Shown in pieces: positions 1 through 64,000 of a DNA stretch of 64,000 nucleotides. Origin of the DNA: Podarcis liolepis (Eukaryota). A model generated the notes under the pieces. That model searched no databases, was not told the origin of the DNA, and worked only from the letters and a program-made list of their open reading frames with translations. The stretch is from the NCBI GenBank assembly GCA_965112155.1, contig OZ218105.1. One strand, written 5' to 3'. Every line of letters starts with the position of its first letter. Position 1 is the first letter of the stretch. Both the position numbers and the translations under genes were made by a program.

Positions 1-181
1 CTATTCAACAGTGAAACGGTTTCCCTCAGGAGGTTGCAGGCTCTCCTTCCTTGGAGGTTTTTAAGCAGAGGTTGTGTGGTCATCTGTTATGGATGCTTTA
101 GTTGAGATACCTACACTGCAGGGGGTTGGACTAGATGACCATTGGGGGTCCCTTCCAACTCTACAATTCTATGATTCTATG
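1..181 (+). mobile_element. CR1 LINE 3' end (runs off the window start)
   Basis: ctctccttccttggaggtttttaagcagagg...ggtcccttccaactctacaattctatgattctatg, with the CR1 (ATTCTRTG)n tail. Confidence 0.85.
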
Positions 182-204
182 TATAATCAAACTCAGCAGG
201 TGTG

Positions 205-700
205 AACCTAAGAACAGCCTTCCTGGATCAGACCTAAAATCCATCTCTTCCAGCATTTTCCCCCACAGTGGCCACCAAGTGTCTCTGGGAAACCCACAAG
301 CAAGACATGAAGGAAAGAGCTCTTTCTGCCTCTTACTCTCCGGCAACCAGCACTGAGAGGCAAAGCACCCCTGAAGCTGGAAATAGCATATAGACACCTT
401 GATTAATAGCCACTGAGAGCTTTATGTGTCTGGTCTGGTCCTGTTTTAATGCTTTCTGTTTTTTTAACAATCCAGTACGGTGTCTTGCGGCAGTTAACCC
501 TGCGCACTGTTGTGTGAAAAATTACTCACTTGCTACCATCCTGAATCAATCGGTATCGCCGGATGACCACTAGGCACTACTATTACGAGAACAGAAGGGG
601 GGGAACCTCCACTTTTCTCAAAACATGTATGATTTTATGAACCTCCATAATGCTCTCTCTTACCTGCCCTTCTCACATTTAAAAAGTGTTTCTCAAAGAG
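205..700 (-). mobile_element. Old CR1/L3-type LINE 3' fragment
   Basis: Diverged match to the antisense CR1 3' region (cacagtggccacc...aacccacaagca...tgtgtgaaaaattact...). Confidence 0.5.
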
Positions 701-1533
701 ATCGTTCCGGCGTGCGTGTGTACACACAGCCCTCAACGTGTGTCGTGACAAATTAACTTTCTGTAGGTGAAAGTGAATCAAGGTACGAGCCACCTTGACG
801 TCCAAAGGAGGTCCAGCAAAATGTTTTTAAAGCTAATTTAATTGCTGAAACATATTACCCCCAAATGCTTGAGCTTGAAATGATTTGATTCCTTATGGAC
901 ATTATTAAAACACACAGATCTATTGTACATTTCAGGGACATTCTGTCAAACATTAGAATTTACTCTGGAATTAGCCAGGGACTTGATGTTTGAAGTCTGC
1001 AAATGAATGTAAATCAAGTTCAGAATGAGTATATTAAAATGATGATTTAAAAGCACTTCAAAGGCTAATTGAAAGCTGATTAATCTAAATTTTGTTTCAT
1101 GTCTTTTGCCTTTGTACACTGAAAGTTATGGTAACTTCCCTGCAATCAGTGCTCCAGGAAAAAAAACCCACAGATATATTATACACACGAACATTCTTCT
1201 CTTTGCTAATTTTTAAGTTCAAAAGAAAGAAGCTAAACTTTATACACATAAAAAATAATGTGTGCTTTCACAGCATGCTACATTTGCAACCAAAAGGCCA
1301 GAATATATATTAATTTTTTACTTCTGCGTGTATGTTTATGGGAAGTTACCACAGATTTTGATGGGGGCTTTTGCATTTTCAGCCCCATTCTAAACAAGGA
1401 AAGAGATGTTGGCTGTACTGAAGGTGCATATATTTTTAAGAACCAATAGGTCAATATATAACCATGTTCTCTCTGAACCAGGGATGGCAAACCTGCTTCA
1501 AACCTTGGTTAAGATGTGAAACCTAACTGGTGT

Positions 1534-1659
1534 CAGGGCTTTTCCCCCCAGTCAGAACTCAGTTCTGGCACTTCTCAGGTGGGCGCCATTGCCATTATAA
1601 GAGAACAAGGGAGGCGTCCACGGTTATTTTTGGCACCTCTTCTAGAAAAAATAGCTCTG
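1534..1659. mobile_element. ~125-bp MITE, hAT-like ends
   Basis: Ends CAGGGCTTTT...AAAAATAGCTCTG; homologous copy at 9721-9846. Confidence 0.65.
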
Positions 1660-2059
1660 GTTAGTATTAATTATAGTCAGCACTAGTGCAATAAACCATG
1701 GTTAAAACAAGTAAGGGGGAAGGAGAAGGGGGAAGGGGGAAGGGAGCACATAAGCCTGTGGTCCACACCAAACCTCTTAAGCATGGTAAAGTTTAGCAGC
1801 ATTACATATGCACTAGGCTCCAATATAAGCTTTCTCTTCCTTCTATTTAAGTGATGGAAGATAGGCAAGTACTGATTACTTTCATTTATTACTCCTGAGG
1901 CTGCATCATTTTTCTTTCAGGACTAAACTGCGGCAGTCCTTTTGCGCTTCAATGTGACCTGCATTAGAAAACTTATTATTCACTCCTATCCATAGTAAAA
2001 AAAACACACCCTGAAACGAATGCAGCTAGTAGTTAATTTCAAAAACATATCCTGCATTA

Positions 2060-2300
2060 TCAGAGAACTGTAGGGGCTTCACAGGTCATCCAGGCTAATT
2101 TCCTACTAAGAAGGAATGACGCCTACACTACCCATCCCTGCCAAGGGCTCATCTAGTCTCAGATTCAAATAACGCAGCAACAGGAAATTCTTCACAACTT
2201 CTCTAGTCTGATTCTTCTACTAGCCAAATCATGCCTATCATTAGAAAATCTTTCCTAATAGCGAACAAAGTGTTATGGCGCCCAAGCTTAAACCTATCAT
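2060..2300 (-). mobile_element. Old CR1 3' fragment
   Basis: Degenerate antisense CR1 3' motifs (aggtcatc..., ccatccctg..., ttagaaaatctttcctaat). Confidence 0.4.
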
Positions 2301-2516
2301 ACAAATGTTAATCTGTCATACAGTTCCTCAAAGGCATTGGTGCACCTTGTTCTCTTCTCATGTTGGAGCAAATGAGGAAATCCTGTGTATGTGGGCATCA
2401 CTGCCATAGCCATACTGAATGAATGCTATAACCCTTTTCAAATACACATTAGAAAAATGAAGAAAAAAACCTAAAACTTAAGAAAAATGAAATGGAGACT
2501 TGTCCATCATCACAGG

Positions 2517-3192
2517 TGTTATGTATTCAGTGGTCTGTGTTTGCCTGAGCTAAGGATCCTGAGCCCCTGTGTTCTGATTTGATACTTGATATCCAATCAC
2601 AGGGGACGCGGGTGGCGCTGTGGGTAAAACCTCAGCGCCTAGGACTTGCCAATCATCAGGTCGGTGGTTCGAATCCCCGCGGCGGGGTGCGCTCCCGTTG
2701 CTCGGTCCCAGCACCTGCCAACCTAGCAGTTCGAAAGCACCCCCGGGTGCAAGTAGATAAATAGGGACCACTTACTAGCGGGAAGGTAAACGCCATTTCC
2801 GTGTGCTGTGCTGGCTCGCCAGATGCAGCTTGTCACGCTGGCCACGTGACCCGGAAGTGTCTGCGGACAGCGCTGGCCCCCGGCCTCTTAAGTGAGATGG
2901 GCGCACAACCCTAGAGTCGGACACGACTGGCCCGTACGGGCAGGGGTACCTTTACCTATCCAATCACAGAACATTTCAGGACTTGGGCCTCTGCCACTGG
3001 CCCTTAAACTCTGAGTCATGATTCACAGCTTTCAAGTTTAGACAGCCAATCACATTGGGAGTGGGAGTGGCCCAGGCCTCCAGAAATGTATATAAGCAGT
3101 TGCTTGGCCACTGCTGCCCAGTTATGCTAGTTCAATAAAGGTTCTTGCTGTTGTCACTGTGTCTTGCCTCGTGGGAACCCACCTACACTTCA
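2517..3192 (+). mobile_element. Probable solo LTR (~310 bp net) interrupted by a Sauria SINE
   Basis: TG...CA ends; CCAAT 3046, TATATAA 3089, AATAAA 3134 in LTR order; flanks acagg/ataag may be a decayed 5-bp TSD. Confidence 0.55.
2603..2956 (+). mobile_element. Sauria SINE (subfamily C here)
   Basis: GGGACGCGGGTGGCGCTG head, GGTTCGAATCC B box, ACCTTT tail; 13-bp TSD TATCCAATCACAG. Confidence 0.95.
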
Positions 3193-4830
3193 ATAAGATA
3201 GTCCTACACCCTGTGGTCACAGGTTAGATCTGACCATAAATGGGTGGGCTCTGTAGGCCAGAGTCTCTTGCCTCTTGTCAGCAATGTTGACATAGGGAAG
3301 ACACATGATGCTACTGTGTTCAGAGTCGCCCCTCTCCCATGAGACATCACTGGCTGCCACTTGAGGAAGTGGTGGGTAGCAAAATGTCATGCATGATTTT
3401 GTTGAACCACATATCTTCATTAACTAAATGGTACTGGGAGGTGCGGGGGGGGGGTGTGGACTGGTAGCGTTCATTATAACGCGCAGTTTGGGCCTGAGAC
3501 CCATTCATTTTCCGGAAAACTGAAGTAGCTTTCCAAAGTGAATTGCTTTAGCTCCGTTTCAGCCCAGGCTAGTCGGCAAAGGCGGAGGATAAATGAATCC
3601 CCAAAGCACTGCAAAACTTCCGCAGTAAAAATGTAAATGGATTATCTCCCCTATTAATATCTCACTAAACAGCCACACTTTAGAAGCAATCATTTATCTG
3701 TGGCTCACAACATAAAAGCTAAATGATATTTTCACCATGAATCATTGGGTTGCTCTAAGATGAGTGTAGATGGTGGGCTGGGCCTAACTCAGCAATCTCC
3801 TAGGAGGAAATAAAATATTCAGACCATCTTGCAAGTAGGCTTCTAGTTGTCACTCTCTCCACCCCACCCACAACCGCAGAACCAATTTGCAAGCAATACT
3901 TAATTTTCTGCCAACGTGACGGTTGGGCGCTAGCACCAAGGAGCATGAATGAGATTTGTTCTGATTGAGTTTTCAAAGGCACAAATACAAACCCGGAAGA
4001 ACAGCCTTAACACTTCTACTGTATTGTGTTGATAACCCAGATTTTTTTTAACCATCCAAGCTATATAGCCCCAAAGGAAGATATATGCCACTATTACTGT
4101 GTCCTTATTCCTATTGGAGCCATGCAGTTGTCTGCTGCAAAGCACAACACTCCACAGGATAGAGCCCTACAGAACTTCATCTGCGTGTTCTTCAGGGCAT
4201 GACACATTTCCTGTGGGTGTACAAATGTTCTGGAAATGGTACCAAAAAAAGGAACCAAAATAATCAAGGGGTTGGTTTGAATTTCTGTATGTAAAAAGCT
4301 AACATGATTTTAGTTGGCGGGTTTTAAGATGGTTAAAGATGGAGAACAGAAAGAGAAATCTTTGCCTCCCTCTCTCATAATGAAGGGGTCTTAGAGACTG
4401 CCTGTGGCCTGTGGCTGGAAACAGGATTCTGAACTAGGTGAACACACCGTCTGATCCAGCAGGGCCTCTCTCAGGGTTCTTCGTATAAAAATAATTTGTT
4501 CTCTAGAGGCTAATGGTTTATAATGTTAAGGAAGGGTTAAGGAATAGTTTGCGTAATGCAGATGGACACATTACACCCTACTTTTAACGTTCGTTATGCA
4601 CTATTGAAATGTGACATCAGAGGGCGATGCGGAGGAACCAGCAATAGGAAAACTGTGTTTTTATGGAGAAAACAAGGTAAGAAGCACTTTTTAATTTACC
4701 AGTATGTCCTGTGTCGTTTTAGAAAGATATATCTAATAACATTCTAATAAAGCCACAACAGGTCAGTGCAGATCCAGGGCTCAGCTACATTAGTAAAGAA
4801 AAAGTGTTTTATATGAGTTATAAAGCTGTG

Positions 4831-4846
4831 ATACCAGATGGCGCTG
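4831..4846 (+). promoter_or_regulatory. Candidate CTCF site
   Basis: ATACCAGATGGCGC matches 12/14 positions of CCASYAGRKGGCRS; motif only. Confidence 0.3.
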
Positions 4847-5195
4847 TGGAGTCCCATCTTTCGCCAATGTGATTTCCCATAACAAAGTTTACAATGCGTT
4901 TTCCTGAAACACTTTTTTGATGTGTCTAGATCCAGCCCTAGTCTAGCACTTACTCAGATCTCAATAAACTTTGCCTGACCAAACTGAGGAGACTGTTTAA
5001 TTATGAATCCAGTCTTACAAGACTATTTAGAGGCATGACACGTCCAGATATATTGTCGTAATACTTACCGTTTCTTAATGTGAAAAATGCTATACAGTAA
5101 TTTCCAATGTTTGGGTGGCCGTCATCTAAGAATTTTTGGGCCAATTCCCAGCAAGTGCCCATGGTGGAAAATGCATCAAGGTATGCCCAATAAAA

Positions 5196-5537
5196 GGGAC
5201 ATGGGTGGCGCTGTGGGTTAAACCACAGAACCTAGGACTTGCTGATCAGAAGGTTGGCAGTTCAAATCCCCACAATGGGGTGAGCTCCCGTTGCTCGGTC
5301 CCTGCTCCTGCCAACCTAGCAGTTCGAAAGCATGTCAAAGTGCAAGTAGATAAATAGGTACCGCTCCAGCGGGAAGGTAAATGGCATTCCGTTCACTGCT
5401 CTGGTTCGCCAGAAGCGGCTCAGTCATGCTGGCCACATGACCCGGAAGCTCTCTCGGCCAGTAAAGCGAGATGAGCGCCGCAACCCCAGAGTCGGCCACA
5501 ACTGGACCTAATGGTCAGGGGTCCCTTTACCTTTACC
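5196..5537 (+). mobile_element. Sauria SINE (subfamily A here)
   Basis: Full head to (ACCTTT)n tail; 13-bp TSD TATGCCCAATAAA. Confidence 0.95.
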
Positions 5538-6834
5538 TATGCCCAATAAACTGCTATCTTACACCACTATTACTTAGCAACTTTCCAAGGATTATTTCCT
5601 ATGAAATGCGCATAGTAAAGTGATATTCGACGGCCCTGAGGGAAGGATGGGACAGGGTGTTCAGGTGGCTCCAACTTCTAATTGCATGTTGATCTAAGCC
5701 GGAGAGCAGCAACAACAGGAAGCGAAAGGTGGATAAAGATCTCCCCGTATAGGCTGCCGGACCCAGCATGACTGTTTAAGATTCACTATCCCCTCCCTGG
5801 GCAACTCCAAAGAGTTGCATCTGAAATAGAATCCGCTGCTCCAACCTTGAATTGTAAAACTCACAAAAACAAAATAAAACTGCTATCCGGTTATCTGTGC
5901 AAACCAGCACTGTATTAACAAGGTGTTATGCCAAGTGATATTTAGCTGACACTTTCTCCGAATGAACGGAATCAGAAAAACTCTGTGTCTCTATCGAGAA
6001 TATATTAGTCATGCAGTGGTGGATTAATCAGTTTGCAATGAATATAGAGTACATGTCAGTCCTTGAACAATGTGCAAATTATTTGAACACACTGCTACAG
6101 ACGGGAGAGATTTTTTTATTACATTGTGATATGCATCAGCGAAATGGAAACACTCGTGTTTTCGCTTTGCCGCTTCACGATTTTTAGCTGTTTCCAAACA
6201 ATTACTCCCTGAGAGAGGGAGAGAGAGCCTCCCTGGAATTGCGTGGGTGCCCAATAATCAAAATAGAGGAATATTACAAAGGAAAGGAGGTGGGTATACC
6301 TCTTGAGAGGCACTTTTGGTTAGTGGCATCTATGCTGCTGTTCTGCAATTCCATTTTCAGGAGTTCCGCCACTTGCTGGGCTGGTGTTGTTCAGTTAGTT
6401 TAGTCACAGCTATGGAGTCCCTCTGGGAAAACCACAGTATCTGGAAAGTGGCAATAGTGGACAATTCTGCTTCCTGTTGTGTCCTCTGATAGTTACTGCC
6501 ACTTCACTGCAAATGCTGAAAAGGAAGATTTCTTGCCCACTAAGAGCCATGACTGTGCCTGCACATGATTTGATTTTGGGAAGGTGATGGCATCAGGTGT
6601 CACAGGTACCTGTTGGGTGAGGCTGTTAGCACAGATAAACCCATGCACATAAATCCATGCTATTTTAAATCTCCCACTGTTTGAAAATACTGTCCATCAG
6701 TTTGTTTATTTCTTTTTACCTTTGGAAATTGTGCACTCAGTCTCTCTAGTGCATGGTCAAACACACACACATACACATCCCTCTCTTACAATCTTTTTTC
6801 AAAAGCAACAATAATGAAAAGAGATATTTTCCCA

Positions 6835-6835
<1 letters not shown>

Positions 6836-6873
<38 letters not shown>
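6836..6873. repeat. (CA)n microsatellite
   Basis: Seen directly. Confidence 0.95.
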
Positions 6874-6875
<2 letters not shown>

Positions 6876-7450
6876 GTTGCTAGTGAAAAGTCAAATCATG
6901 ACCACAATAAAGGATGAATTGAGTGTTTAAGTAAATGGTGACAGTGGGAGAGAAGTGAAAGGAGTGCAGGAAATGATCTTAGATAAGCAGAGCAACAGCA
7001 CCAATCCTTCACCCTGCATCTGCAGAGAGAGGGCTGAGATTTGAAAAATATGAGCCGACAGTGAAGTGGATGGATTTAAGGGAGAAAGATTGCACTGTGG
7101 GTTCATCATACGAGTTTAGCTTCGAGTTGTGGTTGGTTTTAAAAGCTGCTTACCTAAGATGCAGCAAAATTAAAATAATGTGTGTATATGCAAAGGCACT
7201 TGTGCAGGATTCTGTGTGCACATGTATTTTACACAACAGTCAGTTCCACATACTAGAATTTCTATAAAGAGGAATATGATACATTTTTCTATTTCCCTGT
7301 ACAGTGTCACGCCAGTATCACTGTAGAATAAATGTTTTTCGGGAGTGGGGGAGGATGCCAGAGAAGGCAGAATGTATTTCAGCAAAAACAATTGATCCTT
7401 TTGCTTGAGGGCTTGAAAGAGGATTTTTTGAAGAGATAACAAAACCCAAA

Positions 7451-7452
<2 letters not shown>

Positions 7453-7492
<40 letters not shown>
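7453..7492. repeat. (TG)n microsatellite
   Basis: Seen directly. Confidence 0.95.
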
Positions 7493-7493
<1 letters not shown>

Positions 7494-7863
7494 GTAAGGC
7501 TACATAACCCAAAGTAGCTTAATTAGATAGTGATGTGCAAAGCAAACTATGGCAAAGGTAAGAATATCTTCTTTGTGGCATTTGTGCCTGTTCTTTTGGG
7601 CCATTTAGGATTGATTTGGCCCCTGGAAAATGCAGCACCGAGAATGGCTCCATGGATGCAAACACGGTAAAAATTGCTTCTGACCTGGTGGCTTCTGTGC
7701 TTAAAAGTTGTCATATCCTGGGAGCGACCTGACATTTCTACAAGCTCAGCAGCACATTTCTTAGCCCCCAGAAATGGCAACTGCAATCCAGCCCAAAGTT
7801 TAGGCACACTACTCATTTTCTACTGAGCCTCAAATTATGGCTGCCACGAGGAAATTCAATGTA

Positions 7864-8089
7864 CAGTGGTACCTCGGGTTACATACGCTTCCGCTTACAG
7901 TCTCTGCTAACCCAGAAATAATACCTCGGGCTAAGAACTTTGCTTCAGGATGAGAACAGAAATCATGCTCCAGCGGCACGGCGGCAGCAGGAGGCCCCAT
8001 TAGCTAAAGTGGTGCTTCAGGTTAAGAACAGTTTCAGGTTAAGAACCAACCTCCGGAACGAATTAAGTACTTAACCCGAGGTACCACTG
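7864..8089. mobile_element. Tc1/mariner (pogo/Tigger-like) MITE
   Basis: TIR CAGTGGTACCTCGGGTTA / TAACCCGAGGTACCACTG; TA TSD. Confidence 0.92.
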
Positions 8090-8518
8090 TAGTAATATAT
8101 TAGCACAGTCTGCCAGGTGACTCCATGCCTCTGCCATGTATTTTTGTTAGCAGCTAAAAGGCGGCTGTTCCAAGTGACTTCTCTGTGGATAGTGCCATTA
8201 TATAGTTTCGTCATTAGGTGGCACTAGACTTATTTGCATCTTAGCGGAGCCAGGAGTTGCCAATTGTGGTTATGTTCCGGTTGGAGAGGGACAACAAAGT
8301 TCTTGCTTAGCCTCCTGACTTTTGTGTGGCGTTTGTAATGTGTAGACTGGTCCAATGGGGTAGCTCTCAGAAATCAACGATTTTCACACATAGCAGTGAT
8401 GAGCCTGTGGTTTTCCAAATGTTGTAGACCAGCTACCTCTGGAAGGCTACAGGTTTGCCATCCCTAACACATAGCAGCCAATTTGTTGCTGCTTTTTTTC
8501 TTTATTAAACCTCATTGT

Positions 8519-8684
8519 GTGTATTCAGAACAGGGAACGATACTGAGCTTGATTATCACCTTCCTGAGATGTTTTCAGTCTTTAATACACATAAAACGAA
8601 CACGAATTGCGTGTATTCAAAACAGGGAACGAGAAATATCACCTTCCTGAGATGTTTTCAGTCTTTAATACACATAAAACGAAC
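8519..8684. repeat. Local tandem duplication, period ~92 bp
   Basis: gtgtattca-aacagggaacga...tatcaccttcctgagatgttttcagtctttaatacacataaaacgaac occurs twice (8519 and 8611). Confidence 0.9.
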
Positions 8685-9413
8685 TAGGCACTTAGCACTG
8701 TCAGTATTAAAAAAAGTCTCTTGTTTGACATCAACTCCGCCCACCGGAAAGCAGTGCAGTATTCAAAAGCTAGAGAGAATGTTCAGCTTCCCACCCTCAC
8801 ATGTCAAGTCCCATCAGATTATCCGAAAAGATTTTTTCAAAAAAGCAAATTTAAAAAGAAATTAGGCAGGCCTAATCACAAGGGAATGTTTTGTGAAGAG
8901 AAAACTCTTGAATTATAAGACAAGCAAGGTTTCCTCCCATAAAAGAGCTTTGCTTTACAGGGACCTTGAAAAAGCTCAAGCTGAAACACAGTAGTAAAGG
9001 CAAATGGAATTCTGGTATACTTTATGACGTGCTTAAAGTGAATGCAAACCTCCACACCATATAATAAACAAGGGAGGGGGGTTGTTTGTTATAAAAGCCA
9101 ACTCATCCACTCATGTCGGACAGAAGGACATGATTTTTTCTGTATCCATCTGAACATTAAGGAAGGTGCTAATGGCCACTTCAAACAATATGACTACCAT
9201 ACTGATGCTTTATATGTTTGTGTGTATACCTTGGTTTTATTGTATTTTATGTTGTAAGCCGCCTTGATAAATTTTATGAAAATGCGGATCATAACCATTC
9301 AAATAAATACATAAATACCATGTGAAGGTTGCTTGAAACATTACAGGGTTGTTCCATGCTTCAAGCTGTTTTAGGAGGTGTAGCTTCTACTATGCACCTG
9401 ATGCAATAAAATA

Positions 9414-9638
9414 CAGTGCTACCTCGGGTTAAGAACTTAATTCGTTCCAGAGGTCCGTTCTTAACCTGAGGCGCGCTTTCGCTAATGGGGCCTCCTGCTG
9501 CCGCTGTACCGCTGGTGTGCGATTTCCATTCTTATTCTGGGGTAAAGTTCTTAACCTGGAGCAACCACTTCTTGGTTAGCGGAGTTTGTAACCCGAAGCG
9601 TCTGTAACTCAAAGTGTCTGTAGCCCAAGGTACAACTG
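9414..9638. mobile_element. Tigger-like MITE (opposite orientation to the 7864 copy)
   Basis: CAGTGCTACCTCGGGTT...CCAAGGTACAACTG; TA TSD. Confidence 0.88.
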
Positions 9639-9720
9639 TATTCCAGTGTGGCAAGGAACCGGTGGGATTCAGCAAAACTGTGCCAACGAGCAGTCTTGTC
9701 TCAATAACAATAACTATAAT

Positions 9721-9846
9721 CAGGGCTTTTTTTTCCAGCTGGAACTCAGTTCCGGCACCACTCAGGTGAACACCATTGCCATTATAAGAGAACAGGGAGG
9801 CTTCATGGTGAGTTCTGGCACCCCCTTTTCTAGAAAAATAGCACTG
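9721..9846. mobile_element. ~125-bp MITE, hAT-like ends
   Basis: CAGGGCTTTTTTT...AAAAATAGCACTG; homologous to 1534-1659. Confidence 0.7.
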
Positions 9847-9851
9847 ATAGT

Positions 9852-9853
<2 letters not shown>

Positions 9854-9891
<38 letters not shown>

Positions 9892-9916
9892 TGCTGCCCA
9901 TCTGACTGGGTTGCCC
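9854..9916 (-). repeat. (AAT)n microsatellite with adjacent L2 3' end remnant
   Basis: (AAT)n followed by gcccatctgactgggttgccc, as in the other L2 tails here. Confidence 0.7.
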
Positions 9917-11357
9917 ATAAATGATAGCACAAGCATTGCAAACACCTCTGAAAGGATACTGCCATTCTAGAGCTAAAAGAGGCTCAGAAAAGGAACTGGC
10001 CTACAAAGCCAAAGAACTCAATACTGAGCTTGATTAATTCATAGTCCGGCTCTGCTTAAGGAAGTCTTCTATCTTCTTTAGTTAACGGTCTGGCCTATAT
10101 AACTTAGAACCCACCAAGCTGAATGCAGCCTTCCAGCTCACCTACTGAGGTCTCAATAAATTTGCTGTTTTTGTTAAGTACCCGTAACTATAAATTTAGT
10201 GGCCTGGTAGGCCACTGTGGAGTGGGCTACATTTGACTTGGTGGGTCGCAAGTTGTATAGGATTGCAACAGGAGAAAAAGCATGGGGGCAATTGGCCACA
10301 ACTAACCACGCACTAGATTTGGCAATATTTCTCTATTTTTCCCCATACAGACACCATTCCTAATATCGCAGCTGTCTTTTTTGCCGTTCCACTTCCCTGC
10401 TTATTCTTCCCTTCCCCCAAATTTGCTTCTAACTAGATCAAGCAAACGTTTGGAATGATTATAAGGACACAATAAAAGGCTGAAAATTAGTCATTTGGCT
10501 TAAAAGAGAAAGAAAACACACCTCATATCTGAAGGGGCACCGTGTCCTCACAACATTTAAGGATTACAGGATGACAGAGCAGATTTGATTTATACTCTCT
10601 GTGCAGTTTGCATTAAAACTAACCTGTCTTTAAGGATGATTGTTTTTGGCACGGAAAAAAGGTGAAACAGTTAACTTCAAAAAAAGCATAAAAGGAACTT
10701 GGGAGAGTGGGGGGATATTCAAACTCACAACTGTATCCATTTTCATAATATATATCAAGCTGTAATTGCAAGATTGTAAGCGATGATTTGCTGCACCCCT
10801 GGCTCCCCAACCTCAGCACCTCGGCAGTGGGGAATGTGGCTCTTAGGATGAAAAGGTTTGCCCACCCCTGCCTTAAATGACTGGTGGCGGATACTTAAGT
10901 GAGATGGGCCGCTTCACGCTCCTTAACAACAGCCCCAACCCTTTCAGGCTGAGCACCTGCTGTGCTGTCTGTGCAGACGAAAGAGAATGCCTATACATGA
11001 AATCATACACCATAATAAATGCCCTTTTCATCCAGGCACTACCTGTTAAGCACTAAAGCGCCAAGCCAGGTGCAGAGGACGGCTCCCTTGCTACGCTCGG
11101 GGACACTTGTTTTCTCATTGCATATGCTCACTGAGAATCATAATGCGCTCAGAGAGGTGAAGAACATAACTTCATATTTTTTTTTCACGGAGCAAAAGGT
11201 TCGCTGAGCCACACGCTCAAATGGTCCAAGATCTTCTGTGGCATTTTCCAAAGCACTGCTCAGGAAATATGCCAGCTCAGTTGTACTGGCTGGAATTGAT
11301 GGGAGTGGTTATCCAAAACTTCTGGAGAGCACTGGATTGGTGAGGGACACCCTATGG

Positions 11358-11482
11358 CAGCCTTTCGTCCCCATATTTTATTGGACTAAACTCCCATCAT
11401 CCTTGACCACTGGTCCTGCTAGCTAGGGATGATGGGAGTTGTAGTCCAGAAACACCTGGGAACCCAAGGTTGAGAAAGGCTG
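11358..11482. mobile_element. Palindromic ~130-bp hAT MITE
   Basis: CAGCCTTTC...GAAAGGCTG ends; ctcccatcatcc / ggatgatgggag internal inverted repeat. Confidence 0.75.
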
Positions 11483-11500
11483 CTTATGGTATAAGTTTCT

Positions 11501-11943
11501 TAAGGGATGTATGAATCTGCCAATTTCAGTTTCGCTCAGTTTCTCATTTTACCAGCCTTAAGTTCAATTTTCCACATTTCCGGAGCAGCCTGCATATATG
11601 ACATAAATCCTCAGGAAAATTCATCAGCATTATCATGCAAATTTCTCTTAATATAGACATTTTTGCATGCCGTTTTGACTAATATACACTGTTTTGCAAG
11701 CAATTTCCTCTAAAATATTGTATTCTTATATGTTGTTTTCACAAATGTATGCATTTTCAAGCATGCTTTCAACAAATATACACATTTTTGTACACATTTT
11801 CTGGCTGGAGAACTGAACTGCAAAATTCAGAGAAATGCTAATTTCAGATAGCTATGTTTCAGCTTGTGTATTGGTTTGAAAAGTATGCACTAGATAGTTT
11901 CTCATTACCATGCAAACAAAAATGAATTTATCCCCCATCCCTA
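11501..11943. mobile_element. Old hAT-like non-autonomous DNA transposon
   Basis: TA(A)GGGATG ... CATCCCTA ends with an AT-rich interior. Confidence 0.5.
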
Positions 11944-12857
11944 TCCCTATTGCAGAAGATAATGGGTATGAGAGTTTAGAAGCACTGTGTGCAGAATACT
12001 AAAGCAGGGGAAATACTTTGTAAATAGACATTAAACAGCACTCTCTGAAAGGATCCAAAGTCAGCTATTGTTAAAAGAGGAGTTCTGAAACTCACAGTGG
12101 TAACTGTGAGAGGGAACGAACGTACTTCTGGCCCCATTATAAATTTTAGACCTCAGTAATTCTTCTCCCTCTCTGCTTCCATTCCTTCCTCCAACATGCA
12201 GTGCACAGAGCTTTTCTATTACACCATCTTCTGTCTCTCTGAAGAGGCTGCTCAGATGCTTCATCAACAATAAGTTCATTTTACAGGCACCCACTTGAAG
12301 ACCCACAGTTCTTCCTGAACATAGAAAGGGAGACATCCAGAATGGTGTCTGGGGAGACAGAAGTGGGCGAATAATGCTGGTGTCAGTCACTCATCCGTTA
12401 TGTGATTAAAGGATGTTCTTTTCAAGAATTATAGGCTAGATACCAGCAACAGAGCATTCACCTGAACCAGGCTGCATTTACAGCATCTTAGAAAGAACCA
12501 AACTCTTACAGAGACCTGATGCACCACTGATGCCTTCTTCAGTGGAAGCCTAATGAGTTGAGTTGCTGATGTGATTATGGATCTCTGAATGTCCAGAGAG
12601 TGGTCTCTTCGTGGCACAACATACAGAGAAATATCTTTGAGAACTGCTGTTGAATTCTTAGTGCATGCCCAGATGGCGTCTGCTTGCACTCTCAAGTCTG
12701 TGGCACCCAACCAGAAGTGTGGAAGATTCTGAAAGGTAAAGCTTTACAGGACATTGCCTTGCTCACTGTAGGACGATGCCTTACATCCACCTCTCCAACA
12801 TGCATGGAATTATGATGTGACGTTAGTGAATCAATTGTGTGGGTGTTGTTGTTTTCT

Positions 12858-12995
12858 AATAATAATAATAATAATAATAATATATAATAATAACAATTTA
12901 TTATTTATACCCTGCCCATCCAGCTGGGTTTCCCCAGCCACTTTGGGTGGCTTCCAACAAATATTAAAATACAATAGTCTGTTAAATATTAAAAC
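12858..12995 (-). mobile_element. L2 LINE 3' end with (AAT)n tail
   Basis: (AAT)n-tttatttataccctgcccatccagctgggtttccccagccac...cttccaaca; same tail as at 43576 and 63320. Confidence 0.8.
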
Positions 12996-13736
12996 ACCAA
13001 TATTCTAGATGCAGGTTACATGGACTAATCGTCTAGAAATGTGCTGCAGAAAGGCATCCCCCAGTTACTGTTTATATGATCAAGAGTCTAAGGTACTGGA
13101 AGAACATTCTGTTGCTTAATAGGATTCTTTTCTTGGTGAGTCCTCAGGGGTTTCTCAGGGGTAGTTACAATCTATCAGCTAAATATGAATTTTTGTATAC
13201 GCCGCAATAGTAAAACAGAATATTAACCCAATTGATCATTACAATAACTATAACAGTCAATCACCTCAATGTGTGCTTAGCCAAGTGGTTTCGTTGTTAC
13301 CTTTGCCTGTTGTTTTAAAGATGGCGATTTAACATTCCAGATTAAAATTTTCCAACTAGGGGGCATCCATTACTCATGAACAGGGGCTGACCTCGAAAGT
13401 ACATCCAACTGCAAATGTAACATCAGGCCAGTTATTATATGTTTATGGTGGTGATTTAGGGCTGGATTTATAGGAATAACTGGGTGGCCTTTGCGCAGAT
13501 TTAAGCTCCAAGTCACAACCGGCTTTACCACCCTCAAACTTTCTGAAGCTTATTCATTTCCACAGCCTGCCCCCAGTAATCTCAGCTTACATTTTATGAG
13601 GGCAAAAGTACACATTATTGCAGCAAATACAGATCCCCAAAGCCCTCATTGCTCGGGCAATGGCACTTTGGGGGCAGTGGGGCACTCTCAGAGAAAAAAT
13701 GACAGAAGGGAAGAAGTTGCTTAAGCATTCCTCTAC

Positions 13737-14089
13737 GGAGGCGGGTGGCGCTGTGGGTTAAACCACAGAGCCTAGGGCTTGCCGATCAGAAGGTCGGTGG
13801 TTCGAATCCCTGCGATGGGGTGAGCCCCCGTTGCTCGGTCCCTGCTCCTGCCAACCTAGCAGTTCGAAAGCATGTCAAAGTGCAAGTAGATAAATAGGTA
13901 CCACTCCAGCGGGAAGGTAAACAGCATTTCCGTGTGCGGCTCTGGTTCGCCAGAAGCGGCTTAGTCATGCTGGCCACATGACCCGGAAGCTGTACGCCGG
14001 CTTCCTCGGCCAATAAAGCAAGATGAGCACCGCAACCCCAGAGTCGGCCATGACTGGACCTAATGGTCAAGGGTCCCTTTACCTTTACC
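13737..14089 (+). mobile_element. Sauria SINE (subfamily A)
   Basis: Full-length match to the other copies; ACCTTT tail; no clear TSD. Confidence 0.93.
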
Positions 14090-14151
14090 CACCAGTTATC
14101 TTCTGCAAACTCTGCTCCTCCACCACTATCCTGATTTATTTCTAGTCTCTG

Positions 14152-14179
14152 AGCTTTAGCTTTAGCTTTAGCTTTAGCT
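14152..14179. repeat. (TTTAGC)n hexamer repeat
   Basis: Seen directly. Confidence 0.85.
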
Positions 14180-14389
14180 GGGGAAACAACAGTTGTGGGA
14201 AGAGGATGTGGGAAAGAACTGTCAGGCAGAGGAAATGTTAAATATTCCCTCCTGGGCGTTGGTTTCCCTTTGCAAATGCTCGTCACCCCTAGGTGAACAT
14301 TAACCTTACAAGGCAAGCACAAGTTTGGGGATCTCACGATCCCCTCCTTAAAGCTCATTTTGGCCGGTTGCATGCTAGTATACAAGAAA

Positions 14390-14843
14390 GGTCCACATAT
14401 TTAAAGCTATGGTTTTCCCAGTAGTGATGTATGGAAATGAGAGCTGGACCATAAAGAAGGCTGATCGCCAAAGAATTGATGCTTTTGAATTATGGTGCTA
14501 GAGGAGACTCTTGAGAGTCCCATGGACTGCAAGAAGGTCAAACCTATCCATTCTTAAGGAAATCAGCCCTGAGTGCTCACTGGAAGGACAGATCCTGAAG
14601 CTGGAACTCCAATATTTTGGCCACCTCATGAGAAGAGAAGACTCCCTGGAAAAGACCGTGATGTTGGGAAAGATGGAGGGCACAAGGAGAAGGGCACGAC
14701 AGAGGACGAGATGGTTGGACAGTGTTCTCGAAGCTACCAGCATGAGTTTGACCAAACTGCGGGAGGCAGTGGAAGACAGGAGTGCCTGGCGTGCTCTGGT
14801 CCATGGGGTCACGAAGAGTCGGACACAACTAAACAACAACAAC
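14390..14843 (+). mobile_element. RTE-BovB LINE, 5'-truncated 3' fragment
   Basis: Encodes KAMVFPVVMYG.ESWTIKKADRQRIDAFELWC*RRLLRVPWTARRSNLSILKEISPECSLEGQILKL...; (CAA)n tail. Confidence 0.95.
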
Positions 14844-14937
14844 ATGCTGGGTCCGATGTGTACTACTAATGCAGGCAATGGTCTCCTTAGTCCAGAAAGA
14901 CCAGCTGGAGAAAAATACACACACATTGTCCATCAGG

Positions 14938-15130
14938 TTTCAGTTACAGATAGGTAGCCGTGTTGGTCTGCCATAGTCAAAACAAAAAAATTCCTTCCAG
15001 TAGCACCTTAAAGACCAACTAAGTTAGTTCTTGGTATGTTTCAGTGTATCTGAAGAAGTGTGCTTGCACACGAAAGCTCATACCAAGAACTAACTTAGTT
15101 GGTCTTTAAGGTGCTACTGGAAGGAATTTT
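14938..15130. mobile_element. Penelope-like element remnant (pseudo-LTR with 5' inverted copy)
   Basis: ggtagccgtgttggtctg and CTGAAGAAG...GAAAGCT motifs typical of vertebrate Penelope pLTRs; perfect 52-bp inverted repeat (14987-15038 / 15079-15130); 13-bp TSD ATTGTCCATCAGG. Confidence 0.85.
15046..15083 (+). ncRNA. Minimal type I hammerhead ribozyme motif (Penelope-associated)
   Basis: Stem I GUAU/AUAC, core CUGAAGA, stem II GUGUG-CUUG-CACAC, GAAA, palindromic AGCU in place of stem III, predicted cleavage after C15079. Confidence 0.7.
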
Positions 15131-15519
15131 ATTGTCCATCAGGGACAGCTTTTTGATGAAGGGATGTAGCTCTCCCTTGTGCTGTGTGAATGCCAGCGAC
15201 AACATTCACGTTCATCTGTTCTTTCTTCCCCTAAAGGTAATTGCAGGACATGTATCCTTGGATGCAGGGATCACCATGGGAATTAGGGTATTTAACAAAT
15301 CATACACTAAACAGCTGACTCCTGTGGATGCTTGAATAAAACAGGCAGAGCACAGCTGCCACCCGTCATACGCCTCTTCGAACACTATCCTTCATTACAA
15401 GCACATTTGGACCTTCTCCTATCAAGCACCAAGCACAGAGCATCGCTTTTACCTGGAAAGAGATCGCTTGAGCTCCCATCCCCTCAGAATCACTCATTTG
15501 TGATTATCGGTGCTGTGCG

Positions 15520-15640
15520 ACATGAGAACGTTAAGAAAAGCCCTGCTGGATGAGGCTGAAGACTCTTTCAATTGAACATCCTATTCTCGCAAAGGCCAAC
15601 CGGATGCCCATAAGCATCTCACAAGGAGAGCATGAGCACA
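15520..15640 (-). mobile_element. Old CR1-type 3' end
   Basis: aagaaaagccctgctggatgagg...ggccaaccggatgccc; related fragments at ~4390-4480 (+) and ~42245-42310. Confidence 0.45.
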
Positions 15641-16466
15641 GAGTCTCACAGAAGAGAGGGAATGGAGACAGAAGTAGGAAAGGATGACCTCATCCTCATC
15701 TCAAGTTTTACAAGACACTGTCTAATCGTCACGAGGCAGAAGAAAAAGTGCAGCAGCAGCCAACCTCCTTGCCCCCTGACACCGAAAAACCTCATGTAAA
15801 TGATTAAGCAGAAGCAAAAATGCTATTAGGTCACGTGGCTCAAGAAGTTTCATTTCAGAAGAAGACAACAAAACTCCGTTTGCTGCATTAGTGCCTGTTA
15901 CAGGTCTTGTCTGTCCCTTCTCCCACTTCTCCAGTCAGTCAGTCAGTCAGTCAGCCCGTCAGAACTCTTCTTGTCCTTAGTCCCCTGTGATGTTTTCCCA
16001 CATTTTTTCTCTCATTAGCCCGTCTTTCCCTCAACTTCCTGAATACCGATGCCTTTTAATACTGTATATACTGATGTCAGTTACCAGTTAATGTGAACAA
16101 GCGGTACTATTAATAGAGATGTCTAGGCTGCTTTTCATTCCGACCCCTCAGGAAGGCCTTTAAGAACAACAGAACAAAATGCACAGGGCAAATTCTAAGG
16201 CGAAAGGGGGGGGGAATAGCCACATTTTTTCAGCATCTTAGGACATCATCTCCTTTGTTTGTGGGTTCATTATGGATGCTTCCTAGTTTTTGCATCTCAA
16301 AGAATTCATTTTAAACTGAATTTAATGTTGTACTTTTAAATTATTGCAACCTAGTCTGGGACCTTATGGTGAAGGTAAGAAATTGAAATAATAATAGTAG
16401 CAGCAAGTGTTAATCATTAATAAATTACTACTACTGATGATGATGAGCTACCTTTGCCTTAAGAAA

Positions 16467-16467
<1 letters not shown>

Positions 16468-16517
<50 letters not shown>

Positions 16518-16536
16518 TAATAATAGTAATAATAAT
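16468..16536. repeat. (AAT)n microsatellite
   Basis: Seen directly. Confidence 0.95.
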
Positions 16537-18259
16537 GGGCTTCCTTTGTCTTAGCTACTCAGTTTCCTGGATCTCTTTTCACAGCTTTCCAACCCTGACC
16601 CACCCTCTCTTGATCGCACTACCCTCAGGCCTGTGTAAGGGGTTTTCCCTTTGTCAAGTGGATATTTAAATCCACACATAAAATGCAGCAAGCTCCTGAG
16701 TTGAGCTCCATTCCCTGAGAAGCTCGGCTATTAAAGATCACCCCAAGATATTAATCAACATTCCAGGGCATCAAATGAGTTCTATAACATTGTCTACAAT
16801 GTGCACTAGTATACTCTCCTGCCCACTTCAAAACTGGACGAATTGCCTGTTTCATTTGAACTTGAAACAAAGGAATTATGCCCTAAATGTACATACCAAC
16901 TTTTATTTTCTTTAGTTTTCAAGGGAAATAATCCAAATTCTTACACTGCTTGGAAATCAGTGGCTGGGCCGGGCCCATATTTGTACTTGAAACACAGGAA
17001 TATTTCATGGCTCTACCGTAAAGTTTAAGGGAGATATTGCACTACAAGCAAACAGAAAACATCAGTTGTGTAAAACCAAAGGCTTCCCCTTCGCTCCAAG
17101 CTTGGCCAATAAGATATGCTTTTATTTGAGCAAAGATGAAAATGATCTTGTGTATGAAAGGATACAGCTCATTAAAAGAAAATCTCTATCCTCTGATGGC
17201 TGGTGTCAAGCTTTCCCTGCTCTTTTGCTGGTGTTTTGTGTGTGAAGCTATTCCCCATGACTTTGCTAGGTCAGCAGTTAAACGTAATACCAAAGAATCC
17301 CTTTGAAAATTGCTGTGTGCTTAGAGCGAGGAACAACAAGGTGCTGAAGGTGAAACTGATTAGGTTTTCATTTGTGTAATTCTAGTAGCAATGCTTCTGC
17401 AGGATCTTGCATATTCAAGCAAGACATGTGTTTTTTTTTATTAAAAAAAAACCTCCCCAAACCACCCACCTCCCAAAACCACACTATTCGTAGCCATGAT
17501 CTTTAAAAAAGAAAATTAAACAGTGCAATGTGAGAGAAATTTGGGTGGGAGAAACTGCCTCATCCAGGAGTAATAAAATGAGAGGATCTCATATAAAACA
17601 GCTCTTAGAAGACATAAAAATAATAAAGCTATGAATGGATGGGATTGCACTTAGAAGACAATATTAGCCAACATTTTCCACCCCTCCTCTCAAAATACAT
17701 GAATTCAAGGATGAGACTGAGATCATTATATCCCAAGACTCGTAGCATACCCAAGGATTTTAAAATGCTAACATATCTAACTAAATAACAAGTGCTATTA
17801 GCTTTCCTTTCCACAGTATTAATATTTGCTTTAGACAGTTACAAATGAGCAACTCTGCTTCAAGAAAGTAAACAAGCATATCACTCAAACCCAAAAAGAG
17901 ATTTCTCTGTTCATTCCCAGTGCCTTTTCTCTTTTTTAAAAAAAGACAACAGCGATGCAGCAGAAAAGCAGCAAAATCAATTTTGTTGCTTACTGTCTCC
18001 CCTGATGCCTTTTCCAAGGTATTTTTAGTTGTTCTGATTAAAAATTTACTTCCTACGTACCACTGACAGCACAGTTCATTTCTGGATTAGAGTTTTATGT
18101 ATTTCTTCCTAGCTCCTTCTGTATCTCTCTTTACCTAACCATGCAAAAAGAAGTATTCCTCCTGTCAGGCCTCGCAATGCAAGGCCCAGTTTCCTGTGCT
18201 AGATAAAGGAAATCTCAAACATAAAGATATTCTGCTTTATTGTGTGTAACAAAAAGACT

Positions 18260-18398
18260 GGAATATGTCTCTAAGAAGGTGGCACACTCTCCTTTGTTAG
18301 AGGCCAGATGGTCAACCTATCAGGAATGTTAGTGTATTGGATTGCCTACATCAGCAAGAGTTTGACTACATGACTCCAGAAACCCCTTCCAGCTCTGC
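18260..18398 (+). mobile_element. Old CR1 3' end
   Basis: Degenerate ctctcct...gagg...ttgactacatgac...ccccttccagctct. Confidence 0.45.
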
Positions 18399-18894
18399 TT
18401 GAAAGGAGGGCTTGAAGTGAAGTTGTGATACCATGTCACCTTTTATTTCATGTGATAATTCTTATATCTAACTTAGAGCCAAGTATCTTCGAGCTAGTAC
18501 ATTCATGTGAATAAATCTGGAAGTTCAAGAGGCAAACAACACATCACATACTGAGATGCATAACAAAGCTCCGATATTTTGTTTGTTTTTTAAAATGAAA
18601 AGCAGCTCGCTTGGAGTGGAAACAAGAGGAAAGAGCTGTCTGAGACTTTTCCCCATCAGTCATTTTCCCTCACCACACCTAAGTTTCTCACACTCATAAC
18701 ACTTCAGTTCCTGTTTCTCCACTCATAAATGCCCCCCCCTCCCCAAGCTGCTCTTTATTTATTTTTAAATAAAAAAATACAGTTTCATTGCAAACTAGTA
18801 CTGTACTTCACTTCTGAGGTTCGAAGCACAGATCAGCCATGTAACCCACAGAATGGCATTACGCAATTCATTCTCTCTCATCCTAAGCCGCCAA

Positions 18895-19210
18895 GTGGCC
18901 GCCGAGACCACATAACACCGGTCCTGAAAGATCATCATTGGCTCCCAGTACGTTTCTGAGCACAATTCAAAGTGTTGGTGCTGACCTTTAAAGCCCTAAA
19001 CGGCCTCGGCCCAGTATACCTGAAGGAGCATCTCCACCCTCATCATCCAGCCTGGACACAGAGATCCAGGACCTTCTGGTGGTTACCTCGCTGCGAGAAG
19101 TGAGGTTACAGGGAACCAGGCAGAGGGCCTTTTCAGTAGTGGCACCTGCCCTGTGGAACACCCTCCCAGCAGATGTCAAGGCAATAAACAACTATTTTAC
19201 TTTTAAAAGA
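18895..19210 (+). mobile_element. L2 LINE ORF2 C-terminal fragment
   Basis: RDHITPVLKDHHWLPVRF*AQFKVLVLTFKALNGLGPVYLKE...RQRAFSVVAPALWNTLP. Confidence 0.88.
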
Positions 19211-19806
19211 CTCTGTGGACTTTTAAAAGGTCACTGTGGAAAGCAATTTAAACCAGCCCTATTTGACAGACATACACTCTCTGTTGGCCTTCAGATCCAC
19301 AGTTTACATGCACAGGATCCACTTTCATTATAACGTTTCATAGAAGGGTCTGTTGTGCCAAACTCCAGATATTCCTTTATGGAAACCTCACAATTTCTTC
19401 CTAGCCCTTGGGCATTTTCTCTTTGCCTCTCTGCCCCGAACCTATTCTCCTGCATCTTATTTTCCTTTTTTCCTGTCCTTGTTACTTGAACATCTTACCT
19501 CAAGTCCATTAATACCAATACATTTCCTGCTCAGCCAATGCTAATCCCAATGACTTCTCAAGCGAATATTAATTTCCTTTAGCTTGCTCTTCCTTATTTT
19601 TCCCCTTTCTGCTTGATCCAGCCATGCAAATACCAACTACTTATAAAACAAAAACTAAATTTACAAATTTTGCACCCAAACTTTGGCCCAGTCTTATCAC
19701 ATTTGAACACTATATGCTTTTGGCAAACCTGTAAGTTTTTTACAAGCACTTTTCATCATAAACATCAAACTGTGGAGGGTGGGGGGGAAATATATGTCCG
19801 ACTTAC

Positions 19807-19958
19807 TTTGGATGTGTATATTCATCTATGAGGTGAACTTTTTCCACCACATCTCCTCCAATGGTTCGAACTAAATCATAGAAGTCATTTTCGGAGTATT
19901 TTTCAGAGGGCAGCCAGAAAGAGATATCGTTGATCACAGGAGGATATTTGCTGAGAGG
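19807..19958 (-). CDS. FARS2: FARS2 internal coding exon (equivalent to human exon 6), start of the ferredoxin-fold anticodon-binding domain
   Basis: Manual translation gives [50 protein letters not shown](K). Acceptor ttgttgctttttag|CCT and donor AA|gtaagt. 152 bp, joins in frame to the 35876 donor. Not in the ORF track. Confidence 0.97.
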
Positions 19959-20837
19959 CTAAAAAGCAACAACAAAAAGGTAATATTGCAGTGTTATGAA
20001 ACAGCACTGAAGTGAGTTTTCCAGTGGTGTAATACCGTTAATTGATTTCACATTCTATGGTAATTGTATGGTGGAAAATTTCTCAAACAGTATATAAGGA
20101 CATGAGCAGACCAGTACCATTACAGAGCATTTTCTACAAAAACATAAAAAATAGCTCTTTACTCACAGGTACTTTTTCACCCAGCTCTGCCACAACTCAA
20201 GTCAGCTCATGTGTCCTTACGTACTGTTTGAGAGAAAGTCCTCCATAAATATTTGCTATGGTCATGGCAGGCAGCCATGGGTGCGAATGTGTGTTTCAAT
20301 GTCTCTTAAGTTTAATATGCATTTTAAGGTCTTTGTGTGATAGGTGCCAAAATGGAAATCTACGAGCACTCTCTGAAGAGAATGTATATCACCTCACTGA
20401 AAATTATGCAGAGTTCACCGGCGGCATTAAAAACAGATGAACATCTAGACATGAAAATTTAATGGGCAGATCAGTCATCCACACAACTTTTCTGAAAAAC
20501 AGAGTATATCTGCACACAGAGGCACTCTCTTGTGTGAACTCTTTTGCAAGTGTGCATGTGAGCTCTCAATGTCATTACTGGAAATGGCATAGGATCACAC
20601 CCTTCGGCCAGGTTACAAAAAAAGAGCTTTGCCTCTTGATTCTACTAGAGAGGCCATCTGCTGCTGAAGAGACTAGCTTGCATTTAGATGGCACCCAGGC
20701 TTGTCTCTTTGACAGCAGAAAAGGGAATGCTTCAGTGGAACCAGAAAGCAAAGCTCAGGCTGTGCACATAGCTTTCTCCCATGACACTTTTCTCTTCATG
20801 CCAGGTCCCCCCACAAACCACAATTCACACACACACT

Positions 20838-20874
<37 letters not shown>

Positions 20875-21800
20875 GTTTGTTTGTTTATTTAAAAATACCT
20901 ATAACCTTCCCTACATCTATAGATACAAGGACAGGGTGCAAAACATAAAGCAAACAACTATACAACAAGCAACTGTAAAACAATAAAAACAAATAAAGGC
21001 AGCTAAGAAAACAAAACAACTTTCCTCCAGGCTTAAGAGTAAAAACACAGAAGGGGGTTTTGCCAAACATTCTTTACTGATTTTGCAATAATATAAGTAA
21101 ATGAACATGGTAACTTTCATACAAAGAAAAAATGTGAACATGCCCCCTCTCCTGTTGCTAGAAGCTTAGTAAGTATTCAGATTCTGTTTTTTTATCTTCA
21201 CTTATGTTTGCTTACTATATATTTTTGTAGTTGCTTCAACAGGGATCTTATATGTTATATCACCAGAGTCTTTGGCAACCAAAGGAGAAAGGACACACAT
21301 GAGCATAGCTTTGACAAAGGGAAAGCAATTAGGAAGTCAAGGTCCACACTGATGCAGCCAACAAAGTATTCTCCATTTTGGATGCATTAACATATGTAAC
21401 AAATTGGCATCAACTGGCATAGAAAGCATCTGTTTCTTTCCTCCTTTCGATACTGCTACATCATGGGTTATTTTATCTGCAAGTGCTATTCTCCATGCAT
21501 TCTTAAACCATAGATCTAGTCCTATACCTTGTACATTTCATCACGTTTGGCCTGTGGTGTTTGGTTTGGAACACAGAAGTTGAGCAGGGCTTCAGTGTAA
21601 TAGCTCTGAAACACAGAATTCTTAGTCACCACGTTCCCCTCATAATTCATTTTACACAGAGAATCTGTTGAGTGCTGAATCTTCCCCACCCCTCCATTTT
21701 TTCCATGCAAGACCCTGTTGTTCTGGTTTTTTAAACTGTTTTATTCTCCAGCAAGGCAGGGAAAATCCAGCAGATACATGAAGGCTAAAACTGGCAAACA

Positions 21801-22321
21801 TTTTTTTTTCTTTTTGTTTCTTTTTTGTTCCCATAGGCTTTGCATGTTTATTTGTTTTTTGTTTAAATAATGCAGAAAAAACAAAACAACAAAAAAAGGA
21901 ATAAAAAAGATTGAAAACAATCCAAAAACATTGAAAACTAATATTACATCATATAATACTCTCCCCCACCACCCACAGCTTCCCTCCGCTACAATTCGAC
22001 TTCTTTGAATCTCTATTTCCACCTTTATCTCTGCATTCTCCAAATGTATCATCCTTTAAATTTCTTTTATCTCTTCTCTTTTCCAATTCATAGATATACT
22101 TTACATTTTTACTCTAGGCATATTAGCATATCTTTCTTAGAACAATAATTTAACATATAATCTTCGAAACATTTCCATTCCTTTTTAAAAATTTTATTTG
22201 ACTGATATCTTATGATTGAGGTTAACTTTGCCAGTTCTAAATATTCATTTGATTTGCAAATCTACTCCTCTTTTGAGGGCAAGATTTGAGATTTCCATTT
22301 AGAAGCAATCACTACCCTGGC
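21801..22321 (-). mobile_element. L1 LINE, 5'-truncated 3' end with poly(A) and TSD
   Basis: Minus strand encodes ARVVIASKWKSQILPSKEE*ICKSNEYLELAKLTSIIRYQSNKIFKKEWKCFEDYM (L1 ORF2 C-terminus); A-rich tail; TSD AAAACTGGCAAACATTTT at 21787 and 22322. Confidence 0.88.
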
Positions 22322-23965
22322 AAAACTGGCAAACATTTTCTGCAAATGTTTCCGCCCAAATGAGAAATTACATTAAGACATGGCTGCTGGTGCAACCTGC
22401 AGTTTTGCCCTTAAAATGCACTGCCAAATTATCCTCAGGCGCATCAAGCGTATACAGATTTCCTTACTTTGTTGTTGTTTTTCCGCCCACAGCAGCTGAT
22501 GTGCTGTCCTGATTAATACAATATATTATCTCAATAAGAAAATTGTATTTTACGCCTGGAAAATGCTTTATGACAGAATAGTGAAATCCTAAGTGAATAC
22601 CTGATAAAGCAATAAACCTGTAAGAAGGGCAAATTTACGGCACAGTGATTAATACAGATCTGGCTGCACATGAGGCAAACACTTTAATGAATATCTGATA
22701 AGGAATACTGTGAGAGTTTTAAATTAACAGCCCCACAGCGATCCCAATTGTGAATCACAAATGATTATCCAACTTGTTACATGAATAAACTTGTCAAACA
22801 AATTCATCGCCTGTATAGCAATTTCGAAACTCAACTCTCGATAAAGCCATCACACCGGTGCTCTTGATGAAATGCCAGTGTCCATGAAAGATGCTTATCC
22901 CGTTAACACCAATGCCACTGTTGCATGTTAAAGAGGTTCTACAGATAATGTATGGCCACAAAGCTCATGTGAACTGGTTGATTTATATTATCAATGCAAT
23001 AAAGCACTGGCATGATCGAGGCAGTATTTTTATAGCAAAAATAAAAATAAAAATATTTTTTCTACTGTACACAATTGTACGCCCCAAGGTATGTATTTCA
23101 CGTTTACATATATGAGATTTATGAACCATGTGCGTACACACACAGTTTTAATTTCCTCGATGAGTTATTTATAAAATCATTTTTAACCCCACTTTTGCTC
23201 CCTCCCTCATTCCTATGTGGCCCTAAAGGCGGCTCACAACATGTTAAAAACTTAATACAATTAATTTACTGTAAGCAGCAAAGGAGGCAGGGAAAAGAAG
23301 CATCTTGGAAAGTCAGTTTTAAAAACTGTGTTAAATTTGAATTCATTTGCTGTTAATTTGTTTTAAAAAATGGAAAACCAATAAAAATTAATTGGACGAA
23401 AAAACAACAACCTTAATACAATTAAAGCAAAGCAAAACTTTAAAAGCTAATGAAATATAATTCCAAACAGGAAGTGGTGGGCAAGGACAGGGTGGGAGAA
23501 AGAACCTAAAAAGCCAACCAAGAATGGCCAACTGGACCTGTTGCTTCAAGGATTATTTCAGTGTTGCTATCCAGTCTCTTGGTGTGTTGGGATTTTTGCA
23601 GGAGAAGGCGGAGCGGGTAAAGGAAATTCAGTTGGGGAAGTTGAATTTGTCTGCTATTGCTGGAATGAACACTTAGATGGGTATATAAAAGTCTCAAATC
23701 ATTTATGCTCAAGAGAGAGAGAGAGAGAAGAGTGGCTGTTTGACCTGAGCTGATGACACTGCTGTAGTGTATGTATAAATAATAAATAAATAAATAAATA
23801 AGAAATAATCACAACAAATGCTCTTCAGATACACTGCTTGCTTTTTAACACTGTCATCTGGAATTTATCCTAGAACCGGCATCAGAACCTTGCTTGCTGT
23901 AAATCCCAATCTCTTCTAATCCCACCCACCACCCCCATTACCATGCCTGGGTATAGCCCTGAATA

Positions 23966-24344
23966 GGGACGGGGGTGGCGCTGTGGTCTAAACCACTGAG
24001 CCTCTTGGGCTTGCCAATCAGAAGGTCGGCGGTTCGAATCTCCACGACGGGGTGAGCTCCCATTGCTCTGTCCCAGCCCCGGCCAACGTAGCAGTTCAAA
24101 AGCATGCCAGTGCAAGTAGATAAATAGGCACAGCTGTGGCAAGAAGGTAAACGGCGTTTCCGTGCGCTCTGGTTTCCGTCACGGTGTCCTGTTGCACCAG
24201 AAGTGGTTTAGTCATGCTGGCCACATGACCCGGAAAGCTGTCTGTGGACAAACGCCGGCTCCGTCGGCCAGAAAGTGAGATGAGCGCCGCAACCCCATAG
24301 TCGCCTTTGACTGGACTTAACCATCCAGTGGTCCTTTACCATTA
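23966..24344 (+). mobile_element. Sauria SINE (subfamily B), tail interrupted by a MITE
   Basis: ggtctaaaccactgagcctcttggg head variant; tail cctttaccatta continues as tacc after the MITE. Confidence 0.93.
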
Positions 24345-24586
24345 CAGTGGTACCTCGGGTTAAGTACTTAATTCGCTCTGGAGGTCCATTCTTAACCTCA
24401 AACTGTTCTTAACCTGAAGCACCACTTTAGCTAATGGGGCCTCCTGCTGCCGCCGCTCCGCCAGAGCACAATTTCTGTTCTTATCCTGAAGCAAAGTTCC
24501 TAACGTGAAGCACTATTTCTGGGTTAGCGGAGTCTGTAACCTGAAGCGTATGTAACCTGAAGCATATGTAACCCGTGGTACCACTG
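24345..24586. mobile_element. Tigger-like MITE
   Basis: CAGTGGTACCTCGGGTT...ACCCGTGGTACCACTG; TA TSD. Confidence 0.92.
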
Positions 24587-24712
24587 TACCACTGTGACAC
24601 AAAGTGTGTGCAAAGGTGACACATGTTTGTTCTCTCTTTTGCAGTTGGGGCAATCGTCCTACAACGTACCAAAACCAGGAAAGCCACTTCTGCACATAAC
24701 ATAGCAGCTAAG

Positions 24713-25075
24713 TAAAGGTAAAGATACCCCTGCCCGTACGAGCCAGTCTTGACAGACTCTAGGGTTGTGCGCTCATCTCAGTCTAGAAGCTGGGAGCCAG
24801 CGCTGTCCGCAGACACTTCCGGGTCACGTGGCCAGCGTGACGAAGCTGCTCTGGCGAACCGGCACCAGAGCAGCACACGGAACGCTGTTTACCTTCCCGC
24901 TATAAAGCGGTACCTATTTATCTACTTGCACTTAAGGGTGATTTCGAACTGCTAGGTGGGCAGGAGCTGGGACCGAACGACGGGAGCTCACCCCGCTGTG
25001 GGGATTCGAACCACCGACCATGCGATCGGCAAGTCCTAGGCACTGAGGTTTTACCCACAGAGCCACCCGCGTCCC
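24713..25075 (-). mobile_element. Sauria SINE (subfamily C)
   Basis: Antisense full-length copy; 10-bp TSD AGCAGCTAAG. Confidence 0.95.
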
Positions 25076-26066
25076 AGCAGCTAAGACTGATCTGTTAATT
25101 CAACTCGTGTCCCCAGCGTTCTCCTAGGGTTAAGGCACTCCTTTGTGCTTTTATTACACCAATTTCTACCTTTTTCTAATTAAATAGCTTCCTAGGAGGA
25201 AACTATTAGGACATCAAAATTCATGCCAGATGCAAAATACACACCTCCTGAGCAATTGCCAGCACAAATATTGCTGTTTAAAATTTACAGCACAGTGTAA
25301 AACAAAGGCAAATCTCTGTCATCATTCAATTTGAGCAGAAAAGTCCCACTAGTCATATATAGCTAAATAGATTTCCTCTCCTGCTTGCTAAGGCCTCGCA
25401 ATCTAGGAAAACGTGACTCGTGATCCTGCATACATCTTAATATGCAAAAATTATGGAGGAAATAAACAAAATGAACCCAGGAATGCACAGGGCACCTGTA
25501 AAATCTTCTCTGGACCAGTGACAGAGCTGCAGTAATAGTTTGAGAAGTCACCAAGGCAACTTCTAAATGTGGTTTAGCAGATTTCACCACCACCATCACC
25601 AGATGCTTCTTCACTGCACTGGACATTGCTATAGCTATAGTGAAAATTAGCCTTCGGGGTTGGTGGGTAAGATACGCCCAGCCTTCTTTAAGCCAGTATT
25701 TGGCATCATCAAATTATGCTCCCTAAGAGGTCATTCCGAAAGGTTTCAAATGCTCTGTTCAGCAACTGGCCTAAGCTCACAAGTGATGGCTGTGACTTGC
25801 TAATTGGGATTCCCATAATATCCACATCCCTTTGGCTTCCTAGAATATGTGTGCCCTTTGCCACACGGTGGCCTCATATGATCTTACAGCAAGGTGATGC
25901 AACCTGGTAAAAGTCAACCACGTTAGTTGTATGACAGCATGGAGACAGTGAACTTGGTTGAACTGGGAGCACAGAGTGGGGTTGTTGAAGCCTCTCCCAC
26001 TTGCTCTTCCCATCTGCAATCCATTGCTGTCCCCATGCCACCCAGCTCATGATAGATCAGCTAGTC

Positions 26067-26377
26067 CAGGGGCCAGCAAACTTTTCCACTGTCCCTCAGA
26101 CCTTGTGTGGGGGTGAACTATATTTTTTTTGGGGGGGGGGGAATGAACGAACTCCTATGCCCCGCAAATAACCCAGAGATGCATTTTAAATAAAAGCACA
26201 CGTTCCACTCATGTAAAAACACCAGGCAGGCCTCACAAATAACCTAGAGGTGCATTTTAAATAAAAGGACACACTCTACTCATGTAAAAACACACTGATT
26301 CCCGGACCGTCTGCGGGCCGGATTGAGAAGGTGATTGCGCTGGATCCGGCCCCCGGGCCTTAGTTTGCCTACCCATG
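26067..26377. mobile_element. hAT MITE with internal ~71-bp tandem repeat
   Basis: CAGGGGCCAGCAAACT...AGTTTGCCTACCCATG ends; 8-bp TSD AGCTAGTC/AGCTAGGC; caaataacc-agag-tgcattttaaataaaag...ctcatgtaaaaacac twice. Confidence 0.85.
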
Positions 26378-29300
26378 AGCTAGGCAGTGTGGACAGACGA
26401 GCAGAGCTCCCCAGGGCTTGGCAGGCCTCACAGAATGGCTGAGGGTCAGGGGTTGCATTTGGAAACTGCACCAGCATCATTTAATAAAAAAGCAAGCGTC
26501 TACAATATGCATAAGGCTGTAAATTCGTACTGACCATAGACCTAGGCTTCATTACACTGGACTTCACACACCCTCAAATAATAACTGATTGCATTTCCAA
26601 AGCTTAACAAACAAGTGAATTAAAAGTGTATCACATTTGGAGTTGTGTTTTTTGGGTCTTTTTTGCATCCAATAGCAAAGTTGAAGGGGAGTTTTAACTG
26701 CCATTTGCACACTTCCCTTCTGAATTCCAAGTACTGGTACATCTGGTGGCAGATTTTAACCAGTCAGCTAAGGAAGGGAACCAACAAAAGAATCCTGGTT
26801 GGACACAGGGCTTAAGTCAGTTCTGGCTTGTGATCTAGAAGCAAAACAAAACTATCTAGTGCATCACCTTAGCCTACTACTGTGGTGAGTAAAGTACTCA
26901 AAATATTCCTTCAATAAATCCATTATCAGGATTTATTTACATTTACCAGGGTCAGGACGGGAGGACACTGGACTTAATGGAGCTCACTTATGAGAAAACA
27001 TGTACTTAAGACTGACTTTTAAAAAGGAAAAGGAAAACTGCAACTAGAAAACTGCCTGATGTTAAAAGCAATATACGCAGAGGATGATCTCGCATACTGA
27101 GGGAATTTTTCTTCTTCTTTTTGTGAGGGAGGGTAGTGTATTTATGTGTGCTGTGTACCCAGAAATACATTTCTCCTCTCCCCATTCCTTATAAGTGAGT
27201 GCGGGTTGTGTTTGGAACAGAGAGGGAGGTTTTGCCCTCCCCTCCTTGCAAATGTTGTCCAAAACTGTTAAAAGTGATTCACTTAAGTGGGAGAAACCAC
27301 AGTGGCGTATCTGAAGACACAACTGGAGTACCTGGTACCTGACCCATTGACACCAGTCCTTAAGTATTAATGTTATCTGCACAATCCTAGGTGCCATTTT
27401 TCTTGGTCACTGTGAAGCGTGACAGAATATTGGGAGCTTTTATGGAGATGCTAATCTAGAAGGACCTTTATATATGCAAATATATCTCAGCAACAGAAAT
27501 TGCTCTATGGATTACTTAAGCATTCAATGCAACCATTATACGTTACCTTTCGGAATAATAATAAAGACTACGCTTTATGTAGTCAAGGATTTTTTATATG
27601 TATTCATTTATGAGCTGTTTGCTGAAAGAAGTCTCAGAGGCAAAACTCTTGAGTGGATAAAAATTTAGAGTGCATTCTGCACTGTGGAACATTTACTTTT
27701 TGAAATGGGCCTGCTTTCCTTAGGTACTACTTAAGGAAGCATTAGGACTTAACCGCAGTTGGATTTGGTTTTGTCTTTGAGAATAAAGAATTAAAATATT
27801 ACCCATGCCACAGAATTATGCCACTGGAATTGAATGTGTCTATATTTATTTTGAATCCAGAGATAAGATTATCACTTGAAACCAAATGGATGGACATTCT
27901 ATTAGAATGTACAGACTCTGCTTTTTGGGTAAAAAAAAAAAGTTCCAAACAAATTGAAGGGCAGTGAGGGCAAATGGGGTAATGGGCAGGGAGAGTAGAA
28001 GGAAAACAACACCACGATGAAGCAACAGCCAGGGGAACAATAGGGGCAGCACAGCCGTGTGAACATTTGGCATGTTGAGTATTTTTCAGTATCTGTCAGC
28101 CTGCATCAATTGTGCTCCTTTCAAAGCACATATCAAATTTAGAGAACATTGACACAGCACTAATATATTGTCTCTATGTGAATTGGACCTGAACTTTGAT
28201 ACACTTGATTTTTCTTTTGTCTCCTGCTGTTCTGATAACAAGCTTTCTACATTTCCTAATCATATGCACTCTTTCTTCCTGGAATTTCAGACCTGGGTTA
28301 TTTCTCCACTAAAATATGGAAAACCCTAGCACACATTCTCAAAAGGAAAAGGAATAAAAAATACCTTAGAGATGTGATCATGACATTTTTTTTAATATTA
28401 AAACCAAGGTTTATATCCTGCCTTATTGCAGAAGCTAACACCCAAAAAATATATAAATTGTGGCAGTGAAATTGTGGGGGGGATCACTGATTTCTAGCCT
28501 GTAATGTAGCTGGACTTAGCATTGACTAAAAGAAGACAGGAAATAGCATATGGGCAATGGGGGCAATGGGGGGATTTCATTATAAGCAGGAGGAAAGCTA
28601 ATAATTAATAACAGATGGTAATAAATGATTTATGTGAGAGTATATTGGGGTTTCTCAGAAATAAATGAAGGTCTTGGTCACATAAGATACAAACAGCTTT
28701 CAACATGTGTCCATTGGCTGGTACATCTGGGCAAAGAAATGAAGAACCCTTTTATTTAAAATGTAGAAATACAAGATGGGTTTTTAGCTACTTACAACAT
28801 TTGGGCTTTTCCTGTACTCTACCATCTGTTCTGCTATGAGCAGCAACCACAATGGTCTTATAAAACACAATGGAGAGAAACAAGTTAACTGTGAAATGAA
28901 ACTTGGTACAATCAGAGTTACATAAAGTAGATTTATGTTCAGCAAGACACCTTTAAATATGTGCCTGGCCAGAGCAGGACAGCACAGTGTACCTTAAAAG
29001 TTAAAGCATAAACCTTCCTGCTTCAGTTATAAACATACTTGGGAATCTGTGATGGCAGCTTCCACCCAAGATATTGGGCTGGGGGGGTGCACAAAGATAC
29101 GGATGTAGAGAAATAATCAGAAATGGATATTTTCCTTTTATCTCGTAACGCTAGCTATTCCAAGGGACACAACCTAATGAAGTTCATCTAGGATAGAAGG
29201 GATGATGCAATCTGGTGCAATTTCTTTAGAACTTTTGGGTGACTGACACCTAGGCTTAATATTGACTCAACCAAGTCCTTAGAATGAAGTAACTCCCCTA

Positions 29301-29510
29301 TAATCAGAAGGGGAGGCCCTGATGGGGCTGCTGCAACTGGCTGCAGTTGGCCCTGACCCATCATAGGGCAGTGGACCTCTACGAAGAAGGAGGAACTGCT
29401 TCTACGATGTTTATCTGCATCTGATGCTTAATGATACCCAGGAAACTTAGGTGCCGCCTTTATTCTTGGCTAAGGTGTGCTGCCAGTCCAGTGTCTCGCT
29501 TCCTTCCCTT

Positions 29511-29867
29511 AAAGGTAACGGTAAAGGGACCCCTGACCATTAGGTCCAGTTGTGACCGACTCTGGGGTTGCGGCGCTCATCTCGCTTTATTGGCCGAGGG
29601 AGCCGGCATAGAGCTTCCGGGTCATGTGGCCTGCATGACTAAGCCGCTTCTGGCGAACCAGAGCAGCGCACAGAAACGCCGTTTACCTTCCCGCCGGAGC
29701 GGTCCCTATTTATCTACTTGCACTTTGACATGCTTTCGAACTGCTAGGTTGGCAGGAGCAGGGACCGAGCAACGGGAGCTCACTCCATCGCAGGGATTCG
29801 AACTGCTGACCTTTTGATCAGCAAGTCCTAGGCTCTGTGGTTTAGCCCAATGCGCCACCCGCATCCC
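29511..29867 (-). mobile_element. Sauria SINE (subfamily A), downstream unit of a dimer
   Basis: Antisense full-length copy abutting the next SINE. Confidence 0.95.
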
Positions 29868-30246
29868 AAAAGGAAAAGGACCCCTGGGCGGTTAAGTCCA
29901 GTCAAAGGTGACTATGGGGTTGCAGCGCTCATCTCACTTTCAGGCCGAGGGAGCCGGTGTTTGTCCACAGACAGCTTTCCAGGTCATGTGGCCAGCAAGA
30001 CTAAACCGCTTCTGGCACAACAGGACACTGTGATTGAAACCAGAGCTCACGGAAACACCGTTTACCTTCCCGCCGGAGCGGTACCTATTTATCTACTTGT
30101 ACTTTGACATGCTTTCGAACTGCTAGGTTGGCAGGAGCAGGGACCGAGCAATGGGAGCTCAGCCCGTAGCGGGGATTTGAACCGCCGACCTTTTGATCGG
30201 CAAGCCCTAGGCTCTGTGGTTTAACCCACAGCGCCACCTGCGTCCC
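29868..30246 (-). mobile_element. Sauria SINE (A-type head, B-type body), upstream unit of a dimer
   Basis: Antisense copy; TSD TTCCTTCCCTTA at 29500 and 30249 flanks both units. Confidence 0.93.
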
Positions 30247-31519
30247 TTTTCCTTCCCTTACTATGCTTCATTTCTACCCTCTATGCATAGAGTCGACTGG
30301 CCATGGAGGATGACAGCTTGTGCAATGGAGAGCAGCTGAGGCTGCAGGGCAGCAAATGGCCCTGTTTGCGCTCGCACGATGCTTATTGCAATGCTTCAGT
30401 TCCCTGTTGCAAACGTAGGATTCATTTAGATTATGGCTGCATTTTTAAAGGAAGGCTTTTCATTCCTGATAGCATCTGGTCAATCATTATTAAGTCGTGT
30501 ATTTCTTACGAACAGTTGGGACGTCTGCTAATATTACATGATATGCTCTCTATTAAAGAACATCTAGGGGTTTTATTTTCCCAGAAAGAATAGTGAATGG
30601 AATTCTTACGAGCAAACCAGTATAAATGCAATTTCATCAAAATCAGGACTGAAATCTTTGTGTTATGCGATTTTCCTGGAGTCAACACCTAACTCTGAAC
30701 AGAACTGGACTCTGAGTCACGATCTGGATGTTTGCTGGACTGCTGCATTGTGATTTTGATTGTTTGCTAAGCCTTTCAATTTCAGCGCTGTCTTTTATTT
30801 TCAAATGCTTGCTAAACGGCATTTTAAATTGCTCCTGAATCTTTTAAAAATGCTTCTGAAGGGCATTTAAAAATAACTATTTTGTGCTAATAATGAATTA
30901 TTGTTTCAAAACAAACAATTAGAAACCCTGCTGTAATACCTGACAATAGTGTAATACTGACAAAGGAGTGATTTTGATATCTGACATGCCCAGGTCATGA
31001 TAAACCATGGTTTACTGAGACTTGAGAGAATGCTCTTGCTTCACTCCCCTGCCCCTGCCCCTAAGTATCAGCAACAAACTACAATATCAGGCTTAGCACT
31101 ATGTCCAAACCAAGGACTATAATTTGTTTCAGTCAAAGAAACCATATTTGGTAAGCCAAGAACAAACCTTGGCTTCAAATCATGTTTTGTTAGGAGTGTG
31201 AAACAAACCACAGCCTTCAGTTTGGATATACTGCTAAGCCAGGGACCATGGTTCATAGTTTCTATTCATGTGAGGAGTGAAGAGAAAGCTGTCTAAACAT
31301 TCACAGTAAACCACTAACTGTGATTTACCATGACATGCAAGTACAGCCAGTGTTAGCTACTCATGAAATGCCTCTTTCAAATGGTTCCTTGGCCATGTAC
31401 TCTGTAGTAATGACATGTCACAGTTTGTTATCCAGGAAGCTTGTTTGGAGTTGCATCTGTGAGAGCAGGACTCCACGGGAATCTAGGAGGAAGTGGATGT
31501 AGAGCAAGTGGCAGTAAAG

Positions 31520-31655
31520 CAGGTACAGGCAAAGTCAGCCCTCCAGATGTTTTGGGACTACAACTCCCATCATCCCTAGCTAACAGGACCGGTGGTCAGG
31601 GATGATGGGAGTTGTAGTCCCAAAACAGCTGGAGGGCTGACTTTGCCTATGCCTG
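31520..31655. mobile_element. Palindromic hAT MITE
   Basis: Near-perfect hairpin; TSD cagtaaag/cagttgag (6/8). Confidence 0.85.
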
Positions 31656-33738
31656 CAGTTGAGCATAGCCATTGTATCTAGTAGACATCTATAGCCTTTT
31701 CCTCCATGCATCTTTTAGGGGTGCAGAAGACCTTTGGAGGGATGGGTGGATGGATGGATGGCAGTGATGCTCGTGGGCAGGGATGTATTTGGATATATGA
31801 GAGGACTCATTTCTCAGTGAGCATGCCATCTGCACAGGGCCTTAGAACTGGGTCATTTGCTGTCCAAGACACTGGCTCTGCGGCTAGCATTTTGCACTGA
31901 TGTTTTGTGTGGAGAATGTGTGCACGCGTCCGCGTTCACACATGGAAATCTTAATTATGGGAAATTGCAAGACCTAAAAGCCCCTTTTTGTGCATTCAAG
32001 TTCTATCATTGATAATAAAGGAAGGGGGAAATAGCATTTGAAAAGAAAGGGGCTTGTAGCAGCAACCCCAAGGAGCTAGCAAATTCATATGTATCATTTT
32101 CTCATATTTACTTGATGGATTTAATTCCACTCTATTCAGTGGGCTCAGAGTTGCTTGTTCCCAAATCATTATCAAATGAAATGATTTGAGGAATAAAAGA
32201 GGCTGAATTAAATTTTTAAAAAATGATTCTTTATAGCCATAAAACCTATTGAAACAACAATCTTGAACAACCATATCTTACTGTACACAATCTGTTGCAA
32301 TAAGCATCAAACTGGGGGTAAAAGGGCAGAGTCAGCGACTTGTTTGTACTCTGTTACACATAAGGAGAACCAAAAGTGGTTTATCATTTAATGCTTTAAT
32401 ACCAGCCAATAAAATAAAAATTGCTTACAGCAGCTATATCAAGGAGTGTTCGACCACAAGGCCATTCTATACTGTCTACAAATTGACTTTTCAGTGATCT
32501 TGGAGTAGAAAACCAATCTTTTGAATGATTCGAGGAATGTCCATACCACAAACCATCATTCCATGCCAAAGCAGTTTTCAAAGTTTCCCCCAACCAGCTT
32601 TTCCACAAGACAACAGTCCCATGAAGAAAGAATGTGCATTTAACTTCATGGATTTGGTCCTGAGTGACAATCAGACAGTTTGCGAGGTGTATTTACAAAA
32701 CTAAGTTCACTCACAGAAACCCACGGTAGAGGAGGTCAATTGGATGCCACCGTATAAATATGACTGGTGCTGACTGCCTTTTACCCCCAGTTTAGAATGT
32801 GTGCTTAAATGTACTTTAGGTTGCCTGAAGTGTTCTCACGACTTTATAGAACCAAGTGGCACACGTGCGGAATACATTTTCACTGAGTTGAATCCTACGG
32901 ACAGAAACTGCAGCCAAATAACTCAGTTCTACAATAATATATCTTACTTCCAACGTATAAGGCTCGGGATTCTTTGGTACATGCCTAGATACTCTCACAA
33001 GTATCTGCAAACCCAGATATACGCACTTCACACATATCCTCAATTACAATCAAGCTAATGAGCCAATAAATCAAATCACAGGCTGAACCTCATTATTTTA
33101 GGCATCCAAGTTCAATTTGCTTACTAATGGCTGCATGGCTGCTTTTAATAGATGTGCTATTAAAAAGTAAACATAATGAATGAATAACTATTTAGGCATC
33201 ATTACCCTATAAAGATGAAAAATTTCAAAGAATGCGGAACCCATGGAAGCTACTTACTTTTTTTTTTATTGTGGAAAAATGCTAATCATAAACTCAGATC
33301 GCAAACGTAAATTACACAGAGGGAAAGAGCTAGTAAAAGCATCATCAGGTCTATCCCAACTTCATATTGATGTTGAATGAGCTGAAATGGCTAGTTTGTA
33401 CACACATAGTTGTTTGTCCTGAAACGAACAGTACAGATGAGGAAGCAATTCCTCACCCCCACCAATTTGGCGTATTTTGGGGGTTCCGAATATACCCAAA
33501 CAAGATTTTGATTTCTCAGTGGCCTCATGTATCATTGCATTGTACAACATGGACACAGCGACATCCCAATCTTTAAATTTGTCGTGGCAAATTCTCCTGC
33601 GTTGGGACATGACAACATCACAGTGAAAGCATGCAGCCCACAGCCCACCCAAAGCAAGGAACTTCACGAATGATTCCTTAATCCTGCGTATGTATTAGAG
33701 AGAGAAATGCTTTTGAGTGGAATTGCAACATTTTCTAG

Positions 33739-34219
33739 CATTGGTGGATCTTCGTCTTCCCACAACCTCATGGGCCAACTTTGACAGATGGCCAGCCCCA
33801 CCCACTTATAAATCATCTGATGTCATGATGGTGTCTAGTGATTGGCAGGTGGGTGGTCCACCCATCATAGTGGGTCCACATGGGTAGGGCGAAAGGTCTT
33901 CTTTGCCAACGTTTCTCATAGGGAACAAACTAGCAAAGCAGAACCGAGGAGGGCTGGGCACTCTGCTGTGCAGCTGATGAGCAAGGGTTTCATCCTGCTT
34001 GCTGCAGAGGTCTACTTCGCCAGTGAGCTCCCCGCTGAGAATGTGCTAGCAAAACAGCATGCAGCAGGAGGAATCCCTGCCCTGCTCAAGCTGACATTCC
34101 CCAGTGACGTCAGCCAATGGGCAGGTTGGTGTGGTTTGGGGAAAGTGGCCTCACAGGCCCATGTTCAACCTCATGGTGGGCCAAGAATGGTCTGTGGGGC
34201 CAGAGGTTCCTCATCCCTG
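33739..34219. mobile_element. Old hAT-like non-autonomous element
   Basis: 3' end gggccagaggttcctcatccctg resembles hAT/Charlie termini; 5' end degenerate. Confidence 0.35.
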
Positions 34220-35417
34220 CATTACAGCACACCTGGGCTGAACAGAAATGTTGACTATCAGGGGCAGTGATGGTGGTGGCAAGGCTGCAGAAGTGGTGTC
34301 TCAGATGGGAGGAAAGGATGCTATCTACTCATTCGGATGCCGTCTTGCCACCTGGTCCCCCTTCAATATTGCACTAGTTTTGAACCTCGAAGGGATTATT
34401 ATATTACTGCAGTTCCTTTCCATCTGAAATAGCGTTGTGTCAAATCATTGCTATGTTCCCTGCTACCCCTTTGGACCTCATGAGTGCAGATAACATGCTC
34501 TTGCCACCTGGGGATTAGCTTCAGGGCCACTCTCAGACGATTTTGCATCTCTTTGGTGGTTCACCCTTCTCTTCCTTCCCAGCTCTTAGCATGCAGCGAT
34601 GATGTATTGTGAGCCTAGTTTCAGATGTGCTCCAGCCTTTGGAGCCAAAGACTGCAGTTGGTTGTTAGCCCTGGTCAAGGCAAGGCAAGGCACCCCACCC
34701 CCAAGCCTGTGACATTCTGCCATTATTAATCCACACTGGATCTGGGGCTTGGCTCAGTGAGTTCTGCACATATCCATGAGCTTTGGGCAGTTGCCCACCT
34801 TTGCTGTGTGCTGGCTCCAGCCATGTCAGCCAAGCAACTCCCAACGTTGCGATTAGGAAACATATTGCACCATGCTGTGGAACTCCCTAGACTTTCCACA
34901 AAAACCGAGTGCTGGAGCATCATCGCATAAATCTGTGATACTTGTATTTGTCCAGATTTGTTTACTCTTCCAGCTTTTCTCCCAGGCCTCCCACTTGCAA
35001 ATTCTTCTCAAAGCTGTTTAAGCAGAACTAGACGGGCAGATTCCTTTTGGAATCGCAAGCTCTTTCCCACATGTCTTATGCAAATCAACAAGCCTGAGAC
35101 GTCTTGGTAGCCTAACCATTTTTGGAAATCAGTGCACACAGCATGTGGCGGTGAAACCTCTGTGCCATTTTCAGTTAATATTGATTAGGTGAAATCAATA
35201 AAATTAAAGACGTGTGTGTGTGTGTGTGTGTGTTTTGCCACCACCTACAGAAAAGTGAGATGAATTTGCACATACAGACTGCTTGCAAATGCTACTGATT
35301 CAAAAGTTAACCTTAAAAATATTCATCAAATGAAGTGTGCGTCAAGAAATAGGATATAAGCTGCCTTTGCATTAAGAATGAGCAACTTGCCTCTTTCTTC
35401 ATGCAGATGCCTACATA

Positions 35418-35750
35418 GAGAGCCAGTGTGGTGCATAGCTGTCAACGTTTCCCTTTTTTAAAGGGAAATTCCCTTATTCCGAATAGGATTCCTCCCAAGA
35501 AAAGGGAAAAGGTTGACAGCTATGGTGTAGTGTGGTGGTTAGAGTGTTGGACTAGGACCTGGGAGACCAGGGTTCAAATCTCCACTCAGCCAGGAAGCTC
35601 GCTGGGTGACCCTGGGCCAGTCACTGTCTCTCTTCTCAGCCTAACCTCACGGGGTTGTTGTGAGGACTAAATGAGGAGAAGGGGAACTATGTGTGCCACC
35701 TTGAGCTCCTTGCGGGGGGGGGGGGAAGTGGGCTAGAAATGCCATAAATA
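35418..35750 (+). mobile_element. tRNA-derived CORE/MIR-type SINE (Squam3-like)
   Basis: gagagccagtgtggtg...gtggttagagtgttggactaggacctgggagaccagggttcaaatc...gggtgaccctgggccagtcac...cctcacggggttgttgtgagga. Confidence 0.85.
35434..35524. mobile_element. 91-bp hAT-like MITE nested in the SINE A box
   Basis: Perfect 13-bp TIR CATAGCTGTCAAC / GTTGACAGCTATG; TSD gtgtggtg/gtgtagtg (7/8). Confidence 0.85.
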
Positions 35751-35848
35751 GGCCGCCATTGAAATGGATGAGAGTATCACAACGCTGCTGTAAACAAAGG
35801 GAAGCAGAACTTCCAGGCATTGCTCTCTGCAAGCTCTCACTTTCCTTA

Positions 35849-36223
<375 letters not shown>

Positions 36224-36271
36224 TCAGCCATGCCTGCTAATTTTATGCCTCATCCCCCAAAAAAGGAAATA

Positions 36272-36515
36272 CAGTCATATCTCATGTTACGTTTGCTTCA
36301 GGTTGAGCATTTTCAGGTTGCGTCCTGCGGCGACCCAGAAGTACCGGAAAGGATTACTTCCGGGTTTCACCGCTTGCACATGAGCAAATGCGCAAAATGA
36401 TGTCATGCACATGTGCAGAAGTGGTGAATTGCGACCTGCACACGTGGGTTGTGTTCTTCTCAGGTTGTGAACAGGCCTCTGGAACAGATCCCGTTTGCAA
36501 CCAGAGGTACCACTG
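36272..36515. mobile_element. Tigger-like MITE, second subfamily
   Basis: CAGTCATATCTC...GAGGTACCACTG; TA TSD; related to 59837-60096 in the opposite orientation. Confidence 0.85.
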
Positions 36516-38424
36516 TATAGATCAGGAGTAGCTAACATGAAGCGCTATGGATGTTGCTAAACTATAACTTCCACCAGCTCCAGTACCTCGCAATGAAGAG
36601 CGCAAAATCTGCAGAGGAAACTAATGAACCAAACATAGTGCAGTTAGTGCACCTATTGTTCTCCATATGGAAAGAACCAGTCAAAACCACAAACAAAATC
36701 CCAAAGCAAGGTACAGGTACAGGTTGAAGGTCAAGGTTGGAAGCCTGTCAGAATACGGGTGACATTTCCAGATCACAAAGCAACCTTCCACTGAACACGT
36801 TGTTTCCAAAGTGGCACCTGTAGCGTTCGCACAGAGCCTCTGGTCATTCCAGGACTATTGACCCTGCACCACGGCTTATCTCTTCCACTGCCACTAACCA
36901 GGTTTCTCAGGTAATATATTCAGACCCAGTCAGGTTGTAGCACATTAACAAAGATTCCAGTTTATTGTGAACGCAAACAAGTTCTAAATACTTTGAAACA
37001 CTTGTAATCCAATTCACTCTCTCTGTCTCTCCTCTGTCTCTGACTCCTATGCCTCCCACCCACAAGAAACCAACCGAAATAACTGCCAAAACCCATGTTG
37101 TGCCTTAAACACAGTTAGGCTCCGCCCCTGGGCTTTCTTATTGGTCAGTCTATTAACCCTTTCTCTCTCCCCCCCCCCCCAGTATGACATCTCCATAATG
37201 AGTGGGCAAACGCCACATTAGCCAATTAGCAGATGCAGATAAAAGACTGCATGAAATCCTGCCTGGCAAATTTGAAAAGCAGAGGACCCTGTTTCTCTTG
37301 GCTGACCAACGCACTGCAAGTCACTCTGCTCTAGGTAGGAGGGAAACATAACAGGTGGAATTCCAGTTCCGTTCCGTCCCCCCCAGCCCACCTGGGAAAT
37401 ATCTGGAAGAAATGACGGCCTATTTGAGTTTTGGCTAGCCATTCTTTCAATATTGCCAATTGCTTGCTTTGGCAATCAGGCTGTTTTCCCCCCACATGTG
37501 GTCAGATGCCTTTTTCTTTTTGGGACATCTGTTGCATTGCTTGTTCCTTAAAACAGCTGATATTCCCTGTGTGCTGCGTGGCTGTGAAGAAAGGTTGTCC
37601 ACATGGATCAGCCCGCATAGATCAACCCACAAAATCCAGACAATGGAAAACACTTCTAGATTAGCACTATTACTACTACCAGGTTAGTAAGCAAGTAGCT
37701 CCAGATAACTCAAGCAAAAAAAAGCAACTTTGCAAATAATTATCATTGTTGGCAGTGATGTTGTGCACCTAGATTAACTACAGAGATAAGTATCATCACC
37801 GCCGTTTAAAGAAATGGATGACAAATGAAATGCCAGACTCCCATAATTCTATAATTACAGTGTAATGGCAATTAATGCAATCTTATTTCCTACTAGAAAT
37901 TATGTGAAACGCTAAAGGGACCACTGTGCCTTTTAAGACTCACCCTTATCATCAAGTTGCATCTCGTCTATCATTATCCAAAATATAATTGAAAGACCAA
38001 AAAAAAAAAAAAAAAGCCAAGCAAAAACAAACTTGGCAGGCAGCTCTTAATTGCTCCTTTCCTATCTAGTATGAGGCTTGTCAGCAAATCTCAAAAGAAA
38101 AGCACAACGGTATGTGTTGACATTCGATCTCCACTCATCACTACAAGCCCACTTTGAGCATCAATCACATTTGTTAATAAGTGAAATGGTGTGAAATACC
38201 AACATTTTAAATTACTGGAATGCTGTTTCGCTATTGTCAAAAATTCCAGAGACCTTTCTTTTTAAAGGGGGGCGGGGGAGAGAATAACGAAGAATTTAAT
38301 CCATGCATTTCAGAGATGGGGTGGCAATCATAACCATACACTGTCTTCCATATTTCCCTGTATACAACTTGTCTTCACTACTACTAGTCTTTGTAAAAGA
38401 CTATAGGAAATCCATCAGGATGAA

Positions 38425-38784
38425 TAAAGGTAAAGGTAAAGGGACCCCTGACCATTAGGTCCAGTCCTGAATGACTCTGGGGTTGCGGCGCTCATCTCGC
38501 TTTATTGGCCGAGGGAGCCGGCGTACAGCTTCCGGGTCATGTGGCCAGCATGACTAAGCCACTTCTGGCGAACCAGAGCAGCGCACGGAAACGCCGTTTA
38601 CCTTCCCGCCAGAGTGATACCTATTTATCTACTTGCACTTTGACGTGCTTTCAAACTGCTAGGTTGGCAGGAGCTGGGACCAAGCAACGGGAGCTCACCC
38701 CGTCACAGGGATTCGAACATCCGACCGTCTGATCGGCAAGCCCTAGGCTCTGTGGTTTAACCCATACAGCACCACCTGTGTTCC
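38425..38784 (-). mobile_element. Sauria SINE (subfamily A)
   Basis: Antisense full-length copy; TSD ATCAGGATGAATA. Confidence 0.95.
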
Positions 38785-40512
38785 ATCAGGATGAATACCG
38801 ACAGCCAATACCAGAGGAAAGCATTCTGGTTGCCCCCCTCCCCTGTGCTCCAGACTACAACTCTCATCAGCACCTGTCAGCATGGCCAATGGCCAGGAAT
38901 GATGAGAACGACAGTCCAGAACACCAAGAGGGAGCCAAGTTGCCTACTCTGGTCTACAGTGATTGGCAGCAGCTCTCCAAGGTTTCAGATAAGCATCTTC
39001 CCAGCCATTGTTGGTTTTGTGTGATTCCCAATCTGTCTCACTCATTGATCCCTGTAGTACAATTAGACTAGCAGCAGTCAGCTTGGTGATGGGCACAGCT
39101 GATGCTTGCCTTGCTGGCTGTCTAGCCTGCAAAAGGACTCTGACTGCTGGAGGTAGCTGGTTTCTAGATGCAACCTTACAGCGTGCGGCAAGAGGCGCTG
39201 ATATGCTTAATGAAGCTTGTTAAGAGTAAATTAGTCAAATATTCCAAGGCCTTAGCTAGACTCAGTTAGAGGGAAGACAGAAGAAGAGTGTTCAACGGTG
39301 AGTTATGAATCACAAAAAAACTTGTAACAGTCTGTAAAAGCACCTGTGACTGACCAATAGCAGTAAATCCTTCCTTTTTATTTGGCTGGACACGTCTGGT
39401 CCAGTAGGGGGTAGAGCTAAAATACGATAGCTCTCCATTTGCTGAACAGCATCTGCTTAAAGAACTACAAGGTTGATTACTTCAAACACAGCAGCCAAAT
39501 TCATCTGGTGCTCGGTGTCCACCCAAAGAATAGTTACGAGCTTCAAGCTTGAGTCATCAAGGTAGGCCTCAAAATAAGCAAATACATTTATTGTTAGAAA
39601 ACAGTTGATGTTTAATAACCTCAGCTCATGGGTCTGCTTGGCTGCCACCACACAAATGAACTCATGTGGACCCAGGCATTTGAAAACAGAAGCATACCTA
39701 CAAACAGTGATGTTAAGATCACAGATATTAGTCAGATCAATTTTGTGCCTGTGTGATATTGCGTTACAGTGACCATGATTCACCTCCCCCAATGCCTGGA
39801 CTCACTCTACCCTGCACATGACCATCACATCAGCCTGAGTGTTGGAATGGGCCTGTTGTTTCAACCTTTTCTGTGACTGCAGAATGACGCCAGCTGTTAA
39901 GAAGAAGCCAGGTAGCAAATACAGGTAGAATCAATGTATTCTGACAAATAATAATCTTATACTGAAAATTCAAAGGCATTCATCAGAAGACATGAGAATA
40001 AAAGTTGACCTCTTTAAATATAATATTTAGCCTACTGGCCATGTTCCAAATGCAGATCAGAGTGCTGCCAACAATTTATCATTCTTCCCTTCTTCCCTGA
40101 CATGTCTTTACTTTTGACCTTTCAACATAGTTCATCAGGCAGTATTCACTACCTGAATAACAACCTAGACTCACTTAAAAAAAAATTGTGCCCCCTAAAA
40201 GCAAAATACCTTTCATTGGTATTAGGCTGTTACTAAAACTATGTAGAACTTTGAACTGGTCAACCAACCAGAGCACCTTTCTTTTCATAAACCTCAAGTC
40301 ATTGATGGTACCAGATTAACCATGAAGGGTTATGGCATTGTTTGTGCATAGCAATCCAAATCCGTATTATGGGGGCTGGGAGTGTTATATAAATGTTCTT
40401 TTATGACAATGCAGCAAAAAAAATAGCTTCGGGGAAATCCTGCTAGTCAAAGGCATTGAAAAGACACAGGAGAACAGAACAGGATGATGCCATGGCACAT
40501 AGTTCTTCCACA

Positions 40513-41000
40513 TGTTGTTGTTGTCATGTCTGACTCTTCATGACCCCATGGACCAAAGCACACCAGGCACTCCTGTCTTCCACTGCCTCCCGCAGTTTGG
40601 TCAAACTCATGTTAGTAGCTTTGAGAACACTGTCCAACCATCTCGTCCTCTGTTGTCCACTTCTCCTTGTGTCCTCAATCTTTCCCCACATCAGGGTCTT
40701 TTCCAGGGAGTCTTCTCTTCTCATGAGGTAGCCAAAGTATTAGAGCCATCTCGTCCTCTGTCGTCCCCTTCTCCTTGTGTCCTCAATCTTTCCCCACATC
40801 AGGGTCTTTTCCAGGGAGTCTTCTCTTCTCATGAGGTAGCCAAAGTATTAGAGCCTCAGCTTCAGGATCTGTCCTTCCAGTGAGCACCCAGGGCTGATTT
40901 CCTTCAGAATGGATAGGTTTGATCTTCTTGCAGTCCATGGGACTCTCAAGAGTCTCCTCCAGCACCATAATTCAAAAGCATCAATTCTTTGGCGATCAGC
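40513..41000 (-). mobile_element. RTE-BovB LINE 3' fragment with a 108-bp internal tandem duplication
   Basis: Minus strand ADRQRIDAFELWCWRRLLRVPWTARRSNLSILKEISPG...; (CAA)n tail; duplicated block 40638-40745 / 40746-40853. Confidence 0.95.
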
Positions 41001-41029
41001 AGGAAATAACTTGACCTGGGGATCGTTGA

Positions 41030-41165
41030 GGGATGAGCTGTAGCTCACTGGGGAAGCACAAGCTTTGAACACAATAGTTGAGTCCCCAGCATCTCAAAAC
41101 AGGACTAGGGCAGACCACACTGCCTCAGACCCTGGAGAGATGTTGCCAGTGAGTAGATAGTTCCA
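41030..41165 (+). mobile_element. Old tRNA-derived SINE with CR1-type tail (Squam2-like); related remnants near 10000, 38950, 44270, 45165-45310
   Basis: gctgtagctca...gagtccccagcatctc...tgcctcagaccctggagagatgttgccagt. Confidence 0.5.
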
Positions 41166-41172
41166 GCTAGAC

Positions 41173-41302
41173 CAGTTTCCCAAACTTGGGCCTCCAGCTG
41201 TTTTTGGACTACAACTCCCATCATCCCTGACCACTGGTCTTGCTAGCTAGGGATGATGGGAGTCTCCAGAAACAGCTGGAGACCCAAGTTTGGGAAACAC
41301 TA
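41173..41302. mobile_element. Palindromic hAT MITE
   Basis: cagtttcccaaacttggg...cccaagtttgggaaacacta; TSD agctagac/agctagaa. Confidence 0.85.
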
Positions 41303-42370
41303 AGCTAGAAGCCTTGAGTGGGAAGCCTGTGGTCCTTCAGATGATGTTGGGCTCCAACTTCCATCAGTCCCGGGCAGCATGGCTAATAATTAGGGGTGTG
41401 AGTTTTAGCCCAACAACATCTTCAAGGCCACAGGTTCCCCACCTCAAGCTAGATGGGGCACATAATTGATAAAACAATTTCCTGAAATAACTGATAGTAG
41501 GAAAGAGTTATGAAAAGGATTAGTCAAAGCAGGAGAAGGTAAGAATATCAGCAGTGGTCAAGTAGGACAAACAGGGCATCCGTACAGTTCTCATAATATT
41601 TTCACATGTAACACCAAGAAATGCATCTAAGTCTCTTTTGTGTGTGTTAATGCCACAACATGAATGTTGTAAACAGCAGAGAAAATTTGGAATTGGGGGG
41701 GGGATGAAATGTAGCTTTTAACCAATGTAGGTTTCACCTTTACATTACAGACTGATTAAAACACAAACTTATTTAAGTTTCACGTTTGAAGATACCCTTA
41801 GGCTGTCCATAGTATATTTAGCTGGTGGACTGCTCTATCATTCCTTTGTGTCTCAAGCATTCCTGATCCAGCCTCATCTATTTTCATGTTCATTTAGGAA
41901 ACAGTTGAGGTGAAGGTTACACAAGGGAGCAAAATGAAATTTGTGGCTTATGTCCCTGGAGACCAAGCCAGCTCTCATTCGAGTTAGCCCTAGAGGTGTG
42001 CTCAAACCATCATGTTCTCTTTCACCTTGGATCAGAAATTGTTCTCCAGATGAAAGACAGCCAGATAAATGAGAGAAAATGCAATTAAATGTCTGCCGCT
42101 GTCACACAAAGTCACCATAGAGTATGACTCCCCCCATTTGCTTTGTGTTACGTTAAGTTACATTCTAGAACTGCAGTAACTAAACACCAGTTCAGACATT
42201 ATATCTTTTGTCCAAGTCAGCCATGTGCTCTACCTTGAGCTTACACAACTTGGGCGTAAGGACTGCCTTGCAGGATCAGACCAGGAGATTATTTAGCCCA
42301 GTCATGGGCAAGCTCCCAGCTCAAACTCAGAAGCAAGCTGAGCCATTTCCTCCCAAACTGGAACATAGTA

Positions 42371-42473
42371 CAGTGGTACCTCAGTTTACGAACTTAATCC
42401 GTTCTGGAACTCCGTTCTTAAACCGAAACTGTTCTTAAACTGAGGCGCACTTTCCCTAATGAGGCCTCTTGCC
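42371..42473. mobile_element. Truncated Tigger-like MITE (one TIR)
   Basis: TA-CAGTGGTACCTCAGTTTACGAACTTAATCCGTTC; no second TIR. Confidence 0.8.
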
Positions 42474-43495
42474 ACAGATGGAGGATGTTCTTCCAAAGCA
42501 GGGAGTCTCCCCTAACTCGTGAAGGTTCTCCACATCATTTTAAACCTTGCATATTCAGGGCTGTAGACTGCACATGTTTCTATGTGTACATATGGAAAGA
42601 CCTGGCTCCTAAACTGCTTCAACTGGCAAGCAAGAATGTTCATCTTCTTCCCCAATATACTGGCAGGGCATGCACACACATAGATTTTGTGCAGCTACAT
42701 CTGGTTAATACAGCTACTGTTAGTACTGAAAACTAAAAAAGTAATCTATCAGTGGATGTAGGTAGGGCTGCTGCTGCTTCAGGTCCACCCATTTAGCCTT
42801 TAAACTGATTATTTGATCTTCAAAGAACAAGAATTTGTGTGTGTGAGAGAGAGAAAGAGAGAGAGCACGAGGAGTGGGAGAGATAGAGATGTTCAGTTGC
42901 TTGAAATGAAAACAGATATCTTCTTGCATGCATAGCAATGCCTCAAGGTGACTGAAACAGCTTCCTTTCACATCAAGAGCTGAGAGTAAAAACACTGCAG
43001 AACCTCAAAGAGCCAAAAGTCAGCGGCTTTTGGACAACAACTAGAGCAACCTAGATGTTGACACTGCCATATCCTACGAGCTAAATGGGGCTTGGCCTGT
43101 GTGGCACTGGGAAGGGGTGCACACATGTTGGTTTGGTGCATTATTAGATAACCATTATCTGGTTGCATGAACCCCCACCCCACCTGCCTGCATCATCCCC
43201 ATATGCCAGATGACTGGGAGGGGAATGAGTCTTGCTTCATTTTGAGCACGACTTTGGAGAGAGGTGGAGCACCTCTCTTTTGCCACTTCCTCTTTCCTCG
43301 GTCTTTATAGGGAACTATGACGGGAGCAGCTTTTTAAGTTCAGCACAGCACCTTGGAAAGTGAAGGAAGACCCTGTTAATTTGCCAACCCCCTACAGCTC
43401 AGTCAGCAGAGCGTTAGACTTATGATCTCAGGGTCGTGGGTTCGAACCCCACTTTGAGTGAAAGATTCCTGCATTGCAAGGGGTTGGACCAGATG

Positions 43496-43545
43496 ATGAT
43501 GATGATGAGGAGAAGAAGAAGAAGAAGAAGAAGAAGAAGAAGAAG

Positions 43546-43577
<32 letters not shown>

Positions 43578-43897
43578 GTTATTTGTACCCCGTCCATTTG
43601 TACCCCAGCCACTATGGGCGGCTTCCAACAAAGATTAAAAATACATTAAAATGTCACACATTAAAAACTTCCCTGAACAGGGCTGCCTTCAGATGTCTTC
43701 CAAATGTCAGGTAGTTGTTTATCTTTGACATCTGATGGGAGGGCGTTCCCGGGGGGGGGGCACTACCAAGAAGGCCCTCTGCCTGGTTCCCAGTAGCTTT
43801 GCTTCTTTCTGTGAGGGAACCCCCAGAAGGCCCTCGGCGCTGGACCTCTGTGTCCGGGCTGAACGATGGGGGTGGAGACGCTCCTTCAGGTATACTG
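43496..43897 (-). mobile_element. L2 LINE 3' fragment with (ATC)n/(TTC)n tail
   Basis: Minus strand VYLKERLHPHRSARTQRSSAEGLL...GTRQRAF; 3' end continues into (GAT)n and (GAA)n on the plus strand. Confidence 0.88.
43510..43575. repeat. (GAA)n microsatellite
   Basis: Seen directly. Confidence 0.97.
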
Positions 43898-44350
43898 ATC
43901 CTCGTGGTCCCTTCCAACTCCACAATTCCGATTCTGTGCACTGATTCTATGCATCAGTTCATGAACAGCTCCGGAGAAGGGTGTTCACCACTGGCAAATA
44001 GACAGTGACTGGACTGAAAAGAACCCCAGGCACTGCAGGAAGCTGCTGTCCAGCTATCTAAACTGAAGCCCTGAAACACCAGATAGTATTGCAAGTAGTT
44101 TGCAAAATCAAAAAGAAATCCAGGGGTGGGTTGAGGGAAGCAATAAAAATGTGTCCGTGTTAGAGCTGAGTAAATAAGGCAAACAGGGGGTGGGCGTTAA
44201 TAGGGTGCCCATGTGTCCTACTGTATGCAGAAAGTCACAGATTCAGCCCCCACATCCTGCAGGTAGTGCCAAGAGGGATTTCTGCCTGAAACCCCACAGA
44301 GCCACTGCTAGGCAGTGTAAGGCAGCTCCCCAGGTTCTAATGCTTCCCTC

Positions 44351-44398
<48 letters not shown>

Positions 44399-44480
44399 TT
44401 TATTTATATCCCGCCCTCCCCAGCCGAAGCCGGGCTCAGGGCGGCTAACAACACTAAAATAGTGCAACATTATAAAAACA
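44351..44480 (-). mobile_element. L2 3' end (second L2 subfamily) with (AAT)n tail
   Basis: Reverse complement matches the 3' end of the L2 at 52105-52189. Confidence 0.82.
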
Positions 44481-45400
44481 TGACTGGAAAACTTGACTTT
44501 TCGCTACCACCAGTTGTAGTTGAAGCCAGCCGCCATTTTAAAATGGCCAGCACGCGGGAAATGTTGCTTTGCCAGAGAATAAGACAAGGAAGGCTATATA
44601 CAAAAATTTCAGGATTGTTGATGTGTGAAAAGTTTTGCATGTAGAGGAGTAAAGCAGTCGGGCCTCAAAATAACTTTAGAAAATCATAAAAGGTTTTCTA
44701 AGGTAGTTTCAGCAAAACTCATAGAAGATATAATTTCTGAAACTACACACTTACCCACTGCAAAACATTAAGCCAGAGTTTTGAAAAGCTATTAAGAGGG
44801 ATTGAAAGAACTTCCAATGGCACCTGTGACATTCACTTTCAGTGTTAATATCCTATTTTACCATGATGGCAGAGTAATAAGCTTTTAATTGAAAAAATGC
44901 AATTATACTACAATGAAGCACTGCGTTACGAATCAAAAAGCACATTGTTCTTTATGCTCATTGTTCTTAGGGTCACACTTGGAAGTTCGCGATCCATTAC
45001 CAAGTGCAAAAGTTTCTACTCGGATGCGTTTCATATTGGAATATTAGAGAGTCTAGCACCTCAAATGTCAAACCGTTATTCACAACATTTGTATATATTC
45101 CTTCTTCTAGGTAGCTCACTACAGTCTTGTGAAGTGCTTGAGGCTGAGAGAGAATGATTTCAGGATGGGCCATAGCTTTCCAGGTTCAATCCCCGCTATG
45201 AATCTCCCAATTTGAAACACTGGGGAGCCACTCCCAATCTGTGTAGACAACAATGAGGTTGATGGACCAATGGGGTGACTTGGAATAAGGCAACCTGTGT
45301 TCTATGTTCAATGCATGTTTTATCTGAGACAATTCCACAGAGACTGTGGGTTTTAATTGGGGAGAGGAGTTGCACTTCCAACACTTTAGTTCCTCTAAAA

Positions 45401-45536
45401 CAGGCATCCCCAAAATCAGCCTGCCAGGTGTTTTGGGACTACAATTCCCATCATCTCTGACCACTGGTCCTGTTAGCTAGGGATGATGGGAGTTGTAGTC
45501 CCAAAACATCTGGAGGGCCGAGTCTGGGAATGCCTG
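45401..45536. mobile_element. Palindromic hAT MITE
   Basis: CAGGCATCCCCA...TGGGAATGCCTG; perfect 8-bp TSD CTCTAAAA. Confidence 0.92.
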
Positions 45537-46343
45537 CTCTAAAACGTCTCTGTGCTCACTTGTACAAAGTTTGTTCCAAGAAGCTAGTCCTAGATATCCT
45601 TTACACATGCGTCCCTTTTTTTTGAAAACAACTTTCCCCCCTCCTGCTTAGGGTTTTCCCATACAGTCAGGTCGAACTGCCTTCTTTCAGTTAGCACACT
45701 GCGTCATTTCCAAAGTCATTAGCTTCTTGGCCCTATTGAAGAGACAAAATTGCACTAGAGTTTTCAAGTCATACCAACCATCTCCCCAGACAAGAGAACA
45801 ACTACGCATGACACTTCTTTATCAAAGGAAGTGGTTTGCAAACTTCCTGCTTCCAACTAACCCCTTCCATACTGATTTGTCTGCTGAGGAATCCCTGTGA
45901 ATTTGCCCCAGAACCTTCCTTCCCAGAAGAGAATTCTGGGACCTACCGAGCCTCACCAGAAATTGCATAATGTTGCTCAATCCGTTTAAGATGGCAAGAA
46001 GGGAGCCAGGCTGTAGTGAGCAAGATAAGCCAGAGGTCTCCTCCAAGGTAATGTGGAGAGGAGGATTAACCTCACCCCCTCACCAGCTCGAAAGTTCACT
46101 GAGCCCTGTGGCTTGTTATGGCTCTTGCTGGGCACAGTCACAAAGCTATAGCCATCCTCCGTCTCCATCTCATAGCTGGAAGAGACACAGAGGCACCTAT
46201 CCACCAGGCAGAGACAGAGAAAGCCCTTCCCATTCTGAGCTTGCAGTGCTTGTAGGGAAAGGCAGAGCCAAGTCAACTTCCTGTGCCCCTTTGGCTGGTG
46301 TTCTGCAAGCTTGGGACACTGGTCAGATGGACACAAAAAGAGA

Positions 46344-46707
46344 GACTTTGCAGAACTGGCGAAACTGACGGGAAGAATCCAGAACCAGCGAGACCAAGCA
46401 TTCCAAAAGGACTGGAATAAATTTATATTATATTTGAAAGACAGCTGTAAGCAATTAACATCATTAGCAGGGTTATCTGAAGATTTGTAAGATGAAATTG
46501 CTACCTATTCAGGTGGAGTAATTTAATATTTTAGGGAATGATATAACAAGGATAGGAAACGAAGTGAAATGTAAAGATGTAAAGTCTAATTTTGTAAACG
46601 GGAGGAAGTCGTTAGGCTCAGTTGAGCCAAAGAGATAAAATAAGAGGATATGATGTTACGTAATGTGATTATATGAAAACCAATAAAAATCATTTAAAAA
46701 CAAAAAC
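46344..46707 (+). mobile_element. L1 LINE 3' end
   Basis: DFAELAKLTGRIQNQRDQAFQKDWNKFILYLKDSCKQLTSLAGL, then 3' UTR, AATAAA and A-rich tail; TSD AAAGAGAGA. Confidence 0.88.
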
Positions 46708-46935
46708 AAAGAGAGAAAACCTCTCTCCCCTGCCTGCCCTTCTGAATAGTTGGAAGAAGGCTGGTTTCCTGACCTCTATTTCAGTTCCAAGCTTAGAGCG
46801 AGACAGAGCAGGAAATTCCCCCTGACTTTGTGCTGCCTTTCAAAGACATAGCATGAGGTCAGGGACAAGACCTGTCCTCTTGTGATGAGGGTGGGGGGCT
46901 CTGTCAGTAACACTTTTTGATGGCCAGTAGGACCA

Positions 46936-47280
46936 ACGCTGTGGTCTAAACCATGGAGCCTAGGGCTTGCCGATCAGAAGCTTGGCGGTTTGAATCCCCG
47001 CAATGGGGTGAGTACAGTTGCTCGGTCCCTGGTCCTGCCAACCTAGCAGTCCGAAAGCACGTCAAAGTGCAAGTAGATAAATAGGTACCGCTCCAGCAGG
47101 AAGGTAAACGGTGTTTTCATGCGCTGCTCTGGATTTGCCAGAAGCGGCTTAGTTATGCTGGCCACATGACCCGGAAAAACTGCGGACAAACGTCGGCTCC
47201 CTCAGCCAGTAAAGTGAGATGAGCGCTGCAACCCCAGAGTTGTTCACGACTGGACTTGACTGTCAGGGGTCCTTTACCTT
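46936..47280 (+). mobile_element. Sauria SINE (distinct variant), slightly 5'-truncated
   Basis: Begins at cgctgtggtctaaacc; ACCTTT tail; TSD TAGGACCA. Confidence 0.92.
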
Positions 47281-48258
47281 TAGGACCAGCCAAAATTGCT
47301 GCTTCCTGGTCTTCTCCTATAACCCTGCATAACATGAAAACATTTATTAGGACACACATTGCATGGAAAGATCACAGGTGATGAGAAGTTGTGTTTAAAG
47401 TGAAGTTTGCCATCTCCACATTTATCTGCTCATCGAGGAACCTCAGGCTTCCTTGGAACACAGTTTGAAAATGACAGATGCAAAGACTTCATCCAGAAGC
47501 ATAAAGTCTTCCTTTTCCCTAGCTGCATGCATCGAGTTGCTGTGCTTAGAAGCCTCTAAGTTCACCACTAGGCCTGGCAAATTCAACATTAACTACTGCG
47601 GCGGAGAAGTTGCCAGTCAGAATGTAGCTAAAGCTGGAATAATTCCAACCATAAACTGGCAGCTAGTCAGATGAGGACCAATTTTCTTAAGGATGATTGA
47701 AACAAGCTGGCTTATGTTTAGAGAACAAGGTTAGAAAACACTACATACAATGCAAAATGTTTAAGCTTTGCACCAGCACTGAATATGGATTATCATTAGG
47801 TGTCAACAACAGTAATTAGGCAATTGATTAAGCCATGTACTAATTGTATGCTAGGGTGACCAAACAAGCATGCAAATTTATTTGGCTATTAAAGAGTTGT
47901 AAAGAAATATGGATTTTCAGTCAGTCAACGGCAAGCTTTTAGAGGTGGGTGTTTTGTCCTTTGGGGCAGAGGTTTGAACCTCTGATCGTTTTGGAAAGGA
48001 AAGTTAACACCTGTGACCCTCCTGCAACAAGAAAGGTATGGAGCTCATTTTATCTGCTGCCTTGCAGGCTGGTTTCTCAGCATGAGAAAGAATATGGGAA
48101 TCTCAATGAAGATGGACTAATTAAGAGACTTCCCTTCCCTCAAAGCTGAGGAGGCACTCCACCTCTTGGTCTATGAAGCCCTTTCACAGAGAGTGGTTAG
48201 AAAGAAGCTCAAACCTCTTTGGTAGCTGTCCACACAGAAACGATTAAACTGTCTTACA

Positions 48259-48481
48259 CGGTAGTACCTCTGGTTACGTACTTAATTCGTTCCGGAGGTC
48301 CGTTCTTAACCTGAAACTGTTCTTAATCTGAAGCACCACTTTAGCTAATGGGGCCTCCTGCTGCTGCTGCGCCGCCGCACAATTTCTGTTCTCATCCTGA
48401 AGCAAAGTTCTTAACCCAAGGTACTATTTCTGGGTTAGCGGAGTCTGTAACCTGAAGCGTATGTAACCCAAGGTACCGCTG
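48259..48481. mobile_element. Tigger-like MITE
   Basis: CGGTAGTACCTCTGGTTA...TAACCCAAGGTACCGCTG; interior matches the 24345 copy. Confidence 0.9.
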
Positions 48482-48643
48482 TACAGAGCCCTTCACCATA
48501 TATGGACCATCTAGCCCAGAAGTCACAAATTCTGGGGTCCCATGGACACATTTTCAAGGTAGAAAAATTGTTATGTGTTCCACCCACACAACCAAGCATG
48601 CACAACTTATTACATTCACTATAATAAAATGATTTCCGGGCCC

Positions 48644-49130
48644 TGTGTGGAGATGCCGTTCCATCCCTGATAGAACGGTGGGAGGAGCCAGCTAGGGAAC
48701 CACCAAAGGAAGAAGGCTCAGAACCCGAGGAGTAGTGGTGGGACAATGATGAGTGGTCAGAGGGAGAAGAGGGGGAAAACAAGAAAGAGGAGGTGTCAGA
48801 AGCAGACACCTTAGTGAGCTGGGAAAGAAATAATTCCAGAATCAGAGGCTGAGGCTGAAGCTGAAACAGGTGAGTGGGATGAGGGAGGCCAAGAGGCAGA
48901 GATGAGTCAGGCTCGTGAAGAGTCACAGGTGTCTCTCCCTCCTGCCACAACAAGCTCCCCTCCCCCCTGGTCTCCCAGAACCAGAAGAGTAATGAAAAGG
49001 GCAGAGGAAAGGTTGGCTGCATGCAGGCGCAGTCTCCGACTGCTTGGGGAAACGCCTTGGAGAGGAGAGGTCTGCAACCCGCCAGCCCTTTCTACAAAAG
49101 CAAGCCATAAGTGGCAGCTTGTGGATTAAC
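48644..49130 (+). mobile_element. Probable LTR-retrotransposon LTR fragment
   Basis: Starts with TGT; purine-rich, with decayed acidic then Arg-rich reading (EEEVSEA..., PPPWSPRTRRVMKRAEERLAACRRSLRLLG) that I recall from lizard LTRs; no TSD or 3' end seen. Confidence 0.45.
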
Positions 49131-50397
49131 TTGAGCCTGGGAGTAGCCCCTGTGATCCTCCAGCTATTTCTCACTTCAGCCCCAGTCAGCACAGGAAATG
49201 GTCAGGGATGATGGGAGCTGAAGTCCAACAGCATCTAGAGAGCACAACACTGACTCCCCCTGCCCATCTGTCTAACCTCTCTTTTCCTAGGTAGAACTCA
49301 AATAAAATGCTGCCAGGTTTGGTACCAGAGACAACCTAGAGAGACAGATCCATTGCTGCACCTTACTTGGTAAAATAAGGCTTTCCCCTATAAGCAAATT
49401 ACTTACACACAGCATTGCAAATATATATTAATTTGGTTCAACTGTGCAACATTTATCAGGCTAGAATATCAAATGCTTTCAGGCTACTGTACTTTGGGCT
49501 TGCGCTATGTGAAAAGGCACTGATAAAATAGAATTATGAAGCCCCAAAAGCATTTAATAATCACAGAAATGAAGCACATGCACTAATAAAATTGACGTTA
49601 ATAAACTAGGTCAATGCTGAAACAAAGGAAATAGCCAGACAGGCAAAATGCTGCAAACCTGCTCCTTCAGGGTTGCATTTTCAATTCAACTTTCTCTTCT
49701 AGCATTTTACTTCATACAGTAACGGTTGTGGGTTTTGCTGCTCTTTGACCTGCGTAACATAGGCATTAGTTACAAGGCAGTGTGCAGGGGAGGTCTCTCA
49801 GCAGGATCCCTATTTGCAGCTGCAAGCAGTCAAGTAGCTACTTAGTACAGAGTATCTTTTGGAAGAAAAGCTCATGAATCAACCTTCCATCATTAAAAGA
49901 GTTTTAATGGTGAGAAAAGGGCTTATACTGCACTTACGCAGGCGGATACTTAAAGGTAGCGAAGCCTAACAAATTGAGCAAAAGACTGCTGCAAGTATTT
50001 CAGGGTTTAGCTTTGTACATACCAGATTGCATTGCACTTCAAAAGGCAAAGAGAGAAGGGGGGTGGAGGTAATGGAAAAGGACAAATTACTCCTGACTTT
50101 CTGTCTGTTACAGGATCCCTCATTCACACAAGGGCATTTTTGGAGACCGGAAGGCGAAAGGTAAAAAAACCAAAATCGTCCTGTCTGGAAATATCTGACA
50201 AGTATTGTTCCACCACAGAAGATGGTTCGAGTTATTCTGTGTGTTTGTGTCTGGGGAGAAAGGGGAGGGAGGGAATAGGGACAGGATTAAAAAATCAAGG
50301 ACAAAAGAGGAAACTCACTGATAGGATCTAAAGAGGAGGATACACTAAAAGCTGTGCATTTAAGTGTTTTGAATTTGGGGGATCCTTTTAAAAGAGA

Positions 50398-50714
50398 GGG
50401 ACGCGGGTGACGCTGTGGGTTAAACCACAGAGCCTAGGACTTGCTGATCAGAGGGTTGGTGGTTGTTGCTCGGTCCCTGCTCCTGCCAACCTAGTAGTTC
50501 GAAAGGACGCGCCAAAGTGCAAGTAGATAAATAGGTACCACTCCGGTGGGAAAGTAAACAGCGTTTCTGTGTGCTGCTCTGGTTCGCCAGAAGCAGCTTA
50601 GTCATGCTGGCCACATGACCCGGAAGCTGTACGCCGGCTCTCTCGGCCAGTAAAGCGAGATGAGCGCCGCAGCCCCAGAGTCGGTCACGACTGGACCTTT
50701 ACCTTTACCTTTAC
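50398..50714 (+). mobile_element. Sauria SINE (subfamily A) with internal deletions
   Basis: TSD TTTAAAAGAGAG; most of the B box and part of the 3' region are missing. Confidence 0.93.
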
Positions 50715-50898
50715 TTTAAAAGAGAGCTTAACTCTTGTTAGAAATTCTGGCATTAAAGTTTTTGGGTGGGCTTTTTATACAGTATATCTATTCTTGCAAT
50801 GAAGGTCAATGGTGCTGTTATAGGATTGGGGTGGGTGGGGTTGCAGTAGACGGAACTACTGAACTGTTAACCTTTCTTTGAAAGTTTAATGGCTCTAG

Positions 50899-51033
50899 CA
50901 GGTTTCCTCAACCTCAGCCCTCCAGATGTTTTGGCCTACATCTCCCATGATCCCTAGCTAGCAGGACCAGTGGCCAGGGATGATGGGAACTGTAGTCTCA
51001 AAACATCTGGAGGGCCGAGGTTAAGGAAGCCTG
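50899..51033. mobile_element. Palindromic hAT MITE
   Basis: CAGGTTTCCTCAACCTC...GAGGTTAAGGAAGCCTG; TSD ggctctag/ggctatag. Confidence 0.88.
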
Positions 51034-51389
51034 GGCTATAGCAAGGCCTGGAAGCACTATATTTTGCATGACTTATTGTAAACAGCCCTGTGATCTTTGG
51101 ATGAAGGGATGGAAAGAAATTTAATAAACATAATAAATAAATGGCTTAAAGAGTGAGCCATGTTGTCACAGAGATAAACAGGTGGGCCTTTTCCTCCCCT
51201 CAATTGGCTGGATGCCAAATACAATTAAAAACCATGCAGCATCTAGTATCTCACATTACAATTGCTGCAACAGGGAGAAAAAAATCGTTAAGTAGTCTGC
51301 TAAGACCTCCTGCCATTTTCAAGTGGTCCATGGGAAAAAGTTTGGGAATCACCTTTCTACACTGAATGGCAGCAGGTCTCCAGTGTGTC

Positions 51390-51468
51390 ACAGAATCCTA
51401 AAATTATAGCGTTGGAAGGGACCCCCAAGTCTTCTAATCCAACCCCCTGCAATGCATGAATCTCAGCT
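51390..51468 (-). mobile_element. CR1/POM-type 3' end fragment
   Basis: gttggaagggaccccc...aatccaaccccctgcaatgca is antisense to the CR1 tail. Confidence 0.65.
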
Positions 51469-51484
51469 GAGCACCTCTCCCAGC

Positions 51485-52189
51485 CCTAACAGTGATCCAT
51501 GCAACGGTCACCTCCAGGCTTGACTACTGTAATTCGTTCTACGCGGGGCTGCCCTTGAAGCTGTCCCAGAAACTCCAGCGGGTGCAGAATGCTGCAGCGA
51601 GGCTTCTCACAGGGTCTCTGCAATGGGAACATATTCATCAAGTGCTTTTCCAGCTGCACTGGCTCCCGGTGGAGTACAGGGTCAGATTTAAGGTGCTGGT
51701 TTTGACCTTTAAAGCCCTTCATGGCCTAGGACCCTCGTACCTACGGGTCCGCCTCTCCTGGTATGCCCCACGGAGGACCTTAAGGTCCATAAACAGCAAC
51801 ACCCTAGAGGTCCCGGGCCCTAAGGAAGTTAGATTAGCCTCAGCTAGAGCCAGGGCCTTCTCAACACTGACTCTGGTCTGGTGGAACGCTCTGCCTCATG
51901 AGACCAGGGCCCTGCAGGATCTGATTTCTTTCCATAGGGCCTGTAAGACAGAGTTGTTCCACCTGGCCTTTGGCTTAGAATCAGTTTGATTCCCTCCCCC
52001 TCTTTCTTTTTCCTTTCTCTTCCTGTGAAGAGGCTGCATCCTAATGTTTTAATGTTGTATTTTAATCTTGTTTTTTAAATTGCATTTTAATCTACTTGTT
52101 TTTATTATTGGTTGTTAGCCACCCTGAGCCCAGTCTTGGCTGGGGAGGGCGGGGTATAGATAAAATTATTATTATTATTATTATTATTA
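51485..52189 (+). mobile_element. L2 LINE, 5'-truncated, ORF2 C-terminus still open
   Basis: ORF 51492-51989 IHATVTSRLDYCNSFYAGLPLKLSQKLQRVQNAAARLL...HWLPVEYRVRFKVL...WNALP; 3' UTR and (TTA)n tail. Confidence 0.93.
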
Positions 52190-52565
52190 ACTAAAGCTGC
52201 AGGCATCTGGGACCTCCTGCATGCTAAGAAGATGCTATGACCTCTGGTCTGTGAGCGCAGTGGTGGTTTTACTGAAGGTGCTTGCATCAAAGGGAAGCAC
52301 AGAAATTTTCAAAATTAAAACCGGAACAAAGCCTGTTCTATATAATGCAAGAAGGCACTAACAAAACAGAGAAATCTAGATCCCGATTCTGCCCTTTCCA
52401 TCGCGAGCCTTTGCCAGCATCCAATTACCCTTTGACTGCCTTGCTTAATTTAAGGAAGTCAGCTTCCGTCGAGCGCCCCTCATCGCTTCAATGCAAGTGC
52501 CAAGCCCCTCCCAACTGGTGCCTCGTCTTCCCTGAAGCCCTCTAGACATTCCTGTGCAGCAATTA

Positions 52566-52754
52566 CCATATTTACAGTACTCGAGTCTAATGCGCCATCG
52601 AATTGAATGCGCACCTCCATTTTCAGAACCTTGAAACCAAAAAAAGTATTTGCTGGCGAATGTATGCGTGCCATCGAATCGAATGCAGACCTTGATTTTC
52701 GCAGCGTAATTTGGTTGGCCAAAAAAGGTGAGCATTAGATTCAAGTAAATACGG
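52566..52754. mobile_element. Tc1/mariner (Tc2/pogo-like) MITE
   Basis: TA-CCATATTTAC...CTCGAGTCTAATGC / GCATTAGATTCAAGTAAATACGG-TA. Confidence 0.8.
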
Positions 52755-53923
52755 TAATAAATGGTAATGTATGCCGTCTGTCTCCTTCATTTCTGTACAG
52801 TGTAAATATTTTATGAGTTTGGAAATGGCACTGAAACCTCGTTGGAGGACGATTGCCTTGCAAGCCTCTCGGTTCGTTGCCAAAGAAGGGCGCTCCTGCC
52901 TTCCATGGTTGTATACATACATGCACACACAATCCAATCACGCTATGCAGAAAATCTCAACAGAAGTCTTGACACCACTTCCCCTAGGCATCAGTATAAT
53001 GCTATTGCCCTTGAAACCTACAGTCTCAAAAGGCTGAGACCTTCTAACAAACACACGTCATTTATTTCTAGTTCAGAGTTATCATTACCTTTCAGATCGG
53101 TACTCAGCAGAAAGCTGGTTTAACTGGATATTTCCAAGATGCTCCATCAAAATCAAAGCCTTTCAAAAACAAGACATCATTCACGTTAATCAGCCACCGA
53201 ATGCCAACAATTACTTGCAGCGCTGTCAGGCCACCATCAAAATCAAATGGTGAATGTCAACAATGTCCAGTTTGGATTCACAGGAACACACTTCGTCAGG
53301 ATTTTGATGAGTAAAACTAAATTACAATAACCGTCTTTATTCTTTTAGAGTAAAATTGATTGAAATAATTTATGAGGCATTGCTGTTTGCTGCATGCTTT
53401 GTTTTGGGCTTTGTTGGCTATAAGCAACATAGAAAGAGGTAAATCTATAAATTAGCATATCCCTCCATCATTTGACATCATCTTTTGAGTTCCAAAGCCA
53501 AACTCTGTTATTTTACTCTGCATAGCTCTTCACAGCAATCCCTATGAAAGTATCTCAATGGACAGTGTTAGGTAAGCAGGACAGAAGAGGACCACTTTCC
53601 CATTCAGTAAAAATAATTGTTGGGGGGGGGTTCCCCTCTGTGGTGCCCTGCAATATCAAAGAGCACTGAGAATGCCATAACTGCATTTATATATTTTTTA
53701 AAAACCTACCTGTGTTGTTTTTAGCCCGTCTCAACTGTTGCAGATTACAGTTCCATAGAACTCAGTGAGACCCCCTGAGAATTGAGACATGTTTATCTGG
53801 GTTCTGTTTCTTTCTCCCACTAGTGTCCTTTTCATCCATTCTACACATCTGGTAAATAGAGAGGCATCACATAGCTTTGAGCTCATGTCCCATCCCCTCA
53901 ACATCCATGAGTTTAGCATGGAT

Positions 53924-54392
53924 TAGGGCTGGACGATATATCAATATATTGTCCAAAACCCGGTTTGAAGTCCATACTGTGCTATTGGTTTCATAATTTT
54001 TGACCTGGCAATGTATCAAGAAACATGATGTGTCTGTGTGCTATGCTAAAATCACAATGTGGGGAAAACTGTGAAGCCAGCAAATGCCTCTACATAGCTC
54101 CATCCTTATTTCAGACATTGTGATACAGTGGTACCTTGGATGTCGAACTTAATCCGTTCCGGGGATCCGTTCGACTCCCAGAATGGTTCAAAAACCAAGG
54201 CATGGCTTCCGATTGGCTCAATTGGTAGCCGCGTCAGACGTTCAGCTTCCAAAAAAAGTTCGCAAATCGAAACACTTCTGGGTTTGCGGCATTCGGGAGC
54301 CAATTAGTTCGGGAGCCAAGCTGTTTGAGAACCAAGGTACCACTGTATATTGGTATATTGCAATGTTGAAAATCAGATATTGTACAGCCGTA
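53924..54392. mobile_element. hAT MITE containing a nested Tigger-like MITE
   Basis: TIR TAGGGCTGGACGATAT / ATATTGTACAGCCGTA; perfect 8-bp TSD GCATGGAT. Confidence 0.9.
54126..54345. mobile_element. Tigger-like MITE, third subfamily
   Basis: CAGTGGTACCTTGG...CCAAGGTACCACTG; TA TSD. Confidence 0.9.
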
Positions 54393-54687
54393 GCATGGAT
54401 GCTTACATAGGAGCAGCTGAACATCTGGATGTCAAGGGACTGGGACAACCATTCTACCTATGGACACCTCCCAAGAAAAGGGCTTAGAGTTTGATAGAAT
54501 CCAAGGGGAAGTTTCTAAAGTGATTAATTTATTAAATTTCTACCACAAATTCTCAACGCAGTAGAGAATCCACAGCAGCTGCAATAAGTTTCAGTTGCTT
54601 CCTCTCAAAACCTGCCCTACCTAGACATCAAAGAATGGAGGAGCTGCTTCCTTTGCAGACACAATCTCTCCCAAAGATGCCTTCCAT

Positions 54688-55167
54688 CATAGGTGCCAAT
54701 TCCTGTTGAGCACCCACAAAATTCCCCATGAAAGTGTTAAAGGTAAAGGGACCCCTGACCATTAGATCCAGTCATGGCCGACTCTGGGGTTGCGGCGCTC
54801 ATCTCGTTTTACTGGCCAAGGGAGCCGGCGTATAGCTTCCAGGTCATGTGGCCAGCATGACTAAGCCGCTTCTGGCGAACCAGAGCAGCGCACAGAAATG
54901 CCGTTTACCTTCCCGCAGGAGCGGTACCTATTTATCTACTTGCATTTTGATGTGCTTTCGAACTGCTGGGTTGGCAGGAGCAGGGACCGAGCAACGGGAG
55001 CTCACCCTGTCGTGGGGATTCGAACTGCCGACCTTCTGATCGGCAAGTCCTAGGCTCTGTGGTTTAACCCACGTCCCATGAAAGGGTTGGGCACCCACAA
55101 ATTTCAGGCTATGCACGCTGCAGGGCACCCAGGCACCCACATTCACGGGCCAAAGCTGGCACTCCTG
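54688..55167. mobile_element. hAT-like MITE containing a nested Sauria SINE
   Basis: CATAGGTGCCAA...CTGGCACTCCTG; perfect 8-bp TSD CCTTCCAT; related uninterrupted element at 57830-57941. Confidence 0.85.
54739..55077 (-). mobile_element. Sauria SINE (subfamily A)
   Basis: Antisense copy; TSD ATGAAAG(T/G)GTT. Confidence 0.93.
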
Positions 55168-56619
55168 CCTTCCATCAAGAACTATTTGGGTGAGAACAAC
55201 CTAAAGTGAAAACTGCAGGACTTTTATGCTTCTTCTAAAAACACTTCTTTTTTCATTTTTTTTTAAGCAAAGGCTGGATGTTTCTCAGACTGATAAAGGG
55301 CTGTTCCAAAAAACATCAAGATTTCTGTATGTGAATTCCCAATGGTACGAGCTGACAAAGCTCCGTAAAACAATTTGGGTCCACAAAGCTTGAAGTAAGC
55401 AGGATCTCAACATAAATACAACAGCTCACTCTCTGCAAGCGGTTAGCTTTATTTGGTTCTGAGTGGAAGGGGGGGAATTAAAACAGTCCCCAGATCTATG
55501 AGACTCTGCAGACAAGTCCTTCACAACATGCCATTGGCTTTTATAGCCATCACCTACAAACCCAAGGAAAACAGTGAAATAAATAAGCCAGAATTGGGCT
55601 CCTTGGGAACATTTGAGGAATTCACATTTATTCGTCCAGAATAAAGTAGAAAGCAGTACATACCACTAACGGATGACAAAAAATCAGTTTTGGAGAAAGG
55701 GGTGGAGAGTGATTAATGTCCCTGACTGCGCCTCTCAAAATCCTCTTCATTGCAAGAAGCATTCTGTATTAGGTTTCGTTGTTACAGATAACCTTGTCAT
55801 TTTGCTTAAAATAAAGTCTAGGCTATTCATATCATCTCAGCCCGGTCAGCGTCTCACCACCTGGGAAACAAATTTGACTTTTCGAAATGTGGAATATTCC
55901 TCAAAATGAAGGAGGAAACGTGATCCTTGCTTTTCATTAGCCCAACCGATTTCTGGAGAATCACTTGATGTGTGGTTCCTGCTCCACCCCCTGCAGCAAT
56001 CTTTTAAGCTTTTTAATTAAACCACCTCTGTGGTTTGTGGCTTAAGTCCAATTTACGGTAGGTGTTACCTGGGTGAAAAGGTAACTGCACAGTGGCTGTG
56101 GGGTCACCACACTACAGTGACAATATCTGCAAAAATTAATGATGTGGTTAATCTGACGTACACTGGGATCTTCCATGCCATCACCACATAAAAAAAAAGT
56201 TCTGCCTACAGTCTGAGATCATATAATGGCAAAGACACCTTCCACTTGGGTTTTTATCCCCTCCCTCGTTTCCATCTTCCGCCTTCACCCCACCCTGTCC
56301 AGCAGTGCCCTCAAAGGGCAGCTGTTATTTGCAACAGCCATCGTTCCTGTCATTCTTAAAACTAGCAAGGTGGTTTGTTAATCTTGCATACAGGCCTGCT
56401 CTTATTTTTAATTTAACTTTGTTAGCAAGCCTTCAGAACATGTGTGTTTTTAGATCTGGTTTTCTCCCCCACCCTGACCAAGCCAATAACAAAATCTGTA
56501 CCAAGGAGATTCAAAATCTGCACTATAGTACACCTTATGTTCACTCTGAAGGATGGTCTTAAATCACTCCATGTGATGACGGTTGTATACTCAGTATCTG
56601 CATAGCAGATTTATTACAT

Positions 56620-56737
56620 CGGTGTTTTTCAAACTTGGGTCTTTGGCTGCTTTTAGACTACAATTCCCATCATCCCTTGCTAGCTAGGGATGATGGGAAT
56701 TATAGTCTAAAACAGCTGGAGAGCCACGTTTGGGAAA
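56620..56737. mobile_element. Palindromic hAT MITE (degraded)
   Basis: caaacttggg...actacaattcccatcatcc...ggatgatgggaattatagtc...tttgggaaa. Confidence 0.75.
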
Positions 56738-57829
56738 GTAGGGTTGCCATATTTCACATATTCAGACTACAGGTGGGGGATGTTACCCCTAATTAAATTC
56801 CCTAAACACAGAAAATTTAGATCACAATGAGAAATGGTCTAGTCTGGTCAAGTCTCTCTCATGTCATGCAAGTTTTCTTGGCATTTTCTGCCAGGAGAGG
56901 AAGCATTCAAACATACAACTCATTGGCTGCAGTTTTAAAGTGCTATGAAACCATGCATACATCTCAGTACGAGACCCATCATTTGTGTGCAAAGCAAGGC
57001 AGTAAGCTCTAGAGCGTCCCAGTACTGTTTTCTGTGTACTGGGCCCACACGTTTCAAGATGTGCCAAATTCAACAGATCTTTTAACAGCTATACAATGAC
57101 TCCATGGGTGCACGGAATGGAAACAGATCTGAATTCATCCTGGGCTAGGGGATAGAATCTGAGCTAAGCCACAACTGGGTGGAAACCCTCTTTCTTGCCC
57201 TCTCAAAGCATCACCCACCACCTGGGATGTTGCCACAATGGAGGCACTGTGGCGAAAGCTCTTTGCAAGCCAGCAAGTGCATCAGAGACATTAATGACTG
57301 AGGCACTGACCAGCATCGATCAATTGGTGCTGGTGTGAATGTGCAGCTGAAAGATGTAGAGGACAAAGCATTCGCTGCATGCTCAGCTTCAAATGTGAAC
57401 ACAGCCTTGGTTAGAAAGCAGGAAGGATAGGGACAAACAGAGGCACCTACAGTATTAATGACACCCAGTGGGTTTATATATGAATAATTGACGGAGGCGG
57501 GGGGTGGGGAACTGAACTTCCCTGAAATCTTTATTTTAAGCTGCTCAAGGGCAGGGGTTGCCCCACATTTCTCTTTGAAAAGCATTTAGCATATCTGGAA
57601 TGCTAAATATATAACAAAGTTGTCAACTAGTACCGAAAGAAATATTCAAGGCAATCTGAAAACGTACCAGAGACCTCCAGATCACAGAACTATAGGACCT
57701 GCGGAAAGGGAACCTCTTGCCTAGACACAGGAAGAAGCATAAGATGGGCGCCTGCAGGATCAAACCATTTTCACATTGCCAGAAAAAGTGTGACATATAT
57801 CACACCAACTCATATGACTCTCAACCCAT

Positions 57830-57941
57830 CAGGAGTGCCAACTTGGTCCCACAACTGTGGGTGCCCGGGGCTGTGGGTGCCCTTTGTGGGAGATGTTGTG
57901 GTTGCTTGGGCCCCCAGGACCTCTGGGAGTTGGCACCTATG
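57830..57941. mobile_element. hAT-like MITE
   Basis: CAGGAGTGCCAACT...AGTTGGCACCTATG; TSD caacccat/catcccat. Confidence 0.82.
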
Positions 57942-57959
57942 CATCCCATAAGGCGACTA

Positions 57960-58088
57960 ATGAGCACCAAGCAGGGCTGCCCCCTCTCCCCACTCCCCTT
58001 TGCCCTCTCTCAGGAACCACTAACTGTTGTATTATGTAGAAACATACCTATACAAGGCTACAGGATTAAAGGTGAAGAGCATCATATA
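57960..58088 (+). mobile_element. L1-clade reverse transcriptase internal fragment
   Basis: STKQGCPLSPLPFALSQEPL...IQGYRIKGEEHHI resembles the L1 RT GTRQGCPLSPLLF...EPL region upstream of YADD. Confidence 0.75.
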
Positions 58089-58214
58089 GGTTTTTGTTTC
58101 TTTGTTTCATAAATTTTATACACTGCCTGACTGAAACCCCCCCTAAAACCCTCAATGTGGTTTTCAATTCTTTCAACAGCTGTGTAATGTGATAGAGATA
58201 TATGATGAGCAGGT

Positions 58215-58400
58215 GAACCACCAAATTGTGCCCTAGCTGCAGCTTCTGGGGTCAGCCTCAAAGGAAGCATACCATAGAGACCACTGCAGTAATCCAGTTT
58301 GGATGTTACTAGCGCATGGACAACATTGGTCAGACTATCCGAGTCCAGAAGCAACACTCCTGGTCTCAGTAGGTCACCTGGGCCTCTAATGAGAGAGATG
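58215..58400 (-). mobile_element. L2 ORF2 fragment
   Basis: LDSDSLTNVVHALVTSKLDYCSGLYGMLPLRL. Confidence 0.75.
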
Positions 58401-59078
58401 GATCCAGAAGCACCCGAGACAATGAACTTGGTCCTTCATGGGATTAGGTATGAAATGATTTACAAAGATCTGCTAACTTGGATAGTCAAATGGGTTGCCA
58501 GTTGCTAGGGGGTCAAGCTGGACAGAGCGTTACCTTACAAACCATTACATGAAACGTTGAAATATATTTCAGCCTTGCATACTTTAGAATCAAACTCCAG
58601 GCTGCAGCAAAAACTTATCTAGAAAATGCTTAACAACCCATCCCTTTATTGAGAAGCTAGAAAGCATGACTTGCAGGAGTTGGAAAAAATTATCAAATTT
58701 TATATATATCTCTCCCCAGAAGTGGTTTAAGTTACCTAGCAACCCATCTTTTTTCATAACACAATAGACGGTCCACAAATTTTGACTTGGCTTATACAAC
58801 CAAGCATAGGTGGGTTTTTTGTTTTTTGTTTCTGTTGAGTTTTGGAGCTGCCAAATAGTGTGTCTTATTCAACCTGCTGCAAAGCTAAGCACAGTACCAA
58901 AAGGTCCTTTCTCTCTTGACAAACACAGCAATGTATATTGTGGTCAGAATCGAGTATACACTTCCACAGAGTTAACACTAAATACATTACTTCTGGTAAA
59001 CGAGCCACCAAATGAGCCCATTTAGAGAGCTGTGAAAATTTGTGTCCCAGGCTTTTTAGACTCGTCTACCCATGTACT

Positions 59079-59459
59079 AGGTAAAAGGTTTAGGACCCCT
59101 GGATGGTTAAGCCCAGTCAAAGGCGACTATGGGGTTGTGGTGCTCATCTCACTTCAGGCTGAGGGAGCTGGCGTTTGTCCACAGACAGCTTTCTGGGTCA
59201 TGTGGCCAGCATGACTAAACCGCTTCTGGCACAACAGAACACCGTGACGGAAACCAGAGTGCACGGAAATACTGTTTACCTTCCTGCCGCAGCGGTGCCT
59301 ATTTATCTACTTGCGCTGGCATGCTTTTGAACTGCTAGGTTGGCAGGAGCTGGGACTGTGCAACCGGAGCTCACCTGTCACAGGGATTGGAATCGGCAAC
59401 CTTCTGATTGGCAAGCCCAAGAGGCTCAGTGGTTTAGACCACAGCACCATCTGTGTCTC
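59079..59459 (-). mobile_element. Sauria SINE (subfamily B)
   Basis: Antisense full-length copy; TSD ATGTACTA. Confidence 0.93.
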
Positions 59460-59576
59460 ATGTACTATCTAAAACCAAAGGGGTGCATTGGTTGCCAGAT
59501 GTGATTTCCCCCCCACCAGCTGTCCTAACCTCACTACAATGGTTTACCACCAAGCATACACTCAGCAGGCCAAGTA

Positions 59577-59789
59577 CAGTGGTACCTCCGGTGGCGGATG
59601 GGATCCGTTCCAGAGCTCTGGTCGGATCCCGAGGTTTTCGCAACTGGAGGTGCCTGTTCTGCACATGCGCGTGGTGTGGTAGAGCGCTTCTGTGCATGCG
59701 CCGAAACCCAGAAAAATACTTCCGGGTTTGCCGCGTGTGTATCCCAAAGGATATGTAACGAGAGGTGTGTATAAGTAGAGGTACCACTG
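59577..59789. mobile_element. Tigger-like MITE
   Basis: CAGTGGTACCTC...GAGGTACCACTG; TA TSD. Confidence 0.88.
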
Positions 59790-59836
59790 TATATGATATA
59801 CATGTTTTCAAGCACTCATTTGTCAAAAGGTTTATA

Positions 59837-60096
59837 CAGTGGACGCTCGGGTTGTGAACGTGATCCATGTGGGATGCACGTTCGCAACCCGCAATGTTTG
59901 CAACCCGCATCTGTGCGTTTGCGCATGCATGGGTTGTGATTCGGCGGTTCTGCACATGCGCAAAGCGTGATTTGGTGCTTCTGCACATGCGTGACTGCCG
60001 AAACCCAGAAGTAATCAGTTCCGGCACTTCCAGGTTTCGGCGGTCCGCAACCCAAAAAAATGCAACCTGAAGCGGCTGTAACCCGAGGTATGACTG
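59837..60096. mobile_element. Tigger-like MITE (same subfamily as 36272)
   Basis: CAGTGGACGCTCGGGTT...AACCCGAGGTATGACTG; TA TSD. Confidence 0.88.
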
Positions 60097-60493
60097 TACT
60101 TAACATTTTCATATGTGTACACCTAAAAACCACATACATTTTTATGTGTGTGAAAACACCCTATGATTTTAGTTATTATGGGCTTACAAGCAAGCAAGGT
60201 CAAATAGTGTTCGGAAGTATTAAAGCCTCCCATGGGTGGTATTGAATGATTGAAGTTAACCTTTGGGGATGCAGTTTCAACACAGGTTTTATTTGGCCTG
60301 ATTCTGCGCAGCCCCTTGGCCTGATTTGGCGGCAGCCCCTTGAAAACAGAAGTGCCTGAGGACTGTTCGACACAGGAATGGCATTATGCGTATGAAGCAG
60401 CTTCCAGGCGATTTCAAAATCTCTTTTACGGGGAGCTGCAATCATGTGGTTGAAAATTGTTTGAACTGTGTAGTAAGCAGCCAGAAACAAATA

Positions 60494-60717
60494 CAGTGGT
60501 ACCTCGGGTTACATACGCTTCAGGTTACAGACTCCGCTAACCCAGAAATAGTGCTTCAGGTTAAGAACTTTGCTTCAGGTTGAAAACAGAAATCGTGCTC
60601 CAGTGGCGCGGCGGCAGCGGGAGGCCCCATTAGCTAAAGTGGTGCTTCAGGTTAAGAAGTTTCAGGTTAAGAACGGACCTCTGGAACGAATTAAGTACTT
60701 AACCTGAGGTACCACTG
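60494..60717. mobile_element. Tigger-like MITE (same subfamily as 7864)
   Basis: CAGTGGTACCTCGGGTTA...AACCTGAGGTACCACTG; TA TSD. Confidence 0.92.
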
Positions 60718-61145
60718 TATGAAGCTGCATTGTACATCACGTGTCTGAGGCATTTCATTTTTTTGAAGCAGCTATGGGTTGAAATAGAGATGATGCAAGA
60801 GATTTGTGAATGGTTTGTTTTTGTTTTTCCGGTTTCGACTCCTCTTTCCATTTATGCTGTCATGGAAAACCCTGATTTAGAGCAGAATGGTGGCAAGTGG
60901 AGGGGGTTTAACTCTTTCCTCCTGCACCATTCCCCAATTTTAATTGCCACCCTAAAGCTGCGATCTGGGCAGGCACATTTGTTGGGCATTTCCATTGCAC
61001 AGAAAGTAGACTTTCTGTCAAGAGGGGGGAGAGGGACGTAGGTTTAAGGAAATAGCACCAGGGGAAAGGCTTAAACACACACCCTGCTCCCTCCGAGCCC
61101 ACCCTGCTCAGAGTAGTATCTCTGCTCTGATCAAAATCACAGTTC

Positions 61146-61194
61146 CTATCGTGGCATCAGTTTCATAATTTTTGACCTGGCAATGTATCATGAA

Positions 61195-61236
<42 letters not shown>

Positions 61237-61515
61237 TGTGTGTGATATGCAAAAATCACAATGTGGGAAAAACCACACAGCCAGCTAATGCCTCTACATA
61301 GCTCCAATGTCCTGATTTCAGACATTGTGATATATATGTATTTGCAATGCTTAGGTGGAGATATATCACGATGTTGGAAACCAGATATCGCCCAGCCCTA
61401 CTGTTCACCTCTACATAGTTCCATACTTATTTCAGACATCATGATATATTGATATATTGCGGTGTTTAGGTGGTGATATATTGTGATGTTGAAAACCAGA
61501 TATCGCCCAGCTCTA
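61146..61515. mobile_element. Partial hAT MITE (family of 53924) with duplicated right end and internal (CT)n(GT)n
   Basis: Shares tttcataatttttgacctggcaatgtatca...cctctacatagctcc with 53924; GATATCGCCCAGC(C/T)CTA end at 61400 and again at 61515. Confidence 0.82.
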
Positions 61516-63319
61516 GTAAAGACCCATTTATCCAATTGGGAAGGCCTGCTGGAACAAAATTTTTAAAAATGTCTTCAATTGCTTCTGGAATCCATATAAT
61601 ACATTAAATCACCACACACCTGGCGGAGTTTTAATTCAAGATCTCTTCAAGTGAAGTATCTTTTTAAGTTTTCCTTTCCCTGACCTCTCCCTTTGACTTG
61701 CCTTACCAAATAAACATTTAAAAATATAGAACACGACAAGGGACTCCATCCTGGTGATATAGGATAACTAGGGACATCCAAGAGCCTAAGGCAAAGCCCT
61801 CGGCAACGCACAAATTCCAACAGAGATTGCCTTTGGACATGTTGGGCTGTCAATGTGAGGTTGGTTATTTCTCTTTTGAAACTCCTTGCCTTGGTTGGTT
61901 TAGTTAGATTTCTTAACACGGAAGTCCTATATGCCCTGCCCCAAAGGTGGCCAAGATTCTTCCACTACATATTCTCACCGCAGCAGAAATCCATGAGAAT
62001 GTTGTTGCTTTAAACGTACATAGTAGCATGTGTAATTGCTTTGTTTTCAGAGTTCATTTTCAGGGCAAAGGTTCTTTTTCTGCCCTTGTGTCAGGAATCT
62101 GTACATCAGCAGTAACTGCCGTATATCATTGACACTTAAGGTATCCTCACGTTGTCGCTAACTCCACTCTCACTATTAGCTTTCAAAGCCGCATTCACAT
62201 GTTGACAAGTTACTTGACAAATGTTGCTGCTAGGGGCATTTTTTTCTCCCACCTTCTTCTTCTTTGGCGATCACTCGTAGCCGAGTAAGATTGTCTTCCA
62301 TAAACATGTTTGGGTTGGGTTTTTGGAAGACGCCTGTGTGTGAATTTGTTTTATGTGTGTAGATCAGTGCATGCTGACCAACGCACAGTCTTTGCGGTAC
62401 GGCTCTCTTCTGATGGCATGAAGTAGTCACGACAAACCGGTAGATTCCTATCTGCTGCAGCCTTCATCCGCCTTCACAGCTGTTGTAACTTACCGCTTGT
62501 TATCATCTGCCTGTTCTGCCATTGAGGACATCTTGGATCATTCTCCCACCATGTTCAGTCTGACTAGGAAACTTAAGCCACATTCCTACTTCAGATAAGT
62601 GTGAACATTTGAGGCAGCTGTCACACATGCACAGATGCGAGAGCATGCACAGATATCACAGCTTTGTGAATAGGAATAGAGGCAGGCGTTTTCTACTGCC
62701 CAAACCTTTATACCGGCCAGAGTAAACTTGTGGGAACATGATATGTTCTATTTTTCATCTCTGAAAAACAGACTTCTATGCCACATCAATATTAGTTCTT
62801 GAAACTATCCTCAGTTTCAAAAGCAGCTCGGCGAGCATCACGAGATGCTGCTGTTTGAGAAACACAGGTCCAAAGTCCCTTGGGCGCATGAAACCTGTTG
62901 CACGGTTCTTCACGACCTTGTTATCTTGAATGCAAGACCATCCATTTCCATTACCATACTTCAGCAGCACCTTTAAAGTTATTCTGAAAGGAACCCGTGG
63001 AATTCAAGACCGTGTTTTAACTACCAAATGTAAGCAGAAGTGATAGGAATCGGTGGTGCAGTGAGGAAATGGACTTAATGGTCTAACAAGCACTCTTTCA
63101 GGTGATAATGTGTATGCTTCACTTACTTTAAGTTGCCCTATAGGAGCGCTCCTTAGCTGGGAATGTACATTGCATCACTTACTTCAAAATATAGTTAAGT
63201 GAGCTCTGCTGCATTTGAGAGCCTTTTTGCTCATTCTGCTGAGAGAGGTCCTGGATTCCTGCCCAAAAGTCCCATACCCTCCAACACTTCTCTGATGAAA
63301 ATAGGGACATCCTAATTCA

Positions 63320-63750
63320 TAATAACAACAACAATAATTTTATTATTTATACCTCTCTCATCTGACTGGGTTGCCCTAGCCGCTCTGGGCGGGTTCCAAC
63401 ATACCGTATTTTTTGCTCTATAAGATGCACCAGACCACAAGACACACCTAGTTTTTGGAGGAGGAAAACAAGAGGGGGAAAAAATCTGAATCTCAGAAGC
63501 CAGAACAGCGAGAGGGATTGCTGTGCAGTGAAAGCAGCAATCCCTCTTGCTGTTCTGGCTTCTGGGATAGCTGCGCAGCCTGCATTCGCTCCATAAGGCG
63601 CACACACATTTCCCCTTACTTTTTAGGAGGGAAAAAGTGAGTCTTATAGAGCAAAAAATACGGTATATAAAAACATCATTAAACATTAAACATAAAAAAC
63701 TTTCCTATACAGGGCTGCCTGTCGATGTCTTCTAAAGGTTGTATAGTTTC
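63320..63750 (-). mobile_element. L2 3' end fragment (split by a MITE)
   Basis: ttattatttatacc...catctgactgggttgccctagccgctctgggcggg...cagggctgcct...gatgtcttctaaa. Confidence 0.8.
63404..63663. mobile_element. Tc2/pogo-like MITE
   Basis: TIR CCGTATTTTTTGCTCTATAAGA / TCTTATAGAGCAAAAAATACGG; TA TSD. Confidence 0.92.
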
Positions 63751-64000
63751 ATTCACTTGGGGGTTGTATACCCTCCAACATTTCTCCTGGTTTTCTCTGA
63801 GGAAAAGTAGGACATTCCAGGAGTAAAATGGAAACTGGGATGGCTTCTGTAAATCTGGGACTGTCCCTGAAAAATAGGGACACTTGGAGGGTCTGAAGTC
63901 CTACTTTGATGGCACTACTTAAGCTGATGCAAGAGATTTAGACTGGAATAATAGAAAGTATTATCGCTTTGTCATAAGACTTGGCCTAACTTATTGCCAG

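Follow-up and report, generated by a model that had tools for sequence, protein, structure and literature searches.

What a hammerhead ribozyme motif does in an intron of FARS2 is the question raised by this locus: it could serve the host gene, it could still cleave RNA, or it could be the remnant of a mobile element. From the window, that is, the whole 64-kb stretch of DNA analysed, and from related copies elsewhere in the genome, we conclude with high confidence that the motif is the end-repeat hammerhead of a young Penelope-like element (PLE), carried in a 193-bp head-to-head stub that likely arose by two-ended copying of the element RNA and is predicted to be inert at this place.

The motif occupies 15046..15083 on the plus strand and has the form of a minimal type I hammerhead, with a predicted cut after C15079. 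Its 4-bp stem I is formed by 15046-49 (5' strand) and 15080-83 (3' strand). Core positions C3-A9 correspond to 15050-56 and precede an extra A at 15057; the 5-bp stem II (15058-62/15067-71) is closed by a CUUG loop and followed, within these 38 nt, by GAAA, with G12-A14 at 15072-74; an AGCU palindrome at 15075-78 leads to C17 at 15079. Re-read letter by letter, the core nucleotides, both stems, the CUUG loop and the AGCU of the original prediction all stand as claimed. The conserved core CUGANGA ... GAAA ... UH is present and a palindromic 15-16 region, AGCU, replaces stem III. Stem I falls within 3-5 bp, stem II within the range of at least 4 bp with G10.1-C11.1, and an extra nucleotide follows A9, in agreement with the features listed for PLE minimal type I hammerheads in PMC4209133. 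On every sequence feature checked, the motif is a member of this class, and the identity first proposed for it is further borne out by the RT and GIY-YIG open reading frame that its family carries.

By itself, the loose core does not exceed chance in the window (8 matches for 5.8 expected, and at least 8 in 23 of 100 shuffles). The full minimal-hammerhead descriptor finds 15046-15083 as its sole window match and is matched in 1 of 300 dinucleotide shuffles. A hammerhead model search had been proposed along with the motif, and its outcome was divided: positive with this descriptor, negative with the Rfam hammerhead covariance models, which have no match in the window, as expected for a minimal form devoid of a stable stem III. 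The canonical Rfam hammerhead class was rejected on the same grounds, and an Rfam match to mir-559 simply reflects a long hairpin. The CUUG loop is a minority variant (3 of 113 sampled arms), the other 110 carrying CAUG. With the majority loop, stem II becomes a perfect 14-nt palindrome, whereas the window copy has the minority CUUG at 15058-15071; the CAUG palindrome is predicted at -25 kcal/mol as a duplex versus -4 as a hairpin, and may be a site of RNA-RNA pairing.

The exons of FARS2 place the motif in the last coding intron of the gene and antisense to it, and both the intron and the orientation given by the original prediction are confirmed by this mapping. The exon preceding the host intron (FDX-ACB 1-48; 19806..19952) and the exon encoding the end of tRNA-synt_2d (PF01409, E 2e-18 to mitochondrial PheRS; 35912..36031) are on the minus strand, the motif is on the plus strand, and the exon that follows (FDX-ACB 52-94) is found 39 kb beyond the left edge of the window. 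CPEB3 and the intronic hammerheads of amniotes are models for host-exapted intronic ribozymes, and a comparable regulation of FARS2 has the intronic position in its favour and nothing more. The motif is antisense, the window copy is about 97-98% identical to thousands of others, and the orthologous site is empty in a relative, which refutes exaptation unless the insertion has been fixed and selected in this lineage; we give such a host role practically no chance. Since its 34-nt core is present in 12,253 exact copies genome-wide (control, 0), the motif is not a FARS2 feature, and with such a count the idea that the window copy is special is not supported.

The family to which these copies belong can be recognised from its long members, in which the sequence continues upstream into an ORF. 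In all four long loci examined (L171-L174), two hammerheads 3,008 nt apart enclose a 926-codon stop-to-stop frame, whose ORF of 910 aa starts from an ATG at +63 (0 being C17) and contains the domains PF00078 (RVT_1; E 1e-11) and, C-terminally, PF01541 (GIY-YIG; E 2e-5). The linker that joins RT to EN reads CNKPRCQLC (CX4CXXC), and a CX2-5CXXC zinc-finger linker marks Neptune and Nematis PLEs (PMC8557442). As placed by this linker motif, the family is a young EN+ PLE of Neptune/Nematis type. A 34-mer downstream of the hammerhead has 12,406 genome copies, long copies are mostly 97-100% identical, and a TATA box is located at -66 of the element. The layout is that of EN+ PLEs, with a partial tandem or pLTR, an inverted 5' copy, a tail of 30-40 nt and a target-site duplication (TSD). 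A comparison of conservation between core and flanks was discarded, the copies having been selected on an exact core.

The original prediction was right about the motif and overlooked what surrounds it, an inverted insertion of 193 bp (14938-15130) between two 13-bp copies of a target-site duplication (14925..14937 and 15131..15143; 100% direct repeat). In another organism (run X17, contig 9), the orthologous site is empty, 14924 being joined to 15131 with a single duplication copy, which indicates a recent insertion. The left arm (14938..15038, minus strand) covers the element from about +100 to 0. It starts at the distal RT start with a tail of about 35 nt holding the first codons of the ORF (ATG at 14974-14972), and it stops within 1 nt of the hammerhead cleavage site. 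The right arm (15038..15130, plus strand) covers -41 to +51, contains the hammerhead and ends in a T-run, the proximal RT start. The two arms overlap by a single nucleotide, G15038. They create a 57-bp inverted repeat (14982-15038 and 15079-15135; 98% identity, 40-nt spacer) that folds on either strand (z = -18) and is predicted to pair C17 and the 3' strand of stem I, the hammerhead occupying the spacer and the right arm of the repeat. A smaller hairpin, 15039-44 with 15050-55 (15039..15055, plus strand), is predicted to mask the CUGA core in RNAs that reach further 5' than the likely start site. An identical 8-mer opens both arms (14937-14944 and 15038-15045), and in the subfamily of the window copy the end of the tail (+93 to +100) complements -41 to -34, just 5' of the hammerhead.

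Other repeats are found in the window. The 3' part of a LINE, which we take to be of the RTE/Bov-B type, covers 14400-14845; its end, made of short CAA repeats, is about 80 nt away from the insertion on the left. MITE-like elements with hairpins or terminal inverted repeats lie at 31519-31656, 41175-41298, 45396-45541, 50899-51033 and 56651-56712; further ones at 7862-8091, 54123-54348 and 60491-60720, and another at 63401-63666. They include a family of about 230 bp with TA-flanked ends.

The origin of head-to-head stubs was approached by mapping arms in loci from 0-5.35 Mb of contig C1 (95/100 core-34-mer places, plus downstream-34-mer places). A filter of at least 93% identity and a 3' end at or beyond +40 retained 159 arms, and 50 head-to-head pairs from this one region, likewise filtered, had both arms reaching +40. 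Junctions were studied through individual loci and short patterns. The 3' ends of arms cluster in two zones, a proximal one at about +52 to +66 and a distal one at +90 to +100, and 49 of the 50 pairs combine one proximal with one distal arm (P=5e-14 versus a 50:50 draw), one mixed pair (L089) splitting differently in a second mapping. A TSD of 9-16 nt is present in 47 of the 50 pairs, versus 3 of 200 random controls. The window copy fits this pattern, with its left arm from +100 to 0, its right arm from -41 to +51 and its 1-nt overlap. Junctions display at least 2 nt of microhomology in 14 pairs, are blunt or share 1 nt in 10, and contain a filler of 1-5 nt in 12 and a longer one in 14; the filler is often copied from the arms.

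Together with the arm-end counts reported below, the proximal and distal pairing makes insertion by two-ended priming on uncleaved RNA likely. The endonuclease would cut both strands about 12-13 nt apart, and the cut 3' ends would each prime one cDNA, at the proximal site (+52 to +66) in one case and at the distal site (+90 to +100) in the other. Both cDNAs would mostly be copied from the same RNA or source locus, and their ends would be united by end-joining that uses microhomology or leaves templated filler. In L1 twin priming, likewise, the two 3' ends of the target each prime a cDNA, and the two cDNAs become joined head to head; unlike there, in the family studied here the arms overlap in sequence and the element itself sets both priming sites. 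Open-access text, titles and abstracts yielded no paper that describes twin priming for PLEs. For an anole PLE, PMC11167929 describes the cutting and extension of both strands and two RT start sites that bound the tail.

The same inverted layout could be produced by fold-back, or self-priming, of one cDNA or antisense RNA, one end of which would have been trimmed later. The Discussion of PMC3846280 proposes this for rotifer PLEs, attributing the layout to self-priming on an antisense template while leaving the question open. Fold-back would account for the proximal arm being nested in the distal one in 19 of the 50 pairs, for the palindromic junctions that exist (L101, L109; GGTATACC and GAGCTC junctions) and for the alleles that arms usually share (the T-run site in 19 of 19 pairs, private variants common to L132 and L133). 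Against it, neither arm contains the other in 30 of the 50 pairs, nor in the window copy; tail-only distal arms abut the proximal start (L067, L069), the arrangement that twin priming on a single RNA would give; and subfamily-diagnostic sites differ between the arms of some pairs (L047, L062; the T-run in 3 of 24 among L001-L030; four sites in L130/L131). In the long arms of L130/L131, a private variant at -925 is shared and the four differing sites lie between -209 and -161, which can be read as a mosaic made by template switch or conversion. The stub counts favour priming from both cut ends, and we consider fold-back unlikely.

A hairpin of about 195 bp might also be a non-autonomous element, MITE- or retrozyme-like, copied as a unit. 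At least 40 near-identical hairpins of this size (40 scored of 1,742 candidates) and one exact junction common to three unlinked loci speak for it. In these loci (L143, L149, L159), a distal arm ending at +17 meets a proximal arm starting exactly at the cleavage site and the flanks differ; the junction may mark a hot spot, or the whole stub may have been copied again as one piece. Junctions and arm lengths nevertheless vary between copies, forming a continuum that reaches arms of kilobase length, and the TSD and ends match those of the autonomous PLE. The copies are not tandem, unlike retrozymes. We regard a self-standing unit as very improbable. Non-LTR retrozymes, defined by tandem repeats with a hammerhead per unit in 10.64898/2026.07.22.740005, were rejected as a class for a copy with a single hammerhead and inverted arms.

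The 5' ends of arms bear on whether the copied RNA had been cleaved. Among 100 arms picked solely by a motif downstream of the ribozyme, the 5' end lies at -38..-30 in 43 and at -2..+3 in 3. Genome-wide, 1,681 arms end at -35/-34 and 69, the left arm of the window copy among them, at 0/+1, versus 57 and 17 at the control positions -4/-3 and +4/+5; the patterns used require three non-matching bases before the exact stretch and detect roughly 35-45% of events. An excess at the cleavage site was not found relative to the -4/-3 control (69 versus 57), and the count is above the +4/+5 control (17), so that a small excess is possible. When palindromic junctions are removed (18 at the cleavage site, 21 at -4/-3), the counts become 51 versus 36. 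Because the pile-up lies 30-31 nt below the TATA box, transcription likely starts at about -35. A 3' splice site at -35, where a pyrimidine-AG is present, was discarded as the cause since the -35 arms have no shared upstream exon.

Many cDNAs would extend as far as the 5' end of the RNA, near -35, and their template would be uncleaved. RT would start internally, only 90-135 nt from this end. Cleaved RNA appears to account for no more than a few percent of arms, which agrees with PMC11167929, where RNA that has not been processed serves as substrate in vitro. The left arm of the window copy, ending exactly at the cleavage site, is compatible with a cleaved or an uncleaved template. When RNA of a relative (runs X21, X23 and X24; 6-12% of each) was placed on the full-length junction, only the stub region had depth, on both strands, and the ORF was scarcely covered. 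No read starts are listed at the cleavage site or at -35, ends that these libraries cannot display.

Whether the window copy itself can cleave was addressed by folding predictions with ViennaRNA, which ignore help from proteins. For the insertion's plus-strand RNA, pairing of C3-A6 and of C17 is predicted (P unpaired 0.01-0.02). Opening the hammerhead would cost +13.4 kcal/mol in the window copy, +5.2 in a read-through RNA, in which the small hairpin masks CUGA, and +1.4 in an RNA starting at -36, where stem I forms with P about 0.6. The window stub has no TATA box, and no second hammerhead copy occurs in the 64-kb window. Cleavage of this copy is unlikely given a core predicted to be base-paired and the lack of a TATA box or partner in the window, and the proposal that it could still cut after C15079 when paired with a second copy is not supported. 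On plus-strand RNA, a trans-dimer, perhaps assisted by PLE protein, could be envisaged: every core position is present, more than 12,000 potential partners exist, an AGCU duplex can form (-3.9 kcal/mol, predicted), and the anole PLE hammerhead is protein-assisted, having cleaved only with PLE protein (PMC11167929). Yet the core and C17 are predicted to be locked in the 57-bp hairpin, the stub lacks the TATA box, the motif is antisense to FARS2, and minimal PLE hammerheads cleave weakly even as dimers (PMC4209133, PMC6765202). The ribozyme would be unable to fold, with neither promoter nor partner, on a strand that FARS2 does not transcribe; the copy is best regarded as inert, and cleavage in vivo as highly improbable. 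Weak in-vitro cleavage by a dimer of the bare 38-mer is conceivable, in keeping with published results on other PLE hammerheads (PMC4209133), and would describe the family rather than the locus. RNA from run X23 gives zero depth on the unique flanks of the window copy (another species, partial read).

At the level of the family, the hammerhead could act as a start-site-gated switch that also pairs RNAs for two-ended priming at the two fixed sites, a reading that we consider rather unlikely. The hammerhead would then fold only at the extreme 5' end of the RNA made from the TATA promoter, while in the read-through 3' copy the hairpin would hide it and the copied RNA would stay uncut. The palindromic stem II would help to pair two RNAs on a dimeric RT, and the window stub would be a fossil of one cDNA from uncleaved RNA and one from cleaved RNA.

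In run X23, from a related organism and with reads from other copies, strand-exclusive A-to-G differences appear on the element-sense strand at 15008-15035 and 15097-15108, for example 94/198 versus 0/170 at 15009 and 92/164 versus 0/69 at 15020 (UAG context). Such differences amount to at most 0.4% in three DNA contig sets. The pattern looks like A-to-I editing of hairpins in host RNA, of which a few loci may dominate. Each stub places a ready-made double-stranded hairpin in host introns, with these signs of editing in the RNA of a relative.

A single copy matters little, and the interest lies in the family as a natural experiment on two questions: the origin of head-to-head inverted copies, left open in PMC3846280 and PMC11167929, and the role of the hammerhead, called unclear in PMC8557442. 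The thousands of young insertions suggest that each cut strand uses a single RT start site and that the templates are uncleaved and end at the transcription start site.

Compared with the hammerheads described in PMC4209133, the motif differs from that of the painted-turtle PLE (supplement) through compensatory pair changes in stems I and II, the family has a 4-nt loop II (CAUG, or CUUG in a minority), and the window copy, unlike those in pseudo-LTRs, sits in a stub where it would be sequestered by its own inverted arm. The inverted head-to-head layout with a one-sided tail and a TSD is already published for EN+ PLE insertions, in PMC3846280 (Pen2a_Av), PMC8557442 (Fig. 2) and PMC2377424 (Fig. 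1C). These insertions have, as here, a TSD of about 9-13 bp and a tail of 30-40 nt, whereas the window copy consists of two stubs of about 100 nt without the ORF body. Poseidon of Anolis carolinensis (PAc; PMC11167929) has, like our family, a tail bounded by two internal RT start sites, and the cutting and extension of both strands on an uncleaved RNA template match the picture suggested here. Unlike PAc, our family has a zinc-finger linker of Neptune/Nematis type, and its hammerhead is upstream of the ATG (+63), which it overlaps in PAc. What the present analysis adds to these systems is the count of start-site versus cleavage-site ends and a predicted start-site-dependent fold: thousands of young copies permit counts, of start sites per arm and of 5' ends, that are absent from the passages of PMC3846280, PMC8557442 and PMC2377424 cited above.
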